This document shows positions 1-30,572 of a stretch of 30,572 bases of DNA, one piece after another. The translations under genes were made by a program, and so were the position numbers. Source of the DNA: Candidatus Hermodarchaeota archaeon (GTDB taxonomy: Archaea > Asgardarchaeota > Hermodarchaeia > Hermodarchaeales > Hermodarchaeaceae). The first letter of the stretch is position 1. The number at the start of each line of letters is the position of its first letter. The notes beneath the pieces were generated by a model, which worked only from the letters and a program-made list of their open reading frames with translations, had not been told where the DNA came from and did not search any database. Location of the stretch: positions 1 through 30,572 of the forward strand of contig JAEOTO010000028.1 of the NCBI GenBank assembly GCA_016839805.1, read 5' to 3'.

Positions 1-1
1 G

Positions 2-418
2 CCAGGATTGGCGCCGTTGCTCAATCGAGACTAAGGCAAATCCGACGAGTAGCACTATATTTGCTATTGCTGCAAGATAGCTAGAGGCAGAGGGATATGA
101 GACTGGTAGACCAAAAAAGAGGGTTTCCACTAAGAGCCAGAAATTAGCACATACACCGATTATACTTGTGATTGCCACGATGAGTGCAAGACGACGGGCC
201 ACTAGATTATGAAATCCGAGAAGAATGAGACAAACACCAAAAATCGTAAGGAACACTACGATGTTAGCACTTAGCAAATATGTCAGAGCTATTTGGGAAT
301 CAAATAAACCGATAACGAATGGAATTAATGAAAAGATGAGTGCTATAGGAAAAGCGATAATTACGAATTTATGACCATAGCTTTGAAACCATGGACTTCC
401 TTTGATGTTTTGTGACAC
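2..418 (-). CDS. Polytopic membrane protein, N-terminal part (runs off the left edge of the window)
   Basis: Hand translation from GTG at 418, preceded by GGGGTGA (RBS-like): MSQNIKGSPWFQSYGHKFVIIAFPIALIFSLIPFVIGLFDSQIALTYLLSANIVVFLTIFGVCLILLGFHNLVARRLALIVAITSIIGVCANFWLLVETLFFG... Open to position 2, with about four hydrophobic segments. Not in the ORF track because it is truncated. Confidence 0.8.
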   Translation of the reverse strand, partial: MSQNIKGSPWFQSYGHKFVIIAFPIALIFSLIPFVIGLFDSQIALTYLLSANIVVFLTIFGVCLILLGFHNLVARRLALIVAITSIIGVCANFWLLVETLFFGLPVSYPSASSYLAAIANIVLLVGFALVSIEQRRQSW

Positions 419-522
419 CTCGTCACCCCACCTTTCACGAGGCAGTAAAGAGGAGAGGCTTATCTTAAGCTAAAAAGCTTTTCACACCCAATCTATTTCA
501 AATTAGTTGTCAGTATTTGATC

Positions 523-2595
523 TTATGATGCCATTTGATCAATTCGTTGACGATTCCGGAGAAACACAAAGACACCGATTGCCACTATGATAATTGTTAT
601 GGTGAGCGTGATGCCAACTCCCATTAGTAAGGATGGCATAGGATTTGCTCTCGAGGTGAATGAATAATATAATCCTTCATTGTCATCAATAACAACATTA
701 TTGACATTATCAATAGCTTCGATGTAAAACCGAAGTTGAGTTCCAGCAGGATATGGACCAAGCATCAATGTGAAAGAATCCCCATTGGTTAGTTCCATCC
801 GCCTTAAACGCCAGTATGTATTGTCTATATCAAAATGGACTAACACGTTGTAAATTCCTGTACCACGGCTATCTTGTGTAATAGTAGCACTAATTATCAC
901 TACATCAGTGTCTAAAGGTTGTACAGGAAGAAAATGAACATCTGAAATGATAGGGGGAAATGATTCAATGGTGACACTAATGCCTGCTATGACATAATTC
1001 CCATTAGCATCAATCACAAGGGCTTCGATGAGAATTGCGCCATTACCAGTAACGGTCCAATTATAGTAGTAGACTAAACCAGGAAGGTGTTGGGAAGCAA
1101 GTGCCCAAGAACCGTTATTAGTACGCACTTGAACCATACGGATGGGATATCCATCAGGATCTGAAACATTGATCCAAATCGTGCTGTGAAATCCTTCGAC
1201 TAAAATATCGCCTGAATGTGGTGAATGGATTTCGCAATGGATTCCCTTGTCAAATATTGTGCGTATTTGAGTATAGGAAATCCAACCTGCGGCATCAAAG
1301 ATGCGCGCTTTCAGTGTTACAGGACCATACATGCCAACAGAATTGAGAAGATGGGTGCAATGGGTGGCATTTAGCCCTGCGGTGATATCAATCCAAGGTT
1401 CATTGTTTATCGAGAGTTCAACCTGCGTAATATCATTGTAGTCATCATCTACAGCTAATATTACTGAAACGGAATCCTGTGGTGATGTAAAACTGTCGTC
1501 TACGGGGCTGACAAAGTGGACATCTGGAAATCCTGGTTGAGTTGAAACAATTGTGGCATAATCAGCTAGCGCCGCAACAGCAGTCTGAGTTGCCAACGTA
1601 CCAAGAGGAATTGAATAATCAGGTTGTCCCAAATGATCTTGGCTACTATGTATGTAGGGATTACCTAGCCCGTTATATTCAAAGAACCACACAGCCGGTA
1701 TCCCTTGTCCCCAAAAGGGTGCATGATCACTCATCGTCCAACCAGGTTTATGATTAGTCTGTATAGGTGCGCCAACCCACGTTTGACCAATTGTGGCAAT
1801 TTGTTGGGCAATAGTCTCACTCATATCTCCATTATGGATAATCTCCAACTTTCGATTCACAGGCGCATTAGGGCTTTCCCATAGAAGCATATCAAAATTA
1901 TACATCAGGGCTACTGGTACATTCTCCTGCTCGAGTTTGTTGGCATAGGCACTGCTGCCAACAAGACCAATTTCTTCTGCATTAAAGCCAACGAAGTGAA
2001 TGGTGTAATTATAGTAGTACTGTGACATGGATTTCGCCATTTCTAGCACAGCAGCAATTCCGGAGCCATTATCATCAGCCCCTTTCGATGAACTGGGTAT
2101 TGTATCAAAATGTGCTCCAACGACGATACATTCGTTATTGTTTGCATTTCCCCCTTGCAATGTTCCTATCACATTAGGACCTTCAGTTCCGAAATAATGG
2201 AAGGATACCTCCAATCCTGCCTCGCTGAATACGGAGGCGATGTAATCGGCTGCTTCTTCATTTTGCGTGGTCCCATACATTCGGGAACCTATCGTCACAG
2301 CTAAGGTTATGAGTTCATCACCGTATGAATTAGTTGTGATTTGGTCCAAGATTGCCTGAATTTCTGTAGGAGCGGTATTATAAGGGATCGTGGGTGAGGG
2401 ATTCGCACGGTGATTGACTGGGATTATCGATTCTGATTGAGTTCCAAAGTGAAGTAATGGGTGAAATATAGGACTCGGGATTAATGAAGAACTTGATGAA
2501 TTTGGAGCTGGATGGGGAAAACTGAGAAAGAGTAGGCCAATGAATAAGAAAAGGAAAGTAAGAGAAGAGAACTTTGATGAACGCAAGATTATCAC
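523..2595 (-). CDS. Secreted, membrane-anchored M28-family Zn aminopeptidase with C-terminal beta-rich (Ig-like) repeats
   Basis: M28 motifs GAHFDT, GADDNGSG, NAEEIG, NFDM, SDH, HSSQD. N-terminal hydrophobic signal, several beta-sandwich-like repeats, and a C-terminal TM helix followed by a basic tail (FLRNRQR). Confidence 0.9.
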   Translation of the reverse strand: MIILRSSKFSSLTFLFLFIGLLFLSFPHPAPNSSSSSLIPSPIFHPLLHFGTQSESIIPVNHRANPSPTIPYNTAPTEIQAILDQITTNSYGDELITLAVTIGSRMYGTTQNEEAADYIASVFSEAGLEVSFHYFGTEGPNVIGTLQGGNANNNECIVVGAHFDTIPSSSKGADDNGSGIAAVLEMAKSMSQYYYNYTIHFVGFNAEEIGLVGSSAYANKLEQENVPVALMYNFDMLLWESPNAPVNRKLEIIHNGDMSETIAQQIATIGQTWVGAPIQTNHKPGWTMSDHAPFWGQGIPAVWFFEYNGLGNPYIHSSQDHLGQPDYSIPLGTLATQTAVAALADYATIVSTQPGFPDVHFVSPVDDSFTSPQDSVSVILAVDDDYNDITQVELSINNEPWIDITAGLNATHCTHLLNSVGMYGPVTLKARIFDAAGWISYTQIRTIFDKGIHCEIHSPHSGDILVEGFHSTIWINVSDPDGYPIRMVQVRTNNGSWALASQHLPGLVYYYNWTVTGNGAILIEALVIDANGNYVIAGISVTIESFPPIISDVHFLPVQPLDTDVVIISATITQDSRGTGIYNVLVHFDIDNTYWRLRRMELTNGDSFTLMLGPYPAGTQLRFYIEAIDNVNNVVIDDNEGLYYSFTSRANPMPSLLMGVGITLTITIIIVAIGVFVFLRNRQRIDQMAS

Positions 2596-2685
2596 TCATA
2601 TAATTTTGTTTAGGAGAATTAGTTTTTGAATAAATCCTTTCCTAATACGACAACCTTCTTTAAGGAATAGTAGCGTTCGTGAAAA

Positions 2686-3894
2686 TTAGTTATGTGTCGT
2701 GTCTAAAGAACACACTTTGAGGAGCGTTTGTTGGAACTCATTAAGAACCTCACGGAATTCATCTCGGACCTCGAGATATAGATTATTCCGTTGTAACTGT
2801 AATGTATACAGAATTTGTAATAATTCACTCTGGAGAAATTCAGCAATTTCACCATAGGCGTCCACTAACGTGAGCATCTGTTGCGAATAGGCACTATATT
2901 CTAGGAAAAGAGAATATGCTTGCGACACTCCAAGTAACATCCCTTGGCAATCTCGAATATTAGTTTTAAATTCATGTACCCGAGATCCAGTACTGATCTT
3001 ATCCATAATATCAATAATTTCAAGATGGGATCCTTCGAAAATGCTAGAAAAGAGGGTAATATGGTGCCGTTCATAGACCCAATAGGTTCGATTAGATAAG
3101 CTTACATGCTCTTTAAAGCGTTCATGCAGTTTTTTGAACACAGTAATTTTGTGGTCAAATTCTTCCAATTCCTGGGCACCGAAATAACCAGTGGACTCGG
3201 TGAGAATAAAGGAGGGATGATTTTGAGCATCCTTCACAAAGAATTCGATGGCTTCTACGACAAGATTGACCTTTATACTCAAGTCTTGTTCAGCAATAGC
3301 CGCGTTCAGGATTTTGAATCCAGCTTCCCGTAACTCCTCAGCTTCTTGTGAAGTTGCGTAACAGAGGACTTCAAGAAAACGGTTCATACTTTCACTGAAA
3401 GTATGCGAAACTGCAATTTCTAATCGTGGTAAATACTGTGCCAACTTTTTCGTATTTCGCTCCACCGCTTGGTACTCGTCGAGGAATTGTTTCAGAAACC
3501 ACCCAACACCTTGAATATCTAATTCAGTGATGTCTATCTTTACGCGTGGATCACTGGATACCCGGACCATTTCAGCAAACATACGATGATCCGTTATGCC
3601 AATTGAAGCGAAGAGGGTTGCCATGCTCCGTTGACTACTGCGATAATAGGCATAATAGATTAACAGGTTGTCAACGAACTCATCAATATAATGTAATAGA
3701 TCGATGGTATCAAAAACTCGCATTGTAGTTCCAAAACTTTGTGCCTCCAAATATTTGGAGAGCCGGTTTTGTGCTTCATTCTGAATTGTTTGCCATCGGT
3801 CATCGTATCTCTGGCTTAGAGCTATGTATTGCTCCAACAGTTCCCAAAGCCGTTTAGGTGGGGTAACTTCTGTTGAAGCAGCGTCCTCAGCCAT
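2686..3894 (-). CDS. Hypothetical alpha-helical protein (402 aa), 39 nt downstream of the Rab-like GTPase
   Basis: Long ORF rich in L/E/Q/F with amphipathic helical patterning, few Pro/Gly, no catalytic motif recognised. Same strand as the GTPase with a short gap. Confidence 0.8.
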   Translation of the reverse strand: MAEDAASTEVTPPKRLWELLEQYIALSQRYDDRWQTIQNEAQNRLSKYLEAQSFGTTMRVFDTIDLLHYIDEFVDNLLIYYAYYRSSQRSMATLFASIGITDHRMFAEMVRVSSDPRVKIDITELDIQGVGWFLKQFLDEYQAVERNTKKLAQYLPRLEIAVSHTFSESMNRFLEVLCYATSQEAEELREAGFKILNAAIAEQDLSIKVNLVVEAIEFFVKDAQNHPSFILTESTGYFGAQELEEFDHKITVFKKLHERFKEHVSLSNRTYWVYERHHITLFSSIFEGSHLEIIDIMDKISTGSRVHEFKTNIRDCQGMLLGVSQAYSLFLEYSAYSQQMLTLVDAYGEIAEFLQSELLQILYTLQLQRNNLYLEVRDEFREVLNEFQQTLLKVCSLDTTHN

Positions 3895-3933
3895 TGTCCT
3901 TCAACTAATTATTCTCTAGATGCCAGGACCGCC

Positions 3934-4482
3934 TTATTCCATCTTTGGTTCTTTAGTGAGTTCCGAAGCTAAAATGAGTTCTGCTAATTTCTTGAACACA
4001 TCAGTAACAGCATAATCAGTCTTTGCACTTGTTTCAAAGTAGGGTATCTCCTTTTGCGCAGAATACACTTGAACCTCATCGGTATTCACCACGCGAGAAT
4101 CTGTCAAATCTAATTTATTCCCTACTAGAATTATTGGCACATCCAACCCAGAATACTTGCGAATCTGATTGAACCACTTTTCAACATTCACAAAGCTTTG
4201 ACGCATCGTAATATCAAAGACTAATAATGCACCCTTCGCCCCACGATAATAAATCGGTCGAACACCCGCATAGCGTTCTTGACCAGCAGTATCCCAGGCC
4301 TGAAGTTTTACGATATAATTATTCACCGGGATGGATTTGACGATGAAATCTACACCAAGGGTGGAGATATAACCATCTGTAAAGGTGCCGTAAGCGAACC
4401 GTGTCGTGAGACTAGTTTTTCCAACCTCAGCGTCGCCGACTAGTACAACTTTGAAAAGGTAATCGAATGCATCGTGTGACAT
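3934..4482 (-). CDS. Rab-like small GTPase (Ras superfamily)
   Basis: G1 GDAEVGKT, G2 YISTLG, G3 WDTAGQE, G4 NKLD, G5 ETSAK. N-terminal FDYLFKVVLVGD. RabF-like LGVDF, KLQAW, YYRGA, LVFDIT. No C-terminal cysteines. Start placed at ATG 4482 (MSHDAF) rather than TTG 4509. Confidence 0.95.
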   Translation of the reverse strand: MSHDAFDYLFKVVLVGDAEVGKTSLTTRFAYGTFTDGYISTLGVDFIVKSIPVNNYIVKLQAWDTAGQERYAGVRPIYYRGAKGALLVFDITMRQSFVNVEKWFNQIRKYSGLDVPIILVGNKLDLTDSRVVNTDEVQVYSAQKEIPYFETSAKTDYAVTDVFKKLAELILASELTKEPKME

Positions 4483-4590
4483 GCCCAGGTCCCACAGAGT
4501 TTTTTCCAAGTTACATGCAGTAGAAGTGTCACTTAAACATTAGTATCGCAAAAAATCCGTAATGAGATTCCTCAAGAATAATGAAACAGG

Positions 4591-5751
4591 CTAGCGGGGA
4601 AGGTATTCATAGCCTCGGTACCCTTTGCGGCGTTGAAGTTTCTTTTTATCAAAGAGTTTCTTCAATTCGTTTGATGCTGTTCCCTTCGTAATCCCAACTT
4701 CTTCAGCAACTGTAGCTGTGGTGACACTTCTCCTTTCTTTCGCCAGAGCTAAGATTTCACGTTGAGTTGCCGTAAGCTCATCAAATTCAGTGAACCAGTC
4801 ATCCTCATCATCGATTGTGCTGGTTTCAATGAATCGTTCTTCGTCGAGTGGTGAGGGAATTAATGTGGTAGGAATGGGTGGACTTGGTCGTTGTTTCACG
4901 ACTTGTTGCACAAAATCACTGGTAATACGATCACCAGAGGGTGTATCCTCTTGAAAAGCTAGGGAAATGATGTTTTCACAAAATCGAAGTGTGCTTCGTG
5001 GAATCCCGCGAGTATGTAGGTGAATTTCATCAAGAGCTTCTGCAGTAAATGGAGTAATGCCCTTACCACCAAAGTGCCGGATTCGCTGACGAATGAGCTG
5101 TTCCATCTCCTTCCGAGAAAGAACTTCTGGTCCCCCGTCCCCCTCTGATTCAAGGGAAAATTGTAGAGTCACTCGTTCAGCTACAGGTGGAAAAATACTC
5201 ATTAAAGCCTTAGTAAACCCAGTTAATCCAGCAATAAACACAACGACAGCGGGCAGGTCACTCAGCACTCGAAGCCATCGCACTGTCTTTCGCTTTTCAA
5301 ACTCGATACTCTCAGAATCCTCTTGTGTCAACGCTAAGCTTTGTCCATCATCAATCATCAAAACAATTCGTTGTTTACTCTGGGTATGAAACTCACGAAC
5401 CTTCGCAATCAGTTCATCAATTAGAACCGGAGTCGTTTTGATCTTCATCATCAAATGCTGTTTGAACAGTGATACCAAAGCATTACTCAGTAATGTAGAA
5501 TTCAAAGGTTCAGATATCAGACACGGAACCATCTGTGATAAGGATGACACGTAATCATTAAACCAACGAAGGATGTGGGTTTTACCCGTTCCCCGACCTC
5601 CCTCGATAAGAACGATATTACCAGTTCTCAGTTGAACAGTTAATGGATTGAGTAAGCGTTTTTCAGCTGCAAATACATCTGGCATAACATCAATACGAAA
5701 TGGAAAATCAGACCAGCCGAGGCTCTTTAATCGTTCATCGAAGGCGAACAT
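4591..5751 (-). CDS. ExeA/GspA-like AAA+ ATPase with C-terminal winged HTH
   Basis: N-terminal LGWSDFPF, Walker A GGRGTGKT, Walker B LMIDDGQ, and ExeA-type lid LSRKEMEQLIRQRI...PFTAEALDEIHLHTRGIPR. A Pro/acidic linker leads to an HTH (LTATQREIL...TATVAEEVGITKGTASNELKKL...GYEY). Confidence 0.8.
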   Translation of the reverse strand: MFAFDERLKSLGWSDFPFRIDVMPDVFAAEKRLLNPLTVQLRTGNIVLIEGGRGTGKTHILRWFNDYVSSLSQMVPCLISEPLNSTLLSNALVSLFKQHLMMKIKTTPVLIDELIAKVREFHTQSKQRIVLMIDDGQSLALTQEDSESIEFEKRKTVRWLRVLSDLPAVVVFIAGLTGFTKALMSIFPPVAERVTLQFSLESEGDGGPEVLSRKEMEQLIRQRIRHFGGKGITPFTAEALDEIHLHTRGIPRSTLRFCENIISLAFQEDTPSGDRITSDFVQQVVKQRPSPPIPTTLIPSPLDEERFIETSTIDDEDDWFTEFDELTATQREILALAKERRSVTTATVAEEVGITKGTASNELKKLFDKKKLQRRKGYRGYEYLPR

Positions 5752-5840
5752 CTGCTTATCACTATCCGATCAGCAATTGTGATTATTCACCACGTTTCCT
5801 TACTTCATGTATTCAGCTTCTTCGTCCCAGTCTCCATGAC

Positions 5841-6122
5841 TCATGCGTCAGAAAGTACTCCGTCGCCCATCCGACCCAAGAAATTGTTATTAGCGAAGGG
5901 ACAGATGACCTCGATACCTGCCGTTGGATTATAGGCAACCTGTTCTTTTCCTATCGGACAGAACAAGGCACAATATCCTCCGTCAACAAGTCGACCATTT
6001 CGTTGACAAGTGAATGTTCTGGCTGTTGGCGTAATTAGTTCAAGTATGGCATTTGCATCGAGCTGTTCCAGGGCTTGTTCGAGTCGTAGTTTTGGTTGAA
6101 GCGCTTTGACCTTATTACTCAC
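5841..6122 (-). CDS. Small hypothetical protein with four Cys (possible metal binding)
   Basis: 93 aa with C-x11-C-x3-C-x18-C. Its GTG start overlaps the TGA stop of the upstream ORF (GTGA), indicating translational coupling. Confidence 0.65.
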   Translation of the reverse strand: MSNKVKALQPKLRLEQALEQLDANAILELITPTARTFTCQRNGRLVDGGYCALFCPIGKEQVAYNPTAGIEVICPFANNNFLGRMGDGVLSDA

Positions 6123-6322
6123 GAGTGCCTCACCTCTTTTCGTCGCTTCGCAAGAAGTTCTTCCTCGCGAAGCTGTGCAATTGTACGGGCAATACGGACA
6201 CGAAGCGTTGCCGTCACCAAGGGCATTGATTCTTTAAGTTGCTCCTCAATGCTAGGGGCTTGGAGACGAGCGAGTGCGTCGGTTCGTGCTCTCCCAGACG
6301 CGGTTGCTTTGTCGATTGCCAT
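6119..6322 (-). CDS. Small basic helical hypothetical protein
   Basis: 67 aa, ATG start, 4-nt overlap with the next ORF, TATA-like element about 55 nt upstream. Confidence 0.6.
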   Translation of the reverse strand: MAIDKATASGRARTDALARLQAPSIEEQLKESMPLVTATLRVRIARTIAQLREEELLAKRRKEVRHS

Positions 6323-6376
6323 CGCTCATTAACCCTCATTGAGTTTCATTTGTATTCATTCATCTTCATTTTTCCC

Positions 6377-6390
6377 CATATAAAGCTTCG
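6377..6390 (-). promoter_or_regulatory. Putative archaeal TATA box (TTTATATG) with purine-rich upstream element for the 6322->4591 gene run
   Basis: Minus strand reads CGAAGC-TTTATATG, upstream of the first ORF of the run. Confidence 0.5.
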
Positions 6391-6660
6391 CATACATTCT
6401 ATACAGCGTTTAAGGCATTTAGAAAAGCACATGATTGAGGATTCTATGGAATAGGTTTAGTCAGAACACACAAGTGATGGAATAGATTTCCAGAAAAAAG
6501 ACATAAAACGGTTATTTTTAAGAATTTGGTTTTAAGTCGTCCATTAGAAATTCAAAATGAACATTAAAACGCCCCGAATGTGATCATCCAATCGCGCCAA
6601 TTCACGAGATTATTGAGATCTACTAATTATCTGGAAAATGCTATTATGACACTTTTGGGG

Positions 6661-6962
6661 GTTGAACCCAGCCCGTATCACTCCAGCTTTCGGTCCTGGC
6701 GAATCTCAAGCCCAGCAGAAACGCACCGGTTAGCCCGTGTTACACATCATACTGGCTGGGCACCGTCAGACTTCGCCACGCACCGAGGGACCTTTCCAAG
6801 GGACCCAGCCCACCCGTCACGCGGGGCACTGGATCACGTCCCCTTGCCGCCAGACCAGCGTCATCGCGCACACCGTTGCTGGGGTGCCTCCGTCTGGAGC
6901 GGCAAGTACCCCCGTTGCCAGGGGTCACCGTTCACAACATCAAATGAGAAACAGCCTAAATC
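6661..6962 (-). ncRNA. Putative TnpB guide-scaffold RNA (omega/reRNA-like), ~300 nt
   Basis: Directly downstream of the tnpB stop and GC-rich. Stems visible: ACCCCTG-GCAA-CGGGGGT (6908-6925, GNRA loop); CTTGCCGC/GCGGCAAG (6843-6850 with 6899-6906) extended by CAGAC/GTCTG; GGCTGGG/CCCAGCC (6754-6760 with 6804-6810); CCAG-gaccgaaag-CTGG. Ends in TTCAA(C), like the TCAA right-end motif of IS608/ISDra2. Confidence 0.7.
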
Positions 6963-8402
6963 CTAAGTCCTACACTGCACATACCTCCTGGCCAACACTG
7001 TTGCCGCATTTACATCCCGTGGAACCACCGCATTACATGCTGGGCACCTGAAGATCCGCTGCCACCGATGCCGGTAATTGATTTGCCCACACTTGCAACA
7101 TGTCTTGCTAGAGAACCGCGTATCCCGAGTAGATAGTTCCACTACGGGAATTGCCTTCCATAAAGCCTTCTCCCGGATGCGCCGGTGGAGTTGACCCCGG
7201 GCCCACACGCTCAAGACAAAACGGGTCACCCGCCGCCACAGTGGCGTACGATTCCGTGCAAACCGAAGATCCCGCAGATTCTCCAACACAATTACCACCA
7301 CGCCTTGCTGTCGAGTTGCATAGTCGACCACCGCCCTGGCTGCCACATGGGTCCAGTGATCCACTATCCGCTTAATTTTAGCATCAATACGATGCAGTAC
7401 CCCCTTGGCCTGGCGACGTGCAACGGTGCGGCGCTGCTGCCATTGGACTCGGAGTTGATGACAGAACTGACGCCCCGACACGCACTTAGCAGCTTGGGGC
7501 ACATTCTGGCGCAGAGCCACGGCTGCCACTAAGGTGTTTGCCCCGATATCGACGCCCACGACGGTCTCTGGTGACTCCCTCCGTAGATCAGGGACTTGGA
7601 CCTTCCGCACCACCGGCACCGCCAAATGGGGGATACCCCCACGCAGAAGGAGGCGTGGTTCCCCGACCCGTAGCCCTCCCCTTCGATTCAGCGCCCGCTG
7701 GAGGATTCGCAAAGGTTGACCGCCTAGCTGCCATCGAGTTCGTCCGAGACCCAGAGAGGGGTCTCCGCTGCGTGAGGGACCTGGTAACCGAATGGTGCCA
7801 CCGCGGCTTTGCGGAGAGGTAACAGGAGCCCAAGCTGATCGCATTAACCGGGCAGGTCGCGTCAACCCACCTGAGGTGCTACCTGGGAAGCCCCACCCGG
7901 GCCAGGTGACAAACTCGCTGAAGGGTGCAGAAAGCAGCTGCAGGGGATGCCGGGTGGTATCCTTGAGTGGCTGGAGTAATGGCATGGGTCTCTCTGGGCT
8001 TTGACTCCCTGAGTCTTTGGATTCTGTCATCACCCCCTTGAGCCAACAAATGGTTTGGACGACGGTGACATTGGTGAGGCGAGTGAAAGTCTCGGTGCGG
8101 CGTATTCGGTTTTCTATCCAGTGGAGGAGTTCTGTGGCTTCGTTACAGGCTTCATCGAGGAGCATGGCGTTGAGGGCAGCAAAGTTTGGGATCTTCCGCA
8201 TGGTCTGATACATCTGTTTGGTGGCTTCGCGTTGGACCTTCCACGATTTGCCTATCATCCCTTGGGTGAAGAGTTGTTGGAGGGCAAAGGTCACCGCTTC
8301 GGTGTAGCGGGTATTAATGGTGACCAGTTGGTCGGGGTGGAGGTCGGGGAGGCGGCAATGGAGGGTTTTAATCGCTTGCTGACGGAATAGTGATGAGGTC
8401 AT
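6963..8402 (-). CDS. tnpB: RNA-guided endonuclease TnpB / Cas12f-like protein (479 aa)
   Basis: RuvC-I VVGVDIG, bridge-helix region SGRQF...RR...HWTHVAARAVVDYA, RuvC-II IVLENLRDLR, zinc finger CCKCG...FRCPACN, RuvC-III PRDVNAA. The D-E-D triad is intact. Confidence 0.93.
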   Translation of the reverse strand: MTSSLFRQQAIKTLHCRLPDLHPDQLVTINTRYTEAVTFALQQLFTQGMIGKSWKVQREATKQMYQTMRKIPNFAALNAMLLDEACNEATELLHWIENRIRRTETFTRLTNVTVVQTICWLKGVMTESKDSGSQSPERPMPLLQPLKDTTRHPLQLLSAPFSEFVTWPGWGFPGSTSGGLTRPARLMRSAWAPVTSPQSRGGTIRLPGPSRSGDPSLGLGRTRWQLGGQPLRILQRALNRRGGLRVGEPRLLLRGGIPHLAVPVVRKVQVPDLRRESPETVVGVDIGANTLVAAVALRQNVPQAAKCVSGRQFCHQLRVQWQQRRTVARRQAKGVLHRIDAKIKRIVDHWTHVAARAVVDYATRQQGVVVIVLENLRDLRFARNRTPLWRRVTRFVLSVWARGQLHRRIREKALWKAIPVVELSTRDTRFSSKTCCKCGQINYRHRWQRIFRCPACNAVVPRDVNAATVLARRYVQCRT

Positions 8403-8514
8403 CCGAGGTCATCTCTCCTAGATAGTGTTTGTTGGGGGTTCCAGGTGTGAGCGCGGAATTTGGTTTATTTTTATGGCTTTCGGTGGACCATTCGAGGGAC
8501 ATCAGTGGTGGGGA

Positions 8515-8570
8515 ATTAGAGGTCTCTAATGGACAGTAGTGGTGTGGGATAGATAAGGTCCACAACTGTC
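8515..8570. repeat. Two adjacent inverted repeats upstream of tnpB (candidate left-end hairpins or operator sites)
   Basis: ATTAGAG-GT-CTCTAAT (8515-8530) and GACAGT..TGTGG-[12 nt]-CCACA-ACTGTC (8532-8570). Confidence 0.5.
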
Positions 8571-8612
8571 TGAGTGAAGATCCAAAAGGAAAGAGATGTT
8601 GAATAGCGGTCT

Positions 8613-8908
8613 AATTGGGACTGTTACAAAGAAATGGAAGCAGTTTCCAATGAATTGGTAGTTGTTGCCATCAATTGGACCATGAATTGTCAACCGTTGA
8701 ACCGGAGATTCTGGCTCTGGCAACCGTTACCACAACCGATGATGTTGTTAAGGGAAATATCCCTTGAAAGCTATCGTTTTAGGCGAAAGCTATGTCCTGA
8801 AATAGCTCTTCTATTGATAGCAACAGAGGCGCCAGAGAATATTATAAGCTCGCCTGCTGTAAGGGTTGTCCACGGGAACCGTTGAGAACTTGTCAGAACA
8901 ACCGATGC
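8613..8908 (+). repeat. Cluster of short dispersed direct repeats in non-coding DNA
   Basis: (C/G)AACCG(T/A)T at 8691, 8721, 8733, 8876, 8899; AATTGG at 8613, 8653, 8673; GAAAGCTAT at 8766 and 8785; palindrome AAGGGA-AATA-TCCCTT at 8750-8765. Confidence 0.55.
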
Positions 8909-9057
8909 GCTTAATGAAAACAGCATTTGTGGAGCAACTAAAAGTAGCATGAAACAAGAGGAATAGTGATATTCTGACAATTTTCGAGTTTATTATGACA
9001 GTTTTAGGCAGGATACCATGTTCGTTGTCTTATCTGGATACTTCATAATTCTTGAGC

Positions 9058-10110
9058 TTACTCTTCAGTATCTTCTTCTGGTTCTTCTGTTACTTCGGAT
9101 TCTGTGTGACTTCGTACGAGAACAGATTCTTGAGATAGGTATGCAAGAAGACGGAACCGTTCGGAGTCGAAATGCAAAAGGCTTCGAAGATGTTCCAGAT
9201 TGAAGTGGTGGGCACTTTGACGTAATACAAGGAAACTATTCAATTGTGCGCGAAGGGTATCGAGTTGGAGTTCAAGTAATTTGGCTTGAAGTAATCGGTC
9301 GTCCGTAAGACTAAGAGCTTGTTTTGCGAGATCCATACTTGGTTGGTTGAGGGGAGCTAGGTATACAGGAGGGCTTTTGGTGAGGTTAACAAAGAGGTAT
9401 TGTGTGAGGTTATCTGGAGTAGTTAGGCTTTGGTAAACGTCTTTAGTAACGCCAAGGAGTGTTGGGTGTTTTTGTTGCTGTTGTTCACGGCTTTCTAGTA
9501 TTCCTTTCGCAGTCTCGAGGTCATTGATACCTGGCATGTTGGGTACTGAGAAGGGAAGGAAACTGTCGATCGCTTCACTAAGTTGTTCGAATTTTTTCTT
9601 GGTGACTCCTGTTATGATGACAGCACTGCCAACAAGAATATTCAATAATAGGACATCAAGTGTTGTATCGAATGTCTTGAGGATGTATTCGGTGGAAGAT
9701 ATTCGTTGGCGAGCAACTTGGGATCGTTCGTTATGGGCTTTGAGGGCTTCAAGGATGATGGGAAGAAAACTTTGGAAGGGTTTGACATCTCCACTCCATT
9801 TTTTGAGTTGGGTTTCATATTGGTTATAAAAGAGCACATTGAGGCTGTGTAGAACGGCTTGTACTTCGAGTTCATCAGCGTTTCCGTCTGCGAGACCAAC
9901 GGAGATAAGAGGGTCGAGTACGTCGTAGTGGAAGCGGTAGGCGCCTGCGCCAATTGTACGGATTTCTTCCGCGATGGCTTCGTGTCCGAACTCTCGGATG
10001 GCGGTGAGAAGGCCGGTGAGTAAGGTTTGTTCGAGTCTAACTACGGGCGAAGTATGTGAAATAAGTGTTTCACCGGATTGGAGAAAGATGAACACGGAGT
10101 GCATTGTCAT
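9058..10110 (-). CDS. Longin-domain protein with a putative C-terminal DENN/folliculin-like domain
   Basis: Residues 1-125 have a longin pattern (SVFIFLQSGETLISH...LLTGLLTAIREFG...FYNQY...WSGDVKPFQSF). Then LDVLLLNILVGSAVIITG...LSEAIDSFLPF...PTLLGV...YLFVNL, which follows the cDENN alpha/beta pattern. Ends with helices and an acidic tail. Confidence 0.75.
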   Translation of the reverse strand: MTMHSVFIFLQSGETLISHTSPVVRLEQTLLTGLLTAIREFGHEAIAEEIRTIGAGAYRFHYDVLDPLISVGLADGNADELEVQAVLHSLNVLFYNQYETQLKKWSGDVKPFQSFLPIILEALKAHNERSQVARQRISSTEYILKTFDTTLDVLLLNILVGSAVIITGVTKKKFEQLSEAIDSFLPFSVPNMPGINDLETAKGILESREQQQQKHPTLLGVTKDVYQSLTTPDNLTQYLFVNLTKSPPVYLAPLNQPSMDLAKQALSLTDDRLLQAKLLELQLDTLRAQLNSFLVLRQSAHHFNLEHLRSLLHFDSERFRLLAYLSQESVLVRSHTESEVTEEPEEDTEE

Positions 10111-10301
10111 TAATCTTACCGCCCTTCAGCCAGAATCCCTTCAGTCGTGTATCTTAGCGTTCGTTTCAAGACAATTAAAGGTTTCCTCAATGTCATGGAT
10201 ATATTGTCCAATAATTGTGGAAATCAGGTGCCATTAGTCTTTTATCCAAGATTAGCTTCAAAGCACCAATGAATAGATGCTGCGTGTAAGGTGTCGGTAT
10301 A

Positions 10302-11369
10302 ATGTCAACTGAAACACTTCGATCAATGCTTCGCAAACTCTCTGAAGTAATTGGGATTTCTGGTTATGAAACTGAAGCGCGTGCAGTGATTCATAGTGAA
10401 ATTGAACAGTTCGTTGATAAGGTCTGGGTCGATCCCCTCGGAAATCTATTAGCTATTCGTAATGGGAAAAAGGAACACCCAAGAATTTTGCTAGATGCCC
10501 ACGTCGATGAAATCGGATTCATCGTAAGATACATTCATGATAATGGATTCCTCCGCATCACACCAATTGGTGGTTGGGACCCGCGAATCCTTCCTGGACA
10601 CCGCGTGGTCCTTTGTCCAAAAGGTCCAGCAAAGTCGGAACGGGTGTATGGGGTGATTGGTGCTACTCCTCCACATTTGACTACGGCGAAGCAACGAGAG
10701 CAGGTCATTGCTATTGAGGATCTTTACGTTGATATCGGTGTCTTTTCGCAGAAGGATGTCGAGGCGATGGGTATCCGTGTGGGGACACCAATGACGGTAT
10801 GGCAGCCGTTCATCGAACTGCCTGACGATGTGGTTTCCGGGAAAGCATTTGATGATCGAGTAGGCTGTCTGATTATAATCGAAGTACTTCGCCGATTAGC
10901 AAAAACCCCTGGTCATGCGTCGACCCTCGTGGTGAATTTTGCGATGGGTGAAGAGATAGGAGGCCGCGGAGCCCGAACTGGTGCATACACTCTGGAACCG
11001 GATGTTGCATTAGCCCTGGAATGTACTTCTGCGGGTGACATGCCTGGCATCCCCAAACATAAATCTCCTACGCAGTTGGGGAAAGGATCTGCGATCACTG
11101 TTGCTGACCGAACATTAATTACCCACCCTCAAGTTCTCGCCACTTTAGAGCAAGTCGCAAAAAAGGAAAAAATTCCATTTCAATACAAGCAACCATTGGG
11201 AGGTGGAACCGATGGCGGTCCTATCTCACAATCACGTAAGGGAGTACCGACTGGCGTTGTTTCCGTACCCTGCCGATACATCCACTCAGCAATCTCCCTT
11301 TTACGATTAAGCGACATTCAAGCAGCAATTGACCTTGTCCATGGATTTGTACAGACATGGAAACCATGA
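10302..11369 (+). CDS. M42-family (TET/FrvX-type) aminopeptidase
   Basis: DAHVDEIG, PIGGWDPR, GKAFDDR, GEEIG, GGTDGG, PCRYIHS. Confidence 0.95.
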   Translation: MSTETLRSMLRKLSEVIGISGYETEARAVIHSEIEQFVDKVWVDPLGNLLAIRNGKKEHPRILLDAHVDEIGFIVRYIHDNGFLRITPIGGWDPRILPGHRVVLCPKGPAKSERVYGVIGATPPHLTTAKQREQVIAIEDLYVDIGVFSQKDVEAMGIRVGTPMTVWQPFIELPDDVVSGKAFDDRVGCLIIIEVLRRLAKTPGHASTLVVNFAMGEEIGGRGARTGAYTLEPDVALALECTSAGDMPGIPKHKSPTQLGKGSAITVADRTLITHPQVLATLEQVAKKEKIPFQYKQPLGGGTDGGPISQSRKGVPTGVVSVPCRYIHSAISLLRLSDIQAAIDLVHGFVQTWKP

Positions 11370-11377
11370 GAGGTGTT

Positions 11378-11812
11378 ATGAAAATGTCCATTCCTTCAGT
11401 TGAAGAAGTTATGAAAGGTGAAACCACAGTATTTTTGGCTACCCTGGATGGTGACCAACCTCGAGTTCGACCAGTGACTGCCATAGAGAATAATGGAGAG
11501 CTCTTTATTCTCACGGGCTCTGAGGACGCGAAATTTCATCAAATTCAGCAGAATTCGAAAGTTGAGGTAGTGACGTTAGTCCCTTATGCCGAAACTTCAG
11601 GGTACATACGATTCAGTGCTCGAGCAAAAATCGTTGAAGACCCCAAGATTCGTGAACGGATAGCGAAGGCGACATCATTTTTTTCGAACTATTTCAAGTC
11701 ACCTTCTGATCCGAAATATGGATTACTTCATTTGCTTCCGGAAAAAATTGAATATCTAAAACCAGGAGAGATGTATCCCGAATCCATTGCAAAATTTGAT
11801 TTCGCTAAATAG
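11378..11812 (+). CDS. Pyridoxamine 5'-phosphate oxidase-like FMN-binding split-barrel protein
   Basis: FLATLDGDQPRVRPV, KFHQIQQNSKVEV, YIRFSARAKIVED. GAGGTG RBS before ATG 11378/11384. Confidence 0.85.
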   Translation: MKMSIPSVEEVMKGETTVFLATLDGDQPRVRPVTAIENNGELFILTGSEDAKFHQIQQNSKVEVVTLVPYAETSGYIRFSARAKIVEDPKIRERIAKATSFFSNYFKSPSDPKYGLLHLLPEKIEYLKPGEMYPESIAKFDFAK

Positions 11813-11936
11813 ACATTCGATTCTACTCTTTATGGGAAGCTATTTCTAGGTGCGTGTGCACAGTCTAAAGCCGGGACTTTCCGAGGTTAAGATCATTCTA
11901 GACAGCGGACCAGTGTGGGTACGGTGAGTTGAAGCC

Positions 11937-14096
11937 ATGGAGCCGATTAGTATCGCCGATGAGGTATCCAGTAGAGTAGTACAACCTTTGCTGAAAATTG
12001 AAGGGAACACCATTAGGGTTGAAGGAGCCCAACTTCCACTTTATAGTGGTTCCATTGATTATTGGCAGATTCCTTTGGAAAATTGGAGTAAGGTCCTTGA
12101 CCGGATTATCGGATTAGGATTTCGAATTATCTCCACAGCAGTCCCTTGGAACGTCCATGAAGTTGCCAGTGATTTGTTTGATTTTGGTACTACCGATAAA
12201 CAACGGGATATTGAAGGATTTCTTACACTCTGCCGACAAAAGGGATTGTATGTAACCGTTCGACCTGGACCATGTGTAAACGCTGAACTAAATTACTATG
12301 GCTTTCCGAAACGGGTATTGTATGATCCCGAAATCCAAGCGGTTTCTGCGTACGGGACAAAAGTGATTATTCCTGCAACACCTACTCCGTTTCCTATGCC
12401 GAGTTATGCTAGCGAAAAATTCTATGATGAAGTTTCGAAGTTTTTTGATGCAATCTGTCCCATTTTCGCCCGTCATCTTACTCCAGCTGGACCTATTATT
12501 GGCGTTCAGATTGATAATGAACTGCCATTGCTCTTTATGAATGGACCTTTCAGTGCAGACTATTCTTCACATGCCCTACGGTGGTATCATGAGTTCCTGG
12601 CTAGTAAGTATCCATCGATTGGAGCCCTCAACCGAGCATATCGGACCCGCTATGCAACTTTCACCGATATTGAACCACCCCGTGCTCTAGCTACTACTGA
12701 ACGTGAAGCAATACCACGATATTTGGATTGGATGGAGTTTCAAGAATATTATGTGGGACTAGCCCTAAGCGTCCTTGCAAGCCTTCTTTGGTCGCGAGGG
12801 ATACGTGGAGTTATCACTTTTCATAACACTCGTAGTACATTTCCTTCCCTCCCCCTCAATATCTCTAAAACCGAAAAAGAACTTGATCTTCAAGGTGCTG
12901 GTCTCTACTTGAAAATGCCCCGTTATGATGAACTCCGTCGCGGTGCACTCTATCTTAGTACTGTAAGTCGACTTCCATTCCTTGCTGAAGGAGGAATGGG
13001 AACTTGGCCATGGGGTCCATCATTGACAAAAAGTGAACAGCAATTTGCATTAGTGGTTGCCTTGATGCATGGTATTCGGGGATTCAATACGCATATGCTC
13101 GTTAACCGTAATCGATGGATAGGAAGCCCAATCTCAGAATCAGCTGCAATTGATGACCAACAATATACCTTTTTGAAGCGATTCTTAACGATTCTAGGTA
13201 ACCTGCAGCTACATACCTTGCAGCGAAATGTTCCCGTTATCCTTCTCCGGAATTTTGAATATGAACGACTTCATGCTTTGTGTAAGAATAATAATTGGCT
13301 TACTGATCTCATCGATATCCCCTCGGAATTATTACTGACAAATCGAACTTTCAGTTACACAGAAACCATCCAAAAAGCCTATCCTGCCCTCTGGAACGCC
13401 TTCTATTGGGGATTAACCTCTTCGAAAATCCCATTTGGCATTGGCGATACTGACATGGATCGCCCAGCACTAAGTCAATATCAGGCTCTTTTTCTTCCTA
13501 CCTTCGATTTCATGTCTGAAGACTTACAGAAAAAAATCGTTGAATACGTTGTGCGGGGAGGCACTGCAATAATTGGTCCTGAAGTACCATATTTAGGCAG
13601 TGATATGCGGGGTTGCACCATCTTATCTGATTCTGCCAAACTTCAGGCCCCTAGTAGTCGACGTCCATTAGTTGGACTTCATGATCCTTTCACTTTGAAA
13701 AAGGATGATGTGCGCGTTGGTAATCGTGTTGCTGGGAGTATGAAAGCTCATGGAAAGGGAACGTTCATTTATCTTGGAATTACGTTACCTCCAACACTTA
13801 GCCGCGATGACGCTGTTGATGCAGAAAACGTAGTTAGCCAATCTCTAAAACACCTAAAATTGGCACCGGTAGGCGACGTTCAGAACCCCTCTGTCGATGA
13901 AGTCTATTGGGGAACCCGGTCTCCCCAGGTCATTTTCTTGCTTAATCCCACTAATGAACCCCAATCTGTCTCAGTCAAAGTCGCACAACGGAACCTTCTT
14001 CGAGATGGTTGGACAGGTGAACAACTCCCCCAGCGTGGTCCCCAAGAGATTGCACTAAACGCATACGATTTCCGAATTTTTGAGGTGGTTCGATGA
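11937..14096 (+). CDS. GH35/GH42-type glycosidase (beta-galactosidase / exo-beta-D-glucosaminidase GlmA-like architecture)
   Basis: VPWNVHE, RPGPCVNAE, GVQIDNE (acid/base Glu), LNRAYRTRYATFTDIEPP (GH42-like segment), FLAE (candidate nucleophile), and a trimerisation-like domain (YVVRGGTAI). No signal peptide. Confidence 0.88.
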   Translation: MEPISIADEVSSRVVQPLLKIEGNTIRVEGAQLPLYSGSIDYWQIPLENWSKVLDRIIGLGFRIISTAVPWNVHEVASDLFDFGTTDKQRDIEGFLTLCRQKGLYVTVRPGPCVNAELNYYGFPKRVLYDPEIQAVSAYGTKVIIPATPTPFPMPSYASEKFYDEVSKFFDAICPIFARHLTPAGPIIGVQIDNELPLLFMNGPFSADYSSHALRWYHEFLASKYPSIGALNRAYRTRYATFTDIEPPRALATTEREAIPRYLDWMEFQEYYVGLALSVLASLLWSRGIRGVITFHNTRSTFPSLPLNISKTEKELDLQGAGLYLKMPRYDELRRGALYLSTVSRLPFLAEGGMGTWPWGPSLTKSEQQFALVVALMHGIRGFNTHMLVNRNRWIGSPISESAAIDDQQYTFLKRFLTILGNLQLHTLQRNVPVILLRNFEYERLHALCKNNNWLTDLIDIPSELLLTNRTFSYTETIQKAYPALWNAFYWGLTSSKIPFGIGDTDMDRPALSQYQALFLPTFDFMSEDLQKKIVEYVVRGGTAIIGPEVPYLGSDMRGCTILSDSAKLQAPSSRRPLVGLHDPFTLKKDDVRVGNRVAGSMKAHGKGTFIYLGITLPPTLSRDDAVDAENVVSQSLKHLKLAPVGDVQNPSVDEVYWGTRSPQVIFLLNPTNEPQSVSVKVAQRNLLRDGWTGEQLPQRGPQEIALNAYDFRIFEVVR

Positions 14097-14884
14097 GAAG
14101 AATCGCAGAGAATTATCGGGTATTTGATGTTGCGGCAACACACTGGACGAATCTTCTCAACACAATTCCACATTTTTTCAGTGAACGCGGTGTCCTCTAT
14201 CTGCGCTACCAATCCTCGGAGATCACTCAAGCGTTCCATTCACTCCAGGGGATACGTCCTGACTTAACTGGTCCCTTTTCGACTCCAATCACAGTCGTTC
14301 AACAGTTACAGCAACGCGAAGATGTTGACGCAGTCATAATGGTAGAAGAAGGACTAGTAGTGTATTTACTTGCAAAAATTCAAGCCGCGTTTAAACCCGA
14401 GATGGATATTCTACAATATATTGAACTTGCTCAAGAAGGTCTCAAGGAAGAGTTGGGGCGTCGTTTTCATGTTTGGCCCGAGGAATTTTGGGGAAAGAGT
14501 ACCTTCTCATTATTCGAAAGGGTACAGACACTGTTAGATGCACTACCACCGAATATAGTATTCGTCTTGGGGATCTTTGAAGAAAATCAGATCTGGGCTA
14601 GTTTAATTCTTCTTCGTGTCGATGGACAAATTCGATTGATTACATCAACAAAAATCCTGGAACCGTTTGAATTCGAGATCAAGGAATGGCAGACAGATTA
14701 TCGAAGTCTCCTCAAAGCCGTTAAAGAGAAATTAGCAGAACCCACTATGGGTTTCTTCACAGATGATGAGACGTTTCGTTTTCTACTTCGCAGTGACACG
14801 CCACTTGCCTTCATTGCACAAGCTCGAAAAACTGGTCAAATCATCATTGATCCAGTTCCCTCTCGAATTAGAAGCCGTATTTAG
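14093..14884 (+). CDS. Hypothetical protein translationally coupled to the glycosidase
   Basis: 263-aa ORF with an ATGA overlap with the GH35 stop. Globular composition, no motif recognised. Confidence 0.8.
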   Translation: MRRIAENYRVFDVAATHWTNLLNTIPHFFSERGVLYLRYQSSEITQAFHSLQGIRPDLTGPFSTPITVVQQLQQREDVDAVIMVEEGLVVYLLAKIQAAFKPEMDILQYIELAQEGLKEELGRRFHVWPEEFWGKSTFSLFERVQTLLDALPPNIVFVLGIFEENQIWASLILLRVDGQIRLITSTKILEPFEFEIKEWQTDYRSLLKAVKEKLAEPTMGFFTDDETFRFLLRSDTPLAFIAQARKTGQIIIDPVPSRIRSRI

Positions 14885-14887
14885 CAA

Positions 14888-15838
14888 TCAATGCAAGGAT
14901 TGGCGTTTGCGGATAATGAACAGCCCCATTACTGCAAAAACAGTTAACAGGATAGCAGTGAAAACGATTAAAGCAACTTCAAGAGGAGACAACACAAAAG
15001 GAGCTATTGGCGGATCTCCAGGATCAACGTGTAGGGAGAAATCTCCAGGATAGTTATCATCAAGTACTGGATGTGGTGCTACGTTGTTACATAGGTCTGA
15101 ATAGGAGGGAAAAGCAGGGAACACAATTGTTGTGATGTACTCACGGCTTAAAGGTGAAGCATATTCAAAAGCCTCTTCAAGTGATACTTCACCATCCGCA
15201 TTTTCATCGGCAGATGAATTGAGTAGGGCATTAGTAAAGAAATGATTAAACACATCTCCAATGATAGGCAACGATTCTTCAGGAAGTCCTGCCCAAGAGT
15301 ATTCTCCCATTTGTGATGACGCAATGTGTATATGAGAATCAGAAAGCTGAGGTAACATTTCTTCGGATCCACAATCTGAAACAACTAACACTTTCTCTTG
15401 ACTGGGCAAAATCCCCCATTGGCTAGGGAACCAGTGTAACCAATTCATTGTATTAAGGATATAATTGCCATGGGCGAAAATATAGAAGAGAATGACATCA
15501 TTGGCATCTGCATTCTGTCGAAGGAAGGTAAGAGCGGTCTCCCCAACTAGTTGGGTAAGTTCACCATGATAGAATCGAATGTGATCAGATTGCCAATCTA
15601 GCATCTGTAGGGTATTATTCCATTTATGTGAATCACTAAACCCTGTAGGGAGGTCTGACCCGGAATTAGGATAATCGTTCATCTCTAAGAAAACCGCCCA
15701 TCCTTCCCGAGGATTAGGAGGTAGCTGGGCTGATAATATCTCTGATTGGAAAATTAAGGAAGTGGTGAGGAGAAGTAATCCTATGAACATACAACTTAGA
15801 AAGAGTCGTTTACCACGAATTGGACCAGTGAGTTTCAC
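14888..15838 (-). CDS. Membrane-anchored caspase-fold (clan CD, C14/C13-like) cysteine peptidase
   Basis: WAVFLEMNDY, DVILFYIFAHG (catalytic His-Gly), VLVVSDCGS (catalytic Cys), IASSQMGEYSW, FNHFFTNAL..ADENADGEVSLEEAFEY. Signal peptide and C-terminal TM followed by RKRQ. Confidence 0.8.
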   Translation of the reverse strand: MKLTGPIRGKRLFLSCMFIGLLLLTTSLIFQSEILSAQLPPNPREGWAVFLEMNDYPNSGSDLPTGFSDSHKWNNTLQMLDWQSDHIRFYHGELTQLVGETALTFLRQNADANDVILFYIFAHGNYILNTMNWLHWFPSQWGILPSQEKVLVVSDCGSEEMLPQLSDSHIHIASSQMGEYSWAGLPEESLPIIGDVFNHFFTNALLNSSADENADGEVSLEEAFEYASPLSREYITTIVFPAFPSYSDLCNNVAPHPVLDDNYPGDFSLHVDPGDPPIAPFVLSPLEVALIVFTAILLTVFAVMGLFIIRKRQSLH

Positions 15839-15988
15839 GTTGAATATACCATCAAAGAACTTCTTTTAATTTTCCTTTGAGGACTATAGCTATATTAGCA
15901 CCTATGAAAAAAAGAGGGAACTGCCCATTATATGACCCACTAGGTGCTTGATGGGTTACTCATTGTAAAACTCCCAAGTGCCTTTCTG

Positions 15989-18943
15989 TCAGCAAGATTT
16001 AGGCCCTAGACATAGAGTCTGAATTTGATATGGACATATAGGAAAGGTGAAGTTGTGCTTATCAATTGCTAAAATATGCTGTTCTTTACGCGGTTGTTCA
16101 GCAAAATTCGCTTGTCGGATCTCGGTGAAGGGGATTTCAATTTTCACGGAGCCCGTTGATGCTTGTCCGGTGAATTCATAGACCCTGAGTATAGTTAAAT
16201 CCTCATCTTCAGCTTTTTTCAAGCAACTAAACCGGATATTGTTGGGTTCTAAAGTAAAGAAGCTTCGTGTCGCAGGGAAAGGACCTGTGTTAACGGGTTC
16301 AATTTGAATGGCTCTAAGGGGGGTTGTAAAGGTTTGGGCTTGCAGGTGTGCTTGTTCGTTCTTCCATGTCCCCTGATGAGGGATAATGGAGTAATGAAAG
16401 AAGTGAGGCCCAAGACATTGAGCTCCAGGTGTTTCTAAAGCAGGACCAGCGTGACCCCGCCGAGTATTTAGGTCCTCGCGTGAAAGCCAGCCAATAGATC
16501 GAAGTAAGGTTAGCGCGATGGTGTGACGGGCATCATTGAGTACTTCATATTCGGGCAGCCCTCGGCTTGCGATGATAAGACCGCATGAGTCATCGGTTAC
16601 ATCTACAAAGGATTGTAGAGCATGGGTGGTTGTGGAGTCTTCAAACCAGCCCAGGGGTTTCCCTGGTACTTTGGGGAGTTGGAGCATAGTGGTTAGGTAG
16701 AAATCCATCATCATTGGGTAAAGTTGACTGTCCCATTCTTGAGGTGCGGGTTTCAGTGAACGTTCGGTGACATGGAAGGGTGTATCTCCCCAAGCGGTGT
16801 CCGTGTGGATATTCGTGGGAAAGAGGACGCGGAGTCGATGATCCTTAGCTGTGTTTGTCAAAGAGGTTTGAATATCGATACGCGGTTGGTTTGCATAGAC
16901 GGTGATAAGGTGTTGAATTGGAATTTTCGTATTGCGAGAAGAACGTCGGCTCCTCGAAGAATGGGCCTGCTTGGGTACAATAAGTGTTGTCTGGACATCG
17001 AGAGTAATCGCAACAGGACCCTTTTCGATGATTCGAATCTTGACCTTTGATTGCTGAAGACTAGAAATTAACTTGTCACTTTGTGGAGTACAGTAATTGT
17101 ATTCGTCACCAACATCCCCTCCATCTTCAACAGTTAGAAGTTGTTTAAAGCGTTTCTTAGTTGGTTTGTGATAGAGCGTAAGGGTGCCATTGGTGCTAGA
17201 AATTCGAAGGGTGAGAGCGGGGTTTTCTATACAATATATATTGTCTTTCTGTGAAAGGGTTAATGGTGGAAGCGAGTTAGGTCGGTGTTTGGTCGAATTA
17301 ACGGCTAAATAGAAGGTTTGGTATCCAAAGGCAGGAATTTCTGCGGGCATGCAGGTTAAAAAGTACTGAGTATCTGGATTCAGCGTTGTTGGTTGGCCAG
17401 AGTATTTCTCGGGAAGCTTATGAATATCATAAAGTGACTGGAGGGAAGAGTCTAGATCTGCTCCCTGAACGAGTTGGAAGGGAACTTGTGTTCCGGATGA
17501 ATCGTAAAGGGCAAGCTCTGTGGAGGAAATATTTCGAGAAACTTCTCGAAGTTGGATGCGGATGATATCAGAGAGTGGCCAGGGATGCGGATTAAAAACT
17601 CGAAACGCTGCAAACACGGGTTGGGGGATGTTAGTTGTGGGATCAGAATGAATCTGTGTATTGATGTGTGCAATAGCCTTACTCAGAACCTGATTGCCAA
17701 GCTGTTGACTCCATGCAAATCGGCGTTCCATATCTGCATGAGTAGCATCAACGCTACACCCACAAATTGAATCATGAGGGTGATTCTGGAGAAGTAGTTG
17801 CCAAGCTCGACGAAGTTCTATTGCTGGGTAGGGCGCATCTAGCCACCAGGCAATTGTGGTAAAGGGTTCGGTCCAGCGTTCGAGTAGTTGCTGGGCTGCA
17901 AAATTTGCTTGTTTGAGATAAATACGTGCTGAGAATACCCCTGGCAGAACGGGGACAAACTTACTACTATGTTGTTCACCTTCAATAAGGGGTAATTGGG
18001 TAACATCGACTTCATTACGGACTATCTGAATATAATCCATCAAGGTTCCATGGCGGAATTGTGCTCCTTGGAGATCCTTGATAAAATCAACAAAGAGTTC
18101 ATCGATGAATGGTCCAAGATCTGCCATTCCGGTGATTCCCTCGGTGGTTGGGCTTTTACCAAATTCACCGAGAAGCGCGGATACTGATTTTCCTTCGAGA
18201 ATATCGGTGGCGTTTAATCGTTGGTTCAATCCTTTGAGAAGATCTGGAATGAAAGGTTGGGGTGGGAGGTGATCACTACCGTTCAGTAAGAGAATTGCAG
18301 AACTTGTCCCCCTAAGGGATAAGACATTCATCGGCATCAGCAGTTGAGCAAGAGCACCATCAGTGGAATTGGGCAGGTTAGCCGCAGTGGCATAGCTTGT
18401 CCGAAGATGAACGACGAGTACTTCAGAGCCATCTGGAGCGCGCCAACGTAACTCGGTGGGAAGGGTATGTCCATGGTCTTCAAGACCGCGCCAAAAAATT
18501 GATGCATCGATGTCGAACCCACAGAGAATTTGTGGGAGTTGAGCAATATGACCAAAAGTATCGGGTACGTATCCAATGGGCATGACAGCTCCGAATTCTC
18601 GAGCAATTTGGTGTCCATAAAGAAGGTTACGAATTAATGATTCACCACTGACTAAGAACTCATCAGCTAGTACATACCAGGGGCCTATTTGTAATCGTCC
18701 TTCAATGACTAAACGTTTAATCCGTGATCGGTGCTGCGGTCGTATTTCGAAGTAGTCGTCTAAAAGGATTGTCTGCCCATCCAGGTTAAAATGGGCATAT
18801 TGAGGATTGCCCTCCATTAAATCAAGGAGCTGATCCATGGTTTTGACGAGTTGCCACCGGAAGTCTTCAAAGGGTAGATACCATTCACGATCCCAGTGGG
18901 TATGGCTGACCAAAATTATTGTACGAAGGGGAGGCATCGTCAA
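15989..18943 (-). CDS. GH38 alpha-mannosidase (MngB/Ams1-like, cytoplasmic)
   Basis: SHTHWDREWY, LDGQT, IGPWYVLADEFLVSGESLIRNL, PDTFGH (nucleophile Asp), NGSDH, QNHPHDSICGCS, DHRLRVLFP, LTLLRS. Confidence 0.95.
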   Translation of the reverse strand: MTMPPLRTIILVSHTHWDREWYLPFEDFRWQLVKTMDQLLDLMEGNPQYAHFNLDGQTILLDDYFEIRPQHRSRIKRLVIEGRLQIGPWYVLADEFLVSGESLIRNLLYGHQIAREFGAVMPIGYVPDTFGHIAQLPQILCGFDIDASIFWRGLEDHGHTLPTELRWRAPDGSEVLVVHLRTSYATAANLPNSTDGALAQLLMPMNVLSLRGTSSAILLLNGSDHLPPQPFIPDLLKGLNQRLNATDILEGKSVSALLGEFGKSPTTEGITGMADLGPFIDELFVDFIKDLQGAQFRHGTLMDYIQIVRNEVDVTQLPLIEGEQHSSKFVPVLPGVFSARIYLKQANFAAQQLLERWTEPFTTIAWWLDAPYPAIELRRAWQLLLQNHPHDSICGCSVDATHADMERRFAWSQQLGNQVLSKAIAHINTQIHSDPTTNIPQPVFAAFRVFNPHPWPLSDIIRIQLREVSRNISSTELALYDSSGTQVPFQLVQGADLDSSLQSLYDIHKLPEKYSGQPTTLNPDTQYFLTCMPAEIPAFGYQTFYLAVNSTKHRPNSLPPLTLSQKDNIYCIENPALTLRISSTNGTLTLYHKPTKKRFKQLLTVEDGGDVGDEYNYCTPQSDKLISSLQQSKVKIRIIEKGPVAITLDVQTTLIVPKQAHSSRSRRSSRNTKIPIQHLITVYANQPRIDIQTSLTNTAKDHRLRVLFPTNIHTDTAWGDTPFHVTERSLKPAPQEWDSQLYPMMMDFYLTTMLQLPKVPGKPLGWFEDSTTTHALQSFVDVTDDSCGLIIASRGLPEYEVLNDARHTIALTLLRSIGWLSREDLNTRRGHAGPALETPGAQCLGPHFFHYSIIPHQGTWKNEQAHLQAQTFTTPLRAIQIEPVNTGPFPATRSFFTLEPNNIRFSCLKKAEDEDLTILRVYEFTGQASTGSVKIEIPFTEIRQANFAEQPRKEQHILAIDKHNFTFPICPYQIQTLCLGPKSC

Positions 18944-19139
18944 ACACCTAATTGCGAAAGATTGATGGTAGATATTCGGTTTGAGAACTTATACTATTGT
19001 AATGTTCGTTTAAGTGTAAGAAGTGATTTTCTTATTGCCCTACCTAAGGCTGTTTCAATACTGTGGTTTTCACTTATCAGGAACCCTCTCTGCCTTTTAG
19101 TAGGCTTACACGGAAGTGGTCTAACGTGGAGGCACACTC

Positions 19140-19391
19140 GTGACACACCTTATGCAACCTCAAGCTGAATCAGATCGAATATTATGGGAAGTACTCCAAC
19201 AACTGCAACCTCATCGATCGGAGAACCACAAAGCAGCAATTCTCCGTGCCGATCAGGTGCAACGGCTTCGACCATTACTCGATTATGCGTGTCGACTCCA
19301 TTGGCGTGCGGGACGGACGGAAGAGAGCGAAGCCGCGTTAAAACGGTTTGTCTACAGATTCCTGGCGGGCGACATTCCCTACTATGATTAA
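19140..19391 (+). CDS. Small hypothetical protein
   Basis: 83 aa filling the gap between two minus-strand genes, with GGAGG 7 nt before the GTG start and a helical composition. Confidence 0.55.
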   Translation: MTHLMQPQAESDRILWEVLQQLQPHRSENHKAAILRADQVQRLRPLLDYACRLHWRAGRTEESEAALKRFVYRFLAGDIPYYD

Positions 19392-19490
19392 CCCCGTTTG
19401 AAATGACCTCTTTTCTCTGAAAAAAATAGGTTCTAGGAGAGAGCAGCCGGGTATCGGTGCCTCTCCTAGCATTTTTCATTGCATGACTGT

Positions 19491-20810
19491 TTACTTTCGC
19501 TTTTTCAGCCAGCGGTAGATAATGCCACCAAAGATGATAATGAGAGCAACGGCGGTGCCAATCCAGATCCATTCTGGTGGAATTGGGGTTGTGGTTGGTG
19601 TGGTGGGTGAACCCAAATTATACCCTGCGGCCCAGTCCCAGTTGAAGATTTGTGTAAAGAAGGTAGCGACACCAGTGTGAGTGATGATGACACCGGCTTC
19701 ACGGTTTTCGTGTGTGGATTCATAGCTCCAGTTTATGCTTGATACAAGGACTTTTTGTCCATCGACTATGACGCCCTTGTTGTGGGTCCATCCGAAGAAA
19801 GTCTGGTTGCTAAACACGACTTCAACTCCATTTGCGAGGAACATCTCACCAACTTCCTGCATTCCGGAACTACGATTATCAAGGATTACTCGACAGGTCA
19901 CACCTCGTTGTCGGGCAGCGATTATTGCATCATTGAATTGGTTGGGACCACCATCCCACTCCATCTTTGAATACATTTGCTGAACATACAACGTTGAAGT
20001 TGCAGAGTCGATTAAAGCGGTAATTGCTGAAATATCATTATCAGGAGATAGCACACACTGAATACTCATTGAACCAGTGTAAATCTGAGATGGAAACGGC
20101 GCAGGATACGAGCCGGTATCAATATTTGTACTAAAGCTCTCTTCATCGCCAGAGTCAGGAACATAGGGTTCAACATTATCAAGTAGAAGATCGTGCGTAA
20201 AAGTCTCGATGAAGTAGTTTACTACGTCAGGCTGTTCGATGACTACACCCCATTCTCGATTGCCAGCGCTTTCAGCTGGTGGTATTCCGGATTTTGCCCA
20301 ATTGGCACTTTCTACAACAACAACTTCTCTATCGAAAATCATGAATTTCGCATGTGTAAATTCAAGATAGGTTTCCTCAGAGAAAAATAGCTGAAGATTC
20401 GAACCGAACGCAGCATTTTGAGAGAGATTATAAAACGCTCCATGCGTTAAATCACGTTCAAAATAAGAAGCCCATTTCCAAGAGACAATGATTTTTATTT
20501 CCATGCTTCCATTCCTGGCAAGAGCATCATGAATTTCGTCGATGAGGAACCAGTTGGTGAAAGCGTAGACCATGATGAGCATTTCATCTTGTGTGTTCTG
20601 CATCAGGTCAGTGATAACTCCAAAGCTTGAGTCTGGTGAGGAGAAACAGGTTACAGTTGCTGAACCGGTGTAGGTGGATGCGGGTTTGTCTAGGGTGGGT
20701 GGTTGTGCTCGAATCACGAAGTCTGTCTTTGGCGTGGGTAATGCAAAGCCCAGAGTCATGAATCCAATGAGCGATACCACCAGGATTTTTTGGAAAAGTG
20801 TTAGCCTCAT
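19491..20810 (-). CDS. Surface-anchored phospholipase D/nuclease superfamily protein (two HKD motifs)
   Basis: HAKFMIFD...SANW...NREWG and HNKGVIVD...SSINW...NREAG. Signal peptide from MRLTLFQK (ATG 20810), a PTTPTTTP linker, and a C-terminal TM followed by KKRK. Confidence 0.92.
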   Translation of the reverse strand: MRLTLFQKILVVSLIGFMTLGFALPTPKTDFVIRAQPPTLDKPASTYTGSATVTCFSSPDSSFGVITDLMQNTQDEMLIMVYAFTNWFLIDEIHDALARNGSMEIKIIVSWKWASYFERDLTHGAFYNLSQNAAFGSNLQLFFSEETYLEFTHAKFMIFDREVVVVESANWAKSGIPPAESAGNREWGVVIEQPDVVNYFIETFTHDLLLDNVEPYVPDSGDEESFSTNIDTGSYPAPFPSQIYTGSMSIQCVLSPDNDISAITALIDSATSTLYVQQMYSKMEWDGGPNQFNDAIIAARQRGVTCRVILDNRSSGMQEVGEMFLANGVEVVFSNQTFFGWTHNKGVIVDGQKVLVSSINWSYESTHENREAGVIITHTGVATFFTQIFNWDWAAGYNLGSPTTPTTTPIPPEWIWIGTAVALIIIFGGIIYRWLKKRK

Positions 20811-21019
20811 AGGGGAAACTCCAAAGAGTGAATTATTATGGATTACCAATTTTCCTTGTATTTAGCTATATAGGCTTGTGCTTTGTCCTAGCAACCGATT
20901 CAAAGTCGAAATTCGGGAATATGCGTTTAAATCTGGAGCTATGAAAACTGAGGATTGACACGATATGTTCTTAAGAAGGTCTTACTCAGCTATTGCCATA
21001 AATCTACAGAAAGGTGTAA

Positions 21020-21505
21020 ATGATGCGGAAAGAGCTACGATATGAATTTAACGCGGTTCCACCAGCTCAGAAAGCATTCAAATGCGTGTGTGATCGGTTA
21101 AGCATTCAAGCACGTGAAGAGGATATGAGCGGAGGATTAATTGCGCGAAGTGAGGATCGTGTATTTGTTGCCCGATTACTTACTGAAAAAACAGCACGAG
21201 GAACTACGAGGATTGAAGTCGAAATCCGCCTTGCTACTGAAGAGCAGATGGCTGCTGTTGTTGCTTGTTTTGGAGAACCGGAAAAGGAGCGTAAAATTGC
21301 ACCAAGTGCTAAAAGTTTCGCAAAAACTATTGTTGAAACTGAACTAACTGATGACAAGGATGCTTTCATTGCCGTAGTCTGTGAGAAATTGGATATTCCG
21401 CTTGATCGATTTGGGAGTTACCGTGCGATGGTGTTATCCACTTCTAAGACTCCAGGCGTCCCAGAGGTCGTAAAACAAGCAGCAGAGAAACTCCAGGCGC
21501 TTTAA
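21020..21505 (+). CDS. Hypothetical protein
   Basis: 161-aa ORF with AAGGTG before the ATG. No motif recognised. Confidence 0.75.
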   Translation: MMRKELRYEFNAVPPAQKAFKCVCDRLSIQAREEDMSGGLIARSEDRVFVARLLTEKTARGTTRIEVEIRLATEEQMAAVVACFGEPEKERKIAPSAKSFAKTIVETELTDDKDAFIAVVCEKLDIPLDRFGSYRAMVLSTSKTPGVPEVVKQAAEKLQAL

Positions 21506-21529
21506 CTTGGAGGTCTTAATAGAAGAGAA

Positions 21530-21697
21530 TTACCCGTATCTTAGCTCATGAGTGTCAGATACATGTCCACACACCGGGCACAGGTACTTCTTTTTCTTAA
21601 AAACACAATTGCGATGGAACGAGGAATCGCAATTTGAGCACTTAATCGGTGTTTTCACGAGTTTTCCGCAAGCCTGGCAGACATCTTCGGAGCTCAT
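21530..21697 (-). CDS. Stand-alone C4HC3 zinc-finger microprotein (PHD / RING-variant-like), 55 aa
   Basis: Hand translation: MSSEDVCQACGKLVKTPIKCSNCDSSFHRNCVFKKKKYLCPVCGHVSDTHELRYG*. Spacing is C-x2-C-x9-C-x2-C-x4-H-x2-C-x8-C-x2-C. It is below the ORF-track length cut-off and fills an otherwise empty gap. Confidence 0.85.
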   Translation of the reverse strand: MSSEDVCQACGKLVKTPIKCSNCDSSFHRNCVFKKKKYLCPVCGHVSDTHELRYG

Positions 21698-21823
21698 ATC
21701 ATCACTGTCCTGATAGACTTAACACTACGAACTTCATCATTAAACGTTTCTCTTGGTCTGCAATTGAGTTCTTTCTACTACGTTTTCCTGTGATACTACG
21801 AAGGAGGGTTGAGTTACAATTTC

Positions 21824-22750
21824 TTAGCCTTCTCTCTCTTTGATGTAGGGTACACCGATGGCCTTTGGTGGAATGGAGCGACGAATAATCCCGAGGGCAA
21901 TGATGACACTGACATATGGAATCATTGCAATGAACTGTACATAGGGGGCTAGGAAGGAAAATTCTGGAAGGACATCAATTGACCCTTGAAGGGTACTCAG
22001 GAAGCCAAAGAATAATCCGGACAAGACAACTCCAAGAGGATTCCAGTTCCCGAATATTAGGGCGGCCAAGGCGATAAATCCACGACCACCTGTCATAAGT
22101 TCTACGAATCGACTGCCAAATCCGATGGAAAGATGAGCACCACCAAGAGCTGCGAAGATGCCACTGAGGATGACCCCAATTAGCCGTGTAGTTTGGACAT
22201 TCACTCCTGCAGTATCAAGGGTACTAGGATCTTCACCTGCGGCGCGAAGACGCATTCCAAACGGGGTTCGGTACAAGGTATACCAGCTAATGGGCAACAT
22301 TAGGAACATCAGCACCATAAGGGGAGAAATTGCCCCTAACCAGGGGAAAGTCACAGTTGGTAATTGCCGGACACTAGGAGTGATACCCCGAATTCCCCAA
22401 ATACCAAACACCATGAAAGAGGTGAATCCTGTGGCAAAGAGGATGATACCAGCACCGCTGACAATTTGGTTACCCTTCATTTGCACCGAGATGAGTCCGT
22501 GAATCAGACCAAGAATCCCCCCAGATATCGAGGCAGCTAGCAAACCAATCCAAGGATTTCCAGAGAAAAAGGTTCCAACGACTGCCATGAATGCACCCAT
22601 GAGCATCATCCCCTCTAATCCGATATTAACAACGCCTGACCGTTCTGAGAACATACCGCCTAAGGCCGCAAGGACTAAGGGTGTTGAGAAATGCAGGGTA
22701 GAGTTTATGAACCACGTGATAACTAAGGGATTAAGGAATGAGGATTGCAT
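21824..22750 (-). CDS. Nucleoside/sugar (CUT2) ABC transporter permease, NupC/YufQ-type
   Basis: STPLVLAALGGMFSERSGVVNIGLEGMML, TPFGMRLRAAGEDP, GRGFIALAALIFGNWNP. Confidence 0.92.
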   Translation of the reverse strand: MQSSFLNPLVITWFINSTLHFSTPLVLAALGGMFSERSGVVNIGLEGMMLMGAFMAVVGTFFSGNPWIGLLAASISGGILGLIHGLISVQMKGNQIVSGAGIILFATGFTSFMVFGIWGIRGITPSVRQLPTVTFPWLGAISPLMVLMFLMLPISWYTLYRTPFGMRLRAAGEDPSTLDTAGVNVQTTRLIGVILSGIFAALGGAHLSIGFGSRFVELMTGGRGFIALAALIFGNWNPLGVVLSGLFFGFLSTLQGSIDVLPEFSFLAPYVQFIAMIPYVSVIIALGIIRRSIPPKAIGVPYIKEREG

Positions 22751-24234
22751 TATAAGACACCTCCAATTAGGATTCCCTTCCTATATACGAGGAAGCTGGA
22801 AATAAGAGACAAGAGGACTCCTATCACTCCGAGTATTGAGAGGGGAATTGCTAGGGTTCCCTTATGGTAGATAACAGTCAAAACCGCCAGTATGATCCAA
22901 GCGATGGATGTTAAGAGTGCGGTGATGAAGCCTTCTCTTCTTTTCATGAGGATGGCAGCGAATGACCCAAGGGCTAAGGCTCCAATTCCTACTAATTGTG
23001 CGGTAAATACCAAGTCGCTTCGGAGATTGGCGAAGCCCACGCCAAATCCAATGAAAGCTCCAGTTAGGCTCAGTATTGCAGTGAGGAAGAGGGGTAAAGC
23101 GTTTGTCGGTTTTTTGACGATCCATTTCGCATATGCGAAATTTTGTTTGGCTAGCCATTTGATGAGCTTGGGGGCAGCAACGAACAAGACAACGAGACCT
23201 TGAATGATAAGTATCATTTCAACAGGAACACCTGCCTGTGTCTGCATGGCCACGGCGCCAGCACGAAGGAACCCGAAGAATACGGCCGCTAATATAACGC
23301 CAAATGGATTATTGAGCCCCAACACAGCAACCGTGATTCCATCAAAACCGATGCCCCCTGACCAGCCAATGATAAAACGCCGGTACTGCCCAAGAATTTC
23401 ACCTGCTCCGGCTAATCCAGCTAGTCCACCACTCATTAACAAGGCTAAGACGATCTGTTTCTTTGAATTGATACCTGCGGCTTCAGCAGCAAAGGGATTC
23501 TGTCCGACAGCCCGTATTTCATAGCCGGATACGGTTCGGCTCAGGAAGAAATAAACAAAAATTGCTGCAATAATAGAAATGAAAATACCAGCATGGAGAA
23601 TCGGTGAGAAAAATACATTGGGCAGCCAAGACGTGGGGAGAAGTACCATGGTCTGTGGAAAGGGCGTTCCAGGTTCTCTCAATGGTCCACTCACCAGGAA
23701 TTCAGTGAGCAGGATAGCAACAAAACTTAGCATCATTGTGGAAACGACTTCATGGGTGCCACGATACGCCTTTAGTAGTCCAGGGACCAAGCCCCACAAC
23801 GCTCCACAAATGGTCCCTATCGCTAGACAAACGAAGGGATGGATGATGATGGGAAGGAAAATGTAGATACCAATCAATGTTGCAACCATTGAGCCGATAT
23901 ACAATTGCCCCTCTGCACCAATATTGAAGAGACCTGCTTTGAAAGCTAATGCAACGGAAAGTCCGGTAAGGATGAGTGGAGTAGCCCACGCGAATATTAG
24001 GTCAGGTGATTGCAGAGCACCCTCCAGAAGTGCAGAATAAGCTACAATTGGATCTCTGCCGATTGCTATCATGATGAGGGCAGATACGAGGAAAGCGATT
24101 ATAATGGAACCGAGAGCCCAACCGAGTTCAGTGAGAATCCGCCAAAAAATATTCTCAAAGGCTCCTTCCTCTTCCTCTGCAACCGCGTCTACGAGTTCGG
24201 CTTCGAGTTCCTTTTGTTCTTCGATCATCCTCAT
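22750..24234 (-). CDS. Nucleoside/sugar (CUT2) ABC transporter permease, NupB/YufP-type, with extra C-terminal TM helices
   Basis: ATPLILTGLSVALAFKAGLFNIGAEGQ, HEVVSTMML, GYEIRAVGQNPFAAEAAGI, GFDGITVAVLG. Confidence 0.92.
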   Translation of the reverse strand: MRMIEEQKELEAELVDAVAEEEEGAFENIFWRILTELGWALGSIIIAFLVSALIMIAIGRDPIVAYSALLEGALQSPDLIFAWATPLILTGLSVALAFKAGLFNIGAEGQLYIGSMVATLIGIYIFLPIIIHPFVCLAIGTICGALWGLVPGLLKAYRGTHEVVSTMMLSFVAILLTEFLVSGPLREPGTPFPQTMVLLPTSWLPNVFFSPILHAGIFISIIAAIFVYFFLSRTVSGYEIRAVGQNPFAAEAAGINSKKQIVLALLMSGGLAGLAGAGEILGQYRRFIIGWSGGIGFDGITVAVLGLNNPFGVILAAVFFGFLRAGAVAMQTQAGVPVEMILIIQGLVVLFVAAPKLIKWLAKQNFAYAKWIVKKPTNALPLFLTAILSLTGAFIGFGVGFANLRSDLVFTAQLVGIGALALGSFAAILMKRREGFITALLTSIAWIILAVLTVIYHKGTLAIPLSILGVIGVLLSLISSFLVYRKGILIGGVL

Positions 24235-25898
24235 GACTCCTGAGTTACTTGTTCTTGTTCATGACCAGCCATCAACAACCCCAACTCCCGTTCATCTGTT
24301 GCATCTGGCTCTTTGACAGCTACTATGCGTCCATCAAAAATGACAGCGATTCGGTCAGCTACATTTCGGATTTCGTCAAGATCAGCTGAAACCAGTAAAA
24401 TAGCTACTCCCTCATCGCGCATTTCAATGAGAAGCTGATGAATATATTCGGTAGCTCCAACATCTAATCCGCGTGTTGGGTGAGAGGCAATGAGCAATTT
24501 TGGTTGGAAAGCAAGGGCTCTTGCTACGATGACCTTTTGTTGGTTACCTCCTGAGAGGGTGTTCGCCAAGGAATCAAGATCACGAATCTTAATATCGAAA
24601 TTGTCAACTAGTTTATTTGAATCTTTGATAATATTGCGCGGGTTGAGTATGGTATGAAATGGACCCATTGAATAGGGAGGTCGATAATGAGCACCAAGAA
24701 TCAAATTCTCTTTTATCGAAAAATCTAAGATGATACCTCGTTTATGCCGATCTTGAGGGATGTACCCAATACCGCGTTCTCGAATTTTTCGTGGATGAAA
24801 TCGTTTGATAAGCTGCCCCTCGAAGAAAATTTTGCCTTCGAGTGGTTTCCGAAGTCCCCAAAGGGTTTCGACCAGTTCTAATTGCCCGTTCCCTTCAACT
24901 CCGGCCAACCCAAGAATTTCACCAGCACGGATTTCTATACCGAGATCTTTGATGGCAAGTAAACCTCGATCATCTTTTACTTGGAGATTTTCTATCCGTA
25001 GAACTGGTTGACCAGGCGTAGCCTTGGTTTTTGACACCTGAAATACAACTGGGCGTCCGACCATCATTTCAGCTAGCTGTTCTGGTGTTGTCTGGGCTTT
25101 TTCAACCGTACCCACAAATTTCCCATCGCGTAATACCGTGATTCGATCACAAAGCGCCATTGGTTCCCGCAGTTTATGTGTAATGAGAATAATGGTTTTT
25201 CCAGCTTTCCGTATTCGAGCCAAGGTTTCGAAAAGTTCATCGACTTCCTGGGGCGTTAATACTGCAGTTGGTTCGTCCAGAATGAGAATTTCAGCCTCAC
25301 GATAAAGGACTTTGATGATTTCTACTCGCTGCTGCATTCCGACAGATAGATCTTCAATTTTACTGTCAGGGTCAAGGAAAAGGGCATTTTCCTCAGCAAT
25401 TTGTTTGATCTTTGATTTCGCTTTCCCGAAACTCATTGGAGAAACTCGATCAACGGTTCCGGTGACTAACCTCGCGGCGCTACGACCAAATCTACTTAGC
25501 TGGCCTTTGACGCCGGTAGGGATTTCCGTTTTAATGACCCGTTTTTCAAATCGACTCTCAAGATTCGCAAAAAGAGGCTCGGCACCTAAGACTACATTTT
25601 CAGTCACTGTAAAAGTAGGGATCAGTTTGAAATGCTGATGGACCATCCCGATACCCACGCTAATAGCGTCACGAGGTGACTGGAAGAACACCTCTTTCCC
25701 GTATATCTTGACGATCCCTGTATCTCTAGAGATAAGTCCATAGAGGATATTCATAAGCGTGGTTTTCCCAGCACCATTCTCCCCAAGAAGCCCATGAACC
25801 TCTCCTTCTTTAATTCTGAGCGTAATATCCTGATTGGCCTTCACATCACCAGGAAAGGTCTTGCTGATGTTTTCAAGTTCTACGGCGTAAATCTTCAT
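24231..25898 (-). CDS. CUT2 ABC transporter ATP-binding protein with tandem NBDs, NupA/YufO-type
   Basis: GENGAGKT, MVHQHF, LSVGMQQR, ILDEPTAVLTPQE, degenerate second Walker A GVEGNGQ, LSGGNQQK. Start placed at ATG 25898 after GGAGG. Confidence 0.95.
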   Translation of the reverse strand: MKIYAVELENISKTFPGDVKANQDITLRIKEGEVHGLLGENGAGKTTLMNILYGLISRDTGIVKIYGKEVFFQSPRDAISVGIGMVHQHFKLIPTFTVTENVVLGAEPLFANLESRFEKRVIKTEIPTGVKGQLSRFGRSAARLVTGTVDRVSPMSFGKAKSKIKQIAEENALFLDPDSKIEDLSVGMQQRVEIIKVLYREAEILILDEPTAVLTPQEVDELFETLARIRKAGKTIILITHKLREPMALCDRITVLRDGKFVGTVEKAQTTPEQLAEMMVGRPVVFQVSKTKATPGQPVLRIENLQVKDDRGLLAIKDLGIEIRAGEILGLAGVEGNGQLELVETLWGLRKPLEGKIFFEGQLIKRFHPRKIRERGIGYIPQDRHKRGIILDFSIKENLILGAHYRPPYSMGPFHTILNPRNIIKDSNKLVDNFDIKIRDLDSLANTLSGGNQQKVIVARALAFQPKLLIASHPTRGLDVGATEYIHQLLIEMRDEGVAILLVSADLDEIRNVADRIAVIFDGRIVAVKEPDATDERELGLLMAGHEQEQVTQES

Positions 25899-25995
25899 GA
25901 CCTCCGTATTTTGCAATCTTTTAAAGATCCAAGATTGTAAGAAAAGACGGGTTAAAGTTGTATTTAATCTCAATGATTAGTCTGAAATGAAACAT

Positions 25996-26030
25996 AAAAA
26001 AATGTGAAGAGGGCCAAAAAAAATGGCCCT
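25996..26030 (-). terminator. Hairpin plus T-tract between the binding-protein gene and the ATPase gene
   Basis: Inverted repeat AGGGCCA (26010-26016) / TGGCCCT (26024-26030) around a T-rich loop, followed on the minus strand by a T run near 25997-26002. Confidence 0.6.
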
Positions 26031-26039
26031 TATTGTGAA

Positions 26040-27164
26040 CTAGAGCCAGGTAAAGTCTGTTGGGATCACTATGGATCCATTTATGACAGCTGCGGCAAGG
26101 TCGTTAATCAAGAACTCTTCGCCAGCAGTGATCTTGTAGGGTGGTGCGAGAAGGTCGTTGTTGAGTTCCCATCCAATTCCACCGTCGGCAAGTTCATAGA
26201 CTTTCATTGTGCCCCAGGGCCCAGTGGTGTTCTTCCAAACCGCCGCCTCAAGGATGGATCTATAGACTACGGTATCGACTTTCTTGAGCATCGATGTGAG
26301 CATTGTGGTGTAGGTGCCACCGGTAGGGACACCAAGATACATTTGTGGTTTATCGACGCCAATAGACCAGACATCGTAAGCAAGTGTTCCATTCTTGGCT
26401 ATGGCAGCATCAAAGACACCTATGCTTGACCCGCCAGCTGCAGCAAAACAAATGTCAGCACCCGCGTCATAATGGAGTTCAGCTTGAGATTGGCCAGTTG
26501 TTGGGTTATCCCAAGCACCCACATAACTGAAGAGGTAATTGGTGTGATGAGTAGCGTTCACGCCAATATTCGGGTTCGTATAGTTGGCACCAAAAGCATA
26601 TCCAGCGGCGAACTTGTGGATAAGGGGTTCGTCTTTTCCACCAACAAAGGCAATTTTATCTTGCGTGGTTCGTAAGCCTGCAAGGGCTCCGACGAGGAAG
26701 GCTCCTTGTTCTTCGTTAAAGGTTTCTGCCCTAATATTGGGAAATTGCGTGTGGTTGATCCAGTTAATATCAATTACAAGGAATTTTTGAGTTGGATATT
26801 CAGCTGCAACTGCAATAATAGAATCAAACACTTCATAACCAACACCAATGATGAGATCATAGGGCGTAGAGAATCCCACATGTGCTGCGTACTGCCTGAA
26901 TAGCGGTTCGAATTCGGAAAGCGCCTGCGGTTCTGAGTAGGTGAAATTCACGTTATGAGTTAGTTTCGCTTGGTCTGCTGCATCTTTGGTTAGGTCGTTG
27001 AAACCGAGGTCTCCGAGACCCCCTAAACCGAAGACAATAGCCACTTCGAACGGGTTCTCCGGTGGGGGAGGACGTAAGAAGAACCACCAGTATGCGGCAC
27101 CACCGCCGACACCACCGATTATGATGACGAGCGCAATAATTGCATAAAGCGTGTTTCGTTTCAT
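26040..27164 (-). CDS. BMP-family (basic membrane protein) ABC substrate-binding protein, probably for nucleosides
   Basis: GGLGDLGFND, YDLIIGVG, FNEEQGAFLVGALAG, KIAFVGG, GADICFAAAG, WSIGVD, LTSMLKKVD. N-terminal TM anchor with no lipobox Cys. Confidence 0.92.
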   Translation of the reverse strand: MKRNTLYAIIALVIIIGGVGGGAAYWWFFLRPPPPENPFEVAIVFGLGGLGDLGFNDLTKDAADQAKLTHNVNFTYSEPQALSEFEPLFRQYAAHVGFSTPYDLIIGVGYEVFDSIIAVAAEYPTQKFLVIDINWINHTQFPNIRAETFNEEQGAFLVGALAGLRTTQDKIAFVGGKDEPLIHKFAAGYAFGANYTNPNIGVNATHHTNYLFSYVGAWDNPTTGQSQAELHYDAGADICFAAAGGSSIGVFDAAIAKNGTLAYDVWSIGVDKPQMYLGVPTGGTYTTMLTSMLKKVDTVVYRSILEAAVWKNTTGPWGTMKVYELADGGIGWELNNDLLAPPYKITAGEEFLINDLAAAVINGSIVIPTDFTWL

Positions 27165-27355
27165 TTTTACTCCTCCAGAGGACTCAGATCAGAAATCACG
27201 TTGATACCAGAACCGGCATATTACCTTTTCTAGCCCGAATTATTTCAGATTGAGCCCAAAGAGCTGACCTGTTTAGCTTCTTTTGAGTATAAAAATGTAG
27301 ACTTTTGGTAAATCTTAGTAACTACATCCTATATCGCGTATTCATAGGTCATTCG

Positions 27356-27952
27356 TCATGAGTCGATATCAACTATTAGCCCATATCGTCCGACAACAAC
27401 CAATTCGGTTCCTTTAAGCCAATCGGTTTTTCCTTCGGCTTCGTGAACATGACCACTGTATACGCCAAGAGGTTGAACCTCAATCACAAAGTCTCGCACA
27501 CTATGATATCCAATATGTGAGCCATTCCAAGTTAGATCGACATTAGTACCATAAGGTGGTGTATGAGTGCACAGAATTAAATTCTCGAGGTAGTAAAATC
27601 TTTCTAGAATTCGTCGAGCGTTCTCCTCAGTGACCGCAAAGGGTAAGCCAGGTAAGCCACCTCCTAACCCTCCAAAGGTAATCTTATCCAGTGTAATATG
27701 TTCTCCATGAAGATAGTGAAAACGGTCATGTTCTAAACAAATGATTTTCAGCTCTTCTGCATCATCATGGTTGCCTGGTAAAAGATACAGCTCCTTCCCA
27801 ACATCCAGATGGTCTAGAGTGTCTTGAAGCCCTGTTCCAAAAGAAGCATAATCCCCAAGACCGAAACCATAGTCCACGTCTTTGAGCAGGACTGCGATTT
27901 GGGAAATCGCCCCTGAGTCTTGATGAAGATCTGCGAAAAAGAGAATCTTCAT
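27356..27952 (-). CDS. Calcineurin-like metallophosphoesterase (Icc-related)
   Basis: FADLH, LGD, PGNHD, THTPP, SGHVHE. Confidence 0.92.
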   Translation of the reverse strand: MKILFFADLHQDSGAISQIAVLLKDVDYGFGLGDYASFGTGLQDTLDHLDVGKELYLLPGNHDDAEELKIICLEHDRFHYLHGEHITLDKITFGGLGGGLPGLPFAVTEENARRILERFYYLENLILCTHTPPYGTNVDLTWNGSHIGYHSVRDFVIEVQPLGVYSGHVHEAEGKTDWLKGTELVVVGRYGLIVDIDS

Positions 27953-28065
27953 AACTGATAGAACAAGAGAGCCTCTTTCAAAAAGTTTCCGTGAAAAATG
28001 TCAGAGAAGATTTTGTGATTCAACATGATTAATTATGAGCTAGAACTTTGTATCAGTTGTTTTTT

Positions 28066-28497
28066 TTAAAAACCCTCAGCGACGATAATCTCCTCAGTTA
28101 TAATCGCGAGGATCAAAGCGATTCCTAATAACCCATTGAAGCCAATGAATAATGATTCGAGAGGTGCGAGCCCCATGAATATACTTATTATCCGCCAAAG
28201 CAGGGTCAAAAGACTCATCCCAGCTCCAATCCCTATGAGGAAGCGACCTATTCGTTCCAGCTTCAAAACCACAAGGATTGCACCGACAATTACGGTTATT
28301 CCTCCAAAGGAGGCTAACCATTGGAGAACAGCATTTACGAATAATGCGATTGGTAGAAGTTCGGGGGGAAGCCCAAGTAGGTTCCATACGAATATTATGT
28401 AACCAGCATAGTCTAGTGGATTTGCTACACCAAGGAGGATAAGCAGGATTCCTGTAATTATACCTAGAATGACTGCGATGATGTTCCGTCGATGCAC
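28066..28497 (-). CDS. Small polytopic membrane protein
   Basis: Four to five hydrophobic helices. Start placed at GTG 28497 after GGTGA. Confidence 0.75.
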   Translation of the reverse strand: MHRRNIIAVILGIITGILLILLGVANPLDYAGYIIFVWNLLGLPPELLPIALFVNAVLQWLASFGGITVIVGAILVVLKLERIGRFLIGIGAGMSLLTLLWRIISIFMGLAPLESLFIGFNGLLGIALILAIITEEIIVAEGF

Positions 28498-28644
28498 CGT
28501 ATCACCTGTACCAGTTCTACATTCAATACTTCTTAAAAGGTCTACCACCTTTCGAACCGATGTGTGAAAATGAGTAAAGGGAATAAGGGAAAAGAACTAA
28601 CGAGGTGGATTTACATACACCTTTATCGAATATGAAGGAGGCAC

Positions 28645-29850
28645 ATGTTCCGTATGTCTGATTCAGATGTTTGGTTTGTGAACCGACAGGTTGGACCTCA
28701 ATATTCCATGTTGGATAAGTTGGAAATATTATGGAAAAAGATGGGGCTCAATAAAATAATCAAAAAAAATAAACGAGTTTTCATAAAGACTCATTTTGGG
28801 GCCTATGGAAATCTAATGTATATGCGTCCCGCTCTCCTTAGGAAGGTAGTGGATTTAGTAAAAGCCCAAAAGGGCTATCCTATCCTTGTTGAATCTGCAG
28901 GATTGGGGTATGGTGCAGGTCTATATGGTGGTCGAACAACGGCTGCTGAGTACTTCCGTATGGCTGCAGCAAATGGATATACGATTGGAACGATGGGCGC
29001 ACCTATCGTGTTGTTAGACGGATATTGGGGAACAGACACTTTTTCCGTGCCAATTAGTGGCAACCATGTGAAAAACGTGGAGGTTGGAATGGCCTTACGT
29101 GACGCCGATGTGATTATTGTCTTCACCCATTTTAAGGGTCATGGGGGAACAGGAATGGGTGGAACATTGAAGAATTTAGGTATCGGTTGCGTCGGTAAGT
29201 ATAGTAAAGCCATGATGCATGGACCGCAAAATCCTATCGTCAATGCTGAGGAATGTAGGGGACCGGAATGCAGAAAATGCATTGATGTATGCCCGACACG
29301 ATGTATCACCGTGGATCCGAAGATAGAAATCAATTTCGATCGTTGTGTGCATTGTATCCACTGTGTCAGCGTGTGTCGGTCTGAAGCTCAATCAAAGGCG
29401 ATTACCGCTGAATGGGGAACTGATCCAATTAAATCAACAGAAACTATGATAGAAAATGCGTTGGGGGTGATTGATGGAATAGGCCGAGATCGCTTCTATT
29501 ACTTCAACGTGGCCTTGGATATCAGTGAAACCTGTGACTGTGCACCCTTTGGTCCCATGGCTCTCACTCCTGATCTAGGGATTTTCGCATCGCGAGATCC
29601 TGTGGCAATTGACACAGCTAGCATTGACTTACTAAATGATGCACAACCAGTTACAATCTCAGCTTGTGGAGACATTCAACCTGGTGAAGATAAGTTAGCA
29701 ATTGCTACACCTTGGCCTGATCCGCACACGGGGAAAAAGACACCCACTCAATGTCATTTACGTCAACTTGATTATGCAGAAGAGCTTGGCATTGGAACTA
29801 AGAAGTATAAACTTCGGAAGGCAGATAAAAGAAAACCGACTATCCTTTGA
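28645..29850 (+). CDS. DUF362-family Fe-S protein with an inserted 2x[4Fe-4S] ferredoxin domain
   Basis: IKTHFG, THFKGH..GGTLKNLGIGC, CRGPECRKCIDVCP, CVHCIHCVSVC, CDC, ASRDPVAID. Confidence 0.9.
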   Translation: MFRMSDSDVWFVNRQVGPQYSMLDKLEILWKKMGLNKIIKKNKRVFIKTHFGAYGNLMYMRPALLRKVVDLVKAQKGYPILVESAGLGYGAGLYGGRTTAAEYFRMAAANGYTIGTMGAPIVLLDGYWGTDTFSVPISGNHVKNVEVGMALRDADVIIVFTHFKGHGGTGMGGTLKNLGIGCVGKYSKAMMHGPQNPIVNAEECRGPECRKCIDVCPTRCITVDPKIEINFDRCVHCIHCVSVCRSEAQSKAITAEWGTDPIKSTETMIENALGVIDGIGRDRFYYFNVALDISETCDCAPFGPMALTPDLGIFASRDPVAIDTASIDLLNDAQPVTISACGDIQPGEDKLAIATPWPDPHTGKKTPTQCHLRQLDYAEELGIGTKKYKLRKADKRKPTIL

Positions 29851-29872
29851 TCCAAAAAAAATGGTTGCAACC

Positions 29873-30520
29873 TTACTTCGTTTTCTTTGTCTTAGAGCTG
29901 TGTGACATACGGGAAATTGCCTTAGAGCTTGATTGCTGGTCCTGCCATTGTTTCATGAAGAGCTGGGCATAGTGTAATGGGACTCCGACATCAAACAGAT
30001 GAGTAATGATATCTTCAGATGATTTCTTTTCTTCTGATAATTTACTTGCAATATTGAAGGTGAACTCTTTCAACTCCCAAGGATAAACTACCCAGGCTTC
30101 GGTTTTGACAATCCAATAATCTGGAACTAATTTCGTCCATGGCTTTAGGTGTAAAGTTGCTGTCCGGGGATTCGTGTATCCCCGTTTATTGAGATGATCT
30201 AAGGCGATGGTGAGGCTGTCACCGGTATCAGAGATATCGTCAACAAGTAATGGACTTTTCCATTGCATGTCTCTTGGTAGTTTTTGACTTACCCGGGGGT
30301 CGGTATCCCGCGCATAGATGCCACGATATAGATCCACTTTGACATTGGCGGTTTCCCGAGTGAAAAACAAGTCTGAGAGAATGCGTGCTGGAATCCATCC
30401 ACCACGTGCAACGCCAACAATAACGTCAGGTCGAAACCCTGAACTTAATATCTTCTCATATAATCGAAAGCATAATTCGTAAAGCCGTTCCCACCAGACG
30501 AACTCGTACGAAATTGCCAT
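29873..30520 (-). CDS. Type I phosphoribosyltransferase (archaeal hypoxanthine/guanine/xanthine PRT-like)
   Basis: PDVIVGVARGGWIPARILSD, PRPP-binding loop LLVDDISDTGDS, WVVYPWE. Confidence 0.9.
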   Translation of the reverse strand: MAISYEFVWWERLYELCFRLYEKILSSGFRPDVIVGVARGGWIPARILSDLFFTRETANVKVDLYRGIYARDTDPRVSQKLPRDMQWKSPLLVDDISDTGDSLTIALDHLNKRGYTNPRTATLHLKPWTKLVPDYWIVKTEAWVVYPWELKEFTFNIASKLSEEKKSSEDIITHLFDVGVPLHYAQLFMKQWQDQQSSSKAISRMSHSSKTKKTK

Positions 30521-30572
30521 ACTGCTAGATATCTATGTTGTCTATAAAGCTTATCGTCTACAAACTGCAATA

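What the first reader, a model, noticed from the sequence alone, without database searches (positions are those of the whole stretch)
6640..8402. Transposase-free, catalytically intact TnpB/Cas12f-like nuclease with a large free-standing downstream RNA
Seen: intact RuvC D/E/D and zinc finger, no tnpA, no CRISPR array and no cas genes. About 300 nt of GC-rich DNA after the stop codon forms nested stems (GNRA hairpin, 8+5 bp stem, 7-8 bp stem, imperfect terminal stem) and ends GGGTTCAAC. GC content then drops, giving a predicted guide starting (C)CCCCAAAAGTGTCATAATAG. Known: well-studied TnpB reRNAs such as ISDra2 are shorter and overlap the 3' end of the CDS, whereas Cas12f uses a separate downstream tracrRNA plus array. 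Inference: an expanded-scaffold single-guide system between TnpB and Cas12f in an Asgard host, of interest for Cas12/Fanzor evolution and as a compact editor. This is the best candidate for a new system in the window.
Basis: partly seen in the sequence, partly recalled or inferred. Interest (0 to 1): 0.8.

Follow-up and report, generated by a model that had tools for sequence, protein, structure and literature searches.

The report
Solo TnpB element with long guide RNA

Summary
The observation largely holds. Window 6963-8402 (minus strand) encodes a 479-aa TnpB with invariant RuvC D285/E374/D463 and a CCxC...CxxC zinc finger. No tnpA, cas1, serine recombinase or CRISPR array was found. The ~275 nt after the stop codon (6935->6657) is better conserved than the CDS (76-86% vs 68-70% nt identity). 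It folds into 97 pairs, 10 of them with compensatory changes, and matches no Rfam family.

This is an ordinary IS1341-type (tnpB-only) IS200/IS605 element, about window 8603->6630. Stand-alone copies of its omega-RNA occur in metagenomes, and decayed copies occur in four sister genomes. The scaffold is only about 1.2-1.4 times the 231-nt ISDra2 omega-RNA. Nothing places it between TnpB and Cas12f.

Conservation does not stop at TTCAAC, which is the loop of a variable hairpin. It runs through a further 27-nt module (M1, 6656->6630) present in all eight copies, and the flanks differ only after CCAGA. M1 base-pairs with the scaffold with covariation, so the guide most likely starts at 6629. M1 is also a free-standing repeat across the genus, which leaves a minority reading: a fixed guide against a host repeat. 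Interest is moderate.

The parts
8403..8603 (-). Left end (LE) and tnpB leader. The strongly conserved core starts at 8564 (TGTGGACCTTATCTATCC). A weaker conserved ~40 nt reaches about 8599-8603. A TATA-like CATAAAAATAAAC lies at 8475-8463, about 60-70 nt upstream of the ATG.
   Evidence: The upstream alignment of 7 copies loses strong similarity upstream of TGTGGACC. BLAST homology with L021 ends at 8567. Homology with element-free loci of sister genomes (L047, L051, L053) ends at about 8599-8604. The TATA-like box is conserved in the homologues; its role as a promoter is inferred.
6963..8402 (-). tnpB CDS, 479 aa, with intact RuvC D285/E374/D463 and a zinc-finger/TNB domain. The N-terminal ~220 aa have almost no relatives.
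6657..6935 (-). Omega-RNA (reRNA) scaffold, about 279 nt, starting GTGAACGG 28 nt after the stop codon. It forms eleven helices and ends in a hairpin of variable sequence (about 6680-6657).
   Evidence: Copies share 76-86% nt identity here against 68-70% in the CDS. RNAalifold gives 97 pairs; 10 have compensatory changes against 4.4+/-1.4 in shuffles (0/500) and 0-3 in slid controls. Metagenome contigs holding the RNA without tnpB diverge exactly at 6935. No Rfam match at E<=1.
6630..6656 (-). M1 terminal module, AAAAGTGTCATAATAG-CATTTT-CCAGA. It is probably the last part of the right end and of the omega-RNA. Its first 17 nt pair with scaffold positions about 6691-6703.
   Evidence: Present after the scaffold in 8/8 copies, always with spacer CAYTTT against 6/52 of the other genus sites (Fisher p=1e-4 to 1e-6). 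The scaffold-M1 helix has 92% of cells paired, with C-G/U-A/U-G and G-U/U-G/U-A/A-U variation. Similarity between copies stops at 6626-6630.
6610..6629 (-). Most likely guide segment (TAATTAGTAGATCTCAATAA), transcribed from flanking host DNA. The ~20-nt length is assumed by analogy, not measured.
   Evidence: This is the first non-conserved DNA after the element; eight different sequences occupy this place in eight copies. Its role as guide is inferred from the known TnpB mechanism (PMC10691335).
8805..9040 (-). Neighbouring 'R body' repeat, not part of the element. It is a genus-wide ~235-nt repeat starting TCCAGAT. It holds two M1-like boxes (9005-8990, 8984-8969) and is followed by a conserved small ORF (8723 to about 8600) that the element abuts.

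Best explanation
Window ~8603-6630 (minus strand, ~1.95 kb) is a tnpA-less, IS1341-type member of the IS200/IS605 family in an Asgard archaeon. It encodes a catalytically intact TnpB. Its 3' UTR is an omega-RNA of ~279 nt of GC-rich scaffold plus a 27-nt AT-rich terminal module (M1) that folds back onto the scaffold. Transcription reads through the right end, so the RNA acquires a ~16-20-nt guide from the flanking DNA, starting at 6629. By analogy with characterised TnpBs, the TnpB-RNA complex cuts DNA that carries a TAM followed by that flank sequence, namely the empty donor site, which promotes retention or homing of the element. Mobility must come from a transposase supplied in trans, and none was found in this genome. 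The RNA module also exists without tnpB, as stand-alone omega-RNA copies in metagenomes and as 5'-truncated remnants in sister genomes. Shown here: gene, catalytic residues, conservation, RNA structure, element limits, stand-alone copies. Inferred: RNA processing, guide position, cleavage, TAM.
For: TnpB identity and intact catalytic and zinc residues. The family is rare: 6 close homologues, and 8 representatives below 1e-30 among 1.84e9. The downstream RNA is more conserved than the CDS and shows significant covariation. Element limits come from 7 copies and from element-free sister loci. In metagenomes X2 and X3 the RNA module has 2-4 times the depth of the tnpB body, and contigs branch off at 6935 into a TTTAAATA-containing sequence and at 6626-6630 into several different flanks. 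Scaffold fragments of 75-147 nt plus M1, without tnpB, occur in G093, G094, G096 and G102. M1 pairs with the scaffold with covariation. The M1 spacer subtype is specific to scaffold-linked copies. Flanks after CCAGA are unrelated in all 8 copies. Sister TnpBs of the genus also have ~250-nt conserved downstream regions. The literature describes IS1341 solo TnpB, stand-alone omega-RNAs and TnpB 3' ends near transposon ends (PMC10691335).
Against: No expression data exist. No TAM could be derived, because the sequences left of the LE differ between copies. No clean empty site was recovered. M1-like boxes also occur without any scaffold in 13 of 14 genomes of the genus, with a sharp 5' edge against several different left-hand partners. 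GC content drops at the 5' edge of M1, not its 3' edge. The M1 allele (ATAG-CATTTT or ATAA-CACTTT) does not follow scaffold relatedness: L020 and L021 are closest yet differ. Covariation rests on only 4-8 related sequences. There is one copy per genome and no transposase, so the element may be immobile now.
Confidence: 0.62

Rival explanations
1. M1 is not part of the element. It is host DNA, and the right end stops at the terminal hairpin (6657). The natural guide of every copy is then the same sequence (AAAAGTGTCATAATAG...). This would be a TnpB whose guide is fixed on a genus-wide 27-nt intergenic repeat, so that the element homes to, or cuts at, M1 sites.
For: M1 occurs 1-9 times in 13 of 14 genus genomes against about 0 for the reversed control, and most of these genomes lack this TnpB. 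Its 5' edge is a junction with many different partners, including joints 6656->6744, 6656->6786 and 6656->8857 in metagenome contigs. A perfect 16-nt match lies at C33:41527 and a 31-nt match at C33:40264. GC content falls at 6657. The M1 allele is incongruent with scaffold relatedness. All four decayed copies keep M1 while losing their 5' parts.
Against: M1 pairs with the scaffold with compensatory variation, which a free guide should not do. The bipartite conservation (15 nt, a looser 6 nt, then CCAGA) looks like a protein site or a structural end rather than a 16-20-nt target. No common TAM precedes free M1 sites. A nuclease guided to several perfect genomic sites would be self-toxic. In every characterised TnpB the guide begins where conservation between copies ends.
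Confidence: 0.23
2. The locus is an immobilised, possibly domesticated TnpB-RNA pair, or a cassette bounded by M1 recombination sites that an unknown site-specific recombinase moves. It would serve a host or other-element function rather than IS200/IS605 transposition.
For: There is one copy per genome, and no Y1, serine-recombinase or Cas1 transposase in this genome. Only an unrelated IS605 occurs in one of 19 family genomes. Homology blocks between genomes begin and end at M1 sites, for example L035 against C33:42495-41512, and the 136-nt unit C33:13041-13176 sits in different contexts. M1 sites fill every intergenic gap of C33:40-43.5 kb in one orientation.
Against: The catalytic triad is intact, whereas known domesticated TnpBs are mostly inactivated (PMC10691335). 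Copies sit in unrelated contexts in different metagenomes. Decayed remnants in sister genomes argue against selection for a host function. No recombinase candidate is linked to the locus.
Confidence: 0.1
3. The downstream conserved region is not an RNA. It is only the DNA-level right end, a set of transposase-binding hairpins acting in single-stranded DNA, and the real guide RNA lies elsewhere or is absent.
For: IS200/IS605 ends act as ssDNA hairpins. No RNA data are available.
Against: About 280 nt and eleven covarying helices are far more than a transposase-binding end needs. G-U/U-G pairs are tolerated on the sense strand. Stand-alone copies carry a TATA-like box about 25 nt upstream of the scaffold start. 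The position and size match known omega-RNAs.
Confidence: 0.05

Closest known systems
ISDra2 TnpB with its omega-RNA/reRNA (IS200/IS605; PDB 8EXA, 8H1J)
   Same: RuvC D-E-D plus zinc-finger TNB nuclease. A single guide RNA is encoded at the 3' side of tnpB and runs into the right end, with the guide taken from flanking DNA. Scaffold size is comparable (231 nt in ISDra2).
   Different: The sequence match is very weak and confined to the C-terminal ~85 residues (E=4e-3). The protein is 70 aa longer, with an N-terminal half that has almost no relatives. The RNA lies wholly downstream of the stop codon instead of overlapping the CDS. There is no tnpA, and a 27-nt AT-rich terminal module sits between the GC-rich scaffold and the variable flank.
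IS1341-group (tnpB-only) elements and stand-alone omega-RNAs (Altae-Tran et al. 2021 as summarised in PMC10691335; archaeal sotRNAs, Rfam RF02656/RF02657)
   Same: Solo tnpB flanked by asymmetric ends and presumably mobilised in trans. RNA-only copies occur in the same communities. The host is archaeal.
   Different: No match to any Rfam family, the sotRNA families included, even at E<=1. The RNA does not overlap the CDS. The terminal module is shared with other repeats of the host genus.
Cas12f (type V-F) and TranC intermediates
   Same: Similar size, and a homologous RuvC/TNB half (E about 1e-5 to 1e-7).
   Different: No CRISPR array, no repeat-spacer unit and no separate tracrRNA. The similarity to Cas12f is no better than to Cas12g, Cas12m or TnpB. 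No evidence of a split RNA.
TldR and other exapted TnpBs with conserved guides
   Same: If M1 were the guide, every copy would carry the same guide aimed at a conserved host sequence.
   Different: The RuvC triad is intact here, whereas TldRs are nuclease-dead. The copies lie in unrelated contexts and decay in sister genomes. M1 appears to be structural.
Asgard aCas1-associated TnpB groups (PMC10691335)
   Same: Asgard host. The region downstream of tnpB has a variable stretch bounded by conserved motifs.
   Different: No Cas1 in the genome. The variable stretch here is a self-complementary hairpin with compensatory changes, not a spacer. The conserved downstream motif differs from the one described (GTTCACTCA).

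Membership tests
TnpB (OMEGA nuclease, IS200/IS605 superfamily) | RuvC-like domain with a D-E-D catalytic triad | tested here: met
   D285 (VGVDIGAN), E374 (VLENL) and D463 (PRDVNAA) are invariant in 6 homologues. PF01385 scores 29.9 bits, just below its 30.5 cut-off. The profile aligns to the RuvC of Cas12g, TnpB and Cas12f.
TnpB (OMEGA nuclease, IS200/IS605 superfamily) | Zinc-finger / target-nucleic-acid-binding (TNB) domain inserted in RuvC | tested here: met
   PF07282 scores 53.4 bits against a cut-off of 26.3. CCxC...CxxC is invariant.
TnpB (OMEGA nuclease, IS200/IS605 superfamily) | N-terminal WED/REC fold | tested here: inconclusive
   No Pfam hit in residues 1-260. The AF2 model is poor, with pLDDT 41. 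Language-model neighbours are 'IS605 OrfB fragment' clusters at score 0.94, which is a lead only.
TnpB (OMEGA nuclease, IS200/IS605 superfamily) | Conserved structured omega-RNA at the 3' side of the gene, reaching the transposon right end | tested here: met
   the scaffold-M1 helix.
TnpB (OMEGA nuclease, IS200/IS605 superfamily) | Variable guide directly after the conserved RNA | tested here: met
Eight unrelated flanks follow CCAGA.
TnpB (OMEGA nuclease, IS200/IS605 superfamily) | RNA-guided, TAM-dependent DNA cleavage; RNA bound by the protein | not testable with these tools
   No RNA runs hold the locus. No TAM could be derived.
IS200/IS605 element (IS1341 subgroup) | Asymmetric ends, no target duplication, tnpB only, copies in different contexts | tested here: met
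   The LE and RE are unrelated in sequence. Seven or eight copies lie in unrelated flanks. No tnpA was found.
IS200/IS605 element (IS1341 subgroup) | A cognate Y1 (or serine) transposase available in trans | tested here: not met
   None in this genome, which is 87% complete. The only Y1 TnpA among 19 family genomes belongs to an unrelated IS605 without M1 ends. Absence from incomplete MAGs is not proof.
Cas12f / type V CRISPR | Adjacent CRISPR array (and tracrRNA) | tested here: not met
   No tandem or spaced repeat array in the window. The M1-like boxes are not arranged as repeat-spacer units.
TldR-type exapted TnpB | Inactivated RuvC and a fixed genomic context with a conserved guide | tested here: not met
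   The triad is intact and the contexts differ.
Rfam omega-RNA/sotRNA families (RF02656, RF02657) or any other Rfam family | Covariance-model match | tested here: not met
   No hit at gathering score or at E<=1.

The most novel reading that the evidence does not exclude
M1 is the natural guide and target. This TnpB lineage would be locked onto a 27-nt intergenic repeat found throughout an Asgard genus. Its cuts at M1 sites would drive the homing of the element and the cassette-like reshuffling of genes seen between M1 sites. That would be an RNA-guided nuclease acting as a recombination engine on a host repeat family.
Probability: 0.15. Interest if true: 0.8.

Novelty: new member of a known kind. 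Interest (0 to 1): 0.4.

Why it matters
The locus adds a rare TnpB clade from an Asgard host: 8 cluster representatives below E=1e-30 among 1.84 billion. It comes with a defined, covariation-supported ~300-nt omega-RNA that no Rfam family covers, and with natural RNA-only copies. This is useful raw material for compact-editor mining and for TnpB/Fanzor phylogenies. It does not change the picture of how these systems work. The less ordinary point is the 27-nt AT-rich terminal module. It is shared with other small repeats of the genus and marks the ends of homology blocks between genomes. It may identify the still-unknown machinery that moves tnpA-less elements in these archaea.

Tried and rejected
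(1) Expression: no RNA holder is listed for the locus, so the RNA ends could not be mapped.

(2) The AlphaFold2 model from the 6-sequence alignment was too poor to search with (pLDDT 41).

(3) Genome contigs (protein patterns and a 21-nt scaffold word) and viral contigs gave nothing. The metagenome scan added only a duplicate and a 3'-truncated copy.

(4) Empty-site search. Sister-genome loci L047, L051 and L053 share the left flank up to about 8600. Their right side is not significantly similar to the window's right flank: local score 18 against a shuffle mean of 17.9. A grid of joined-flank alignments gave two near-tied solutions. No decisive empty site was obtained.

(5) The 10-nt match TCGGTGGACC between C33:40264 and window 8481-8490 first looked like an empty site. 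It lies inside the conserved LE, and the C33 site is better read as a hairpin-plus-M1 remnant.

It is not conserved in any homologue, so it was dismissed as chance.

(7) TAM derivation failed, because the left-flank ends differ between copies.

(8) The only Y1 TnpA in the family (G093) belongs to an unrelated IS605 without M1 ends.

(9) The idea that the variable stretch before M1 is a spacer-like guide, as in the aCas1-TnpB loci, was rejected. It is self-complementary in every copy, with compensatory changes.

(10) No complex prediction was run.
Full report
**The gene.** The window has one long ORF at 6963-8402 on the minus strand, 479 aa.
- Pfam finds the Cas12f1-like TNB domain (53 bits) and OrfB_IS605 (29.9 bits, just under its cut-off) in the C-terminal half, and nothing in residues 1-260.
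- Six homologues of 66-68% identity exist in metagenomes. In their alignment D285, E374 and D463 and the CCxC...CxxC cysteines are invariant.
- An exhaustive search of 1.84 billion cluster representatives finds only 8 proteins below 1e-30. More distant hits cover only residues ~220-478. This is therefore a small, divergent TnpB clade with an almost private N-terminal half.
- A profile search of the PDB hits Cas12g, Cas12m, a TnpB (9nzp), Cas12f entries and, weakly, ISDra2 TnpB. All hits lie in the RuvC/TNB region.
- A structure prediction was too poor to use (pLDDT 41).
- Language-model neighbours of the N-terminal part are IS605 OrfB fragments, which is a lead only.

**What is absent.**
- The 2.3-Mb, 87%-complete genome has no Y1 transposase, no serine recombinase and no Cas1.
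- The window has no repeat array.
- The neighbouring genes (an AAA_22 ATPase with a wHTH, two small ORFs, and a longin-like protein) show no link to transposition.
- The host is an Asgard archaeon. The adjacent M42 peptidase has its best named relatives in Promethearchaeota and Hodarchaeota MAGs.

**The downstream RNA.**
- Aligning the regions after the stop codon of the four homologues with enough DNA shows strong conservation starting 28 nt after the stop (GTGAACGG, window 6935).
- Pairwise nucleotide identity of this non-coding stretch is 76-86% between the window and the others, against 68-70% for the CDS.
- RNAalifold predicts 97 pairs in 11 helices. 96.4% of cells are paired.
- Ten pairs carry compensatory double changes, against 4.4+/-1.4 in column shuffles (0 of 500 reach 10) and 0-3 when partners are slid.
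- The window sequence alone folds only slightly better than shuffles (z -1.8 to -2.5), as expected for GC-rich RNA.
- No Rfam family matches, even at E<=1. Rfam does hold the archaeal sotRNA/omega-RNA families RF02656 and RF02657 (PMC12558985).

**Where the conserved part ends.**
It does not.
- TTCAAC is the loop of a terminal hairpin whose stem changes with compensation from copy to copy: TGGG/CCCA, TGGT/ACCA, TGAGC/GCTCA.
- Directly after the hairpin every copy has the same 27-nt module, which I call M1: AAAAGTGTCATAATAG, a 6-nt spacer CAYTTT, then CCAGA (window 6656-6630).
- Only after CCAGA do the sequences become unrelated. This holds for the window, for three metagenome copies and for four remnants in sister genomes, eight contexts in all.
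- It also holds for further contigs in two metagenomes that branch off at 6626-6630.

**Is M1 the guide or the end of the element?**

For M1 as host DNA, hence a fixed guide:
- The motif occurs 1-9 times in 13 of 14 genomes of the genus, while the reversed control is almost absent. Most of those genomes lack this TnpB.
- It occurs alone or in small arrays in this genome, mostly on contig C33.
- Its 5' edge abuts many different sequences.
- The GC drop lies at its 5' edge.

For M1 as part of the element:
- All eight scaffold-linked copies have the CAYTTT spacer, against 6 of 52 other sites (Fisher p 1e-4 to 1e-6).
- The MFE fold pairs M1 with the scaffold: GYUR-GA-GUGRYAY ... GUGUCAU-AA-UARC.
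- On the eight-sequence alignment, 92% of cells in this helix are paired, against 24-58% when slid.
- Pair 208:258 takes the forms C-G, U-A and U-G. Pair 214:253 takes G-U, U-G, U-A and A-U. The covariation score is exceeded by 9 of 500 shuffles.
- This also explains why the two M1 alleles do not follow scaffold relatedness.
- A guide should not be sequestered in a helix, and in all characterised TnpBs the guide starts where copies cease to be alike.

I therefore place the right end after CCAGA (6630) and the guide from 6629 downwards, with about 0.6 confidence. The fixed-guide reading stays at about 0.2-0.25.

**The left end.**
- Seven copies share a strongly conserved block starting TGTGGACCTTATCTATCC (window 8564), preceded by a weaker conserved ~40 nt.
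- Element-free loci in three sister genomes share the window's upstream DNA: a ~235-nt repeat, then a conserved ~40-codon ORF. That similarity ends at about 8599-8604.
- The element is thus about 1.95 kb, from about 8603 to 6630. This is larger than the reported 6640-8402.
- No common TAM could be read from the left flanks, and no clean empty site was recovered.

**Copies without the gene.**
- In mangrove and sediment metagenomes the RNA module (6630-6935) has 2-4 times the depth of the tnpB body.
- Four contigs leave the window sequence exactly at 6935 for a shared sequence containing TTTAAATA about 25 nt upstream, which looks like an archaeal TATA box. These look like stand-alone omega-RNA genes, a known phenomenon (PMC10691335).
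- Four species genomes of the genus carry 5'-truncated scaffold fragments of 75-147 nt plus M1 and no tnpB. The family is therefore old and decaying in this genus.
- This genome has one intact copy and eight unrelated or distantly related tnpB genes.

**Comparison with the known.**
- tnpB-only elements are the IS1341 group.
- TnpB 3' ends normally lie within 250 bp of the transposon end. Here the distance is 333 bp.
- The ISDra2 omega-RNA is 231 nt. Here the RNA is 279 nt, or 306 nt with M1.
- Sister TnpBs of the same genus (37-40% identity) also have ~250-nt conserved downstream regions that do not overlap the CDS.
- 'Expanded scaffold' is therefore a modest quantitative difference.
- Nothing supports an intermediate position towards Cas12f. 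There is no array and no split RNA, and the similarity to Cas12f is no better than to other type V effectors.

**Verdict.** This is a genuine, intact TnpB/omega-RNA element of a rare Asgard clade, with a new RNA family and natural RNA-only copies. It is a new member of a known kind. The real curiosity is that this module is also a free-standing, co-oriented repeat of the genus at which homology blocks between genomes begin and end. I could not explain that.

Noticed in passing
own genome C33:40264-43465, C33:13041-13067, C33:16661-16687; window 8969-9005: The 27-nt M1 motif (AAAGTGTCATAATAG-N6-CCAGA) sits, always in the same orientation, in every intergenic gap of a four-gene stretch of contig C33. 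It recurs in co-oriented clusters in sister genomes. Homology blocks between genomes start and stop at M1 (for example L035 544-1530 = C33:42495-41512), like gene cassettes bounded by a recombination site.
   Followed up: partly
window 8805-9040 (minus strand): A ~235-nt 'R body' repeat is present in 7 of 15 genus genomes (6 matches in G104). It always begins (A/T)TCCAGAT after unrelated DNA. It holds two M1-like boxes 21 nt apart and a TTATAATA box, and it lies upstream of a conserved small ORF.
   Followed up: partly
window ~8600-8723 (minus strand); L047 1305-1427: A conserved ~40-codon ORF (…PEHKSPQQRLTIH..D.NN[WY]Q[LF]I..CF.F…) lies downstream of the R body in several genomes. In the window it is frameshifted and runs into the left end of the TnpB element. 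It has no Pfam hit.
   Followed up: partly
own genome C33:13041-13176: A 136-nt unit ending in a small hairpin plus M1 recurs at 77-84% identity in G093, G101, G102 and G104. Its downstream neighbours differ each time, so it behaves like a miniature mobile element sharing the TnpB element's 3' end.
   Followed up: partly
L029/L042 (G094:C14) 1376-1526: A decayed copy holds the last 125 nt of the omega-RNA scaffold plus M1 (83% identity to the window). It lies directly downstream of an ABC-2 permease gene and has no tnpB.
   Followed up: yes
own genome C22:25808-26557 (L002) and C10, C22, C26, C41, C42, C46: Eight further TnpB-like ORFs occur in the genome. The closest (39% identity over the RuvC half) has orthologues in sister genomes and its own ~250-nt conserved downstream region without M1.
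   Followed up: partly
window 4591-6322 (minus strand): Two small ORFs and an AAA_22-type ATPase with a C-terminal wHTH lie 300 nt downstream of the element. This module is not found next to the homologous elements, so it is probably unrelated.
   Followed up: partly
L061 (G093:C208:1-2307): This is the only Y1 TnpA among 19 genomes of the family. It is a classic IS605 with divergent tnpA and a 381-aa tnpB of another clade, and it has no M1-like ends.
   Followed up: yes
L019 1-83 versus window 8704-8786: A metagenome copy whose TnpB is only 67% identical sits next to flank DNA that is 90% identical to the window's. The insertion is about 100 nt further upstream in the same small-ORF locus. 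Two diverged elements therefore lie in nearly the same place in related hosts.
   Followed up: partly
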